A DNA stretch of 64,000 nucleotides, taken from the NCBI GenBank assembly GCA_020536535.1, contig JAHLWZ010000804.1:70234-134233 (forward strand). Direction: 5' to 3'. The position numbers were made by a program, and so were the translations under genes. How positions within the stretch are numbered: position 1 is the first letter of the stretch; each line of letters begins with the position of its first letter. The stretch is from Pelomyxa schiedti. Lineage: Eukaryota; Protista; Evosea. Shown piece after piece: positions 1 through 64,000 of the stretch. The notes under the pieces were generated by a model that did no database searches, was not told the DNA's origin, and saw nothing but the letters and a program-made list of their open reading frames with translations.

Positions 1-3000
1 AGACAATGTGAGGAACTTCGCTCATTTACTTATGGTAACAAGGGAAAAGATAGAAGAGCTGATTGCTAAACTTCAATTCATTTTTGGCGCATTCCCAAAT
101 GCAGAGCCTGAAATCCTATTCTCACCTTTCTTCATGGGATGTATTTCCTACAACCCACTGGTCCTCCAGAAATTGCTAAACAGACAAAAATTTTTTGAGA
201 ATTCGTATCTATCTCTCTGTGAAATTTTGTCTCAACCAAGTACCTTTACCATTCACCCTATCTCACATTAATGCATCAAGGTTCTGTAACTCTCAAGACG
301 CGGATAGCAAAACTCCAAGAAGGCTTTGATTATGCCAGCAAGACCGTTTTACAGAACAATGTCAATGTCAACACCCTTGAAAATAATTATCTAGGAAGTT
401 TGGTTGGCCATGTGAGTGCCTGCACTTTGCCAAGGTTTGTGCCCTAAATGACCAGCAAAACAATTAATAACTCAACAAGTGACGTTTCATTGCAAACGGT
501 TTTACAGCGATCCCCTTCACGGTTCTTGCTTGATCTAGTCTTAACAAAGCACGACTGTATTCCCCTCTAGTAAAATTGTTGTTAACGAATTTTCGAAGAT
601 TCTACTGCTCACAGTCTGGCCGAGTCTATTGGAATTGATGTTTTCGCACTTGTTTTGAAATACATAGCTGGTTCCCCTGACAAAAAATCAGTTTGCTTCT
701 GGGAAAATCCTCCTTCACTTACCTTGTCTTAGAATCGAGTTGCTCCAGAAATCGTGAATTTCATTGGAAAAAAATCGGAGCTAACTGCTTCCCTATTGTG
801 TTTACTGAGTTCCACTGCGTCACAGTTTAGCACTGTTCAACAATATGCACTTAGTCACACTCGGGTACGTAGAAAATCAACTTCCTTGGGCTCACTCCAT
901 CAGGGATGCTTATTCAAATGGGCAAGAAATCAAGTCAAAATACATTCTATCATATCCCAGGCATACACTGAGGTTCGACTTCTAACTCAGTGATAAAGAC
1001 CCACCCATCCAAGGAATCTGCCCGAGACCAAGCTTGGACTTTCCTTCAAAGTATTGAACATCATCCCCATGCCGCTGACTGGGAAGAGCGGCACATTCAG
1101 TTTTACACTCACATTGTCAATGAATTTATCTCCAAACACGACTGGAACTCTGCTTTGATGTACTCTGAACAGTTTTTACCAAAAGGACCCAGTGATAAGT
1201 TGCTTCTGCAAGCTGTCGAACATGATGGGAAAGATGTTTCCCAGTTCCTACTTCGTTGTTCAAGTATACAATGATTTACTCCATTACATTTTCAAACAAA
1301 AAAAAAAGACAAGCAAAAAATTATCCCAACGGTTCTAAAACTACTTCCCACTTGGGACATCAATGTGGCAATGTATGTCAAATGTAGTTTCTTATCTTTG
1401 TAACACATGTACACTAGTGATTTACTCAACATGTGCAAGTGTCACCTCAAGCCACAGGACCCACAGTGGGCTGATATTTGCTCGGTGTTACACCAAATGA
1501 ATGCCTACAGTGATATAACAAAAATACACCCTCATTGGAAGTAAGTAACTACGTCTCGGGGAAAAAAATTTATGGAGCAAGGGACTGGCGTAAATTGGAT
1601 GAAATTTGCAAGAGTGACCCTGCCCTTGTTGTACGTGATTTACTTCAGTTGAACCAGTACAATATGGCCAGAAAGGTGTGACGTATTAGTCGTTAATTGA
1701 GATACCCTCACAACTATCACAGATTCGTCACTTACTCAATGTTCCAAATGTTAAAAACGAGATTGAAGAGAGTTGCTTACTTCATATGCTCCTAGAATTG
1801 AATGGTTTCCTTCAGTCAAAAATGAATCTAATTAAATTTTAATTTTTATTTAAAAAAAAACCAAAATTATGTTTCTTATGTTTCACTAGATACAAGTGCT
1901 GCAATGCTAACTCTCTGTGAAATGGGAACAGACGCTGTTGGTGTCGTTCATGCCCTCATTGACAGGGTACTGAGACTCCCTCGTTGCTTCCGCACGCTCA
2001 CCCGCTTCTACTGTGCACAAAACACAAAAAGGTTTCTGTTTCCACGACCTTGTCCTCTACCAAAATGCAAACGAAGCTGTTCCTAATTCAATTCCTTTTG
2101 ACAAACATGGCAACCCATGTGGAACAAGCAGAATTTGACCAATTGTCGAAAGTAGAAACGGGGCTGAAGGTACCTACAAGATGCTCTCCCAGTTTATCAC
2201 CTTTCCTAGATTTTATTGCTTCTGCCACCCAATCTTCAACAACAATATGAAAAACTGGCATCCTACCCTCATCTCATCTTTGAGAGCATGATAATGGATA
2301 GCCACATAGACCAACTCTCAACTGTAATACAACGCATACCTGCAGTCAGGGTACATTAACAGTAATACGTTTCAAAGCCAATCGTTTTTAGGATGACATG
2401 ATTCTGCTACAATACGCCATAAAAGCTCTTTCGTTGGATATTCGGCCTACCCCACAACCTACCCCAACTCTTGGTTCACCTCGTGGGTCTCGCCAAGGAA
2501 GCCAAGTATACACCAATATCCCAACTTCCAAGCAGGGAAGTCAAACATATTCTGGATCTCCACATGGGAGTCAGACGTATACAACACAAACAACATCACA
2601 GCACGGAAGTAAGACATACACCACTACACCTCAAGGAAGTCAGACATACACTGTAACAACTAATCCGACATCCTCTCGTCAGAGTAGTCAAACGCACATT
2701 AACACTGACATGCCTCCCCCTGACCCGGCACCCAGTCCGCATTTTGCTCTTTCCAGTGCCCCTCCAACCCCAGTTCTCAAACACAAAGAAAGTGTACCAC
2801 ACATAGCTGACATGGCATCAATTGTATGCCCAGATTTCTTACGTAATATGCGACTTGTTGGTGATCTGTATTACGACGATGAGGTCCTATTTCTATATCT
2901 TTCAGAAAACAATATCTTATTAAACCTTTCCAGGTGAGAAAAAATCACCGTTACTCTTCATGCCCCAATATCAACTTGGCCAAGTCCTTGTTCGATCTTT

Positions 3001-5691
3001 GTCCTAATCGCATTCTGGTAAAATTAATTGCATAAAAATGTGCCTAAGTCTTGCTAAGGTTGCAGAAACCTGCATGAAATATTTCTGGGATATCTCAAAT
3101 GAAATCTATGCAATGGATGTGGGTTTCTGATACATTAAAAAACCTCTAATATTTTCAAGTCCTATCAATCCAGAATTCACACAAGTGAACTACTCGAAGT
3201 AGCTCGACAGCTTCTTCTCTATACAAAGCAAATTTCTTCGTTTTTGAATCTCGCTCACAAATCTGAGTCACATCCTACCTCAAGAAGCCCAACAGATTCT
3301 CCCATATCACCTGATGAATCAACTGCAAGTTCATCTCAACTCAAGGATGTTGAAAAGGCTATTGAAGTGGTCGGCCTTTACACTGCCCTTCTTAATGCTG
3401 GTTGCACTTTTGGTTTAACATTAGGACAACTTTTCCAGCCTGAAAGCGGACAGTTACTACTTTCTATTTAGACTTCTTCTCACATTTGCTCAGAAAACTC
3501 CTGGATAAACTGATTGAAGTTGATCGCCTATCTCTTGCTATAGACGCCGCTCAGAAATGTGGAATTTCACCTAACAAAGCATGGTTACGATGCGGTTTTG
3601 CCCTCCTAAAGATGGGGAAATATCTTGATGCAAGAAATATGTTCAAATCTTGCCTTGGTACCTGCCTTGCTTAATCTCCTTTATCTTACTTCACTTTAGT
3701 TCCACGAGAGGAACACAAAACTAATTCCGAAGCAGCAATAGAAACAAAACGAATTCTCGATCAAATTTTGCAGGTGACCATTCCACAACATTTTTAATTT
3801 GGTAACAATAAGTAGATCCTCCGCCTGGCACCCCAACTTGACGAAAATGCATTAAGAAAAAGGCTAATGGAAATGCAGGCAGTTAGTGAATCACCTCATG
3901 CAAATAGGAATCAGTATTGTAATGACCTTTTTCCCCAGTAATACAATAGTTAAACAGCCGCAGATGACCAATTCAGTGTGAACTCCTATTTACACGTACT
4001 TCATGTGTATGTAAAAGAAATCGAGAGGGTAAAATGATGATAATATTAAAAGGAAACCAGCTGTACCTGTTTCCAAGCCAGCATTCAACCAGCCTTTAGT
4101 GACCCCAATTCAACGGGATGAGTGCATGTAGCCTTTTCTATTCTTTTTACCGAAAATTGACTGGTACAAGATTTTATTTGCAAACGTATGGCGGTAAAAG
4201 AGCCCTCATCAACTTCCTTGTGAATAACAACATGTTGGAAAATGCTTGCAAGTATTTCTCCTCCTTCATATCCTTTGATACCTAATCAAATTGAAGGGAG
4301 GCAGTTGCAATACAGCTGTCTACACAAGCTTTTGTAGAAGAAGTTGTATTATATTGTATTTCTCATAACTACACAAGCCACCTGAAACAAATCCTGTCCC
4401 AGCAAGGTTCAAAACGTGAGAGTATGAAAAACTGAGACGCTATTAGATTCGTCATTACAATCTGTTATGACGTACCTTACCTCTGCTTGTAAGCATCTGA
4501 ATAAGAAGCGTGCCTATGATGTTTTGCTTGATTTTCAGGTCTTCGTACTTTCACTTGCGCTATCTTTTCACATTTTCCACCAGCTATTCATGCAAGACTT
4601 CACTCGTGCAGGCCTTACATCTGTCAAAATGTTTCTTGACACCCCACCGGCTGATGTAGACGTGAGATTAACTCATCTTGTCAATGCCAAGGTGCACAAT
4701 ACCGTGCTTACTACATCAATACTTACCGTGCCAACTTTTTAGCAATATTTCTCTGATGCTCTGTCGCAACGCTCGACGAAAATGACTACTGGAGAACTTT
4801 CTCAAAAGGTCATTACCTCAGATTTACAGATTAGTGTCACCAAGTACTTCCCGGAATTACTTAAACTAGTTGGTGACAGCTTTCAGGTTGTTCATCAAAG
4901 AAAAGAAGAATATAGCCATAGAAGTACAGAAGGCTACTCTCTTCGGACCGCCAGAAGAACGACAAGGTTTCAATACAAAAATTGTTGTGCATTCTTGAAG
5001 TCTTCACCTCTCAGCAATTCTGGAGCAACTTCTTTTGATTGGGAGCTTCGATCTTACATACCGCATTGTGCAACACTTTAGGATGTCTTCAGATGTGTAC
5101 ACACACACAATTCACCAACTAGCCCGTCGTAAACAATACTCAAAATTGATGGAACTGCTGAAACCACTAAAAGTACTTCAGTCTGTCCTTTACTATGACA
5201 TAACTACCCTACTCCCAGACTGCCATTGGCGAATCAGAATGGGAATCTGTGTTACTCTCAGTCTCACAGCTTATCGCCACTGAAATGTCCGATCAGAAAA
5301 CTGCCAAAAAACTCATAGAAAAACTTACGTCGCCACGAGCTCAAGTCATGTTCTGGCTCTACAAACATCTTATTTCATTAACCTAACGAAACTTAGTGCG
5401 TACGTTCACTGCGGAATGGTGAAACAGGCACTTGACCTTGCTCTCCACAAGTCAGTCACGGACCAACTAGGCGCCATACGGGAAGTCGCGATCCAAGTCA
5501 ACGACACCAAAACCCTCAGTGCCTGCGAAGCCGCCATCGCCAAGCTTGCGGCTACACCCACGGCACCCGCACAGTGGGATGGAGACTACTCGAAACTCTT
5601 TGCCACTGCACCAGCACCACACACAGCCACAACAACCTCGGCTGCAGCAGCTTCTTTGCTGGCCACAAGCAAAGGCGGAGGAAAGTGGTGA
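1..5691 (+). CDS. ZFYVE26: Spastizin/ZFYVE26 (SPG15)-like AP-5 accessory protein; multi-exon, 5'-truncated by window
   Basis: Exon peptides resemble the spastizin C-terminal region: KLIEVDRLSLAIDAAQKCGISPNKAWLRCGFALLKMGKYLDARNMFKSCL (3486-3660), QDFTRAGLTSVKMFL (4590-4640) and YSSCPNINLAKSLFDL (about 2950-3000). The last exon ends GGGKW* at 5691. No FYVE motif seen. Confidence 0.8.
2470..2700 (+). repeat. Degenerate coding tandem repeat (Q/H-G-S-Q/K-T-Y-T, about 6 copies) within the spastizin-like gene
   Basis: ORF 2398-2937: RQGSQVYT, KQGSQTYS, PHGSQTYT, QHGSKTYT, PQGSQTYT, RQSSQTH. Confidence 0.8.
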
Positions 5692-5843
5692 TGAGACTCA
5701 GACTACTCTCACTGTTTGGATTAGACAGCACCGGCAAAAGCGGAAAGAAAAAAGTAGTAAAAAAAAAGGGAAAAATAACAAAGACTCGAAATGTCTTTTC
5801 TTTCATAGTTTCTTTCAAACAGAGTAAATTAGTATGTGCTTGG

Positions 5844-8800
5844 TTACTGGAAATTGAATGAACCGTGCTTGTCAAACACAGCCAATACTGTGCCCCCATC
5901 CTCCGTCAGAATAACTACACGGCCCGTGTTGCCGTGCTTGTGAGGGGACCCACCTCTGCCGGAGGGCATGGCCCAGTGTGGGTCGCTTTCGTTGGCCGCG
6001 TCTACTACGCACGTGGTTGCATTGTGGCACACTGGCTGGTGAAGCCCAACAACGCTGCCGCTGCCCCCGCCGCCCCCGCCGCCGCACGCGATGTGGGAGT
6101 ACGCGTTCTGGCCGCCGCCGCCGCCGCCAAACCGCCCGCTGTTGGCGTGGTGCTGGTTGTCTCCACCATAGCCCCCAGTGTCACTTGTCCCCCACGCATC
6201 ACTGTTTGACGCCGCGCCGCCGCCGCCGCCGTTGCCATTGACCCCTGGGCCTCCATTGTGGGCGCAGTCCGCACCGGCGCCGCCGGAGCCAAGGTTCCCG
6301 ACGTAGGCCCCGCCGCCGCCGCCTCCACCAGCAAAGAAGGAGCCGCCTCCGCCGCCTCCGCCACCTCCACCTGCAGCCGCCAGTAGCTGATCCGTGCCCG
6401 TCTCGTGGATGAATGATGCTCCTCCACCTCCTCCTGCAGCATTCCGAGAACCTCCACTGCCACCACCTCCTCTCACACCGGATCCACCAGGGCTTTTGCT
6501 ATCTTCACCTGAGCCTCCACCACCCCCGTCACACCCTCCTTTTCCTTTCACACTGCCGCCTTCGCCAGAGCCACCATCCTCCCAGCAGCCACCATATCCT
6601 CCCACCGTTACTCTGAGTGATGAACCAGGCTTGACACTGACAACTCCAGATACAAAGCCGCCGCCTCCACCACAGGTATCCAAGCCATATCCTGAACCAC
6701 CACCAGCTCCCCACATCTTGACCATCAACTTCCTTGGCCCATTCTTTGTTGTGGTAGGTATTTGACGTCCTCTACTGGGTTCTACATGTAGATGAATTTA
6801 CAGGTTTAGAATTGAAATGCACATTACCTTCACTAGATGTACTATTGGGAGTCCTTAGTATTGATGCATAGGTGGGAGCCTGTGCAGGTTTCTGCTTTGG
6901 GGAGGCTGTTGAGTTTTGGCTTGGCGAAAACGGTTTAACTGTTGTGGGTGGTGATGGGGAAGGAGGAGCAATTGTTGAGGTGATGGAGACTGAAGGAGGG
7001 GATAGCTGTGGTTGCGTTAGAACCGTTGGTAAGGGAAGTGGCGGTGACAAAGGCACAAGAGGTGGACTTTCAGGCACAGGTATTGGTATTGGTATCGCCG
7101 CGGTAGTTTGCAGTTGGGTAGGCATTTGGTTGCTGGGACTGGTCAGTGTTGGAGAAAGGGGGTGCCGTACCCCCAAAGTTTGGTTCATGTTGCTGATGTT
7201 GATTATTGGTGGCAAAGTGACAGGGGGAAGTGGCCGTCTTTCATCTGTAACATCAAGTCAAATAAAAGAAAGATTGTATGAAGGAACAAACCAATGGTTT
7301 TTATCGCTATTGAGTCCAGGAAAGAAAAAACGAGTGGAGGGTTCTCCAAATAATACTGAAATTGCGGATAGTCTCCTTCCCTATGTGTTAAGCCTTCAAC
7401 AGAGAATGCCTAATTGAAAAGGGAAGTGAGATTATTAGGTTCCAACAAAATAGAAATGTACTTTCAAAATGTTGTTACATTCTGTGAGCGGCTCTGACCA
7501 GTCTCTGGAAACATAGGACTTGTTGGAGAGAATAGCTTCGAATCTCAATGCCATTGCCTGCAGCTGTACAGAGACTTTCTCAAGGTGACAATAACGTTCT
7601 TGGATGGAAAGATCTAGCTCAGTGATTAGGATAGAAGAAAGAGAAGAAAGTGCACTGAAAAACCATTGTAGGCTTTGAGTTGTTCTATCTGCCGCATTAA
7701 TTCGGTGCATTTCTCAGATGCTGCTCTTCGAATCTCCTCCATAGTGTTGGTCAACTCCATGCTTAATGCTTCAAGTGCCTTCATGGAAACAAAGTATGAC
7801 AAGCTTAGAAAGAAACCAAGTAATGACGTATAAACCTGATTTTGGTGAATAACTTCCTTTTGCAGGTCATTTCTGGCGTTCGATAGCAATACCGCTCGTG
7901 ACTTGAGTTCCTGAATCCCATTCAATAGCTCTTTTCTACACTGCTCTCCCCATTCATTGATGAGAACAACTTCGTGGCCTTTGTGAGACCCAAAGTTTGC
8001 ACACTCCAAACAGACTAAACATTTGCATGATCGGCAAAACAGCTTAAGTTGCTCTCGATGTTCCACACATCTTGGAGCATATGATAGAGGCGGTGCTGTT
8101 ACAGTCCCGCCGTCAATTCGGATCCGCTGGTGGGCACCAAGGGGACCTCGGTGGATGGTGTTATCGCACTTGGAACACATAACTGCCCCACAATCAGCAC
8201 ACTGAACAGTGGCTACTTCCAGACAATCCATTGAGCAAATGATTTTTTTCGGACCAGCTGGCAGAGGTTAAGAAAAAGGTTAAAAAGAGGAAGGGATACT
8301 TCTTTTATATTTTTCCACGAGAGCAGCCATCACTTGGTTCGGGGGAAGAGCTTCTTTCGTAGTCCTCGATTTGCTGATGAACATAACACTAGAGCAAGTG
8401 AGGCACACAATGGCATCGAACTCCTTATGTGTTTCCTGCTGGAAACAACCGATGTCAGCGAAATACCGTACAAACAAGACACTCCTACCAGATTAGTATT
8501 AGCGCTCGCGACCAGCGAGTAGTAGGAGCGCAAGTTGTCGGCGCAGTCGATGCACATTGTGTGGCCGCAGTTGAGCAGCACCGGCTTGTTGTACATCCTG
8601 CCGCACAACTTGCACACCACCTCATCCTCCTCACTCTGCCCCCCAATCACGCTCGCGGATTTAGCGGCTCCGCTGTTGCCGCCGCCCCCGCCGATCACGT
8701 TGCCGTTCACGTTCGCGTTCGCGGTGGCGTTGGCGTTTGCGTTTGCGTTGACGTTCACGTTCACGTTCGCGCCGCCGCCGCTTGCTGCCGATCCCGATGC

Positions 8801-8995
8801 AGTAGTCGTCGTAGCGGCGGCGTTGGCGGCGGCCGACGACGGCGACGCGGACGTCGTGGTCCCCGGCGCCCCGGTTTTCGCGGGTGGCGCGTCGGACACG
8901 CCGAACGAGTCGGACGGCGATGTGCCGATTGCGGGGGTGGAAGGAGGGGTCGTAGATGCCGACGTCGTGTGCTTGTTGCGGTTCCTCTTGCTCAT
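5844..8995 (-). CDS. TRIM/RBCC-type E3 ligase: RING, B-box1, B-box2, coiled coil, Pro/Ser linker, C-terminal glycine-rich (ALK/LTK GRD-like) domain
   Basis: RING CKLCGRMYNKPVLLNCGHTMCIDC; B-box CADCGAVMCSKCDNTIH...H; B-box CVEHREQLKLFCRSCKCLVCLEC...HKGH. Exons join in frame through GT-AG introns (ILK/AFSVEG...KTI/DERRPLPP...SSE/EPSRGRQ...KLMVKMWGAGGGSG). The last exon has many GGGGG runs (WGAGGGSG...AAAGGGGGGG...GGGGGSG). Confidence 0.8.
8258..8299 (-). other. Candidate U12-type (minor spliceosome) GT-AG intron, 42 nt, phase 1, in the TRIM gene
   Basis: Donor GTATCCCTT; TTCTTAAC lies 9 nt before the CAG end. The intron contains an in-frame stop, and removing it joins KYKR-T-GPKKIICSMDC. Confidence 0.55.
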
Positions 8996-9348
8996 TACGC
9001 AGCACTTACGGCCGGATTTTTTTTTTTTTTATCTTTTTTTTCCACAAGTTGTTTGGGCGGATCAGCAGATCCTCAGATCTGAAGTTGTACCAGGAAGCGC
9101 TGTACAACTACCATTAAAGTAGTGGTGGAGTGGGCGCTGATGTTGCTGACCAAAGGTAAGATCTGTTTCACCCTGTTTCCCCGTTTGAACACACAACGAA
9201 GTTTGTGTTTGCAAAAACCCAAATCGGAAAAACAAAGCTAATGCCGCCTCATGGAACCCACCACTACAACAACGTCAACGTCCCCGCCGTGCCAAACAGG
9301 CGCGCCGTGTCGTTCCTTCCCACAATCGTGTCTTGCGTGCTCTGTTCT

Positions 9349-10495
9349 ATGTGTGCCCTGCGGTGGGGCTCACTCCCACTGCCCCTAAGGCTGTTTCTCG
9401 TCCCCCTCGTGCTCCTGACCGCCCTCGACGCACGGTATCGTCTGGTCCAACACCGAGGCCTGCTTTTGGCCCTGAGGGCTTGGGCCAACGGCAAACACCC
9501 CGTTGGGTAAGGACCTTCCCATAATTGTGTTGGACCTTGTGCATGTTGTTTCTTTCTTATGGCATGCCACGTGATGGCTTGGTTTTTTTTTAACAAACAA
9601 AGCGCAATCACGCTTATGAGCTCGTTTTTACAGATATACTCGGTTTATCAATGGGCTGGCTAAGATATTTGGACAAAGAGTCATTGCAGCTGCTACTGAT
9701 CGTTACCACGGAAAAGTACTTACTCCTGAACATGCAAGAGTGTGCTTCTTTTTCTTTCCCCATCTTGAATTCCGAGCCCTATCTCACTTTACATAGACAA
9801 TGGTTACTTGGACAAAGTGCTGCATCGAACGCAGTGACCTTGGCGAACGTGTTCTACCTTTCAGTGTAGCCAGGGACCTAGTGATGCGGGGACCTCCGGA
9901 GATTGCGCTTGTTAATTGCGAGTGCAGAGAATTAAAGAAAGTTCATTGCGAGCCTCTGGAGGTAGATAGTTTCCTTACCGCGCTTATTAAAAGTAATGAC
10001 TACCTCAAGGTTTGCATGGTAATGGGCAGAGAGCTTTTAGATCGCTTTCCCTCGGCGAAGCGCATAACAATACCTGAGGCTATTGAAGTTCTCAAGGCAG
10101 CACACAACAACGGGAACGTGCACACAGCGTGGTTCGCGGAACTACACGAAAACTCAATGTTCGCAATATGCAACTGCTGCAAGTGCTGCTGCAGCGGAAT
10201 TGAGACCATGAGGAGGTACGGCTTCACAGCCGGCAATATGGTGTCATCAGGCTACAGCTCCCGCCGCAAAGAAGGAAGCACATGCGTAGGCTGCGGCGCA
10301 TGCGAGAAGCTCTGCGCCTTTGATGCTATACACCTCAAGCTGGCAGCGGAACAAGGTGGCCGGCCACAGGCTTATGTAGATACTGACAAGTGCCTTGGCT
10401 GTGGGGTGTGTGTTGCCAAGTGCCCAAAGAAGTGCCTGGAGCTCACAAGAGACCCTTCAAAACCCGCTCCTCTTGACCTGAATGAGCTATTCTGA
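9349..10495 (+). CDS. Bacterial-type 4Fe-4S dicluster (ferredoxin-domain) protein with ICNCCxCCC motif; start uncertain
   Basis: YHGKVL motif (9705-9725), NCECR, FAICNCCKCCCSG, and two CxxCxxCxxxC motifs (CVGCGACEKLC, CLGCGVCVAKCP). Interrupted by short GT-AG introns. Confidence 0.8.
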
Positions 10496-10691
10496 GAACA
10501 AAACTTTGACTCATTAACTGCAAACCAACCTCACAACCCCGTTGTCCCACGACAGAATAACCTACCGAAGTCACCCACGCAGGCAATTTTCCAATCAACT
10601 TGTCCAAGCGAGTAGCCCAACTTGACTACCTCGCTTCTTGCGTCATTTTTCCTTCTCATAATTTCCGAACAATAAACGGAACAAACACCGA

Positions 10692-13313
10692 ATGAGCTGG
10701 CTGATCAACAGGTCGTGGCGGTCCAAGACCCCACCAACAGCAGCAGACGCCAACACACCAAAAGCAGCAGCACTAGCGGCAGCGACGACGAGCCAAACGC
10801 CGGCATCTACAACACCACCGAGCGCGACTCGCAGGGCCACAGGGACAGCCGTCGCTAGCAATGCTACTACTCCACCAACAACCAGAGCAACACCTACCGT
10901 CCCAGATAGGACATCCACCTCCTCTTCCTCGGCCTCGGCCTCCGCCTCCTCCACGTCTACGTCACGGTCAACGTCCACATCCACATCCACATCCACATCC
11001 ACATCCACATCCACCTCGACGTCGACGTCGACGTCCACGTCCACATCAACGCCAGCAACGGCTCTGAGGTCCTCAATAACTAAACGCGACGCCAGAGCCA
11101 AAGCCAGGACCAAGCCGGACCGCGACGAAGACGAGGCGCGCTACAAGGTGTACTGGAAGACCCAAGGGTTCTTCGTGATATGCACCGCGTGCGGGGCCGC
11201 CGGGCGCCCGCTGGTCAGCCGCGCCAAGGTGCGCACGAGGTGCCGGAGCTGCGGCGAGGAGGTGGCGTGCACGGACAAGGACCCCGCGTGCTGGCGCGAC
11301 CTCAAGATCGGGGTGCCGGGGCACTGCCTGGGCCCCAGGTGCGACCCGCGGGGGACTCCCAAGGGCCAGCCTACCAAAATAGACTTTTGGACAAAGTGTG
11401 GCAAGTGCGGGGATCAGGGTGCCGTGTTTTCTAGGGTGCTGTTCGACAACACTGCCAGAAAGACTTGTGGGATCTGTCTGGAGGTTAAACCTGTATGTGT
11501 CCCTCCCTCCATACTTTTCTTGAAGATTTGAGATATTTCAAGCAATTATATAACCCAAAAACAAAGGAAATGCTATTCTTTCCGCACCCTTGCACCCATT
11601 GCATATGCCCAGAGTGCTTTATACGCTACTGGACACACAAGGTGTCTTCACGGCGGCTGCCATGGAATCCAGAGAAAAAAAAGCATGGCATTACCTGCCC
11701 ATGTTGTCGTATGATCACTTAAAATAAATTTAACACAGTCCCAGGTGGCTGCCAAGTCTTTATACACGATTTGCATCTGCTGAAACTAGTTGGTGCTGAC
11801 CTCTATAATAAAATAAAAGATATCGGTGTTGGCAGGGAAAGTCTTGCAGTAAGGCCCCTTAAACTCTGAATCCTATATTTAACCAACAAACAATCTAGGA
11901 CATCGGATGTAATGGTATTTATTGTGCAAATGAAAGGTGTGAATATGCAGCAAAGGCGTTCCTGCCAGCATCTCTTGACCAGTCATTCTCCCAGTGTCCT
12001 GGTTGCAAGGTAGTATCAATGAAGTTCCAATTTTCTACGAATCTCAAAGCCAAAATAGCAACACACTTGCGTGGTCTGCTTGAGTCTTGCTGGTAGATGC
12101 ACATGCACGGGATTGGATCCAATGCGAACTGCTCCATATTTCATTCAACTCGGAGGTGCAGCCACGCATAACCTCCAGTTACAAACCTAATTCACATTAA
12201 GAGCATTTCTGCAAGAGCGTTAAAATACCCGAGCGAGATCGAACTATACCGGTCTTTTTCCAACGTGGATCTAAGCTTCTTGTTTATGTATCAGAATAAA
12301 TGCCATGGCGATTTTATAATGGGTACCAGGTACACCCAGATGATACAATTTTGGAAGTGAAATGTCTTCTTGAAAAACAGCACAATATTGAGTGCTTCAA
12401 GCAAAGGTTTGTCTACATTGGAAATGATGTTCCTCTCGATAAAACAATCGGGTCACTTGCAATGGCAAGCAATACTGTCGTACATTTAGTTTTCTATGCA
12501 TTAACGGAGAATCCCTACATGTGTGTAGCTTGTAATTACCTCGTTTCTGACCTTTTCCCTCCCAGGAAAACTCCCGCCGAGCCTTCCTCTGTTGTGGCCA
12601 ATACAACGAATACTACCAGTGCTTCAACAGCCGTGCCTGCTCAACTACCTTCTGTCCACACCCTTGCACCAACAGAAGTGCCAACTGAGAGGCAAGACCA
12701 AGCTTCGAAAAATCATGATGCTCCTCCTGTACCAAATCAAAGCCCACCTCCCCAACCTCCTCCAATGCCATCCCCTGCAGCTGTTCCACCACCCAGTGAG
12801 ACGGCTCATCAACCCACAGAAACAACAGTGGCACAGGCAACACCCCAGCTTCAAACCTCCCCCTCCACTGTACCACCTAAACAAGTTACTTCTGACCAAC
12901 AAGCAACCCCTGCTGTAACTGACCAAGCAGTGGGCCCAGTAGAGAAGCGGTGCCCCCAGCCCTCATGCCGTGCACTGGTCATTAAATTTAAGTAAGCCTG
13001 TAACAACTCATTGCATCTTCCACTCAATTAATATGCTCAATCAGACATCACGGCTGCCACCATGTCAAATGCCCCTCTTGCAACTATGCCTTTTGGTAAG
13101 TATTCCTGTCCTCATACACTGTTATTACCGCCAAGCACTAAAACCATTCCCAAATCAACAACCAGTTATTCGTGCCTGGGCCCACACCCTTGTAGCAAGT
13201 GCTCGTACCTCTGTAACAAAAAGTGTGACTGTGCTCCTTGTGATGCGTGCAAACTTGGAAAACCATGCCCGGACTGCAAAGGATGTGATGTATGTGAGCC
13301 AAGAGACGAGTAA
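10692..13313 (+). CDS. Parkin-like RBR E3 ubiquitin ligase: Ser/Thr-rich N-terminus, RING0, RING1, IBR, internal ubiquitin-like domain, Pro/Thr linker, RING2(Rcat), Cys-rich tail
   Basis: RING0-like FVICTAC...KVRTRCRSC...PACWRDL...GHCLGPRC...FWTKC. RING1 CGIC...CTHCICPECF...TCP..GCQVFIHDLHLLKLVG. IBR CANERC...CPGCK/QHTCVVC...CTC. Ubl VHPDDTILEVKCLLEKQHNIECFKQRFVYIG...TVVHLV. Rcat CPQPSCRALVIKFKHHGCHHVKCPSCNYAFCYSC. Intron positions are corroborated by the paralog at 61864-64000. Confidence 0.8.
10950..11051 (+). repeat. Coding (TCCACA/TCGACG)n hexamer repeat encoding (Ser-Thr)n
   Basis: tccacatccacatcc...tcgacgtcgacg; translates STSTSTST in ORF 10692-11531. Confidence 0.9.
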
Positions 13314-13738
13314 AAAAAAACCATTCTGTTGTATTGCACAAGAAAGTCTTTTGTTGGCTCATCCGCACTCAAACCCAAACTCCCATGTGTCATCCTAGTC
13401 AAGACAGCCTCAGAAAAGAGTGAATGCAATTTTCGGTGGAATTCTCAAGCATTTTTGGCAGGTACTTTTTTTGATGGAGTGGTCCGTGCATCCCTTGAAT
13501 TGGGCTGGGCACAGGCAAACTGTTTTTAACTCAGTTGAAGAGGTACCCTTCCTGTAGGCCACTTCTCACTTACCTTTGAACCAATCCTCGATTTTTCGTG
13601 CACGAAACCCGGATTCTACCCCAAGGGTAGCTTTCCCCAAAACAAAAATATCAAGACCAGGACTGGGGTACCCAGTCACTGGGATAAGTTACTTTTTACA
13701 CAAAACAGCGAGGGTCTTTGCACATGTGGGGGGAGGCT

Positions 13739-16361
13739 CTAGTGTACACTGTTGCTAGAATCGAGGCTTGGTGATTCTGGCGGTGGGCTCAGGAGGTGTG
13801 TCCTGGGTGTGGCGTCGTTGGCTCTGTTGGGTAGTTTGGTGTGTAATGTTGGGTGCTTCGTCCGGCTGCGTTTGGAGTGATGTGCGGCTGTGGTGCTGTG
13901 GGTGTGGATTGCTAACGAGGGTGTTGGTGCGGAGAACTGGAATGGAATTGGGTGATGCGGAGATGAAGGTAGTACACCCGCACCGGGGTGTGGAAGGGCG
14001 GGATCGTCGTAGCTGTGTGTGGGAACACTTGCCGGCGATGTATCTTGGCTGGGATCCAGCTCCAAACCCTCGGGTAGGGTTACTCCCTCGCTGTTCTGAA
14101 AAATGTTCTCCTGATCCAGTGTGGCCTCTTGTGATGCATCACCTGAATCAGAGACGGTTGGTGTTGATGAAGATTCCCCGGTGGACGTGGCAAGGTTAAT
14201 GTCGGAACTGTTCTGTGACACCGGATCTGCGTTTATGGAAGCCTCGGTTGCCGTGACACCAGCTTCTTCACTTTGGAGGCGGATTTTTCTGGTGCGAACA
14301 AATCCAATCACCACAAACGAGACGAGGAAAATGACACAAAATGCTATCAGCAAGGTAGATACAACCAAGGCAACAGTGAATAAAATCTTTTTGGTAGAGA
14401 TCTCACTGGAAGTCTCCGAAACCAATGCTGTGCGGAATTAGACTGAAAACTCGATGTAATGACAACATACAATAATCGCAGTTAGCAACAGAGGCGAAGC
14501 CGATTCGGCTATTAGCTCGATCAAACAGTGTAGTGAAAGGAGACAAAAACACGTCACCCAGCACTGTTGTGTTGCTGCCACTACTGTGTATGCCAAAGTA
14601 CCAGCATGGAGTTCCGCGGTTGTCCTACAGAATTTAAGAAAGCAAGAGGATGCAAAAGCCGCATACCCGCGTTGAAACAAAGTAAATGTCCGGCTGTAAA
14701 ACAAGGGATATTTCTGCATCGGGATCACTTGCATCTGGCATATAGAAGACAAAGTTGGGGTACTCGTCCAAAGTTCGGTCACTGAAGTACCAGCAAGCAT
14801 CAGGATCAAATATGTTTGTTTTCCCACAAACTCCTGTCAAGCTGAATGTGGAAGAACAATAATTGCTTTGCAAAGTTTGGACAACACTCTGAAACCAGCT
14901 TAAGAACGAGGAGAGTGATAAGTTCAGAAACACTCACATTGTAAAGTGCGGTAGCTAACAGGATCAAACTCGTGCCACTGTCTACGATTGCATCAAGTGT
15001 CTGGGAAGTTATGGCAAATTCACCTATCCCGATCCTGACCAACTCTACGTGGTAATAATCTTGTTTAACTGGAGAACCTAGTTAGCGTATGTAAAGCTTT
15101 CAACTACACACCTATTGGTGTTAACGCGAATTGACCGGTGTAAGTGCCAGTTGAGCCACCAAGAACAAGCAAACCACCCTACAATGTGTCAGTAAAAGGA
15201 AATGAGACAATGATATGTGAAGTATACCAGAGGGCTGAGGCAAATAGAAAATTCATCTTTGAGCCCTGCCTCTACCAATGTTTCAAATACACCAGGAACG
15301 TCAGAAACGGATATCGATTGGTATGCAAGGCCTAGGATGCCGTCAACCTGGCCAAAAGTTAGTCTATTTTTATACTAAGTGCGGGGAAACCTCACTGGAC
15401 GCGAAATTTCCCTTTTCAGAAAGCGCTACACCCAGGCTCACCTCCGTAGGAACAAAGTTGCCTTGGAAAAGTTATTCACTTACACTGCACTGGAGAAACG
15501 TACTTATTCTCAAGGAGTCATTGACTACATAAGCATTAACAGATGAGGCGTCACCATAGGATACATGAATCTGGCATGCCTCTTGTCCCTCCAAAGAAAC
15601 ACAACTGTGAAACTCATTAATGGAAGAAGCAAGAAAATGTAATTCACTTACCCAGAGTTACAAGTGTCGGTGCAGGGCCACAAGGATGACGTATTGGAGG
15701 CAGTGTAATTGTAAAGGTTTGTTGTGTGTGGACACGCTACCAAAATATTAGCATGTCAGAGAAAACCTATTCTCTACAAACCTTTTCCAGAGGACGTTAC
15801 GCAATCTGTGCTAGGTAGTAGAAGGTTGGCACTGCCGGTGTCTATTTGTACACGGAAAGACTGTGAAGGAGTACCAACCTGATACAGTTAGGAAGAAAAA
15901 CACCTGGGAAAGGAGAAAGAAATGCTCACAGATACTTCTGCGAAGTACTCGCCAATGACCCCCACACCGCCACCCAGTAGACAGAAGAACAACGTGCGCT
16001 GCTCATCAGGAGGGACTGCTGGCACTGAACCACTGTATTCAACTCCTTTGACTCCATCATCCTCATCACCATCACCATGCGGATGTCCCCTGTCCTTTAC
16101 ATCGGCGCTACTAGGTGGTGGTCCCATCTTCTTTGCATCAGGGACTGGTGGGGATCCAAAATAAAGGCGGTAGTCGGCTTCTCCATAGCCTTGAATTCCC
16201 GTGTTCTCCACATTGCCACGGATGAGCTTGATTATAACAGCGTCACGTGATGTCACAATACTGGCACACGCCAACCACACCACAGTGATAAAAAAGGGCT
16301 GTCCACATCCGCATGTACGGAAAAAGCTGCGCGCGACGTCGTTCCTGGAGATCCGGTGCAT
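13739..16361 (-). CDS. Pepsin-family (A1) aspartic protease, type I membrane-anchored (BACE/plasmepsin-like)
   Basis: Hydrophobic N-terminal segment (FFITVVWLACASIVTS); catalytic motifs QIDTGSAN (about 15825-15850) and AIVDSGTS (about 14970-14995); C-terminal TM KKILFTVALVVSTLLIAFCVIFLVSFVVIGFV followed by a Ser/Pro-rich tail. Confidence 0.85.
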
Positions 16362-16957
16362 TGCCGACCACAACTGCAAGCTAGATTATATGGAGATCTT
16401 GGCGTGCGTTTATTTGTTTGTTGTCTGTGTTCCGGGCGCACTTTGTTCGTTGGTTGCGGTACCCGAATGCACCTTTTTTTGTTTATGTTTTTTTTTTCTT
16501 CTCTTTCCTCATCGGAATGAAAAAGCCGATGCCACAGAAGTGTATAAAAGGCAACAACATCAGCCAATCTTCAAGTCTAAGGAACACTTTCCATCACGGA
16601 TCTACCTCCCTCACCAAGAGGAACGCTCTCTGTCCCTCACCTCTCAGCTACGGACCAGGGCAGCCCCCGAGGTTCTAAAGTTCTAATGAAACACCATCGG
16701 TCCGAAGAAAGCAACTGAATGCGCAGGGGAAAAAGAGCAAGAAAACCATCAACAACAAACTAAAAAGCCACTACGCAAAACCGACCAAAAACTAAACAAA
16801 ATAGCACACCTACACCTGAGATCCAAGCAAGCACTGCTTTCCTAACAAAACAAGCCGCCTTCACCGCCTTGTTGTGCTTTATTGTTGATTACGATACATT
16901 TTTTTTTTAATTTACGACAACCACGCAACAGCCAAGTCAAACAAACAAGAAAAAACC

Positions 16958-18983
16958 ATGTATCAGCAATACGCTTACGCATCTCCGCATTCGCGAGTCC
17001 CTCTACTGCCTTCCCCAACTGCAATTCCCCGTGGAATGTACTACCCAATGGGATCTCCCCACGCGTCACAAGTAGTCCCAACATCACCGTCGCCCCACAT
17101 TTCCCAACAACAAATGCAGAACTTCCAACAACAGCAGTACTACGCACAACCTCAGTACGCACAATACACTCAATACCAGTACCCGCAGTATGCTCAGTAC
17201 CCCCAATATCAACAACATTCTTCTATGCACCCACAAGTGCATCACCACCAGCAACAACAGCACGTTCAGCACCACATTACAATCCAACAAGCGCAACACA
17301 CGTCTACGGCCCATAGTAAATCGGATTCAGCTGCATCTGCACCAAGACAGACTACAGAACCGGCAGAAACACCATTGGAAACTGCGAGCGCAACCTCACT
17401 TCCAGCATCTGAATCATTGGAATCGGCATCATCTCAGTCAACTGAACAACGAACAGAACCAGCACCCACCCTCATGCAGCCGTCTATGTTATTGTCTGGG
17501 CAACCTCTAAATCTTACAGATGTTGACTGGAAGAGCAGACACAAAACCGCTGTTTGTTCCTTTCCTTTCATCCAACTGCCTAATTCAAGTGAAGGATGTA
17601 ACAGCCACAAGAGGCATTGACTTTGAAGATTTTTATCTCAAGAGGGATCTTCTAATGGGGATTTATGCTAAAGGATACGAAAAGCCAAGCCCCATTCAAG
17701 AGGAAACCATCCCCATTGCCTTAGCCAAGTACGACATTCTTGCCAGGGCCAAGAACGGGACTGGTAAGACCGCTTCATTCTTGATTCCTGCTCTTGATCG
17801 GACTGATCCTAAATTTGACCACATTCAGGGTATGTGTTCCAACCAACTCAGTAACGTTTCACATATCCTAGTTCTCATTTTGGTGCCTACAAGAGAGTTG
17901 GCGTTACAGACCGCCCAGGAGTGCAAAGAACTTGCAAAGCACATGCCCAGCGTTCAAGTGATGGTGACTACAGGCGGGACTTCACTAAAAGAAGATATTG
18001 TCCGGCTATATTCACCTGTCCACATCCTAGTTGCCACCCCAGGAAGAGTTTTGGATCTTGCAAATAAAGGTGTCGCCAATCTCAACAAATGTGGAATTCT
18101 TATCATGGATGAGGTTACTCTCCTTTTTTTCCCGAGAATCAAACAAACCAACAACAGGCTGACAAACTCCTATCACCCGAGTTTCAACCTCTCGTTGAAG
18201 AGATCATTACATTCCTTCCTACGGATAGGCAAATACTTTTATTCAGTGCCACCTTCCCAATCACCGTCAAGGCCTTCAAAGATCGTTTCTTGCAAAAGCC
18301 TCATGAAATAAACTTGATGGACGAGTTGACATTAAAGGGCGTTACACAATATTATGCATTCGTTGAAGAGAGACAGAAAGTACACTGTTTGAACACTCTG
18401 TTTTCCAAGGTTCACTTTTTTGAGATTGGCTTCCCGTTACTGAACTAGATGATAGTTGACAATCTATCAATCTATCATCTTCTGCAACTCGGTCAACAGA
18501 GTTGAGCTTCTTGCAAAAAAGATCACTGAACTCGGATACTCTTGCTTCTTCATACACGCAAAAATGCTGCAAACACACCGAAACAGAGTTTTCCATGATT
18601 TCCGGAGTGGAAACTGCAGAAATTTAGTTTCCTCAGGTTCGCTTCACTCAGACACTTCGCTATCAAGCGTTTACACCCTTATTGCTAGATTTATGCACTA
18701 GAGGCATTGACATACCCGCGGTCAATGTAGTTATTAACTTCGATTTCCCCAAAAACTCCGGTAAATCACTCCTCTCTGTCCCCTTTTTTTCCGTAGCAAA
18801 CCCCTTCTTTCAGAGACTTACTTGCACCGGATTGGGCGTTCAGGAAGATTTGGTCACAGAGGGCTCGCCATAAACTTGATCACTTGCAATGACACATTTA
18901 ATCTGTACAAAATCGAGAAGGAGCTCAACACCACTATCAAACCAATTCCGGCACTCATCCCCCTGAAAGAGTACGCACTCTAA
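16958..18983 (+). CDS. DDX6: DEAD-box RNA helicase DDX6/Dhh1/Me31B with a Gln/Tyr/Pro-rich N-terminal extension
   Basis: [113 protein letters not shown]. Confidence 0.95.
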
Positions 18984-19163
18984 ACTGTGTGTATATCCTT
19001 TTCAGGCACCCAACATCACCGTAATCTTTGCGAGAAAGGGCACACAGGCCCCATCATTGATCTAACCCCATACGGACGTATTGAAAAAAAAAGGATCCAT
19101 TCAGCCCAACAATCCAGCTCTTTTTCTTTCTTCCTTTTACAGTGGGTGATGTGCCTGAGGGTT

Positions 19164-21928
19164 TTACTCTGAAGGAGTGAAATTTTTGTTTGTGGGTAGG
19201 CCTTTTAGGGTTGCTGCTAGTTTCTGATGGTCTTCAGTTGTTGGGAAGCACACCTGTGAATGTAAATTGAGTTGGGAAACTTTAGAGACCGGAGGGAGGA
19301 AAGCAAAAGGAAACATACGCTCGTTGCTTCATAAATGTTCAGGGCACCAGAGACATCACCCACGATAAGAAGCTTTCCGTCAGCGGACCACCTCAGCTTG
19401 TTAATTGGTCGTGATATGTTGGTTGTCCAAACAGGAACCTACTCGCCGGTGAGAAAGAGTTGTTTACTATTAAGCAAGACTGGTACCTCTCTGTCTTTGT
19501 TGATGTTCCACAAGCTCACTGTTCCAGAGCCATCACCGCTGGCAAACAAGGCGGGGTGGACTGGTGACCATCTTGTGTCATATATGGAGTCGGTACTATC
19601 CTCAAATGACATCACTACCTTGGGTGTATCTCCCTTTTGAGTTAGTGTTAACGGCTTTGTAATCCATGTTGAGGGAATAACACTTTGATGGACCACAGGT
19701 GCGTGGAGTAGTCAGCCGAACTGGTAAGGAAAAGTTGCGTGAATTCGGGATTGGGGTTAAAATCAATAGACGACACAATGCCGGAATGCCCGTCAAACTT
19801 GTCACATTCCGCCCTATGAGCTATTAATGCAGAAGTTAAGTACAGGTAGGAGACAAACTTCCCAGTGTCAGTATGGCGAGGCCCTCGGTAAATGTATCCC
19901 TCTTCACTGCCTGGATGGACCATGAGAATAAGGGGGAAGTGTAATGTGACGCACCCGCATAAAAGGTATTCACTTCGCCTTTGGGGAAAGCGAGGCACGT
20001 CACCCCGACACTCATGTGAGCTTGTTTTGACTGAATGTTTTGCGATTCCTTTCCAAAAACGGTGAACAACAGAGGAAGCAATAGAGAAATGTACCACAGG
20101 GCGAGACATGTTAGAAGTGGACCACAGACACATGTGCCCATCGGTGGAGGTGGTGATAAGGTTGTGTGCGTTTTGTGTGCCTATAAAGTTCATGCTAGTC
20201 CAATGTAAGCAAATGAGGAAATAGGGACTGTTACCTATAAACAGGATGTGTATGTGTCTGAGTGGAAATAGGAATAACTTGTACAGGTGTAGATTTTGCT
20301 CTGGTGTCCCAAACAACCTGGACACAGGTTGGCCTGTGGGTTAAGTGAGGAGAACTGTACATACAATATGTCCGGAATAAGTGCCGCCATAAATTACTGT
20401 AGGGCTAAATGGGGAAAACATCGCAGATATCACTTGAGACTAAATAATGTTACCAAAACAAGCCTGGTGAAGGAAGACAACTTGACAATAGAAAGCGAAT
20501 TCCGGTCTCTCCAGTATTAATTTGGGAGAGATATTCCACACTAAAACCAATCCTTCAGTCTCACTCCACACAGAGGAACGACCATAAGAGGCAAGGAGAA
20601 GTTCAGGAAACTAGTGAGAGTTAAAAATAAAGTGCGGATACAAACGTGAGTAGTGTTGTGGTTGAGTGTACTGTGTGGTAAGCATGATCACTTTGGCTGA
20701 GAAGCAAAGGTCGGTAACTGGTCTGCCTTTGTGTTTGTCCGAGAGTAGAGAGCGTTTAAAAACAAGACTTTCAACAGTAGCTTCTCTGCTAAAGAAAAAC
20801 TCACTTCTCGAAACAGGAAGAGGATTTCATACGCAGATGTACCGTCAGTATTACTTGCATAATCAAAGAGTAAATCTGGAATCATATCTGATACAACCAG
20901 AACTTTTTCCATGACTTTGACTTTCTTTGACAAAAACGTTTCAAATTCTTTGCTTTCCACAATATCTCGTATTTCATCCTCGTTGAGTGCTGAAAGAAGT
21001 AAGTGGGAGTTGGAGGCATGCTTCGCAAACTCTTAACGACTGGTTTGGGAGGATCAACTGAGCGCAAAGCAGATGAATGGGCATCAGTATCGACGTGAAA
21101 ATCAGGCCGAATAACACGTGACATTGTTCTCCTGCGGGTGAGAGGCGTGACCTTGTGTGTTAGTGGGCTTTTGTACAATGCCATTATGATTTAATGAGAC
21201 GGTTTTTTTTTGAGGCACACATTTTGAACTTTTGGAGATTCTCCAGCTGGTGTAGTGGCCTCTGACGCCGGAGTTTCTGTTGAAGTGGTTGAGTCCATTA
21301 CAGTTTGCGTAGATTTGTCGTAGGTTTCCTGTGTGAGTGTTCATGAATATGACCCACAATTGAAGTCTCTAGGTACCCTTTGGCGTATTGTCATAACTGC
21401 TACATCGAATGTCTGTTGTAGTGCCGGAGCTCGCCGCTGACGTGTCAATTGCTGCTCCTGCTGTTGTTGTTGTTGTTGCTGCTGCTGTTGCTGTTGTTGT
21501 TGAGTCGCCAGGAGTTGTTGCTGTAGAGCTTGAATCTGTTGCTGCAGTTGTGTTATTACTTGCCGAGAGTCATCGGATGTGGGCGGGGGTGTTGACTCCG
21601 AATTATGGGCCTGGCTCTGCGACGTCGTAGGCTGCGAGGGCGAGGGTGCCGTCGGCGCAGGCGCCGTGGTTGGCGCCCCAAGGGACGACAAAATGCCATC
21701 CAACGAAGTGGCGCTGAGCAGGCGATCCAATTCCAGCACGACCGGGGTATCAATTCCGCCATTTATGCTGGAAGTCATCGTGGACGGCGGCAACGATACA
21801 GACGAAGGGGAGGGAGAACTCGAGATCGACGATGGCGTCGCCGCTACAGCAGCCGCCGCACGCCGTTTGCTTTCAAGCAATTGTTTCTTCTTGGCCAACT
21901 CGGCCTGCAGGTCCCGCTTTGCCGACAT
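19164..21928 (-). CDS. DYNC1I: Cytoplasmic dynein intermediate chain (WD40)
   Basis: N-terminus [23 protein letters not shown]. Motifs [95 protein letters not shown]. Confidence 0.9.
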
Positions 21929-22245
21929 CACGGTCTCTCGCACCCTTGTATTTCGCCTTTTTTTTTGATTTGATGGCCAAACGAGCGAATCGAAACAAAA
22001 AATCCAAGATTACGCGGCGAGGACCCCTTCTTCTTCAACAACCTTCAGAATCTTATCACAATCACATTGGGGAGATCACACGGCTTCCATGTACTTCCCC
22101 AGAGAGCTGGTGTTTCAGCGTGAGACCATTCTGATGCCGCCACTACTGGGCCAAAGTTCAACAAGTCTGACGACGACTTTCTAGAAGCGAAGGGTCACAA
22201 CAGACCGAAGAAAAAAAAACAAAAAAACACAGCGAGCGTGGGACG

Positions 22246-24375
22246 ATGGCAGCAACGGGCGAAAGGACTGTGTACTTGGCAGTGAGCGGCGATTCGCGGG
22301 TGACGGCCAACCGCGACTGCTGGCCGGCTCAGCAGGCGATGGAGGCGCTGCTCACGGCGGCGCTGAGGTCCCGCGGCGCCGTCGTCGTCAGGGCGCACCC
22401 CTTCGACGAGAGGCTGGGGCACGGGTTCATATGGAACCAGCGGATGGGCCTCGACGTGTTCGCGAAGATCCCTCGCGACGCCTTCGTGATAGTAGCAGAG
22501 TCTGTTTGGCAATACAGCTACTTCGTTACAGGTGGTTTGAGGTATTTTTTTTTCCCATTTCCTTTCCTGCTTTTTTTTTTTCTGCTTCTTCTTCTTCTTC
22601 TTCGCCCCATTTCTTGTGGCTCTTTGTGTGTGTTAAGTTTCTTGTCAGGACGCACCAAGGGCCGATTTTAACTGTGGCCAATTGGGATGCTACTTGGCCA
22701 GGACTCGTGGGCCTACTGAACTTGAACGCAAGTCTGACAAAGATGGGGAAAAAGTTCTCCTCTTTATGGAGTGTATCTTTTGATGACGAATTCTTCCTCA
22801 ATGGCCTTACGACTTGGCTTAAGACTGGCGTTGTGGAACACCCTATTTCGTAATGCAACTTTTTTCCCTTGTATTTCCTAAGTTTGATTTCACAAAAGGC
22901 ATGTCCGCGAACCAGAAATCAACACCTTGCCAAGTGGGTGGGTGGCACTGGGAACAAAGATTGGCACAGAAATGAAAGAAAAGAAGGTCATAATGGGCAT
23001 TTTTGATGAAGGGTGCATGGGAATGTACAATGCATTCTTTGACGATGAGTTGCTGAACCCGTATGCCTATCTCTTCCTTACTTAGTCTCAGTGGTTAATG
23101 TAACAAGATGTGGGATTTATAAAGAGAGGCTGAGCCAATCAGCCCTTTTCGCTGCCATGCAAACCGTCACGGTTCAGGAGGCCTGGGAAGCATTTGAATG
23201 GTGCCGCCGTGAAGGAATGACTTTTGTCCTGGGAAAGGACCCCAGAACGGAGTTGACAGTTGACCAAGTCCTTGAACAATTCAAGATGTACATTGCCGCA
23301 GTTCGCCTTGCGCATGCCTTCTCTTGTGACTGCATTGGAATTCAATATCAGCAAGGACTTAAAGATACCTGTGCGGCTTCTGACTTGGCAGAAGGTCTTC
23401 TCAACAATGCACATAGACCACCCGTTTGCAATCCTGAGACTGGTGCTGTTCTATTTGATGGTACGATTGAATAGAATTCGTAATGTACAATTTTCTAACT
23501 TCATTTCAGGTGAGCCAGTTGTCCACTTCAATGAAGGTACTATCTAAGGATCCCCCTTTGTTTTTTTCCTGCTTAACGATTGTTAGTTGATGAAGGTTCC
23601 GCGGTTGATGCAATGGTTACTAACAGGGTTGCTAAGGCTATGTCCATTGACCCTGCAACAACTCTTCACGATATAAGGTAAACCTGATCCATCAAAAACC
23701 GTCGCACCATCAACATTGAACAAAAGGTGGGGAGAGTGGTTCAATGGTGATGGAATAAATGACTTTGTCTGGTTATTTGAAATCTCCGGTGCAGTTCCTC
23801 CTTCTCATCTGAAAGGAGGTTACAGGTCGTAACAACCTATATTCACACTCTTGTATTAATATAGCACACGTTTAGAGGCTCTTCAAGTGAGAGACAGCCA
23901 CCAGTTTTCTTCCCCCGAGGAGGAGGCAGCTTGAAGGGAATAAGCAAGCCAGGTCCCACAATCCTGCCACTCTTCCTTCCTCAGAATTGCCATTAAAACA
24001 CAACACCCAACAGGAGAGATCGTGTGGAGCAGAGTGTACCAACTTGGAGGCGCACTTCACGCCGACCTCGGGCGCGGGACAGCAGTGGAACTGCCACTCG
24101 AGGAGACCCAGAGGAGATGGAACCTATCCACCAAACAGTGGCCGGTAATGCACGCAGTGCTTCACGGGGTTACCCGCGACCAGGTTCCCTTTCCCTCTTT
24201 CTTCACTGAGAAGTTCTAACTCCAAACACTACTACAGATGATGGCACGGCACAAGTCCAACCACATCCAGGTTGTGTACGGAAACGACGCACAGTCCGCC
24301 AACCAACTCTTGGCCATCAAGCTTGCTGCCTTCAAGGCCATGGGCATTACGCCTCATTTGTGTGGAAGCGTTTAA
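22246..24375 (+). CDS. Bacterial-type L-fucose/L-arabinose isomerase-like protein (fucose isomerase superfamily)
   Basis: SGDSRVTANRDCWPAQ, VANWDATWPGLVGLLNLNASLTK, FDEGCMGMYNA, GIQYQQGLKD, HFNE, TLHDIRWG, WLFEISGAVP, IVWSRVY, QWPVMHAVL, HKSNHIQVVY. Several short GT-AG introns. Confidence 0.8.
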
Positions 24376-24824
24376 CTTTGACATAAAAACAACCACCCGG
24401 ATCTTTGGGTGTTTTCATTCACACCCAAAAAATTATTTCCACCCAGTGTGGCGAGGTGACTTCGCGTCGCTGTAGTTCTAAGTACGGTTCTAATCACTGA
24501 TGGATTTCTGGGAAAACTACCGCGAATCTGTTGGGACCCTGAGGGAGATCCAGGCGACACCTAGAACTGATTCTAGCGCCTTTATAAGGCGGGAACAACA
24601 CCATCGTAGTTATAGCAAGCAAAAAGCTAAAGTAATAAACAATAAACTCTTGTGTTTGTATTCGGGCTTCTTTCTCCCTTACTACACAAGTAAAACAACA
24701 ACCATCGACACCCCAGCACACCTCACAGTGTGGTGGTCACTATCCTAACCCAATCTACCTCGGCACACCCAGACTGCCGTTTCGTCGCTTCAGCGGAAAC
24801 GAAAAAGAAAATTTCCCTTCGGAA

Positions 24825-26119
24825 ATGAGTGCGTTTGGAGGGAGGCTTGGCGTTTTGTCGTACAGTTTGACTGGAAACACAAAGTACTTGTGTGACACAG
24901 TGTCAGATCTGCTCGTCAAGGCCGGTGCCGGTGCGTTGTTGCTGCCACTGTTTGTTTCAACCTCCGCTCATAACGCGGTTTTTTTAACACAGTATGCGAT
25001 GTGGAAAAAGTGGACCTGATTGAAGCCGTAAGGGGCGACGTATCGTCTGCCGAGGTCGCTGAAATACTATCGCGAGTTTCTGTCGTCCTCGTAGGTTGTA
25101 ATCCACTTTATTTATTACATGCCCTAAGGAAAATATTAATAGTGCACTCATTATCGTGTAGGTTGGCTTTGTTGGCGATCAATGGAGCCACCGGGGGTTC
25201 AAGAATTCTTTTCTGAACTTCCTGACGGTGTTCTACGTGGAAAGCCCGCTATCCTCGTCTCCACTGGTGGTGCTGGGTTGTTGCTTTGATATTGCATAGT
25301 TTTTCATGTTCATTACATGGTCTCAGGGTTGGACAAGGGTTCGAAAGAATGACCTACGAACTTAACGTTAAAGGTGCTAGTGTCATTCACCAGGTATGCT
25401 CCCGTCTTCTTCTTCGACGCATTGAGGTATTCCGTGAAGCTTTTCCTTATGGCACCAGAAAACATCCCTTTTGCTTGTCCTAGTAAATCATCCCCTGGAC
25501 AACGATGGGGTTCAGTTCACACCGACAGAATTCCCAGTTTTGCTGCTGAAGTCATTTCTAGACTTCAAGGCTTTTCTCTGGGCAGTGTTCCACCCAGGCC
25601 AAGGAAGAATCCACCACCGAAAAATCTACCTTCTGTCTTAGGTTTGCTCTATGATTTCAATTCTCTGTTTAACGGGGGGAAAAAAAGAACGAGTGCTCTT
25701 TGTACCCATTGTGATTGACAAATCGAGATGCTTCAAGTGCAAGTCATGTGTTAAGAAATGCCCCTCTAAATCGATTTCCATTGAGGACAGTGGTAACTCT
25801 CCTCCAAATAACACCAGTACTTACACCCGCGGCAGATTCCTCATTTCCCGTGGTTGACGGCAATACTTGCCTTCACTGCTGCCGGTGTATCAACGCGTGC
25901 CCGGCAAACGCACTTTCCATGTCAGGACTTCAGGCGAGGCAGCAGTACCAGTTTAAGCAGTCAGTTCTTGCCCAAGGCCAAAACTACCCAACCATACCCG
26001 AAATGATCCCACTGGTCCTCACAGCCCTCGTGCAAATGCACCCCACATTCTTCAAATCCACTGCCGCCCTATGCCTCTGCGTCTTCCTCCTGCTCCTTCT
26101 CTTTTACTGGCTCCACTAG
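24825..26119 (+). CDS. EFR1-family-like flavodoxin-ferredoxin fusion (N-terminal flavodoxin fold, two 4Fe-4S clusters) with a C-terminal hydrophobic tail
   Basis: FMN-binding loop YSLTGNTKY; GKPAILVSTGG; CFKCKSCVKKCP and CLHCCRCINACP; ends ALCLCVFLLLLLFYWLH*. Confidence 0.8.
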
Positions 26120-26335
26120 TATCACCCACAAACAAACACCACGCCGTGCTCTGTGGAATTCCGCTGCCTTCCACAAAAAGCCTGTGGTTTGTTCCCACCC
26201 ACTTTCGGAACCGGTGATGTTGCCTAAAAAGAACACCTTCGTTGCAAAATGGGATTTCCAAAAAACGAAAGCACAGAACGAAATAAAATCAAACAAATAA
26301 ACTATCGTGTAAATAAGGTACACAATAGTGGCTCA

Positions 26336-27911
26336 ATGGACAACAACAGCACCAGCCTCAGTCCCGACACAAACCAAGACGTAAGAATTTCCTTCGCCCT
26401 TTGGCACCTTTAATCCCAATCTCGGGCGGCTAACCCACAATTATGACTAGACGGGGGGAGGACTGACTGTAGAGGATGTAAGAATCGCGGGGATTGTTTG
26501 CTCGGTGTTCTCTTTGCTTGGAAGCAGTTTGGTTATTGCTGCCACGTTGGCTATTCCAAGTTTGCGGAAAGTTTTCAGAAACAGACTTGTATCTAACAGT
26601 TTGTTGTTGTTTACTGTCTGACTGGTTGGGGGGGGTGTTTTTTTTTGTTTATCTGTCTTGTGTGTCACAGGTTGTTGGTGGGATAGACTGTTTATTTATA
26701 ATGTTTTTAGGTTCTTTACTTGAGTGTGAGTGACTCAATGTGGGCTCTTACACTACTGTGGGATTTAAATGCTAATTTGGAAGAAGGAACGGCGTGCAAT
26801 GCTGCAGGATTTCTGCTGCAGTGGTTTGTTGTCTGTTCTGATTTCTTAGTCTTGGCCCTTGCTGTATCAATGTATGCAGCACCTATATTATTGCAGACAT
26901 CCAATTCTTCTCTTGAGTCATCTGCATACCTATCAATAAATTGAAGTGAAGGTTCCTCGGAATTGTACTAAAATTCAATTTGGAGACTCCACTATCTGAC
27001 GTTGTCTGCATATGTGGGGCTTATGTCCCCACTTTTGGGCTTGCCTTGATACCTCTGTTTGGAGGCACTCCAGGAGGCTACGGCCCGCGAGGTGCTTGGT
27101 AAACTTTCGCCATTGCTGAGATTTTCACAGTTGAAACTAATAACGCTCAGGTGCTGGATCCAGGTAACTATAACCACTGCATCATTTCTTATTGTCTAAA
27201 AATACTGTCCCTTGGCGACATGACAGGATCCTCTCTCTGTATATTGTTACACCGCCGTTTGAAAGTTCTAATGTTAGTAGGGGTTACTTATGAGCTATAT
27301 GTTTGCGTGGATTGTTGCAGTGGCAATCACCATACTTTACATGTAACTCTTTTTCGAATCCAGTACTACTCTAACGTTCTGCATAGCTTAATCATCAGAC
27401 ACATCCTTACTGCGACTCGGCAGGTGAAACTGCTTGGAAGTGCTGTCACCCCAGACAAAGCAAAAGAGCACGAGTTAACACTTCAACTCTATAAGACGTT
27501 CTTTGCGTTCCCTTTGTGCTTCATCATCCAATGGATTCCGGCCACTGTACCTTCCCCCAACTCCACATTACTTCCTCATCATGCTACAGATAAATCGTGT
27601 TAACAACCTTGTTCACCCCGATACTCAGAATGTCTGGTTGCTATTTTTCCATGTATGTATGAACAATTTTTTATGTTTTGGAAAAAAAAACCACAAAAAA
27701 GGTTGTCTTCTGTTGGTCTGGGGGGGTTTACAACAGCATAGTTTATTCAGCAGTTCATAGACGGACTCTGCTAGTGTGTTTGAAGCAAATAGTACTGATT
27801 GCCAGAGGGAAAGGAAGTTCTGGGGAGCGTGCCCGCCCAGTTTCGATGGATTTGAGTACAACGGTACAACATCCCCAATTACTTTGTTTGGTTTACTGCC
27901 GCTTATTCTAA
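26336..27911 (+). CDS. 7-TM GPCR, cAMP-receptor-like/Git3-like family
   Basis: N-terminal sequon (MDNNSTS). TM1 VRIAGIVCSVFSLLGSSLVIAATL; TM3 CNAAGFLLQWFVVCSDFLVLALAVSMY; GYGPRGAWCWIQ; TM6 FPLCFIIQWIPATV; TM7 GVYNSIVY. Confidence 0.8.
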
Positions 27912-27968
27912 GCACAGGATGAAAATTTATAACGGCGAATTTTGTACAAGTACCACGTAGTAAAACAA

Positions 27969-29259
27969 TTACATATTCCCTTTTCTTTCCCACCTCTCTT
28001 TGGATTCAAAGCTGTTGTAAAGAGGAAAAAAAAAACCATGAACTGGGAATAAAATGGTGTAGAGTATACCCCCATTGCAGACGTGGCCGCTTGAGCTTTC
28101 TTGAGTGTAGTTCCTCCTCTGCTTTTGCATCATCATAAGCCTTGCAATTTAGTGCCGCTACTAATTGTTTCTGGCGATGAGATTCAGATAGCCTGTCACT
28201 AAGGTTCGAAGCCGAGGCGAAATCACCATTACGTAGAGCTTGCCGAATTTCCTTTTCCTCTGGTGGCTGGAATTGGAAAATTTAGTGTCCCTCAAAATAT
28301 AAAGGAGGTACTTTACCACATCAACCAAGGGGCCCTGTGGAACATCCTTCAATTGCGGGTTTGGATCCAGGTATTTCCAGATATCAGTCCGGCTGACACA
28401 TTGAGGGTCCATGTGTTTCTTTGAATCACTGGAGCCCAAATTTCGCTGCCCACTGTTCCGGAATGCTGTATTAGAGGGTTCAATCAGTGATTCCGATGTG
28501 GGGCTGGTCTTTGTGTGTGGAGAATCCAAGTCATTAATATCACCAGCAAGAGCGCTATTAACTGTGTACTTGGTGGGGAAAAAAAACCAGTAATAATGTT
28601 ATTCCCTTGTCCCATGTGCATACATTTAAACAAAACAAAACAAAACAAAACAAAACAAAACAAAACAAAACAAAACAAAACAAAACAAAACAAAACAAAA
28701 CAAAACAAAACAAAACAAAACAAAACAAACAACAAACAACAAACAACAAACAACAAACAACAAACAACAAACAACAAACAACAAACAACAAACAACAAAC
28801 AACAAACAACAATGGTCGTAGTAGAAACGCACCCTTCTTTTGAATGAGCTTTCGTAAGTTCTTAACTCTCTTATGGGACATTGAATGAGCCAAAGCGTCC
28901 CTCCGCGCCCTGCACGCCTCCACCCTCCTCGCCAATTGTAACTGCAACTCCAATTGCCCCTGCACTTGCACTTGCTGGTTCTGTTGGTGCTCTTGATCCA
29001 ATTGACTCGGTGAGGGGGTAAGTGACTCGCCTAAGATGGCACCGCCGTCGTCGCACTTGGAACCCCTGTCGGCGTCTGCCGCTGGGGTGGCAGCGCTCAG
29101 TGGGCCCCCACCACCCTCGCTGTGTTGTTGCGGTTCTGAGTAGTGGCACTCGTGTTGTGGGAGGGGTGCACAGCTCGAGTTGGAAATGGTAGCCGATGCT
29201 GCAGTTGTGGAATGATCGTCGTCATGGTCGCCCGGAAGCTCAGTAACTCCGAGTGACAT
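27969..29259 (-). CDS. FAM204A: FAM204A-like protein; start uncertain
   Basis: Spliced C-terminus EKEIRQALRNGDFASASNLSDRL...KRPRLQW/GFESKERWERKGNM* matches the FAM204A C-terminal WGFExKxRWE.K.NM signature. Confidence 0.7.
28631..28809. repeat. Compound intronic microsatellite (CAAAA)19 directly followed by (CAAACAA)12
   Basis: Counted directly. It lies inside a minus-strand GT-AG intron of the FAM204A-like gene. Confidence 0.95.
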
Positions 29260-29545
29260 GATGATGGTTTCAACGAAATCTACTGGGACCTGGGGGCACA
29301 CCTTGGCTAGAGTACCACGCAAATGTTGTCTGCCTAAAAATCCAAGATAGCCACAACAAGAGACGAGACAATTTTCGTTCACCTTTCGAAGAGCACTTGG
29401 AAAATAATGGTCCTCTTTTCTCGTTTGAGTTACAGAGGGAAACCCCTGTTTTCAGTGTTTTTTGCAATAACAACAAGCGCATAGTTGGTTTAGAAACAAC
29501 TATTTGCCGAACTACAATCTCAAACAATAAGACAGTGTAGAGATT

Positions 29546-32500
29546 CTAGGCGTCCCCTCGGTCTTTGCCCTTCCCGTCGTCCTCCTCTTCATCGTCATCT
29601 GACCCGTTCCGTTTGATAAGCTCTACCTTGACCTCGGTTTCGGCGGGCTTGAAGCCGAGCTTGGCCTTGATTCTGCCGATTATGCCGAGTCCTTCATCCT
29701 TGAACTTTCTTGGTTCATAGGCAGGAACTGGTATTCGGGTTCCAATAAGTCCTGTTGTTGCTTTAGTGGAGTCGGAGTTCGGGTAAATCATTTACCTAGT
29801 GGGAGCGTAATCACTGCAATAGCTAAGCAGGTGATCCATTGCGAGAAGTTGAGTCCTGGGAAAGGTGCCACACTCATCCACTCGCCGGCAAAGGTAACAA
29901 TAATCACTTGAATGACTACTGTGACACCAACAATCAAGAGGAACATCCAGTTGGTCCATATTTTCTCCCAAACATTCCACTCTATTTTTTTGTGTTAGCC
30001 CAAGCAAGTAGGGGTGGTAAACGAACCATTGTTCACTTTTCTTGAATTAACTTCATTGCATACTTGGCAGAACACGAACGTATTAAAGATAACCGTTTGA
30101 AGGAGGAGAGTTTGCTCGGATATTTCGAAGTCAAATGCTCTGTGCTGGCCTGCTGCACAATAGTCGTCGGCAGGGTACACACCTCCCTCAGTATTTGCTA
30201 TGGGAAGAGTTAACCTTTTTATCACTTAGCAAAACCATACAAAGGCAACAAGTGGATGTAAGAGTAGTGCTGAGAGGGTCATTATAATCCGTGTAGGCAC
30301 AACTTACACCAAGCCATGGGAAGAATCTGCCCGCATACAGAAGAATAAGCAATACCATTAACTGAGCAGAAATAAGAACAAGAATGAAACGGGAGTGAGA
30401 GAAGAAACCTGATAGGAAGCATGCAGAATTATATTGCGGAGCATAAAATTGGATATGAGCCTATCATAACGTCCAAACCTGAAGGGAGTTAATGTGAATT
30501 CTTTTATTTGAGACACAAACGGTTTGCGTTTAAGAAGGGCTTCTGTTGGCTTTTCAGTGCCTAAAGCAAGTGCGGCCATGGTGTCCATAATCATATTCAC
30601 CCATAGCAATTGAATTGCTTTTAGGCAAGCTCCTTTTTGTGTTACGGCACCAATAGCCACCACTGCAAGCGCAACCACATTGACTGTAAGTTGGAATTGC
30701 AGGAATTTCCGTATATTATCGTAGACACTTCTTCCCCACATCACTGACTTGACAATAGACTTGAAATTGTCATCCAGGATAACGATATCTACGCTCTTGA
30801 GCAATTATTTTGGTAGGTGGACAGCAAACCTGCTGCCTGTTTGGCAATATCAGTTCCTCTTAGACCCATTGCCAACCCAACATCAGCCGACTTAAGAGCT
30901 TGTACATCGTTGGTTCCATCGCCTGTCACTGCAACTACTTCACCCTGCTTGATCAAACTGGTCTACGTCAGAAAAAAAAATAGGAATAAATATTGACGGA
31001 GTACCATTTGACGAGCTTCTTCTTATCTGAGGGGGATGACCTTGCTAGGACTTGAAGCCGTGGTAAGATTTCATTTCGTTCCTGCTTTGTCATGGCAGCA
31101 AATTTGGGCCCCTCTAGAGAAACACCTCCAGGTGAAAGAATGTGGCAGTCTCTGGCAATATGTTCGGCAGTTAGAATATCTGGGTAAGTGAAGGAAAACA
31201 AGGGTGGGGTTCTTTTCCCCATCAAGGATACTGTCACCAGTGACCATCCTAACAGTAATTCCTGCATCCTGACAAGCTTTGACGGCAGCTGGCACCTCTG
31301 GTCTAAGAGGATCGTGGATACCAACAATTGCATAAAGTGTCAGGTTCATGTCTGGAGCAGTCTCATAAACAGCCTTGTTATCGTCCATAATGACATTTGG
31401 CTCGGCTGTAGAGTAAGCGTCATCCGTCGACTCCCCATCACCCTCTGCAGCCGCAGACTAAAGGGGGTGAAAAAAAAAACATACTGGGGTACTCAGTTAC
31501 CGTGTCGGTTTTGGCCTCAGCAATAGGTTGCACAGCCTTAGAGGCATCGGCAGCGGACTGGTCGCGATAAGCAAGACAGAGGGTCCTCAATCCTTTGGAA
31601 GCGTACCCTTCAATCTCCTCACCAATCTTCGACTTGAGTTCATTGGTTAGTTCAACCACATTAGCCTCTGCGTCTAGAACAGTAGAACAACGCCTAAGAA
31701 CAATCTCCGCAGCACCCTAAGTATGGTTGGGGGGAAAAGTATTTCGTAGGTCACATACTTTTACGTAGTGTCTGATCAACCCTTTACTCTGATCCAACCA
31801 AATGAGACAATTGCAACGCTTTCTTGCTGAACTGAAAGTAAATCGCTGGTAGATGTTGTCACTATTCTGATCACGTATTTGTTGGTAATTTGCGCCAAGT
31901 GCCTCGGCAAAGATAAGGAAGGCGCAGTCAGTTTTGTTCCCAACAGTTTCCTAGGAATGGACTGATTACTAAGATGACGAGGGAAAAAACCAACAAACCA
32001 CAGGTTTGCCCTCTTTGCGCAGAAGATTGGAACTATAGGCGCAATTCAATGCCGCATTTTCCGTAGTAAGCCGCAATACATGCTTGGGAATGTCAAATTT
32101 TGGGGGAACTTCGGGGAAATCTCTTCCACACAGCCAACCCTTGTTTAGGTTGGCGGAGTTACTGATGGAGAATGATAGAATACCCTGACGATTGTCATAC
32201 AATTTTCAGTGAGTGTACCAGTCTTATCAGAACAAATATCTTAGTCAGGGATTACACCAGAGATGGATAGAGGAAGGATGATACTTGTGCAGTTGGACAT
32301 GGTTTCACAAGCCTTGAGGTGTCTCACCAAATTCTTGTCGTGATACATTTGCTTCATTGAGTACGCCAAGGAAATTGTTACAGCAAGTGGTAGACCTTCA
32401 GGTACTGCAACAACCTTCCGTACTGTAAACAAATTGCTTGGAAAAAACTAATCACACGAACCACAATGGTAATGCCGATGATGATATAGTCGACAATACA

Positions 32501-34089
32501 GATTGCTTGAGCCCAGTCATAACCCAGGCATAAAAACTCCTCTCCAAAAGAAGTCATATCAGAGGGGGCATGTGTGCAGTGATCGTCAGCATATACCCAT
32601 TGACAGTCATACCTTCATTAAACTTAGACTAGGTATCATAATTAATAGTGCGTACAGGGCAGCAGGAATCACCCACCACACCGCAAGAACCAGAACGACA
32701 AAGGATGCAACTGCCATACCAAATTTTCCGATTGCTAAACAGGGAGAGGTTTATCTTCCGCTTTTGAAAAAGGGAAACAGCATACTGCCAGCAAGGTCAT
32801 CCAAATTTTCTTGCAGAGGTGTATCTGGCTTTTCGTCTTGCAGGGACTCCATAGTCTTTCCCCATTCAGTGTGGGGACCAACACCGCACGCTAGAATGTA
32901 TCCACTGCCATCCGTCAGCTAAAAGCAGGTAAGAAACAACTGCATCAAAGAAAATACTAACCTTATAACCAAGATGGATAAACGGTCGGGAGCCGTTAAT
33001 CTTCATATCAACCGTTTCTCCTGTCATTTTGCTAGAGTCAACTTTCATGCCTGTTTATCAATGAAAAATGGATTCACACACAGCCGGTTCAAATACCAAA
33101 CCCTGATATGTAAACAGAATCTGCAGGGATTTCATCACCTGTATCGAGAGCAATAACGTCCCCAACATTGACTTCCGCATAGGGAATGGTTTCCTGGGTG
33201 GCCGGTAAAACACAGTAGGAAAAGAATAATTCCTACCAATTGTCCTTCCCGAATAACTTTAACAGTCCTATCACGCTCCTCCTGGTTGGATAGAGCGCGA
33301 AACTGACGCTCTTTGGAGTAGTTGTTCCCCGCTGTGACTGTACTCGCTAGAATAACAGCACCAAGAATAGCAGCTCCCTCAATCCAACCTTTTGTTTGGA
33401 GGTATTGCCAGAAGCAAAAATGTTATTCTTGATTGCAATGAAAGGTTGCCTACTTGACTGTTGTTCACTAATGACTTCGCCTTCACTGGCAGTGACGTTC
33501 ACCAGGCACGCATCTTGGTATCCAAGGTCTTAGGGGAAAATTCAGTTTTGAAATCGGGAACACAAATACCCTACCAGCAGGAATTGCAAGTCCGAGGATG
33601 AGTGACACAATTGCAGCAATGATCAAGATGATCAAGGTTAAATCTTTGACTGCCTCGAACCACAGTTGAAAAAAGTTTTTGTGTTTCGCCTCAGGTAAAA
33701 CATTAATACCAAATCTAATGTAAAGTGATTTAGTCAGGAGGATTTCATATTCAATAAGAAATGAAAAAGAGGTTAATAAAACATACACGCGTCGCCTATG
33801 CACAAACTTCGAGTTGATTTCCTCTTGACCGAGTCCCGCTTTCAAACTTGTGCCCAGCTTGGCAGCCAGACCCTCGAGCCCTCCCATAGCTGTGAGTTCC
33901 TCCACTTTCCTTCAAATACTTTCTTACCCCCAAGAAACACAAACATTTGGTACAACAACGAGCACAACTACGCTCAACACAAGCATAACATGACAAACGC
34001 GACCAGATCTCAACAACGAAGGAACAACCAAGTACGTACTTGTGGAGCACCATCTCTTGGAGTTGGACGGCAGTTACAGTGAACTCCAT
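29546..34089 (-). CDS. Plasma-membrane-type Ca2+-transporting P-type ATPase (P2B; PMCA/PAT1)
   Basis: [137 protein letters not shown]. Confidence 0.95.
31180..31231 (-). other. Candidate U12-type GT-AG intron, 52 nt, phase 1, interrupting the GDN motif of the PMCA gene
   Basis: Donor GTATCCTTG; TTCCTTCAC lies 8 nt before the CAG end. Removal restores the invariant MVTGD-N-ILTA. Confidence 0.6.
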
Positions 34090-34167
34090 CCTTTGTTGCT
34101 TTTTGATTGTTTAATAAATTTGTATTTTGGGTTTTTTTTTTCGGTCCGGGCTTTTAATCTGTCTCGA

Positions 34168-35486
34168 CTAACAGCCGCTGTTAGAGGAGTTAATTTTTTT
34201 TCTCTTTGAGAGTAACGGCGCCGATTCCATACATAGTAAACATGCAAACTGCTTCTAGAATACTCCTGTTAATTTTCGTGTTCCACATTCTTTTGTATTC
34301 AAATGCAGTAACCTGGGCACGAGTCTTTTCAACTGGCAACGGTCCCGCATGTTTGTGAGACCACTCTCAGATATTTATTTCCGGTTCCTTGGGGTACATT
34401 GGTCAATGAATAGCAGAATTTGTTGGCCATGATTGGGTTCAACTGGCTTGCGAGTTGGTAGGTTGATCTCATGGGACGAAGGTTTTTTTCTATTTTTGTT
34501 GATGTATTTTCGGTCAGAGCCTTCGAATGTGATTACCAAGCTCAGCCTGACGGTAACACGCTGGGGAGGTCATTCCAGTTCATGCAGTGTGAGGTGGAGT
34601 ATGTTCAGTACCAAAGGGCCTGGCACTCTGGGCAATCATCCTTAAGGGGGCTGATCAGGTATTCGCGCCAGGTCTATGGTTGCTAACCCTGTGCCTTAAG
34701 ATGTCAGTACTGAAAGATGACATTTCAATGAAACTTAAAAATCGCTGCTATGAATTTGTCGGGCCCGACGACCGTTCAACGGTCACGTGAATCGACTTGT
34801 TACTTTCCGCCAGTTCCACGAAAGTGATTATGTTTTTTGATTTTGTGTGAGGGTGATAGTCAGGGTGAAGGCCAAGCCAGTCAAACAATGGTCTGTTGTT
34901 CCTGTGGTCGAATCCAAGTTCATTGCGCGATATGCATCTTTATGTCATTAAGCTGTAAACCAACCTGTGGTTTGCCAATGGCCGAAGAGTAGCGGGGTTA
35001 ATCGGCATATGGAGCATACTTCACAGGGAAGCAGCTGAGGATAACCAGAACTGGATTTCGTGAAGCTCAAGTGCTATTTTCCTGTTTCTACCAGATAGGA
35101 GAACAAAATCCTGCCTGTGGCGCAGGGGAATCCATCACACCTCGCCACACTGCCTGCGAAGAATGGCACCAATTTGATGTTATTTGTTTGTTGAGGACTA
35201 AAGGGTACACCAGTAAGATACAATCTCTGTTGGGTGTGGGTACAGTGAGAACAAGAAAGAGACAATGGCGAGCGACCAGACAGACAGGTCTCGTGTTATG
35301 TATGTACAATCAATCTGAATTGGTGTTGTCTGTGGCATTTCTCAGTGTTGCCGTAAGCAGTGGGCGCCGGGATTGTGGGAGCAGTGGGATTATCGGTCGA
35401 AGACAATGACGTACTCCCTGAGCCTTGGGGGAGTCTCACATCCTTTGTCTCCGTTCACAAACAGGACCCCATACCACTGCTGTCAT
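34168..35486 (-). CDS. Probable multi-exon hypothetical protein; exon structure unresolved
   Basis: A 1.3 kb gap between genes with several GT-AG-bounded open segments (e.g. NRPLFDWLGLHPDYHP, TWREYLISPLKDDCPEC, RSILEAVCMFTMYGIGAVTL). No recognisable domain. Confidence 0.3.
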
Positions 35487-35695
35487 GTTGTGTCCGTGTC
35501 CTGAGGTTGGTTCTCGGTCCGTTTTACGCACAAAAAAAAAAGAGAGGAGAAGCCAGACGCGACTACAGGAACCGGCAAACCCCAAAAATAAGAGGTTCTG
35601 CTTCTTTTTTTTTCGAAAGGACGGAACCAACTTGAAAAAGGATCTTTTTTGGCTTTATGGGGGTGGTGCGAGTGGCAGCGCGATAATATGTTCTA

Positions 35696-38600
35696 CTACT
35701 CATCGACCCTTTCACCAACAGTGATGTTCATGGCAGCCAACTTTTCTTTTACCAAATCGGCGTCCCTGAGGTATCTTGTATACTCGGCAGCACGGCCTAG
35801 GTCTTGGGCTACGAGTGCCAGCCAACGTAAACATGATTCCACTGGGAGTGTGTAGTTAGTGAATGAGTGTTGGGATTATGTCTGATTGGTGTGTTGTGTT
35901 CAGAAAGTGGCACATACTGCTGGGGTGCACAGGCCCGTGAATTTTGTTGTTGATGTTTATAGCACGCTTCAGCAAGGGTTCTGCCTTTTCGGGTTCACCT
36001 TTCAATTTGTAGGTTGCGGCAAGCGATTCCAGTGAAGTAGCCAAGTGAGGGTGCATTGGTCCCAGTGTCTACGGTTGGTTAATTGTCAGTTTTGAATTGG
36101 CCAGGATAAAACCTTCTCACGGATCTGGCAAGCTCTGGTACAGAGTTGCACTGCGCGCTCAGGGTCGCCTTGGCTATCGGCTATAACAGACAAATCCTGA
36201 AGAATTCGGGCAATCAGTGGGTGATTTGGCCCAAAGTGGAGAAGCCTGTAATACAAAAGAATAAGGCCAAAGTTGGTATGTGCTGAGAGAAAGAACCTGA
36301 TCTTCAATGCACGCTCTAAATAACTATGAACAAAGGTGAGATTACTGTGGAAGGAATAGGAAAACGAATCAACCTTTGAGCTCTCGCAGGGTTTGAGTCC
36401 ACAAAGATTTCTACAAGTTGGTGAAAAAAAGTAGAACGGTTGTTTTTGAAACAAACCTCCCAGACCGCACAAGCTCATTGCTACATTGAGATGATTTGGT
36501 CCCAAAACTTTTTCCCTTATCTCAAGGGCCTTCAGTGCAAATGGCTCAGCAGCTTTGAGTTCTGTTGCATTCCAAAATACCTCTGCCAGCAAATAGTAGG
36601 CTTTTCCCACCGATTCGTGATATTCACCATGCGCTGAAACATTAACAGAGATCGCTCTGCGGAGGAGAGCTTTCGCTGTTGCATAATCAAGCATTTCCCT
36701 GAATTTAGAGTTAAGAAATGATTAAAGGTACTTTCTGGAACCTCAGAAATCGAGCTACTTTATTCAACATTTTCCCAACTTGAGCTGGTTGAGCATTATA
36801 GTTATCAACAGCACGACGCATGCACTCACCAACAGTAGTTTCGTGGACCATGAGCCAATAGCTGAAGAGAGTTGACAATAACAATTTTTCGTAGCTCCTT
36901 ACTGTTTTAGTTCATATCTGCGTGTTTGCGTGTAGAGCTGCAAGAAAACTTCTAGATCAGTAAGGGCCTCAGGAAGTTGCTCTGGATTGCTATTTTGATT
37001 AACTAAGTGAGCGAGATTGATTTGAAAGTTACGTTTGTGATAGTAGCCATGGAAGTTCGTCAGCCTTGCGACCTTTGTCAGCATTTCCGGGTCCACTACT
37101 AAAGTACGCTACAAGTTTCTGTCTATAGTCACTGCAGATACGAAGATGAATGAATGAGTCTGAAGTAAAAGTTTGGAAGAAATACTTGACAAGGTAAGGC
37201 TTGCTCTCTAGGTAGTAGGATTGCACGGCTTGGCTCATATACTCATGGAAGAAGCATAGTAGACCAGATTTACTGGAAACATACTCACTAACTGCCATCA
37301 ATAGCTGTGATAGCTGCATTTGTGTTGCGCCTGTTACCCCCATGATTTCCTTTTCAGAGAGACCCATCCGGCTGCAGTATATAGAGCAGAGCGTGTCTTG
37401 AACAAATTGGGTAGTATAATCCTTGTATAGAATAAGTGAGAAGGCCAAGATGTGCCAAAAGGGTGAATTACATTCTCCAGTCTAAGAATAATTTTCTTGA
37501 ATAGTTCTTCTGGAGTTCTGGCTCCCAAATACCAATCTATTTTGCTGTCAAGCTGCTCATAAACACCTTGTGGAGTTTGTTTTGATACATATAGAGGATA
37601 GAGGATTACCAAACAGGCGGAGCTCTTCCAGGAGGGCTCGGAGAAAAAGGGGACTGTCTGTTTGTTGGCATCTTGTTATCCTTATGACGGTTAATGTGTA
37701 TATTTTATCTCAGGCTACTATTACCTTTGCATTTGAGATAAAGTGAAGGATTTTCCGTACTCTGACAAATAATTTTGCACATACTCCGTTTTTTGTTGTT
37801 CAGAGAATCCTTGCAAGTACATTGTTGGCCACCCCCTGTCAAAACCTCAGAAGAAAGGAAAGTTGTACGTATAGACCTGTTGTTCAAAAAAATATGTGGC
37901 TCTGACGAACTGTTCATGGAAATGATAAACTTAACTTGTGGGGGAATTTCTTCAGGGATCCACCGCATTTCCAGTGCTGATTCTCTGTTTTCTAAAGGAA
38001 AGATATGTTAGCTAGAAAGAAAAGCAAGTAAACCCAAATACCTAATCGATGGGCTCCGTCTAAAATTACAATAAGGCGGCATGATTGTGGTACAAATGTA
38101 AGCCACCTGGGAAACTCCCTTAACATCTCCTTTGGGTCAGCTGGAACCTCGTCTACTATCTCAAACTCACGTTTAATTGTCTGCATGATATGCAAGACAA
38201 CAACAGTGTTAAGAGCACGGTCATTTGTGCATCCTTATCAAGTCAACCAATAATCAAGTAAAAAAAAAAAAAGCACACCAATGTAATGTGAAACAACAAT
38301 TTCATTCCCTTGCTCATGACTGAACCTCTCCCGCCAGTTGGACAAAAAGGAGGCCTTCCCAATGCCAGCAGGGCCAACCACTAAAATCCCACCACTCTCA
38401 CTAGTGCGGAGCTTATCGCAAAGTGATTCATATACCTCAGAGTTCCATAAATAATTCCTTTTTTTCGTTTCGGCATAAGCACTGTGAGCGGAATTCTGAG
38501 CATCAAGTGGGTCGGGGTCCTGGTCCTCAGGAAATTCGTTTGCAATGCTGTCAGAAAGGTCTTTGAGAACATGCTTGGCAAGATCGCCAGGCTGATTGTA

Positions 38601-40064
38601 GAATTTCAGGGGAAGGCCACTTATGCGGATGCGGTGCTAGAGGCACAAAGGTTACATTCAGGTGTATTAAGCTGCTCCTCACCTTTAAATCTCTCATTTT
38701 TTCTGGGTTATCACCAGTCTCGGAAATGTTGGGGTTATTTCGCATATAGAACAGTGCTCGGGATGCAGACTCCACATCATTTAGTGCTCCATATAAGATC
38801 TAAAGCCTTAGAGAGATTTCCGAAAACTGGTCTATACCTCCATCTCTGTGACACTCCTAGGTGTGCCAAGTTGTGAGATAAATGGGTACTTCTGTAGGAT
38901 ATCTGGCTTTATTGTGTCGGGTACCCAGCCATATCTGTCTCCTGTTATGCTATTAATAAGGGAAAAATATCTGGAGACCAAACCAATGAGACTGATGAAA
39001 AATGGACGACATTTGTCGATTTCATTAAGGCAAATAGAAAGTACATCACCAGACTCACTTTGTTCAGCAGTTATTCCCCATCTTTAGAACTAAATCATCT
39101 GAAGGATGTGACAAAGTAGACAAACCGTAGATCCACCTCTGAGAAGAAAATTCCTCTTTTTGCACATTGCTCCTTTATCTTGGGAAAAACATTTTTCAAC
39201 AACTCATCACGTTCACCTTGCATGTCCAAGAAGGTTGAAGATAAAAATACACGAACTTGGCGTTTTTTCATAGCAGAACGAGAACGGCGGTTAACTACCC
39301 AGTTGCCACTTTTTGGAATAGGGGCTGTATTTATACGTCAATGAATTTACAACGGTTTGTCTGGAACAGACCAGTTTTGAGGGGGACCAACGATTCTAGT
39401 TGTTGTTTTCTCTCTTGATATTGCTCATCAGTGATAAATCCAGCTGTGTGTACCTCTTCTAGCTTCTTTAGGGCTTGTGAAATTTCCCCTGGAAGCATTG
39501 ACGGAGGCGTAGCATTGTCGACAACACCTTCCTCTTGATAGGAGTGAGTTGTTTTAAGAATGATATCTAAGGCAAACCAAGACACGCTAAAAGAGAATCA
39601 ACATCAGAAGACTCTGCCTTGGCTTTAGTAGCTGTGGGCTTACTTGTTGGGGTTCTGCGGAACCCACTTACTGGAGCTAATAGAGGTGAGTGAAACGCAA
39701 GTGAACAGTAGAATGGTGCACTCACATCCAGTAGTTTGTGCTGGAGTGGGAGCAGGCTGAGCTCTAGAGAAAGAGGGTGTTACGCCAGAGGTCTGACAAG
39801 CCATTCCTGAATAGGAAGAGAATGAAGGGCTGGGTGGCGGAGGTGCCACACTGGGTGGTGCCTTGTATTTTTCTTTGTACTTGTCCAGTTCGGACGCATG
39901 GCGCATAAAACCTTGCTGCTTGTTGGTTTTTGTTTCGTTTTACAATGGAGTAATGAATTCATATCAAAAAAAAAAAAAAAAGCTAAACTATAGTATAGAA
40001 AGAAAAAGAAAGGCACAGTGCTGTGTTGAGAGCGTTAGTAAAAGGAGCGGGTACTTGCAGCCAT
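35696..40064 (-). CDS. DUF4062 - NACHT-like NTPase - TPR protein (NPHP3/TTC41-like) with an N-terminal SHOCT-like helix pair; start approximate
   Basis: VRVFLSSTFLDMQGERDEL...VDLR/WGIT; P-loop GPAGIGKAS; IVILDG; kinesin-light-chain-type TPRs (HPHLATSLESLAATY, HLNVAMSLCGLGGL, HPLIARILQDL); LKKLEEVHTAGFITDEQYQERKQQL. Confidence 0.8.
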
Positions 40065-40370
40065 AGGATCGTTGTTGATTGTTGTTAAGGGCGGTTTTAT
40101 TTTTTTTTATTATTATAATTGAAAGTTCAGGAAAATGATGAGAACGATAAGAAAACCGACGCACCGAACTATACGACGATCACAGCAACACCGAACAAAA
40201 GAGAACAAAAACATGGATTGGGTGAGCTACAAACCACGCGACATTTCTATTTTTTTTTGTTTTTTTGAAGAAAAAGGTACACACCATGGCGGCGAGACTC
40301 TTAGGGGTGCCAAAATTCCAAAAAACGTTAATGTATAAAAAGGAAAAAAAAGAAGAAGGGAGGAACTTCG

Positions 40371-40419
40371 TTTTCCCGCGTAACACTTCTAAGAAAGTCG
40401 CGTAACTACGACGCGAAAC
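40371..40419 (+). promoter_or_regulatory. Cluster of CGCG-core, E2F-like motifs in a divergent promoter
   Basis: TTTTCCCGCG (40371-40380), GTCGCGTAAC, and ACGCGAAA (reverse TTTCGCGT, 40411-40418). Located between the NACHT-TPR and coiled-coil gene starts. Confidence 0.3.
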
Positions 40420-40491
40420 GGTGTGCTTGTTCCTTCACACGACTGAGGACTGTAGTGTGGTACACACTGTTCCAAAGTAGAAGCTACTGTG

Positions 40492-41435
40492 ATGAATTCG
40501 GGGCACGGAAGAGGCGTTCAGACGCGGCGCCTGGTGGGCGATAGTGGCAATAAACCAGCAGCATCAAACAGCAGAACCAACTTGGTAGGTAGGCCGTGTT
40601 GTGGTGGGGGCACCAAAGCAAACAGTTATTAATCACGACTTTCGGTGCAGAGCATGAGGTTCGTGCCGAAATTGCACAGTTGAAGGCCATTCTAACTGAA
40701 ACATTGAGGGACTTGGACCAAGCTTTGCAAGATGAGGAGGTTGGTTCCATCGCCCTTTCCCACAATTGTGCCATTGCCTCTGCGTTCTTACATTAAATCC
40801 ACAGCGGTTCAGAAGAAAAGTTACAGCAGTTCACTCCCGCCAATACGAACGTAAACCCTTTAATTTTGGCCTTATGTGCCTACTAAAGAAAATACAGTTG
40901 AAAACACATATAGAATGTTGTCCCAAGAACTCACGCAATTGAAGAAAGAGAAACAAGAAAGGTCACAAATGCGTAGGACCACAGTTCAACTCACCACGAT
41001 ATTAGGCTCAAAGAAAAACACTTTCTCCAAAGTGAGTTGGAAACGCAACAATACAGATTTGAACAGGTTACTCCAAACACAAGGGTGCTAAAGTAATGCC
41101 GTTCTTTTTTTTTTCCTCCCCAACTCAGGTGTTCAACAAGCACGTTGGATCAGAACAATCAGCCAAAACACTTGAAGGAACACTTCTACGTTTGGATGCG
41201 GAAACAAAACACTACATTGATGAATGTAACCAGCACACCTCTATCATCCAGCAGCTCAACGATGTACGTTGGATGGGAGGGAAGTATCAACAAGAAAACC
41301 TGACTAATCACCCTGTACCCTCCCTTATTTCCAAAAGGAACTTGCACTTCTTACTAGTGAGCTTACCTCCCTAGAATCCACTGCCACCACCAACCAGCCA
41401 TGATTCCTCAGCCTCCCTTGTTCAAATGTAATTAA
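40492..41435 (+). CDS. Small multi-exon coiled-coil hypothetical protein; end approximate
   Basis: ATG at 40492. Heptad-rich exons (EVRAEIAQLKAILTETLRDLDQAL; LSQELTQLKKEKQE; LLRLDAETKHYIDE) are bounded by GT-AG. Confidence 0.5.
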
Positions 41436-41624
41436 AGTTCTACATTGAAGACACAACCCAAAACTCGGCTTCACGTCATGCCCACACTATCAAAGTTCTT
41501 GTGTTTGCCCACAAGCCAGTCCCCTCCGTTCTTCGTCACCAGGAATTTGATGAAATTTTTCTTCCATAGACTTTTTTCCATCTCAATTGGCCCTCCTCCG
41601 TGACCCTTTCTTTGTGTGTTACGA

Positions 41625-43464
41625 ATGAAGTTGTTGGCAAGGTAGTGGGAACCTCACACATATGAGAACCTTTTTAATTTAAACACATGCGAAGAGTCGA
41701 GGCAGTGCTGCGTTTCGACTGACATTAAAACGAAAGGGTGATAGATAAGAATGGACTTGGTTACGTGTCACTCATAGCCAATGGGCCTGAGGATCTGTGG
41801 CACACGTACCAGCTCCTGCAAGAAGGTGACAGAGTGAGAACAACAACTTTTAGGTTAGAATTGTTACCTACTATAGAAGTACTTGCTTGGTTCTTGTTGT
41901 CTAATCCAACAAATGGTTGTTCTGGGATGGGTTCTCTTTTTGTTTTTGATGACTATGGCTATGGACCTTTCTTGAATGCTTGTTAAAAACAAATTAGGAA
42001 AGTACAAACAGTATCCGCTACTGGTAGCACAGTATCTGAAAAGGTTAAGGTGACACTGACAATCCTTGTTAAGGTAACTGTTCAACTCTTGTATTCACCA
42101 CTAACAAGTACAAACTTGAAGCGTGTGGATTTTACCCCCGAAGCCGAGTTATTGCGTGTGAATGGCATCAATGTGACGGAATCTGATAAAGTCAAAGTTG
42201 GAGCATTCCATGCGCTTGATATCGAGTGCAACAGACAATTTTCCATTGAAAAAGATTTTTGGGATACTGTGGCATTAGAAAGGCATACTCGGGACACCAC
42301 TTAGCTCTCCTGACCATAATATAGAATATCTCTAGCAACTGATGCTGCCAAGACAGCGGAAGTGGCCGCAGTTGTTTTGGGTGACGGAATAGCTCACATT
42401 TGTCTTATAACTGACTGCATGACGGTAACAAGAGCCTCCATTGACACCCCCATTCCTAGAAAGCGGAAGGCGTCAGTTACTGGACACGAGAAAGTGGGTT
42501 CTTGTACTTTAAAACTCGTCAAGTTCATGTTTATACTGCAGGCATTGTCACGGTTTTTCGAGTCTGTTCTTCAGGCCATGATTAGGCACTTTGACTTTAG
42601 CATTGTGAAATGTGTCATTATTGCTAGCCCCGGCTTCGTTAAGGTATTTACCTATCTTGCAACTAGCAAGCATAATGGTTAAAGGATGAATTTATGGAAT
42701 ACATGTGGGCTGAGGTACAAAAGAGAGATTTAACACAACTATCCTCGAATAGAGCAAAATTCCTTGTGGCTCATTCCTCTTCTCCACATAGGTAAGTTAC
42801 GAGCTATTTACTCCAATTTGTCAATGTTCCTTAGATGTGCGCTCAAAGAAGTGTTGGAAGATCCAGCAGTTCTTGCTAAAATAGCCGATACCAAAGCTGC
42901 AGGCGAAGTTCGAACTCTGAATGAATTTTTCCAGGTACGTCACATTCTTATGGAATCCAGTCCCAATATCGCAGGTATTGAAAGCTGATCAGTACCGAGC
43001 GGTTTATGGCTTGCGTTATGTCAAGTTTGCTCATGAGAGGAGAGCAATAAAAACTTTGCTTGTCACAGACGATCTGTTTCGGTTTGTTAACCGGCATCCC
43101 TAGAAAACACACTAATCAATCAAACCAGGTCATGCAGTATAGAAACGAGAAGAGAGTATGTTCAGCTTGTTGAGAGTGTCAAAGCGGAAAGCGGTGAAGT
43201 GAGGGTATTCAGTTCTCTTCACGTCTCTGGTGAACGTATGCCTCCGGAATCAATCGCGAAATAGACACTTTTCTAAGCCACATGACAGAGCTCGGGAAGC
43301 TGACTGGGGTTGCTGCCATTCTCAGGTACCCCCTTCACGAGATAGACGATCTTGACGCCGACGGCGGTGACGAAAATTATGATGAAGAAGAGGAAGAGGA
43401 GGAGGAAAGAGGCACAGCCAAGGGCAGTAGCGACACGCTTGAAGGTGACTTCTCCGGCTACTGA
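41625..43464 (+). CDS. PELO: Pelota/Dom34 ribosome rescue factor
   Basis: MKLLAR...EDLWHTYQLLQEGDRVRTTTFRKVQ, KVGAFHALDIE, VAAVVLGDGIAHICL, IPRKRK, IIASPGFVK, LLVTDDLFR, VRVFSSLHVSGE, LGKLTGVAAILRYPL. Confidence 0.95.
42283..42324 (+). other. GC-AG intron (42 nt) in pelota
   Basis: AG|gcatac...atatag|A restores VALE-R-ISLATDAAKTAEVAAVV. No GT donor gives this frame. Confidence 0.75.
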
Positions 43465-43586
43465 GAGGCTCCCAAAAAAGGGTTTTGTGTGTATAAAAAA
43501 GCAACGCGTAAGAAGCGGATCTGGAAAATCCGGCAGAGAAAAAGACCAAAAAAAACACAACTTTTCGTTCCGCAAGCAGATCGTCG

Positions 43587-45088
43587 ATGGCTGGTGTTGG
43601 TGGGTCTAGTGTAGCGTACGAGGTGTGCGAACAGTTGTGCACCAGATTCACGCACAGGGGAGCGACTACGTCGAACGAATTGGATGCCGCATGTTTTTTG
43701 CAGAAGTACGCAACTCTTTTTTTTTTTTTGTGCGCGAGCACTCTTCTACTGTTTCTAGTTGTTTATATCAATGTGTCTAATGAAAACGTATGGTTAAAAA
43801 AAAACAAATAAAATAGAGGCATTGTACATGCCAACATCTCACAATAAACAAATAAATAAAGGAAGGTGGAACAGTTGATGCCCGGGGTACGGACCGAGTT
43901 AAGATCGTTTGCGTGCCAGCACACGTACTTGGTGTGGCTCTGGTGGGCCCTTGGATCTATACTGTTGTCGTTGCTGGTGTTCCCTAGGCTGATGGGGATT
44001 TCTACACTCTTGTCACTTTTGGTCCTCGCCTGGGTGTGGTGTGCCGGCCTTGGAGTCGTTTTTCAGCTGGATGGCAGAGACAACTTCTTATCTAAACTTC
44101 CTCCTGTGGGCTACTCTCACAACGTGATCGCGTTTATAAATCGCTCCACGGCGGTGGTGTGTAGCTGTGTACATCCGCTACCTTCATCTGACTAGAGCAG
44201 AAAAAAAATAAACTCATTCTGATGGCTCACTATGATAGTGCCCCTGCGAGCTTTCTGTACTTGCCTTCACAAGTATCCTTCCCATTCTCCGTTATTCTTA
44301 TTTTAACGTGATCCCAGGTAAAACATTTTTGTCGCTCCTTGAAGATTTCTGGCCTGGCACTTGTAATGGCCCCTGTGTCACTCACCATAGAGTATTTTGG
44401 CTTCTCGCAATACTGGACACGAATGGTTCTTCTTGCTTATTTGGCCGGGATGGTGATAATGTCCAGTGCAGATTACCTTGTCAGAGGATACACCAACGGT
44501 GCAGCCGACAATGCCAGTGGTGTAGGTGCCGCAGTTGAAGCAGCTTGTTCTCTGTTTCACCATCCACTCCCAGAAGACTGGGAGGTAGAACTAGTTTTAA
44601 CTGGTGCTGAAGAAGCCTTGTACAAGGTACCACTTGCCCCCTCATATTACTTTCCCTGATAGCAACAACTCCAACAGGGATCGCTGGCGTACTACCGTCA
44701 GATAAAGAATACTCACCAGAAGTTACATGTTGTCAATATCGACAACGTCGGAGCTGGCGACTCCATTGTTGTTGTTGATAAGACGGAATCCTACACACCT
44801 GTTTTCTACAACAAGCCCTGGAATTCCGTGTTCCAAACCAGTGCCGCCGTTGCTCAGAAAATACCAGGAGTCACAATTCGTGCTCACACCGTGGCTGACT
44901 TTGACAGTATTTTCTTTGCACGAAACAGAATTCCCTCTGTCACTATATCCGCGCAATGTAAGGATGGCACCATTCCCCAGCTTCACAGGCCTGGTGACAC
45001 CATGCAAAATGTCAACAAGGATTTGCTATCCAGGTGCACCCAAGTGGTTGAAACCATCTGCCGCCAACTGGCCAAACAAAGTGACTAG
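43587..45088 (+). CDS. Membrane-embedded M28-family metallopeptidase (prokaryote-like)
   Basis: HRGATTSNE, TM hairpins, AHYDSA, GAADNASGVG, TGAEE, VNIDNVG, DFD, LHRPGDT. Confidence 0.85.
44273..44317 (+). other. Candidate U12-type GT-AG intron, 45 nt, phase 0, in the M28 gene
   Basis: Donor GTATCCTTC; TTTTAAC lies 10 nt before the CAG end. It contains an in-frame TGA, so it must be removed (LPSQ/VKHF). Confidence 0.55.
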
Positions 45089-45278
45089 GCAAAATAATCA
45101 CCAAACAAGTCTTCCTTTGTTATTGATCAGAGAGGAAGAGGCGTAAGCCTAACAGTAGCTTCGACGCAGATAAGAGATTCAAAATGTGAAACGAATCGTG
45201 CGGCAGGGGGAAATTTCCCACAATAGCACGAGAAAAAGCTTGTAAGTCTAGCGAGCGGAGTGGTATTAAAGCTTCTTC

Positions 45279-45436
45279 ATACGTACCTGACTGTTGCAGA
45301 CCCCCGATCAAGAAGGGGGGTTTGTTGCCTCCCTCTTTGGAAGCTTGCACTTTCTTCCGAGGGCGGTATGACTCCCCGTAAGGAGAGATCAGCAGTGAAA
45401 TTTATTGCGGTGGGTGCTGCGTTCGTCGCGGCACCC
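45279..45436 (+). ncRNA. U1: U1 spliceosomal snRNA with variant 5' arm (AUACGUACCUG)
   Basis: 5' AUACgUACCUG. Helix H ACUGU/GCAGU. SL1 stem closing the U1-70K loop GAUCAAGAAG (45306-45315). SL2 with the U1A-type loop CUUGCACUUU (45344-45353). SL3 with a GUAA loop. Sm-like site AAAUUUAUUG (45398-45407). SL4 GGGUGCUGCG-UUCGU-CGCGGCACCC (45412-45436). Length 158 nt. Confidence 0.93.
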
Positions 45437-45545
45437 TTCAAAACAAAATTAAAAAACATCTAACGAACCGTTCGTTTTCTGTTGGCGTAGTTTCCCTGCT
45501 GCGGCATACAGATCCAAATTAATAAAAAAAAAAACCCATTACGCC

Positions 45546-47838
45546 ATGTGGAGCGTCTTTGACGATGTTAGCGGAGATGCGATTGTGGCGTTTACAGTGC
45601 AAGGCAAAGACAGTAAGTCAGTGAGGGTGAAAAGGACAAAGATCCCCGGTTGCGCATACTCAGGGGGACCAGATGTTACCACAACAGCGGTGCCGAATGA
45701 AGTTGAGATCCCGTGCTCAAGCCTTTTGTGCATGTCTACTGTGGGAGACTCCGCATCAGGCTTGTGCGCTATCCTTAATCATACTGGAGCGTTTTTGTTT
45801 TACATGCCTATGTCTGCAGATCCAAGCACTTATTAGCGGTGACAGATTCGAAACACAATGTTTCGTTGTGGTCAGCGAGTACTCCTGCAAAAAGCACAGC
45901 GATCCATTGCAACCAAGTGGTGTCTTTCTCCTCCCTTCCAGGCTCCCTTGTCGAAAAACATGTAACTCAAGGTTCCTCAAACTAAGTTCTCTGACCTGCC
46001 TCCTGTTTTTAACTCACAAAATAAAAATGTGAAGCTTCCTCCTGGGCACTTGGCAATGGCCCTGTACTACTCGGTGTCTTATGTGCGCCTGCAAAAGCTC
46101 GTAACACTCCCTCCAAACCCCCTTCTTCTTCTATCCGCCCTCTTAAGCTGCTCCACTGTCCAAATCACGCTTCTCTTGATGTACTGGTTGTAGCTTGGTC
46201 TACAACACAACTGCAGTCTTCAGAGACTAGTCAACCAACTACCAAAAAAAGGAGGACATCTTCTGTTATCCAAAAAGATACTACTGAAGCAGCCAGTGCC
46301 ACGCCGTTACGGGATACCCGCAGAGCATCTTTCATCAAAACACAAGTTTGCACAAGCTACAGAGAGAGTATTCCTCCACTTGTACATATGGAATCTAGTG
46401 CCACTGCAACTGGAACTTGTGTTACTCTCATCTTTCCCACACCAGTACTCCTGGATGCTGTTCGTGTCAGTGGATGGCAATGGGGAATGACCAGAATTAC
46501 GTTTACGAATAACCAGGACCCGGAATCCACGAGGTGAACAGCAGGATTACAGACCTCCAGTAGTAACACTTTTCCACATTAGTGGTACATGGAGTGGTAT
46601 GCCCACAGACCTTGCCGCCACAGCTTGCGCCATTTCCACAAGTCATGAGTTTGTTGCCGTGGGCACAGTTAACTGCCGTGTAGCACTTCTTGATAGGGAG
46701 ACTTGGGACATTATTTCTGTTGTGGAATCACCTGGCATATGCCTGTCACTGTGAGGTCTACTTTGGAAGTCTTTTCATGTAACAACAATATAGAAAGACC
46801 CTCTCCATAGTTCCCAATGCCATTACATTAGTCCTGCTTTATGCACCTGATAATCTAATACCTCACGAAAAAAGCCACTCTTGTCTCATAAGTGAGATGT
46901 CTCTCACTTCCATGAAAACTACAAGTACATATGAACATTTTCACTTAGCGACTCACAAATCATCTGGCTGAATAAAGACTATATCATTCACAGTGTGATA
47001 AGTGTGATATCTGGTGATATTTATGGGAATGGCCAGCAACAAGTAGTGACAATCCATTCTATCGATGATACCGCGGAATGTAAAGCCACTGTCACAGATA
47101 TCGCCACTCTTGTCACTTCGCAGAGTGGTAAGCACTATTTCCAGTAACCTTAGACTTACACATTAATAGACCACAGTGAAGTTGTAAACACCCCATTCTC
47201 CCGTTTGGCTGCAGAGTTACTAGCTTCATCCTCACAGACAGCAAGCAATCTGGAAACTCTCTCTTCGAATGTATTGTATCTTGGGTTTTGTTCTCATCGT
47301 TTAATTGTAACAAAAGATACAACAAGAGCAACAATTGATTTGCCACGCGCACACGGTCTTGCGTACTCTATCATCAAAAACTGAGTAAGTGGAATGTGCC
47401 AAACAGTCTACCTTCTAATAATGCTTTCAGGCTTCCATCACCCTCATTTCTGAACACAGTACCACTGTTCTCTGCACCAGCTCCAAATAGTTCCAGTGCA
47501 GGTTGTTTCAATACTATGTTTCCTTGCAACCAAAACTTTTTTTTAGTTACAACACTCGTACCTGATGGCGACCCCTTTTTTGATCAACTCAACGAACTTC
47601 TGCGCGGTGTACAACAGATGCCCCCAAAGTCAAGTATCGAAATTCCTCCATTTACCCACCTCAAAATCACTAATGCCTCTCAGGTACTCCCTCCGACTCT
47701 GCTTCACACAAAATCCTCCAAATCCAAAAAGAAATCTCTGACATCAACCATGGTCTTGCAACAGAGAGTCACACACCAGCACCCACCGATGTACTCCGGC
47801 AGATTGCAACCACAGATTTTTTGTTCAGCACCCTGTGA
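45546..47838 (+). CDS. Multi-exon hypothetical protein, possibly with an N-terminal beta-propeller
   Basis: ATG at 45546; chain of GT-AG-bounded open exons; WD-like strand pattern (CAISTSHEFVAVGTVNCRVALLD); last exon ends TDFLFSTL*. Confidence 0.5.
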
Positions 47839-47878
47839 AGAAACAAAATAGAAAAGACTTGGTTTACAAGTTCATCCG

Positions 47879-52474
<4,596 letters not shown>

Positions 52475-52661
52475 CAGCTTAATTGAGGCGAAATTGTCCA
52501 CTGAGTTGTTCTGACCATCGAGTTTCGTCAGTGCACTCTGATCCTCTTGTTGTGCCAAGTGCAAGTACCTGGTGTCGAAGTGACCCTGAACGAGGTGGGA
52601 TGGCTTTTCACGGGGACGGGGCAGCACCGGCCAATTCGACTAACACCGAAACAACACACAA

Positions 52662-53594
52662 ATGGCGGTTCGACAGCTCAACACGCTACTTATGCTGGTG
52701 CTGCTGGCGGGCGACCTCCGCTTCATCTCGGACTGGCGCATCGTCGCGGTCGCCACGGCAGTCGCCGACGCCGCGCTGGCGCTGTGGCTCGCCCGCGCGG
52801 CCATGTCGACGCGCCCGCCGCCCCGCGAGGGCCGCGCCACCGCCGCCTGGAGCTGCGTCGCGGGCCTCCTGGGCTTCTGCACCCCGGTCTCCCTCTACTA
52901 CTACCACGCGGGCCGGGGCGGCTCCCCAGCGCCGCCGCTGCGGGCCGACCGCGTGGGCTTCCTCCTCGCGGGCCTGCCGTTCCTCTTCTCCCTGCTCATG
53001 AAGCTTCCCACAATTAGCAGGTTCAGCTCGTCGCAGCGGGCCCCGGCCCCGCCTGGGCCCCCGGCGCACGCCACGACCGTCACTCCTGGCGAGCCTACTG
53101 CCAAATCCAACAGGAAAAAGAAATCCGCGTCATCATCGACGCCACTACTTGCAACTGCAACTACAACAACAACCACTACAACGACGACAACACCAACTAC
53201 AACTGGCTCTAAAAAGACACAGAAGAAGAGCGAGAATGATTCTTGGTTCTACAGGGCACCTTCGGATAAGCAAGATAGCCACTTGGTTCTGCTGATTGGC
53301 CTTATATGTTTCTCCTGCACATACTTGCTGTCATTCATTGTGTCTGATGGGTTCATTGACCCGGCTTCTGTTCTGGAATCGACTGGCTTGTCTGTGTACT
53401 TCTGGGTGGCACTGCCTTGCTATTTTGGTGCTGTGTTAAATTCACTGGTGATGCTGTCCAGGCTGGCTACACTGGATGTTGGTGACAAGTTTGTATGTTC
53501 AGTTGTAGTTCTGGGTGCCCTGGGTGGATTAGTGCAGTGGAACTATTTACGTTTTGGTGTTCCATTGGCTGCGTGTATATTGGCAGCAGTATAG
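52662..53594 (+). CDS. Intronless multi-pass membrane protein (about 310 aa) with a Thr/Lys-rich loop; function unknown
   Basis: Single ORF with about 7-8 hydrophobic segments split by a low-complexity TTTTT/KK loop. Confidence 0.65.
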   Translation: MAVRQLNTLLMLVLLAGDLRFISDWRIVAVATAVADAALALWLARAAMSTRPPPREGRATAAWSCVAGLLGFCTPVSLYYYHAGRGGSPAPPLRADRVGFLLAGLPFLFSLLMKLPTISRFSSSQRAPAPPGPPAHATTVTPGEPTAKSNRKKKSASSSTPLLATATTTTTTTTTTTPTTTGSKKTQKKSENDSWFYRAPSDKQDSHLVLLIGLICFSCTYLLSFIVSDGFIDPASVLESTGLSVYFWVALPCYFGAVLNSLVMLSRLATLDVGDKFVCSVVVLGALGGLVQWNYLRFGVPLAACILAAV

Positions 53595-53636
53595 GTAGGT
53601 GGAAATAAATTGTTGAAAAAGGGAAAAAAAAAAAAA

Positions 53637-54608
53637 TTAAAGCCAAAATTCTTTTATTACTGGGAGAAGTTCCTTACATAGTCGTTGTATTGGCAAGCCC
53701 GTTACATTCCAGTAGCACCTTGATTTTGTTGGAGTTGTAAAAATCTCATAAATCCTTACCCTGATATTCCCTTTATGAAGCACGTCCCGAGTTCCTGAAT
53801 TCCATAGCCCCCGGCTTTGTCCCTGGAAATACAGTCATTTCACTTGTGAATGAGGGTCAGAGTTTTACATTGGACTGCCAGTGTCTGCATAGCACTTGGC
53901 CATTTCGGGTGTGATTGCATCAAAGGTCACTTCAGTTGTCTCAGTGAAACGACGGACAAGGTGTGCTTGTGGCATGGCTTGGGTAGGTGCTCCAGTTGTT
54001 TCAGTTGTTGTGCTGGTTGCTTGTGGAGGAAGGATAAGGCAAACTGCTGTGTGCACCCTGTGAGTCTTTCCACTTAGTTTCATGAGAATCTACTGAGTAT
54101 AAAAAAAAAAAAGCCAAGATGCAAGTGTTATTGGAAACCTCTACTGCATTTGCGTGACTTGTTGGCTTTTCCACAATTTCCCCATCAACATCCTGTTTGT
54201 GAATGGGTCAAGTTGTCAGTAATGCCGCTAACCTATTGCACCACAATAGTGTCGGCACTAATTATCAGGTCAGGCAAGGCATCTCCCAGTCGCTGGTACA
54301 CTTCAAGCCCCTTTCTCCAGGCAGTTTCTGGAAGTATTAAAGGGAATTCTTAGAGAAACCAAAAAAAAAAAGAAAGAACCTGCCTGAAACATAGTCCAAA
54401 CAAGAAGCAAATGATTTCTTATCCAAGGTTTCTGGAAAATAAAATGAACAGAAACAAAAAAAAAAAAAGCACCACAACTACCATCAAATCTGCTGGGCAC
54501 CACATCAACAACCAGTCCCATAATTTTCATTGCCTCCAGGCGGCGTGGGGACGCAGACGCCAGTACTATTCGTTTGCGCCGCAAGAGTGCCAAGTACTCA
54601 ATGATCAT
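53637..54608 (-). CDS. Maf-family nucleoside triphosphate pyrophosphatase (YhdE/ASMTL-N type)
   Basis: IVLASASPRR, IISADTIVV, LSGKTHRVHTAV, DKAGGYGIQ, SGCYWNVTGLP. Confidence 0.9.
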
Positions 54609-54643
54609 TTCGGCTTGAAAGAAAAATGAATTGGGAAAACAAT

Positions 54644-55665
54644 TCAATGGTTATTTCGTGGTAGGAGATACACCCAAGGTCCATGAGGAGACGACGAAGT
54701 TTTCTTTTGCCAGAAATCGGAATGATCTGCATGGGGTTGCCAATGTGCCACATGTGCAGACAAGAGGGAGGCAGCAAAGTGAACTGTCATCACGTGCTCA
54801 GCCTTGGGAATCTCGTCTGGGGTGGTGCAATGAAGGTCCACAACAAACCAGTCACGCAATTCCAGAATATCGTAGGCCCCTGTTGCGAATCTCCTGCGGT
54901 GTTCCTCGATGCCTGATTTTTGTTTATGGGAAACATATATGCCTCTTAACAGTCCCACATTTCGGTCAATATAGCCAGTGCTGCGCATCCCAAAGCAGCC
55001 AACATCGCACTTGGCAGATTCATCAACAAAGCACGGTAAACCAGAGTAACACAGTGGTCAGTCACAAACTCGAATAACTCAAGGCAAGTTGCATTTCTTC
55101 TGCTGTACACGCCTACAAAGTTAAGCCCTTCATTCTGCAGATGTGTTGTCAGAGGACCACCTCTGGATGGGAGCGGCATTGCCATTTCTGTTGTTTCAAA
55201 AAAAAAAACCCACACCTGAAACACAAAGCACAGATAAAATAAGAGGGCAGGACTCAATGCCTTCAAGGATCATAGTAATATATCTTGGTGTCGTCATTGT
55301 GGTCAGTTTGGCTTCGACGGCCCCACTCTACGCGATACCGACTTCCGGACTATATCGAGAGCCTCTCCTTGATTTTTGATGCTTTGGCTTGCATTGCTTC
55401 CTCATACCTGGTTAGCTCCAGCCTGAGCCTATGTACTTCTTCTCAACAACGCGTCCTCCTTCTCCCTTGCCAGCCTGGCCTCCTCTTCCTTCAGGCTGTT
55501 TCCTTTGGTCAGTCGGTGCTTCTTGGGCCTCACGCACACGGCATTACGCGAGCCTCGGGCCGAACAAGACCACCAACGCGGCGCCGTCGTCGCCATCCGT
55601 CCCCGTAGCGATCGCGTCCACCATCTCTCGCGTGCTCTTTGGCTGAACCGGGGAATGCTTGCCAT
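54644..55665 (-). CDS. Hypothetical protein or degraded gene; reading frame not cleanly resolvable
   Basis: Coding-like segments (KEEEARLAREKEDALL; EEVHRLRLELTRYEEAM; ORF 54644-54988) fall in different frames. Confidence 0.3.
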
Positions 55666-55832
55666 GACTCTGGTGTGTAACTGCTACCGATGTCTCCTTG
55701 TTATTAGATCATCTGTAATCTCGAAATTCGCCTTTTGTTTTTCCCTTTCTTTTCGTTTTTCCGTGTAAGAAGCGGGTAAAGCGAACTCTTCGTTCGACTC
55801 ACAACCGAGTTTGAGGTCGGGTAACAGGGTGC

Positions 55833-58800
55833 ATGGGGAATAGTGGGTCGCGAAAGGGTAAAAATGTTTCTGATAAATCCACTGAGGCGCCTTTCACAAT
55901 CAAACCTTTTGGTGTGCATTGCTTTGGGTCTGTGTGGTATTAATCATGTGTTGACTGCATCAGAATAGATAGTACTGGGTGTGCTTTCTTTCCAACTAAA
56001 TTCAGTGGACTTGTTGTGCCCCATGCGGGGCCATTGGCCCCAACATCTGCTGTGACAGTTGAAATGTGGTTGTTTTGCAAATACCCTGGAGAAGCATCAG
56101 AAAGCTATCCAGTTCACTTCCCACTCTTATGTATTTCTTTTTTTTATTATTATTGTTTGTTGCAATTCTTTCTTTATCCAACCAGTTTAGGTATACCTAG
56201 CAAAACTGAACGACCAATGGGACTCCACTGGATATGGCTTGATTGGAAATAACGGTACACTTCTTCTTTTCAACAAAATCAGGGGATGCTTTCTTACTCT
56301 TGGAACTCTTTAAGTTGGTAGTGTGTACTTCTTTGTAGGTGGGTGGAATGGATTAAAAACGGAGTCCATATCTCTGCCACGTGTAAGCCCACATTCATGA
56401 AATCAATTTTGTTCGTCATTGATATGGCAACCAGAATGAGTGGACCCATATTTGTGGTGTGTTCTCACAGCGGCAAGTGAAGCTGTATGGTCCAACTTGA
56501 TAGCCTTGTGTTCTTAATCTCCCCCAAGATACATAAATGGGATATTACGTACAGCAAGCACGGATTGGAGCACGCATAAAATAAAACATAGTTCGCAGGC
56601 TCCTCTTCACCTTGGGTTAACCAGATGGGCACGGTATGAATCTCCATACGGATTTTCAGGGTATATGAAAGATGCCAAAATTTGGAATTGTAGCAGAACG
56701 GAGCAGCAGGTATAGGGCAATTTCTTCAAGTAAAGTGCCAACAAATACCCGGAGATTCGAGATTCCTTGGCCAATGGAAGTGTTGATATCGAAATGGAGC
56801 TCTCGAACTTGTTGCTCTGGCTTCCCCTGAATAGGAACTGTGAGAATTTTTTACAAGATAGGGGCCCACATAAGTTTCTTGCGCGCCAGTGTCATAGTGA
56901 CTGCCCTGTTCAATGTGTGTCTGAGCCTCCAGACTCTCCAAAAGTGGTATGAAATATACCCCCATTTTGTCAAATTGATTGTCTTTAGGCTATTCACATT
57001 CCAGTGGAAATACCTCCCTTCGAAGAAACTGATAATGAGAAACCTTCTGCAAAGTTCTTGCATTTTTCCCGTACTGACTCTGGCATTATGATGCCTCACC
57101 ACGAGTCACTTAACCCTCGTCGGGCAGTAACTGTTGAATGCCGTCTTTACTGTACAGAACTGGCGGACCTTCCAACTTGGGCAGTATGTTTTCATGCAGC
57201 CGTCATCATAGGTCTAATTTCCTATCAGGTTTATATCGCCAAGATAACCGAGTCCTGGGATAAAACTGGTTATGGTTTAATCGCTGGTGCCAGTATGTAT
57301 TTCTGAACTTTTTTTTTATTGACCTCAAACCACAGCTGGCACTGTGTCTTTCTTTGTCAATGGCTGGAATGGCCAGGCAACTCCAGCCACTCCATTGAGA
57401 GGGGTCCGTGTATCTTTCCAGTTGTTGCACTTTAATCAAACCCCAGGGAATTTGGACGCACATATGTGGTGTTTTTGCTGATGGTGATGCACAACTGTAT
57501 TCGTCACATTTCACTTTTACTTGTACTTGATACTTGAAGTTACATAGATGGCGAAGTGCAATATTTGGTTAGAGGAGAAAAAACAATAAAACCAAATATG
57601 GCACCAATTCGTAGTGGATATTGCACATATGAGAATGGGCCTACTTCCTATGGTTTCAGGGGTTCTATCCAAGATATAAGGATTTGGAAGTGTGCAAGAA
57701 GTCTATCACAAGCAAGTTGACTTAAAATGGTTTTTTCCTGGTTAACTCTTGTAATAGATCCGTGAAAATATGGTCACCCTTTCAGTGAGTGACCGAAATT
57801 CAGAGGACCTCCTTTGCTGGCTTCCACTTGGCAGTAGTTACCTCCCTTTGGAAATTCCTCTTCTTTACAGTGGAGGAAGAGTGTCTCTGCCAATCAGTCA
57901 GCTCGGTAGTAGTATCAATGGTGAAGATTTTGTATGTATTTGGGTCAACTTCACTGTAATCTTATCCATTATCAAACTACACAGATAATTGGAGTCCCAA
58001 TTGGTGTTCGCAAGTTGGTGACTCGAAGGACACTGCACATCTCTGGAGAATGTGGTTTAAGGGTGAAACCAAGGTGGGACCATTTTGCCGAAAACAATTT
58101 GACAATAGAGTGCTGGTTTCTCATGTACCAGCATTCCTTTGAAAAAACAGTAAGAGTACAAGACTTCACGAATGTCTTCTTAGGTTTACTCTTTGCGAGG
58201 TTTTTCTGTCTCAAGGAGTATACGGTACAGGATTTGCACTTTCTTTCATCAATGGTAAGCAATACTCTATTTTTTTCCCTATGTGACCAAGCTATTTCTT
58301 AATGTAGATCGGATTTCACTTGCCGTATGCACCCAAGATATCATGACAACTGTAGGCATTCAGAAGGTAGTATTCTACCATTGATGCTCTTTGTAATTTC
58401 TTTCCATAAGGGTTATTGGGTTCACATCTGCTACGTATATGAAAGCGGACTGCACAAACTGTACACTCAATAATTGTGATGGGTGGGCACAACTCTAACA
58501 TAGCCATCACAGTTATGTCAATGGCGAGTGTGCTTCTTCAACTACGATGCGTTCTCCACTGTCTTTTGATCCTACAAGTGTGCTGCACATTGGTAAAAGC
58601 CCGATTGACTACGAACCACCCAAACACTTCAAGGGATTTTGCCGAGATGTGAGACTATGGTCCTGTGTGCGTACTCCAGAGCAGGTCAGGTCTGCAATCA
58701 AACGTTTCTGCATTCTCACATTGCCAGATAAAATTCAATCTTCATAGACTTTCTGGAAATCACCAGAACCTTGAAGTTTGGCTTCCCCTCGGCTCTAATG

Positions 58801-59101
58801 GCTATTTCGCTGCCAATCAAACCCATTTTTTGTCTGATGTAAGCATTAATAGCTGCGTTGTGGAATGTATTGGTTCAGTTCAAGCTCTGCCTCTTCCCGT
58901 TCCTCCATCCACAGGTTAGTAATTACCTAATATTAATGCTCCACTCTCAATGAGATTTCCCTCTAACGTGCGGTTTGTTTAGTGCCATGGGAACTAGCCC
59001 GGCTCTTGTTTATCGGCAAGCTCAAGAATGATGAGAACGAGAACTGTTACCTCCGCAACCTACCGCTTGATGTTATCATCAAAATCCTCGCCTATTTGTG
59101 A
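55833..59101 (+). CDS. Putative N-myristoylated protein with three LamG/concanavalin-A-like repeats and a C-terminal F-box-like motif
   Basis: MGNSGSRK start. Three repeats, each with TVE(M/C)W or similar, a WTH-type strand, ...IW... and LLxWLPL (ending about 56820, 57820, 58790). C-terminus WELARLLFIG...LRNLPLDVIIKILAYL*. Confidence 0.75.
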
Positions 59102-59189
59102 GCATAGGAATTGGTTAAAAGGATCCAAAAAAAAAGAAAAGGAGTTTCTTTTAAATCACCATGGGGTGCTTACAGTCGTGAAACTGTGT

Positions 59190-60770
59190 CATTGGCATCC
59201 ACATACAAAACATCACCGGGGTTCATGTTCTGACTCTACTGCAGAACCACCACCCCAGGTGTATCTCATTGTCCCCGGACCTGTGACTTGCCAATGCCTG
59301 AGCATGCCGCGTCGAGCCTGCTGCCAACGATCACTCCCAATTGTGGCAGTAGTCAATGAACATGATATGCTCTGTGACCCGCCGTTAAATAGACATATCT
59401 CACCGGGAAACTGTGATTTGGCTTTTGCCAGGATTTTTCGAAGCCTGTGACAAAGGTGAGGGGAAAAATACAGGAAAAAACGGGAAGTACAAAACGTGTT
59501 GTTTCCAGAGTTGCATTAGATCCTTTCCTGTATTTGTGACCTTTGTTTCTGTTTGTCCGAGCTCGTTGGAAGTTGCTCGGTGCTTATTTGTTTGAGTCTG
59601 AAGCTCTGATCGGAGTCTTTGTTGCTCTTGTGTATGTTATTCGAGTTCTTGAGGAAGCTCATTCTCTCGCTGTTTAAAAAGCCTCTCCTGCTCAACTTTA
59701 TCATCTCGAAGATGTGTCATTTCGGTGGACAAGCGCTCCAAAGTTTGTGCCCACACGTCAATTGCGATGTCTTTGACTCGTCCAACTTCGATGCTTACCA
59801 TGGCGGCACTATCAAGAAACTCCCAGAATGCTGGAGGAATGCTGGCTGCGCACGTATGTTGTTTTTGTACGCCCACTTGGGAATAAGCCCAAAGTAGAAG
59901 ATATGCTTGGTGGGCCTCAGACCGCTCTGAAGTTCTGCCAGAAATCCGGTCTCCTGGTCTTTATCCTGTAGTGCTGCCAGCACCTCGGGGGAGAGCTTGT
60001 TGATAATAATTGAGTAATTTCCACCGATCATTGGCAGTGCATCAAGCTCATCATAGTCTTGTCAGCCGGTCGTACGCGACCTGATTCCAGGGTGATGACA
60101 AAGATAACCTTGAAGATTCCACACCGCACAGTGCCTTTTTGATTTCTTCTGCTGCTTGTTTCTGCCGACGAGTGTCAGTGAGGCCTGGTGTGTCAATGGA
60201 AATGCTCCCTGATGTATCTTTAACTGATTGGCAAACTATTGTCATCCCAGCGCCAAGAGAAATGCCGGATCTGAAAGGAACTGAGGTTGTCTCGTCACCA
60301 CCTTGGCAACACAGGACATTGAGGAGGGTTCTTTTTCCAACGCCAGGGTTCCCAATTAAAATGGTGCTAAGAACTCGGCCATCTTGAGAGACCTCGTCAC
60401 TTGGAGTGGTTGGAGGGCTAGCCAGGTTGGAAGGTGGGCCGATTGTAATGGAAGAAGCTTCACTGACGGGAGCGCGCACGATGTGATGCTGATAGTTTTT
60501 CAGGATCCTCGTATTTGGTTTCGGTACCCATCCCCGAGGTATTTCCTTGGGTGGGCCATTGAAAGTGAGTATCACACCAGTAGGAAGGTCCTCAAGGCTC
60601 TTAACGGGACCGGCGGCTAAGTTTCGCAAGAAGAACTGACAGTTACAGTCACCCATGAAGCAGCAACGGGGATCAGGAGTTCCATTCTGGCCATCACACA
60701 ATAGCCACCCAGGGTAGTTTGTGTTGCTGTTGCTCGCAGTCACAGCAATAATGGTCATTTCGCGTATCAC
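59190..60770 (-). pseudogene. Disrupted gene: phage tail-collar-like motifs, AIG1/MMR_HSR1-like P-loop GTPase, coiled coil; 5' end probably extends toward about 61250
   Basis: GWLLCDGQNGTPD; LPTGVILTFNG...IPRGW; GNPGVGKRTLLN; DTPGL. The homologous-looking text continues only after frame changes at about 60125 (FKVIFVITLESGRVRPAD), 60048 (LDALPMIG) and 59848 (IPPAFWEFL). In-frame TAA at 59637-59639 inside the coiled coil. Confidence 0.7.
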
Positions 60771-61863
60771 TGAAGCAAATCAGAATCATAGGGGAAGAAG
60801 GAAACCAGGCACCTGTGTGATCCTTCATGGAGACAAGATAGTACAATTTATCGTAGTCGCGTGTATTGATTGTCCCAAATCCTTGTCTGCAGCACTTTCA
60901 CTGGAGGTGCAGCCTCCTCCCTTTGGTACTATTCATTTGGATCAGTCGGACACACTCGGTGTGCTTACTCAAGCCGCAGTACATAGTGAAGATTGAAAGA
61001 AACCATATATCACCAAGGGTTTGGTGGGCAATGCAGGAGGAATCTGTTGGCAAAAGGAGACAATAAAGGTAAAAACCTGGGGTTATGTTATGTGTAGTTG
61101 AGCCACACACTCTCCTGCCAGACCATATGGTGAGTATACCTTGGTGGCTGTCATCTCAGCAGCTGTTGCAAGTCTACGACCTTTTACGCAAAGTAACTCT
61201 GGGATGAAGAAGAAAGAAGAAGTCACATACCAGTCACTGACCTCCTGAAATGCTAGATCACAAACCAGAAAAAAATAAAACAAAATTAATCAAAAAAGAG
61301 AAAGGAAGAAATGAGAGAAAAGGAGAGAAAGGAAAGGAAAAAGGAAAGCCAGAAAACAGAAAAAGGGAAAAAGGGGGAAAAAAAAAGGAGAAGGACATAC
61401 CAGAATTGCCACTGGAATCCACACACTGCTTGTCAGGTTAGTTGTTAAGGGAGGAGTTAGTTGAGGACACACCAAGAGAGCCACCAAAAAGGAAAGGAGC
61501 CCCAGAAAAGAAAAGGAAAAAGGGAAAACGAAAAAGAGGAGGAAAAAAACTGAATACAACAACCCCAACCAACAACAGAAGCACCTGCGACACCCTAAAC
61601 ACTGGAAATAGCAACACACCAGTGACACCCATACAACAGAAACAACAGCAAGGCTGCCCGCTGTTTGCATTGCTGGTGTCCATGTTGCCACACCCGTCAG
61701 CGCAGCTGTTGTCACACCCGTCACCACACCGTCGTCACGCAAATGTTATCGTCGCTCAGTCTCGGCGGTCCTGGGCGATGATAAGGAAAATGACACCGTT
61801 CCGGTCTGTTGTTTATTTTATTCAGCCAATTTTTCCAATTATGAAGGAAAAAGAGGGTTGCAC

Positions 61864-64000
61864 TCAAGAGCATTTTCTAACAACAAAAGAAGCTCTGACT
61901 TGGTGGTGATATTCCTTCTGTTCATCGAGTGCTGTTAACTGATCTCCAGGTTGGTGAGTGTAATTGAGGCGGCCCCATAATAAACGGTCCAGCACACAGG
62001 AAAGATGTGCACATAACTGGTCCAGTGTGTTGTAGTAAAACCGTGGAAGGCCCCTCTCAAGTGGATACCACCCGAAATTATTATCGGACACTGCCACTGC
62101 GTGAGGTGGGCCATACTGAGGATCATAGAGCCAAACTGTAGGACTTTCAGGCCATCGCCTTGCAATTCTGGTACCGTATGGAACGAACGGTTTCGCAGGG
62201 AATGCCTGTGGAGTTGAATTGTTGTTTGAGAGGGAGAATTTGAGAAAAGGACTTGCTTGCTGGTGGGCCTCAGGTGAGGCCACTACTGTGTAAACAGGAG
62301 CTCCAATACTGGAACAGCGAACGAAGCAGGATGGCACTGTCGCTGTTCTTAGAGAAGTTACACTATGCTGATGTTCCAATAAACCATGAAACCACCTTGT
62401 TTTTTGGTTGTAAGTCCAACATAATACAATCATACATACACTTTTCGCCAGTCCTCAACTACCTCCTGCAATTGAGTTAGAAAGATTGTAACAAATATGG
62501 GAACAGACCTGGTCCCAATAAGGACCATCTGGGCTTGGGTGCATTAGGTACTCACAGAGGGTTGTCCAGTCTTTCTGCTTTATCTTGCCACCATCCATAG
62601 AAACTATTATCATTGAGTGCTGTAGATAGGTATTGCGAAAAGAAAGACAGACCTAGCTCACATAACCATTTCCTGGTAGATACAGGAAGAATCTCTTTTT
62701 GGTAAAACTTATCCCAGGATCCAATGGAAGCGGTTTTAAACAGTGCAGACCAAGTACTAGTGGCCCACTGCTGCACAGGCGAAATTTGATCCGATGGGGA
62801 TACAGTTGTCAAGTGTGTGGGTTCACACACGTTGCACCCATCACAAAATTTGCACGGTTTATTGGGCTTACATTCGTCACATGGGGGACAGGTGCATGAC
62901 TCGTTGCACCACAGCGGGCACCTGGAACAGGGGTGCCGGCCCCGGCAGTTGTAGCTGCAATTGATTTAGTTGTTTGCTGAACTTGTCGTTATACCAGAAA
63001 TGAAAGCCGCAAGAGGGGCAGCCACCATTGGGGCCGATATGATGGCACCCATGGTACCTTTTTTTGTGTTTGGTTGGAAAAAAAAAAAGGAGGTTGCCTG
63101 TACTTGAAATGCACAATTGGAGTGTGACAGCGAGGACACGTCTTTCCCGAAAGAGAAGGTGATAGGGTGGCCTCTGGTCCAGGTGTAGTTTGTCTGGTCG
63201 GAAGAGTCGTTTGTAACGTAATTACCGTGGCAATGGTGGAAGCACTGTATATTATAATATTTATAAGGACCGTGCTGCACAGAGAAGAAAGATTACGGTT
63301 TGCTTTGGGACACTGAAGGGTCCGAATCAGCAAGAGGGATCGAATTATAATGGCAAAGCTCTTCATGAGCAGAAATTTTCCTCCCAGGAAATATCAGTTT
63401 TTGTTTGAAACATGGAATATTTGTCTGCTTTTCAATTAGGCATTTCAGTATTGTAGGAGTGTCATCATCATGAATCTAAAATACAGTGTAAAGAGAAATC
63501 AGAGTAAAAAGGGAGATACGTAAACGGTAATATTTCGGGGGCCTCTTATGCTGAGTGGGTGAGAGCGAAACCGCACTGGTATGGTCATGGTTCGACACCA
63601 GTGACCTACATATTCTAGGTAAAAATATCCTCCGCTTGTTCCTGGCAAACTACGCAAGTGTATTTCTTTTATTCCCCATAGTAAGGCCTCGGTATTAGGA
63701 ATTGGATATTGCGTACCTTACATGCAGGACATTGAACAAAATTGCGATCAAAAGTACTGGGGATAATGAATCTAGAGCACGTTGGAACAGCGCAATTGAT
63801 ACCACATAGGCCCATATTCTACTTCTGGGTAATAGGTTGTGAAATGGAAGAAAGGTTTACAGATGCAGATTTGGAGGCTAAATCCATGAAGATATTGTAG
63901 TACTTAGGTCCCAGAAGTTGAAGTATCTGGATATCATGCACAAAAACTTGGCAGCCAGCTTTTATTACGTTGCTTATTATCGAAAGTTATTGCGAAGGGC
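61864..64000 (-). pseudogene. Paralog of the Parkin-like RBR gene (RING1 end, IBR, Ubl, Rcat, Cys tail) with an extra C-terminal SH2-like domain; frameshifted in the IBR exon; 5' part outside window
   Basis: AGCQVFVHDIQILQLLG; CPACK/KYTCVVC; IHDDDT..LKCLIEKQTNIPCFKQ; CPRCHTPIVHFKYHGCHHI..GCPSCGFHFCYNC..HPCSRC...CDECK..KPC..CDGCNVCEP; WFHGLL...CFVRCSS...YTV...YNTLDQL. The frame breaks at about 63625-63640. Confidence 0.7.

Follow-up and report, generated by a model that had tools for sequence, protein, structure and literature searches.

A Parkin-like RBR ubiquitin ligase with an internal ubiquitin-like domain, encoded by an anaerobic amoeba-like protist

One gene in the 64,000-nucleotide stretch of DNA analyzed here (the window) raises the question of whether ubiquitin ligases of the Parkin kind occur outside animals, and whether their ubiquitin-like domain (Ubl) may reside inside the polypeptide chain. 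The parkin subfamily of RBR ligases was described as animal-specific (Marin 2010, PMC2904391) and its RING0 domain as unique to Parkin (PMC3940038), and our searches of the literature on Parkin in Pelomyxa, Amoebozoa and protists brought up no account of a protein of this type. A previous sequence-only reading had nevertheless proposed a Parkin-like ligase at this locus, having RING0, a relocated Ubl and an altered catalytic motif.

The coding region (10692-13313, plus strand) consists of 10 exons with a total of 2151 nt and encodes 716 amino acids between the ATG at 10692 and the TAA at 13311-13313 (Table 1). All junctions of its nine GT-AG introns (42-74 nt) were seen in RNA contigs from four single-cell transcriptome runs labelled protist (X1-X4); the contigs skip positions 10651-11235, and the N-terminal 180 residues were modelled from the open frame alone. 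Exon 2 starts at 11567, the protein across this junction reading ...EVKP upstream and EMLFFPHPCTH downstream; a separate small exon (12202-12287) encodes strands 1 and 2 of the Ubl, and a 45-nt intron (12521-12565) takes 'CVACNYLVSDLFPPR' out of reading. The resulting domain order is a low-complexity N-terminus, RING0, RING1, IBR, Ubl, a Pro/Thr linker, Rcat with the GCHH motif and a nine-Cys tail. This order could be suspected to be an artefact of the gene model, i.e., a fusion of neighbouring RING0-RING1-IBR and Ubl-Rcat genes or a pseudogene that is not expressed and belongs to a family of paralogs, considering that the ATG at 12300 immediately follows a stop and suggests a second start, that the Pelomyxa schiedti gene model Pelo_3794 stops just past its Ubl, and that the reading frame of a paralog at the end of the window is broken. 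However, the ATG at 12300 is intronic, as the junctions 12155>12202 and 12287>12330, linking exons 5 to 6 and 6 to 7, are present in contigs from three runs, and the spliced translation contains no internal stops over all 716 codons. Additionally, a 1412-nt contig of run X2 extends from 11358 to ~13240 and crosses eight of the nine junctions, so that the Ubl-Rcat exons have no transcript of their own. The end of RING0, RING1, IBR, Ubl, linker and Rcat are joined in a single spliced transcript, which disposes of the two-transcript explanation that the sequence-only reading had named against itself and makes an artefact most improbable.

Table 1. Features of the gene and of the second Parkin-like gene in the window (positions in the window, 1-based)
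Feature	Residues	Position	Strand	Basis
Exons 1-5		10692-11492, 11567-11702, 11745-11848, 11899-12009, 12059-12155	+	RNA contigs and open frame
Exons 6-10		12202-12287, 12330-12520, 12566-12991, 13045-13095, 13166-13313	+	RNA contigs
Low-complexity N-terminus, Thr/Ser/Ala-rich	1-150	10692..11141	+	Composition
Parkin-type RING0	~155-240	11154..11411	+	PDB phmmer, Pfam, AF2/Foldseek, residue map
RING1, C3HC4	259-315	11466..11752, across introns 1 and 2	+	Pfam, parkin HMM
RING1-IBR helix	316-347	11753..11848	+	hmmalign to parkin profile
IBR/BRcat	351-400	11908..12106, across intron 4	+	Parkin HMM alignment
Internal Ubl	~430-503	12240..12503, across intron 6	+	Pfam, phmmer, parkin HMM
Pro/Thr/Ala/Gln-rich linker, ~130 residues	505-633	12507..12938, across intron 7	+	Composition
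Rcat/RING2	638-680	12951..13202, across introns 8 and 9	+	Parkin HMM, pairwise alignment
Cys-rich tail	684-716	13212..13313	+	Direct reading
Second Parkin-like paralog, cut by the end of the window		61860..64000	-	tblastn, six-frame reading, Pfam

At the place where Parkin carries its Ubl, the protein has a low-complexity region without any Pfam domain and with no Ubl, in which an (ST)n run is encoded by a (TCCACG)x16 repeat (10950-11044). It is followed by RING0, reading FFVIC..C...KVRTRC..C...DPACW...GHC....C...DFWTKCGKC. All eight zinc ligands are kept (C164, C167, C184, C187, C212, C217, C236 and C239), with a Cys in place of the Parkin ligand H215, a replacement that 15 of 65 parkins share. 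In a phmmer search of the PDB, all significant matches of the RING0 piece were to parkins, six sequences with E 5e-5 to 8e-3; its best Pfam family was zf-RING_12 (E 0.0012; score 19.4 at a gathering score of 25). The AF2 model of the domain (pLDDT 74.9) found parkins in all of its best 32 Foldseek matches (E 4e-5 to 1e-2; next match at E>1), with the reservation that the AF2 models were built on parkin-dominated alignments and the fold matches partly depend on the sequence matches. The basic patch that binds the phosphorylated Ubl in Parkin, where the roles of the phosphate-reading residues were described (PMC11368401), is represented by K179 (11226-11228), R181 (11232-11234) and K235 (11394-11396), equivalent to human K161, R163 and K211; among animal parkins the first two are invariant (65/65) and the third is Lys in 63 and Arg in two. 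The Parkin-specific non-ligand P180 is likewise kept, and so is human W183, as W201.

The RING1 ligands are C259/C262/C276/H278/C281/C284/C311/C315, and the best Pfam family of this domain is zf-RING_14 of parkin (E 5.6e-4). Since the Pfam scans were run on single exons, the parkin families are to be read as scoring below gathering on such pieces (19.4 vs 25, 20.7 vs 26.6); similarly, the RING1 exon alone, a query too short for the purpose, gave no meaningful match in the PDB. In the subsequent helix, H323 and K326 align with H302 and R305 of the phospho-ubiquitin pocket of Parkin, and Y333 with Y312, while the pocket residue K151 is replaced by T165. Of 65 animal parkins, H302 is conserved in 57, Lys occurs at position 151 in 20, and position 305 is Lys in eight. 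The IBR cysteines are C356, C361, C380, C383, C388, C391, C398 and C400, with a C-x-C ending that is also present in 11 of 65 parkins. A parkin-only HMM aligned residues 136-403 with its positions 114-357 as a single match of 105.7 bits, and, in rearranged order, the Ubl with 19.5 bits and Rcat with 16.2 bits. Among 1.84 billion proteins searched, the non-repetitive matches at E<=0.001 were canonical parkin (P0006) and Pelo_3794 only.

Pelo_3794, a hypothetical protein of Pelomyxa schiedti (P0005, 460 aa, GCA_020536535.1), is the sole public relative found. The restriction of the subfamily to animals does not hold for this pair, the nearest relative of the window protein being amoebozoan. Pelo_3794 has a low-complexity N-terminus, RING0, RING1, IBR and Ubl in the same order, is 36% identical overall and 64% in RING1, and possesses the basic patch (K124/R126/R178). 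It differs in an Ala at the Ser65 position, a Ser at H302, an insert of 30 residues that separates RING0 from RING1, and other gene neighbours; moreover, its model ends right past the Ubl, where the window gene has intron 7, and no Rcat was seen in the 2.7 kb downstream of it. An unrelated antibody light chain (E 0.82) is the only non-parkin PDB entry listed for Pelo_3794.

These data bear on the possibility of convergence or mosaic origin, in which an RBR ligase of another subfamily would have independently acquired a Ubl and a zinc module similar to RING0, its partial likeness to Parkin then being uninformative as to a common pathway. The Pfam scores under gathering on exon pieces and the RING1 exon that matches nothing in the PDB could be taken in its favour. 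So could the phylogeny, in which the window protein and Pelo_3794 form a clade (SH-aLRT 99) outside all sampled animal parkins on a long stem of 2.9 changes per site, in a tree that comprises parkins and the amoebal pair only. Against it stands the single collinear block of RING0-RING1-IBR on the parkin profile, along with the retention of the non-ligand residues P180, W183, K161, R163, K211 and Y312. Pelo_3794, in turn, exceeds both Pfam parkin gathering scores, and all its PDB matches at E<=1e-5 are parkins, with none to other RBR ligases at E<=1. Its RING0-RING1-IBR region, confidently modelled by AF2 (the Ubl has pLDDT <50), gave Foldseek matches to parkins at E 5e-14 to 2e-10, as compared with 3e-3 for HOIL-1 and 1e-2 or weaker for HOIP, ARIH2, RNF216 and HHARI, so that parkin and all other RBR ligases lie seven orders of magnitude apart. 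Convergence is therefore quite improbable: by these sequence and fold matches, the RING0-RING1-IBR core appears homologous to that of Parkin and to that of no other solved RBR ligase. The assignment to Parkin-like RBR ligases, RING0 included, thus stands as the sequence-only reading had it.

The only Ubl of the protein, a complete ubiquitin fold at residues 430-503, lies between IBR and Rcat, as had been claimed. On a partial exon it matched Pfam ubiquitin with E 1.6e-6, and phmmer aligned it without gaps to ubiquitin residues 17-71. In this alignment T494 (12474-12476) falls on Ser65 of ubiquitin and Parkin, H497 on H68 and V473 on I44; the motif is T494-V-V-H497-L-V, and the C-terminal Gly-Gly is absent. 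The Thr anticipated at the Ser65-equivalent position is thus confirmed and is not unusual, 65 animal parkins having Ser there in 46 cases and Thr in 18. The Ubl of Parkin is no nearer to this domain than ubiquitin, NEDD8 or RUB1, so that relocation from the N-terminus of Parkin, the other half of the claim, and separate acquisition cannot be told apart by similarity. As for the suggested circular rearrangement, it is to be abandoned, since the order RING0-RING1-IBR-Ubl-Rcat reflects either the transposition of a single domain or a Ubl gained independently, and is not a circular permutation. The linker after the Ubl (P 22%, T 15%, A 12%, Q 10%) has no Pfam domain matches and looks flexible.

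In Rcat, whose exon-9 region matches Pfam IBR_1, the spliced frame reads G654-C655-H656-H657, the GCHH noted earlier. C655 (13055-13057) and H657 (13061-13063) align with C431 and H433 in a pairwise alignment to vertebrate parkin, and the zinc ligands are C638, C643, C660, C663, C668, C671, C677 and C680. Judging by these alignments, Rcat keeps the predicted catalytic Cys and His, the putative phosphate-reading residues are kept as well, and the position targeted by PINK1 in Parkin is Thr. Nothing in the window protein aligns with Trp403 of the REP element on the parkin profile, and the C-terminal Trp462-Phe463 is absent, its place being occupied by the Cys-rich tail. In animal parkins REP Trp403 is nearly invariant, and Trp462 and Phe463 are each present in 63 of 65; consequently, autoinhibition in the amoebal protein may differ or be absent. 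The tail is novel, as proposed, with nine Cys instead of about ten (residues 684-711, C-x3-C-x-C-x2-C-x2-C-x5-C-x2-C-x2-C-x2-C), and had no match among Pfam and PDB sequences.

Comparison with structures of animal Parkin (PRKN; human, Bactrocera and Pediculus, e.g., 4K7D, 5C1Z, 6GLC, 6DJW, 5CAW) shows in common an eight-ligand RING0 before RING1, the order RING1-IBR-Rcat, the catalytic Cys-x-His, the residues K161/R163/K211, H302/R305, Y312 and P180/W183, and a Ubl in which position 65 is a hydroxyl residue and position 68 is His. The window protein differs in that its Ubl is internal whereas that of Parkin is N-terminal, in the lack of the REP helix (Trp403), the ACT element and Trp462-Phe463, and in the possession of a 150-residue low-complexity N-terminus, a Ubl-Rcat linker of ~130 residues and a nine-Cys tail; identity in RING0 is about 25-35%, and the host is not an animal. 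HOIL-1 (RBCK1) resembles it as an RBR ligase that has a Ubl as well as a zinc module preceding RING1 (atlas feature score 0.88), and the second zinc site of Parkin RING0 is similar to the NZF of HOIL-1 (PMC3940038). However, the Ubl of HOIL-1 is N-terminal, and an NZF takes the place of the two-zinc RING0; although in fold it ranks second to parkin (Foldseek 3e-3 vs 5e-14 with the Pelo_3794 model), neither the RING0 piece nor Pelo_3794 matched HOIL-1 among PDB sequences at E<=1. The Ariadne ligases HHARI and TRIAD1 (ARIH2) also have an Rcat Cys masked by a domain of the same chain and released in a modifier-dependent manner, but the mask is the C-terminal helical Ariadne domain, the activators are neddylated cullins, and there is no Ubl; their fold matches are weak (Foldseek E 1e-2 to 0.1). 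The gene is expressed and represents a new architecture within the Parkin kind, here in a host other than an animal. The expression of a Parkin core in an amoeba-like anaerobe means that this core is either older than animals or has moved between lineages.

Considering these features, we favour, with some reserve, the reading that the gene encodes a Parkin-type RBR ubiquitin ligase, predicted to be catalytically competent, with a phospho-switchable internal Ubl, in an anaerobic amoeba-like protist, probably an archamoebid close to Pelomyxa. In the resting state, the Rcat cysteine would be occluded by RING0, as in Parkin, and the Ubl, tethered ~30 residues past the IBR, would dock on RING1/IBR and substitute for the missing REP block. 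Upon phosphorylation of T494 by a kinase, the phospho-Ubl might bind the RING0 basic patch or else occupy the H323/K326 pocket in the manner of an intramolecular phospho-ubiquitin; the displaced Rcat would then swing on its long linker, receive ubiquitin from an E2 bound to RING1 and transfer it further.

Unphosphorylated ubiquitin activates HOIP, HOIL-1 and RNF216 at the RING1-IBR site, and a Parkin-derived core could likewise operate with neither a phospho-switch nor a PINK1-type kinase. The internal Ubl would then be a constitutive module, which might act as an allosteric 'ubiquitin' holding the RING1-IBR helix active, as a handle for the proteasome or shuttle factors, or as an inhibitor replacing REP, and the basic patch would help RING0 pack against Rcat or accommodate a different acidic ligand. 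This would agree with the lack of any preference of the Ubl for that of Parkin over ubiquitin, NEDD8 and RUB1, with the missing REP and Trp-Phe plug, and with Pelo_3794, which has kept the basic patch along with Ala at Ser65 and Ser at H302; its substitutions and the lack of any visible Rcat within 2.7 kb downstream indicate that a phospho-switch is not conserved across this small family. In the window protein, however, Thr 65, His 68, the RING0 K/R/K and the helix H/K occur all together, and animal parkins read phosphate through these very positions, which are nearly invariant among them (PMC11368401). We consequently regard a core devoid of the switch as rather unlikely. More doubtful still is a further-reaching extension of the switchable reading, according to which phospho-ubiquitin signalling of the Parkin type would predate animals, and a small family in anaerobic amoebae, with the phosphorylatable Ubl in the tether and driven by expanded PINK1-like kinases, would label targets such as hydrogenosome-like organelles or endosymbionts; if true, this naturally 're-wired' Parkin would show which parts of autoinhibition are essential.

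The locus raises the question of what role a Parkin-like ligase plays in a cell presumably without classical mitochondria. The lack of aerobic mitochondria supposed by the sequence-only reading has indirect support in the anaerobic life of Pelomyxa schiedti, the source of the sole homolog, whereas the organelle quality-control role and any dependence on PINK1 would be conjectures. In human Parkin, the REP brake resides in the IBR-Rcat tether, which also restricts the access of the phospho-Ubl to RING0; untethering of this linker was studied (PMC11368401). A natural topology with the Ubl placed in this very tether offers a ready test of which Parkin autoinhibition elements are needed.

Further members of the family were sought beyond the window. 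A word-index search of 5.8 billion proteins with Pelo_3794, whole or as its RING1 region, returned the query itself alone, so the window protein, its paralogs and transcript-derived fragments are absent there at 253-805 aa. JGI metagenomes, searched with a pair of peptide patterns typical of the family and with a degenerate DNA pattern for RLPWNP[DE]KK, yielded chance matches only. Within the window, in turn, the second Parkin-like gene contains the RING1 helix, IBR, Ubl, Rcat (HGCHH) and a Cys-rich tail, while its RING0 and most of RING1 lie beyond the window; its Ubl matches Pfam ubiquitin with E 1e-4, and the frame break in it has no GT-AG solution. An SH2 domain was considered in the ORF downstream of this paralog and rejected, Pfam giving no match at E<=0.1. 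Taken together, RING0-RING1-IBR-Ubl in Pelo_3794 and IBR-Ubl-Rcat-tail in the paralog indicate, at the level of sequence, that the architecture is conserved and not accidental. The conservation extends to the Cys-rich tail, which probably binds two more zinc ions and may replace the Trp-Phe plug or hold substrates: over 45 aa it is 60% identical to that of the paralog.

The gene described here is expressed and encodes an RBR ligase whose core is of the Parkin type; the catalytic pair is intact, the Ubl is internal, and the phosphate-reading residues are conserved. The intron-split eukaryotic structure of the gene was read from the three forward frames together with the DNA, and RNA contigs from four single-cell transcriptome runs (X1-X4, labelled 'protist metagenome') were placed on positions 10300-13800. 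These contigs differed from the window by 0 or 1 mismatched letter per piece and defined nine GT-AG joints (11492>11567, 11702>11745, 11848>11899, 12009>12059, 12155>12202, 12287>12330, 12520>12566, 12991>13045 and 13095>13166). A 1412-nt contig from run X2, starting at 11358, includes eight of the nine and thus places the end of RING0, RING1, IBR, Ubl, linker and Rcat on one spliced RNA; separate transcripts for the Ubl-Rcat part, by which the sequence-only reading was to have fallen, are not borne out. The ATG at 12300, the seeming start of a 'Ubl-Rcat gene', lies within intron 6. The spliced frame comprises 2151 nt; the introns (window 11493-13165) are 42-74 nt long and AT-richer than the exons, with donors varying from GTAAGT to GTTGTC and GTGCAG. 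Since RNA contigs do not cover 10651-11235, the N-terminal 180 residues are supported by the open frame and by the RNA of the upstream gene ending by ~10629. One X1 contig carries an extra T after 12254 in exon 6 at low depth (2.3 of 14.9), which probably reflects an error of assembly or sequencing in a run of T.

Features of the Parkin-like locus, its neighbours and its paralog (window positions in nt; domains in residues of the 716-aa protein)
Feature	Position	Strand	Content
B-box ORF	7629-8231	-	two B-box zinc fingers; together with the next ORF (7629-8995) resembles the exons of a RING-B-box ligase gene of TRIM-like type, immediately upstream of the locus
RING ORF	8333-8995	-	C3HC4 RING
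Ferredoxin-type ORF	9800-10495	+	231 aa; C-terminal 4Fe-4S dicluster ferredoxin-type domain; transcribed, RNA contigs extend to ~10629; no identical product recorded
Parkin-like gene	10692-13313	+	10 exons, 716 aa
Hexanucleotide (TCCACG)	10950-11044	+	~16 copies, in frame, encodes (Ser-Thr)n; RNA contigs break there
Low-complexity region	aa 1-150		Thr/Ser/Ala-rich, with (ST)n run from (TCCACG)x16
RING0	aa 155-240
RING1	aa 259-315
Connecting helix	aa 316-347
IBR	aa 351-400
Ubl	aa ~430-503		complete ubiquitin fold, lacking the Gly-Gly end; strands 1-2 in a separate small exon
Linker	aa 505-633		Pro/Thr/Ala/Gln-rich
Rcat	aa 638-680		includes HHGCHHVKC
Cys-rich tail	aa 684-711		nine additional Cys, regular C-x2-C spacing
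Parkin-like paralog	64000 down to ~61860	-	truncated by the end of the window; RING1 helix, IBR, Ubl, Rcat (HGCHH), Cys-rich tail

In a sequence search of the PDB, the 121-aa RING0 piece matched six parkin sequences, at E-values from 5e-5 to 8e-3, and otherwise nothing of note. An HMMER search of 1.84 billion representative proteins gave six matches at E<=0.001, four of them repetitive with many matched stretches; the single-stretch matches were P0006, a canonical parkin (Ubl, zf-RING_12, zf-RING_14, IBR and IBR_2 in the usual order), and P0005, 'hypothetical protein Pelo_3794' of the anaerobic amoeba Pelomyxa schiedti. Among the Pfam families scored on single exons, those of Parkin itself came out best, with zf-RING_12 matching RING0 at E 0.0012 and zf-RING_14 matching RING1 at E 5.6e-4; neither reached its gathering score. 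A parkin-only profile built from 65 animal parkins aligned its positions 114-357 with residues 136-403 in one collinear stretch (105.7 bits) and its positions 14-112 with the Ubl (residues 427-525; 19.5 bits), and matched Rcat at 16.2 bits. These four lines of sequence comparison agree in indicating that the RING0 is Parkin's. The AF2 model of the RING0 piece (pLDDT 74.9) found 32 parkin chains in a structure search (E 4e-5 to 1e-2), the next match having E>1; this fold match depends partly on the sequence evidence, because the model's alignment consists mostly of parkins. The Parkin-like RBR with RING0 proposed from sequence alone is upheld.

For the residue map, the window's protein was aligned to the parkin profile and the same columns were counted in the 65 animal parkins (human numbering). 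K161 and R163 (65/65 each) and K211 (63 K, 2 R), the RING0 patch for the phosphorylated Ubl, whose binding displaces RING2 (PMC11368401), correspond to K179, R181 and K235. In the phospho-ubiquitin pocket K151/H302/R305 (PMC11368401), H302 (57/65) is retained as H323, R305 (41 R, 8 K) is represented by K326, and K151, which is K in only 20/65 parkins, by T165. W183 (64/65), Y312 (63/65), C431 (64/65) and H433 (65/65) are kept as W201, Y333, C655 and H657. Position 65 of the Ubl (46 S, 18 T) is occupied by T494, the Thr already placed there by the sequence-only reading, and H68 (53/65) by H497. Neither the REP Trp403 (44/65 animal parkins) nor the Trp462 and Phe463 of the C-terminus (63/65 each) has a counterpart in the window's protein in this alignment. 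Having the core features that define Parkin and lacking three others (N-terminal Ubl, REP and C-terminal plug), the protein is an architectural variant within the Parkin kind, not an orthodox Parkin.

The parkin profile matches core, Ubl and Rcat in rearranged order, with the Ubl between IBR and Rcat, as was first read; the rearrangement is not 'circular', being a transposition or independent gain of one domain. Bit scores of the Ubl against the Parkin Ubl (19.8), ubiquitin (~19-20), NEDD8 (19.2) and RUB1 (24.2) place Parkin's no closer, and the domain may be either a relocated Parkin Ubl or one gained separately. The Cys-rich tail noticed after Rcat is present, with nine extra Cys. The paralog at the window's end has the same IBR-Ubl-Rcat-tail order, which makes this order a family trait, no accident of assembly; its tail is 60% identical to that of the window's protein over 45 residues. 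The paralog's Ubl frame breaks between '...ELCHYNSIPLADSD' and 'PKQTVIFLL', and no GT-AG intron joining the two pieces was found. An SH2 domain considered for the paralog's downstream ORF, 61867-62454, was rejected, as Pfam gave no support at E<=0.1.

In Parkin, RING0 masks the Rcat cysteine (PMC3940038), and RING0 of the window's protein would cover its Rcat cysteine likewise. The Ubl, tethered right behind IBR, might substitute for the missing REP brake; phosphorylated at T494, it could move to the patch on RING0 or, acting as an internal phospho-ubiquitin, to the pocket of the RING1 helix, and its relocation would free Rcat on the long linker. The Cys-rich tail, kept in both paralogs, probably binds zinc, and may replace the Trp-Phe plug or bind substrates. 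The role in organelle quality control put forward by the sequence-only reading is a hypothesis.

Pelo_3794 shares the layout of the window's protein up to the Ubl (low-complexity N-terminus, RING0, RING1, IBR, Ubl), with 36% identity overall and 64% in RING1. It passes both Pfam parkin cut-offs, and its matches to PDB sequences at E<=1 are parkins throughout except one antibody light chain (E 0.82). A fold search with its AF2 core gave parkin at E 5e-14 to 2e-10, then HOIL-1 (3e-3), and HOIP, ARIH2, RNF216 and HHARI at 1e-2 or weaker. It lacks the Thr at position 65, the His of H302 and Rcat, which counts as a weakness of the proposed mechanism. Its gene model (L001, P. schiedti JAHLWZ010000291.1, 6001-7711) ends after the Ubl, where intron 7 of the window gene starts, and no Rcat motif was seen in any forward frame of the 2.7 kb downstream (to 10400), including the next gene, a SIR2-family model. 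Pelo_3794 is either a truncated non-catalytic form or an incomplete gene model.

In the RING0-IBR core tree, the window's protein and Pelo_3794 formed a clade (SH-aLRT 99) with a long stem, outside every sampled animal parkin; in this tree, which has no outgroup, nothing points to recent transfer from an animal. RING0 has been described as found in Parkin only among RBRs (PMC3940038), the parkin subfamily as animal-specific (PMC2904391), and the absence of both Parkin and PINK1 has been reported for Entamoeba (PMC9796589); no Parkin-like protein described from Pelomyxa, Amoebozoa or other protists came up in our literature searches. Further relatives were found neither in a word-index search of 5.8 billion proteins, with whole Pelo_3794 or its RING1 region as query, nor in sequence-pattern scans of JGI metagenomes. 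Outside animals, Parkin-like ligases may nevertheless be commoner than published accounts suggest. An environmental parkin-like protein of 422 aa (P0083), encoded by an intronless, AT-rich 1374-nt contig (L005, JGI sample 3300019138), matched the parkin-only profile at 121 bits and has the parkin C-terminal 'EWCxxC...HW' ending; Pfam did not find RING0 in it. In a protein-atlas search, a Mucoromycota cluster labelled 'IBR domain-containing' lay near the amoebal protein (score 0.90).

What the first reader, a model, noticed from the sequence alone, without database searches (positions are those of the whole stretch)
45279..45436. U1 snRNA with a rewired 5' splice-site recognition arm (G at position 5) matching GUACGU donors
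Seen in sequence: a complete U1 fold (helix H, U1-70K loop GAUCAAGAAG, U1A loop UUGCAC, SL3, Sm-like site, UUCG-type SL4) in a short intergenic gap that the ORF track misses. Its 5' end is AUACGUACCUG rather than the near-universal AUACUUACCUG. Established: U1 position 5 (normally pseudouridine) pairs with intron position +4, so this RNA is complementary to CAG|GUACGUAU instead of CAG|GUAAGUAU. Seen: GTACGT donors occur at PMCA intron 1 (34039, minus), pelota (CAG|GTACGT at 42935, 9 contiguous pairs), PEX1 (51995, minus) and the coiled-coil gene (41264), with GTACGC at 63716 (minus). Canonical GTAAGT donors also exist (e.g. 1541, 42791). Inference: either this lineage has co-evolved U1 and donor consensus, or it uses several U1 isoforms specialised for donor subclasses.
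Basis: partly seen in the sequence, partly recalled or inferred. Interest (0 to 1): 0.9.

Follow-up and report, generated by a model that had tools for sequence, protein, structure and literature searches.

The report
Archamoeba-type U1 snRNA with G5 arm
This is a genuine U1 spliceosomal RNA gene whose splice-site-reading arm has G instead of U at position 5, which fits this amoeba's pyrimidine-rich (+4 U or C) intron starts; the same variant was already described in the related Mastigamoeba balamuthi, so it extends a known case.

Summary
Rfam U1 (RF00003) matches 45279-45437 (+) full length at 75.7 bits (cut-off 69.5), with the U1-70K loop, U1A loop, Sm site and SL4. The 5' end reads AUACGUACCUG.

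G5 is not an assembly error. Two DNA runs show no other letter there. The assembly graph shows a second U1 locus with the same arm and a similar upstream element.

The GUACGU reading holds only in part. Among 36 evidence-backed introns from four genes, position +4 is U 18, C 10, A 5, G 3. GTACGT occurs twice and GTAAGT never. The consensus is G|GUWYGY, and introns are about 45 nt.

G5 can pair with C (Watson-Crick) or U (wobble), which covers 78% of donors. Predicted duplexes are stronger with G5 than with U5 for 25 of 36 donors (p=0.003).

It is not new in kind. Roy and Bowser (bioRxiv 2022) reported the same ACGUAC arm in Mastigamoeba balamuthi, paired with +4C donors. The window is probably Pelomyxa schiedti, of the sister family Pelomyxidae, so this is a new member.

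One environmental contig carries a diverged U1 with the identical arm and compensatory stem changes.

Expression, and the absence of a canonical U1 elsewhere in the genome, could not be tested.

The parts
45279..45437 (+). U1 snRNA gene (159 nt)
   Evidence: Rfam RF00003, 75.7 bits against a cut-off of 69.5, full-length model match. Stable fold, z=-4.7.
45279..45289 (+). 5' splice-site recognition arm AUACGUACCUG; G5 is at 45283 (canonical U1 has U/pseudouridine here)
   Evidence: Sequence. No alternative letter in two DNA runs at word depth of about 50-85. The identical 14-nt 5' end occurs in the environmental U1 of L004.
45251..45263 (+). Upstream element GCGAGCGGAGTGG at -28 to -16, followed by the A/T-rich TATTAAA; candidate proximal promoter element
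   Evidence: The second U1 locus has GCGAGCGGGGTGG at the same distance from the same start (loose end). It is the only exact match in the window. Function is inferred.
45306..45315 (+). SL1 loop GAUCAAGAAG (U1-70K binding motif)
   Evidence: Aligned to the Rfam consensus GAUCAaGAAG. Conserved in L004 while the stem changes by compensatory substitutions.
45345..45350 (+). SL2 loop UUGCAC (U1A binding motif)
   Evidence: Rfam alignment. Invariant between the window and L004.
45398..45407 (+). Sm-like site AAAUUUAUUG between SL3 and SL4
   Evidence: Rfam alignment. AATTTAT is conserved in L004.
45410..45436 (+). SL4, GC-rich hairpin with a UUCGU loop
   Evidence: Fold and Rfam alignment.
42935..42974 (+). 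RNA-confirmed 40-nt intron with donor cag|GUACGU; 9 of 9 pairs with the G5 arm
   Evidence: Joint in an RNA contig of run X3. Boundaries. Pairing.
29597..34089 (-). PMCA-type Ca-ATPase gene with 23 introns used for the donor matrix (intron 1 donor at 34039 is GUACGU)
   Evidence: Spliced alignment to the homologue P0001. Exon ends agree with the mRNA contig L019 of a related organism.
17525..18977 (+). DDX6/Dhh1 helicase gene, 6 introns used for the donor matrix
   Evidence: Spliced alignment to 5 homologues. Five introns were found with all 5, one with 3 of 5.
43082..44677 (+). Six further RNA-confirmed short introns
   Evidence: Joints in RNA contigs of X3 and X4.

Best explanation
This is a functional U1 snRNA gene of an archamoebid amoeba, probably Pelomyxa schiedti (Pelomyxidae). 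Its 5' arm carries the lineage-typical substitution U5 to G (ACGUAC instead of ACUUAC). In the standard U1:5'ss register, nucleotide 5 faces intron position +4. G there forms a Watson-Crick pair with +4C and a wobble pair with +4U. This genome's tiny introns (about 45 nt) begin with a degenerate G|GUWYGY in which +4 is a pyrimidine in about 78% of cases, with U more frequent than C, and A is rare. The arm therefore suits the local donor population better than a canonical arm would. Shown here: gene identity, the G5 base, a second copy with the same arm, the donor composition and the predicted pairing gain. Inferred: expression, that this is the only U1 type in the genome, and that pairing at +4 matters for splicing.
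For: U1 identity comes from Rfam above the gathering score with all protein-binding motifs and a stable fold. G5 is real: no alternative letter appears in two DNA runs, and a 36-nt node (45275-45310) of the assembly graph is entered from a second, different upstream sequence that carries a similar GCGAGCGG.GTGG element, so there are at least two U1 loci with the same arm. An environmental eukaryotic contig (L004, identical to L010 and L018) has an Rfam U1 (70 bits) with the identical first 14 nt. Against the window U1 it shows 14 base pairs changed on both sides in SL1 and SL2, so the arm is conserved while the stems drift. There are 36 evidence-backed introns: 7 from RNA joints, 23 from PMCA and 6 from DDX6. 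Their donor counts are +3 A23/U12, +4 U18/C10/A5/G3, +5 G23 and +6 U19/C12. Mean RNAduplex energy with the donors is -5.8 kcal/mol for the G5 arm, against -4.6 for U5, -4.8 for A5 and -4.3 for C5. G5 is better than U5 for 25 donors and worse for 10 (Wilcoxon p=0.003). Precedent: M. balamuthi has a U1 with ACGUAC and +4C donors (Roy and Bowser, bioRxiv 10.1101/2022.06.08.495308). Lineage: the best named DDX6 hit is Mastigella eilhardi, a pelomyxid. The run metadata fit BioProject PRJNA672820.
Against: No RNA contig covers the U1 (depth 0 at 45200-45399 in X3 and X4), although assembled contigs do not show absence. The rest of the genome could not be searched, so a canonical U1 may exist. Information content at +4 is low (0.29 bit), and the excess of pyrimidines over intron-interior composition is modest (78% against 61%, p=0.027). 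The C:U ratio at +4 equals the background ratio, so there is no sign of selection specifically for the Watson-Crick partner C. The same optimisation logic would predict G at U1 position 3 (+6 is U or C), yet it is A. The sample is 36 introns, 23 of them from one gene. Pseudouridine is not modelled in the energies.
Confidence: 0.75

Rival explanations
1. This is a variant isoform beside a canonical U1. The genome would also hold ACUUAC U1 genes, and the G5 copies would serve only the +4Y subclass of donors, or have a non-splicing role, as proposed for human variant U1s and as seen in the mixed standard and ACAUAC copies of Physarum.
For: Only 64 kb of the genome was visible. Eight of 36 donors have +4 A or G and pair better with a canonical arm. 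Physarum is reported to have both types.
Against: The second locus detected in the assembly graph has the same G5 arm. No contig with another letter at 45283 was laid at 95% or higher likeness. In M. balamuthi a flexible search gave one clear candidate, with ACGUAC. GTAAGT is 0 of 36 among verified donors.
Confidence: 0.12
2. The U1 is functional but G5 is neutral. Donors in these 45-nt introns would be recognised mainly through GU, +3, +5, intron length and later U6 pairing (+4U pairs with the U6 ACAGAGA box). The +4 pyrimidine bias would simply mirror the T/C-rich intron composition, and the U1 substitution drifted in because +4 pairing is unimportant.
For: Information at +4 is low (0.29 bit). 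The enrichment over interior composition is modest (p=0.027) and the C:U ratio equals background. Thecamonas and Micromonas have +4Y donors with a standard U1, and yeasts keep ACUUAC with GUAUGU donors.
Against: The arm, including G5, is identical in two paralogues and in a diverged environmental U1 whose stems have changed, and in M. balamuthi. That pattern indicates purifying selection on G5. G is the best of the four bases for the observed donors. +4A is below its interior frequency (14% against 24%).
Confidence: 0.1
3. This is a silent pseudogene or an assembly or sequencing artefact at position 45283.
For: No transcript evidence was found.
Against: The Rfam match is full length, with all loops, the Sm site and stable stems intact. 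A shared upstream element occurs in a second copy. Two runs agree with no variant letter. Two other organisms have the same arm.
Confidence: 0.03

Closest known systems
Mastigamoeba balamuthi U1 snRNA candidate (Roy and Bowser 2022, bioRxiv 10.1101/2022.06.08.495308)
   Same: The recognition sequence is identical: ACGUAC in place of ACUUAC, with G facing intron +4. Both have classical U1 hallmarks. Both come from free-living, intron-rich Archamoebae, and in both the donors disfavour +4A.
   Different: M. balamuthi donors prefer GUGCGC, with +4C dominant and +3G, in a 60.7% GC genome whose introns average 137 bp. Here +4U (50%) exceeds +4C (28%), +3 is A or U, the window is 45.5% GC and introns are about 45 nt. 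So the G5:+4 contact would mostly be a G.U wobble. The two belong to different families (Pelomyxidae and Mastigamoebidae).
Entamoeba U1 snRNA with AACAAAC arm
   Same: It is an archamoebid U1 whose arm changed at the positions facing +3 and +4, in step with the donors. GUUUGU, the Entamoeba consensus, is also the single commonest hexamer here (4 of 36).
   Different: Entamoeba changed two bases (A5, A6) and has a nearly invariant GUUUGUU in an intron-poor genome. Here only position 5 changed, and the donors are degenerate in an intron-rich genome.
Canonical U1 snRNA (Rfam RF00003; AUACUUACCUG with pseudouridine at positions 5 and 6)
   Same: The four-stem architecture, U1-70K and U1A loops, Sm site and 10 of 11 arm nucleotides are shared.
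   Different: Position 5 is G instead of U/pseudouridine. This removes the pair with +4A and creates pairs with +4C and +4U.
Physarum polycephalum U1 variants (ACAUAC) and human variant U1 snRNAs
   Same: They are U1 genes with substitutions in the 5'ss-pairing arm.
   Different: Those coexist with canonical U1 copies. Here both detectable copies carry the variant, and no canonical copy was seen, although the genome was not searched.

Membership tests
U1 spliceosomal snRNA (Rfam RF00003) | Covariance-model score at or above the curated gathering score, over the full model length | tested here: met
   75.7 bits against 69.5, model positions 1-166, E=6e-17.
U1 spliceosomal snRNA (Rfam RF00003) | SL1 loop with the U1-70K site, SL2 loop with the U1A site (UUGCAC), an Sm site before SL4 | tested here: met
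   GAUCAAGAAG, UUGCAC and AAAUUUAUUG are aligned to the consensus. They are conserved against L004 while the stems covary.
U1 spliceosomal snRNA (Rfam RF00003) | Single-stranded 5' arm complementary to the organism's 5' splice sites | tested here: met
   On average 6.2 of 9 positions pair in the canonical register with 36 verified donors. Duplex energy is better than with any other base at position 5.
U1 spliceosomal snRNA (Rfam RF00003) | Expressed, TMG-capped, Sm-bound RNA | not testable with these tools
   RNA contigs of X3 and X4 do not cover the locus.
Archamoebid G5 (ACGUAC) U1 type of Roy and Bowser | ACGUAC in place of ACUUAC | tested here: met
   compared.
Archamoebid G5 (ACGUAC) U1 type of Roy and Bowser | The host is an archamoebid | tested here: inconclusive
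   The best named DDX6 relative is Mastigella eilhardi, a pelomyxid. Run metadata, intron density and assembly size fit Pelomyxa schiedti, PRJNA672820. M. balamuthi is excluded by GC content and intron size. No rRNA or direct organism label was available.
Archamoebid G5 (ACGUAC) U1 type of Roy and Bowser | Donor sites prefer C at +4 (Watson-Crick partner of G5) | tested here: not met
   +4 C is 10 of 36 and U is 18 of 36. Pyrimidines are preferred, but not C specifically. This feature describes the M. balamuthi donor consensus rather than the RNA itself.
Variant-U1 isoform system (canonical plus variant copies) | Coexistence of canonical and variant arms in one genome | not testable with these tools
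   Only the window and one graph branch were visible, and both copies are G5.

The most novel reading that the evidence does not exclude
G5 may work as a reader of either pyrimidine at intron +4, pairing with C by Watson-Crick and with U by wobble, and may be the ancestral archamoebid state. Pelomyxa would then preserve an evolutionary intermediate: a degenerate GUWYGY donor set containing both GUACGU and Entamoeba-like GUUUGU, read by ACGUAC. From that state Entamoeba's ACAAAC arm and GUUUGUU donors would have arisen by further steps, rather than independently from ACUUAC. This would turn the two independent co-evolution events of Roy and Bowser into one stepwise trajectory.
Probability: 0.35. 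Interest if true: 0.6.

Novelty: new member of a known kind. Interest (0 to 1): 0.45.

Why it matters
Changes in the U1 arm that track changes in splice-site consensus are very rare. Most lineages with +4 pyrimidine donors keep the canonical arm. A second archamoebid family with the same G5 arm dates the change at least to the common ancestor of Pelomyxidae and Mastigamoebidae. It also shows that the arm is under selection, because it stays identical while the stems covary. Finally, it supplies a genome in which the partner position is mostly U. That raises a testable question: does a G.U wobble at +4 contribute to 5' splice-site choice in an intron-rich genome with very short introns? The genome already has about 149,000 annotated introns, so the genome-wide test is a small computation.

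Tried and rejected
1. Ab initio intron harvesting. ORF-joining candidates gave no length peak above background. A home-made Viterbi gene finder recovered 22 of 30 known introns, but its novel calls had only about 30% +5G, so most were false, and self-training ran away to 938 introns. Both were discarded, and only RNA- or homology-backed introns were used.

2. Whole-window hexamer counts show no enrichment of any GTANGT, so they are uninformative.

3. An exact look-up of a window ORF in public gene calls found nothing.

4. Of 18 metagenome loci matching the arm-plus-loop pattern, 15 are not U1, with no Rfam hit at E<0.1.

5. The organism of L004 could not be identified. Pfam hits and the protein atlas were not taxonomically informative.

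6. The supplement of the M. balamuthi genome paper is not held, so the two U1 sequences could not be aligned directly.

7. Literature searches for the exact arm sequence, and for Pelomyxa plus U1, found nothing beyond Roy and Bowser.

8. Earlier scan notes mention no other U1 in this genome.

Full report
**Observation**

Rfam cmscan of the whole window returns a single hit. It is U1 (RF00003) at 45279-45437 on the + strand, at 75.7 bits (gathering score 69.5), E=6e-17, covering model positions 1-166 without truncation.

The sequence begins ATACGTACCTG, so position 5 (window 45283) is G where the consensus has U. The alignment places these features as in canonical U1:
- the U1-70K loop GAUCAAGAAG (45306-45315);
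- the U1A loop UUGCAC (45345-45350);
- an Sm-like AAAUUUAUUG (45398-45407);
- a GC-rich SL4.

The RNA folds at -71.3 kcal/mol, 4.7 sd below shuffles.

**Is G5 real, and is this a lone copy?**

Contigs from two DNA runs of one sample cover the locus at word depth of about 50-85 with no alternative letter.

The assembly graph branches exactly at the U1:
- A 36-nt node (45275-45310) is entered both by the window's upstream contig and by another contig (1178 nt in X1, 901 nt in X2).
- The last 30 nt of that other contig before the node read GGACTTGCGAGCGGGGTGGGTTTTAGACA(A/C).
- This differs from the window (19 of 30 identical) but keeps the core GCGAGCGG.GTGG at the same distance from the start.
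- The graph branches again after 45310, inside the variable position of the SL1 loop.

This is the signature of at least one paralogous U1 gene with the same 5' arm and a shared upstream element. That element occurs only once in the window.

The two RNA runs are assembled contigs from single-cell libraries. They do not cover the U1, which neither shows nor excludes expression.

**What the donors really look like**

I collected only introns backed by evidence independent of donor positions +3 to +6:
- Seven come from joints in RNA contigs at 42.9-44.7 kb.
- Twenty-three come from a protein-to-genome spliced alignment of the PMCA-type ATPase gene (29597-34089, minus strand) with a 1109-aa homologue found by an exhaustive HMMER search. 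That homologue sits on intron-free JGI contigs of about 3.5 kb, which I read as metatranscriptome assemblies. One of them, the contig L019 (72-87% nucleotide identity), confirms the exon ends.
- Six come from the DDX6/Dhh1 gene, aligned with five homologues.

The resulting matrix of 36 introns:

| Position | Counts |
|---|---|
| -1 | G 22 |
| +3 | A 23, U 12, G 1 |
| +4 | U 18, C 10, A 5, G 3 |
| +5 | G 23 |
| +6 | U 19, C 12 |

Median intron length is 45 nt. GTACGT accounts for 2 of 36 donors, GTACGC for 2 and GTAAGT for none. GTTTGT (4) and GTATGT (3) are the commonest.

The donor consensus is therefore a degenerate G|GUWYGY, not GUACGU. Position +4 is a pyrimidine in 78% of donors, against 61% in intron interiors (p=0.027). 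+4A is 14% against 24% in interiors. The C:U ratio at +4 equals the background ratio.

An earlier scan note on another piece of this genome (s1-383354) also remarked on relaxed donors lacking -1G and +5G, which agrees with this degenerate matrix.

**Fit between arm and donors**

By established knowledge of the U1:5'ss duplex, U1 nucleotide 5 faces intron position +4. G5 pairs with +4C (Watson-Crick) and +4U (wobble), which covers 28 of 36 donors. A canonical U5 would pair with 8 of 36.

Mean RNAduplex energies with the 36 donors:

| Base at position 5 | Mean energy (kcal/mol) |
|---|---|
| G5 | -5.8 |
| U5 | -4.6 |
| A5 | -4.8 |
| C5 | -4.3 |

G5 beats U5 for 25 donors and loses for 10 (Wilcoxon p=0.003). 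G is therefore the best of the four bases for this donor population.

Caveats:
- Pseudouridine is not modelled.
- 23 of the introns come from one gene.
- The same logic would favour G at arm position 3, which is A.
- Information at +4 is low (0.29 bit).

**Relatives**

I scanned JGI metagenome contigs for ATACGTACCTG, then 10-24 nt, then GATCANGAAG. The scan gave 18 loci.

- Three identical contigs (L004, L010, L018; 55% GC, eukaryotic, with tRNA genes beside the RNA) carry an Rfam U1 at 70 bits. The other 15 are not U1.
- That U1 shares the first 14 nt, both protein-binding loops and the Sm core with the window U1.
- 14 stem pairs in SL1 and SL2 are changed on both sides. The arm, including G5, is thus held constant while the helices drift, as expected under purifying selection.
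- I could not identify the organism of L004.

**Which organism**

- The runs that hold the window are two 2021 libraries of one organism plus 2023 single-cell RNA libraries labelled protist metagenome, all in the same study. This matches BioProject PRJNA672820 of Pelomyxa schiedti, which holds the single-cell genome and later transcriptomes tailed with poly(A) in vitro to capture the bacterial symbionts' transcripts as well.
- The published assembly is 52.4 Mb with N50 of 51.5 kb and 7.4 introns per gene. It includes PEX1 and anaerobic Fe-S proteins, which fit the window.
- The best named relative of the window's DDX6 is Mastigella eilhardi, a pelomyxid.
- Mastigamoeba balamuthi is excluded: its genome is 60.7% GC with introns averaging 137 bp, against 45.5% GC and about 45 nt here.

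I treat Pelomyxa schiedti as probable, not proven.

**Comparison with what is known**

Roy and Bowser (bioRxiv 10.1101/2022.06.08.495308) searched Amoebozoa with a U1 model relaxed at the arm. They reported:
- Entamoeba U1 has AACAAAC, matching GUUUGUU donors.
- M. balamuthi U1 has ACGUAC, which they note pairs with GUACGU. Its EST-derived donors prefer GUGCGC, so +4C pairs with the new G.
- Thecamonas, Micromonas and 69 yeasts have +4 pyrimidine donors but a canonical arm.
- Physarum has mixed copies.

The G5 arm and its co-evolution reading are therefore already described for the sister family. No paper in the library mentions a Pelomyxa U1.

The preferred archamoebid topology places Pelomyxidae as sister to Mastigamoebidae (PMC10711303). 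So the substitution dates at least to their common ancestor. Whether Entamoeba's arm derives from ACGUAC is open.

**Verdict**

This is a real, very probably functional U1 gene carrying the archamoebid G5 arm. It is a new member of a known kind. Three details are new:
- the partner position is mostly U, so the contact would be a wobble;
- at least two gene copies share the arm;
- an environmental third instance shows conservation of the arm.

Two things were not testable here: expression and the cap, and the absence of a canonical U1 elsewhere in the genome. Both, and the genome-wide donor logo, are small computations on public data.

Noticed in passing
L019, L020, L021 (JGI contigs Ga0265426_1028201, Ga0265425_1002162, Ga0079082_1014436): Three environmental contigs of about 3.5 kb each encode an intron-free 1109-aa PMCA. 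It is 72-87% identical at nucleotide level to the window's exons. They look like mRNA of a related pelomyxid-like amoeba in JGI metatranscriptomes. Such samples may also hold its snRNAs.
   Followed up: partly
L004:217-1479 and 1638-1803 (the same in L010 and L018): In the environmental eukaryote, the G5-type U1 gene lies about 160 nt from a tRNA gene, with a second tRNA about 1.3 kb away. The contig also carries a Harbinger-type DDE transposase ORF and an AlkD-like DNA alkylation repair gene split by introns.
   Followed up: no
window 28490-28900: A short-period repeat gives runs of CCLLFVV / FCFVL in one frame and KQNKT in another. It is a microsatellite-like stretch just downstream of the PMCA gene.
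   Followed up: no
window 5847-6797 (-): A 317-codon open frame is extremely rich in glycine runs. It had the highest codon-usage score in the window and no Pfam hit.
   Followed up: no
window 43706-43861 (+): An RNA-confirmed intron of 156 nt is three times the usual length. It ends in AAG rather than the usual YAG, and its donor is GUACGC.
   Followed up: no
window 44155-44201 (+): Two RNA contigs report the same 44-nt intron with joints one base apart (44155/44200 and 44156/44201), the latter with one extra A. This is probably alignment ambiguity or a contig end in a poly(A) stretch rather than alternative splicing.
   Followed up: no
window 45062-45090 (+): RNA contigs of the upstream peptidase-like gene end here in Nextera adaptor sequence. 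The mRNA 3' end therefore lies about 190 nt before the U1 start, and the U1 sits in a gap of about 450 nt between two protein-coding genes.
   Followed up: partly
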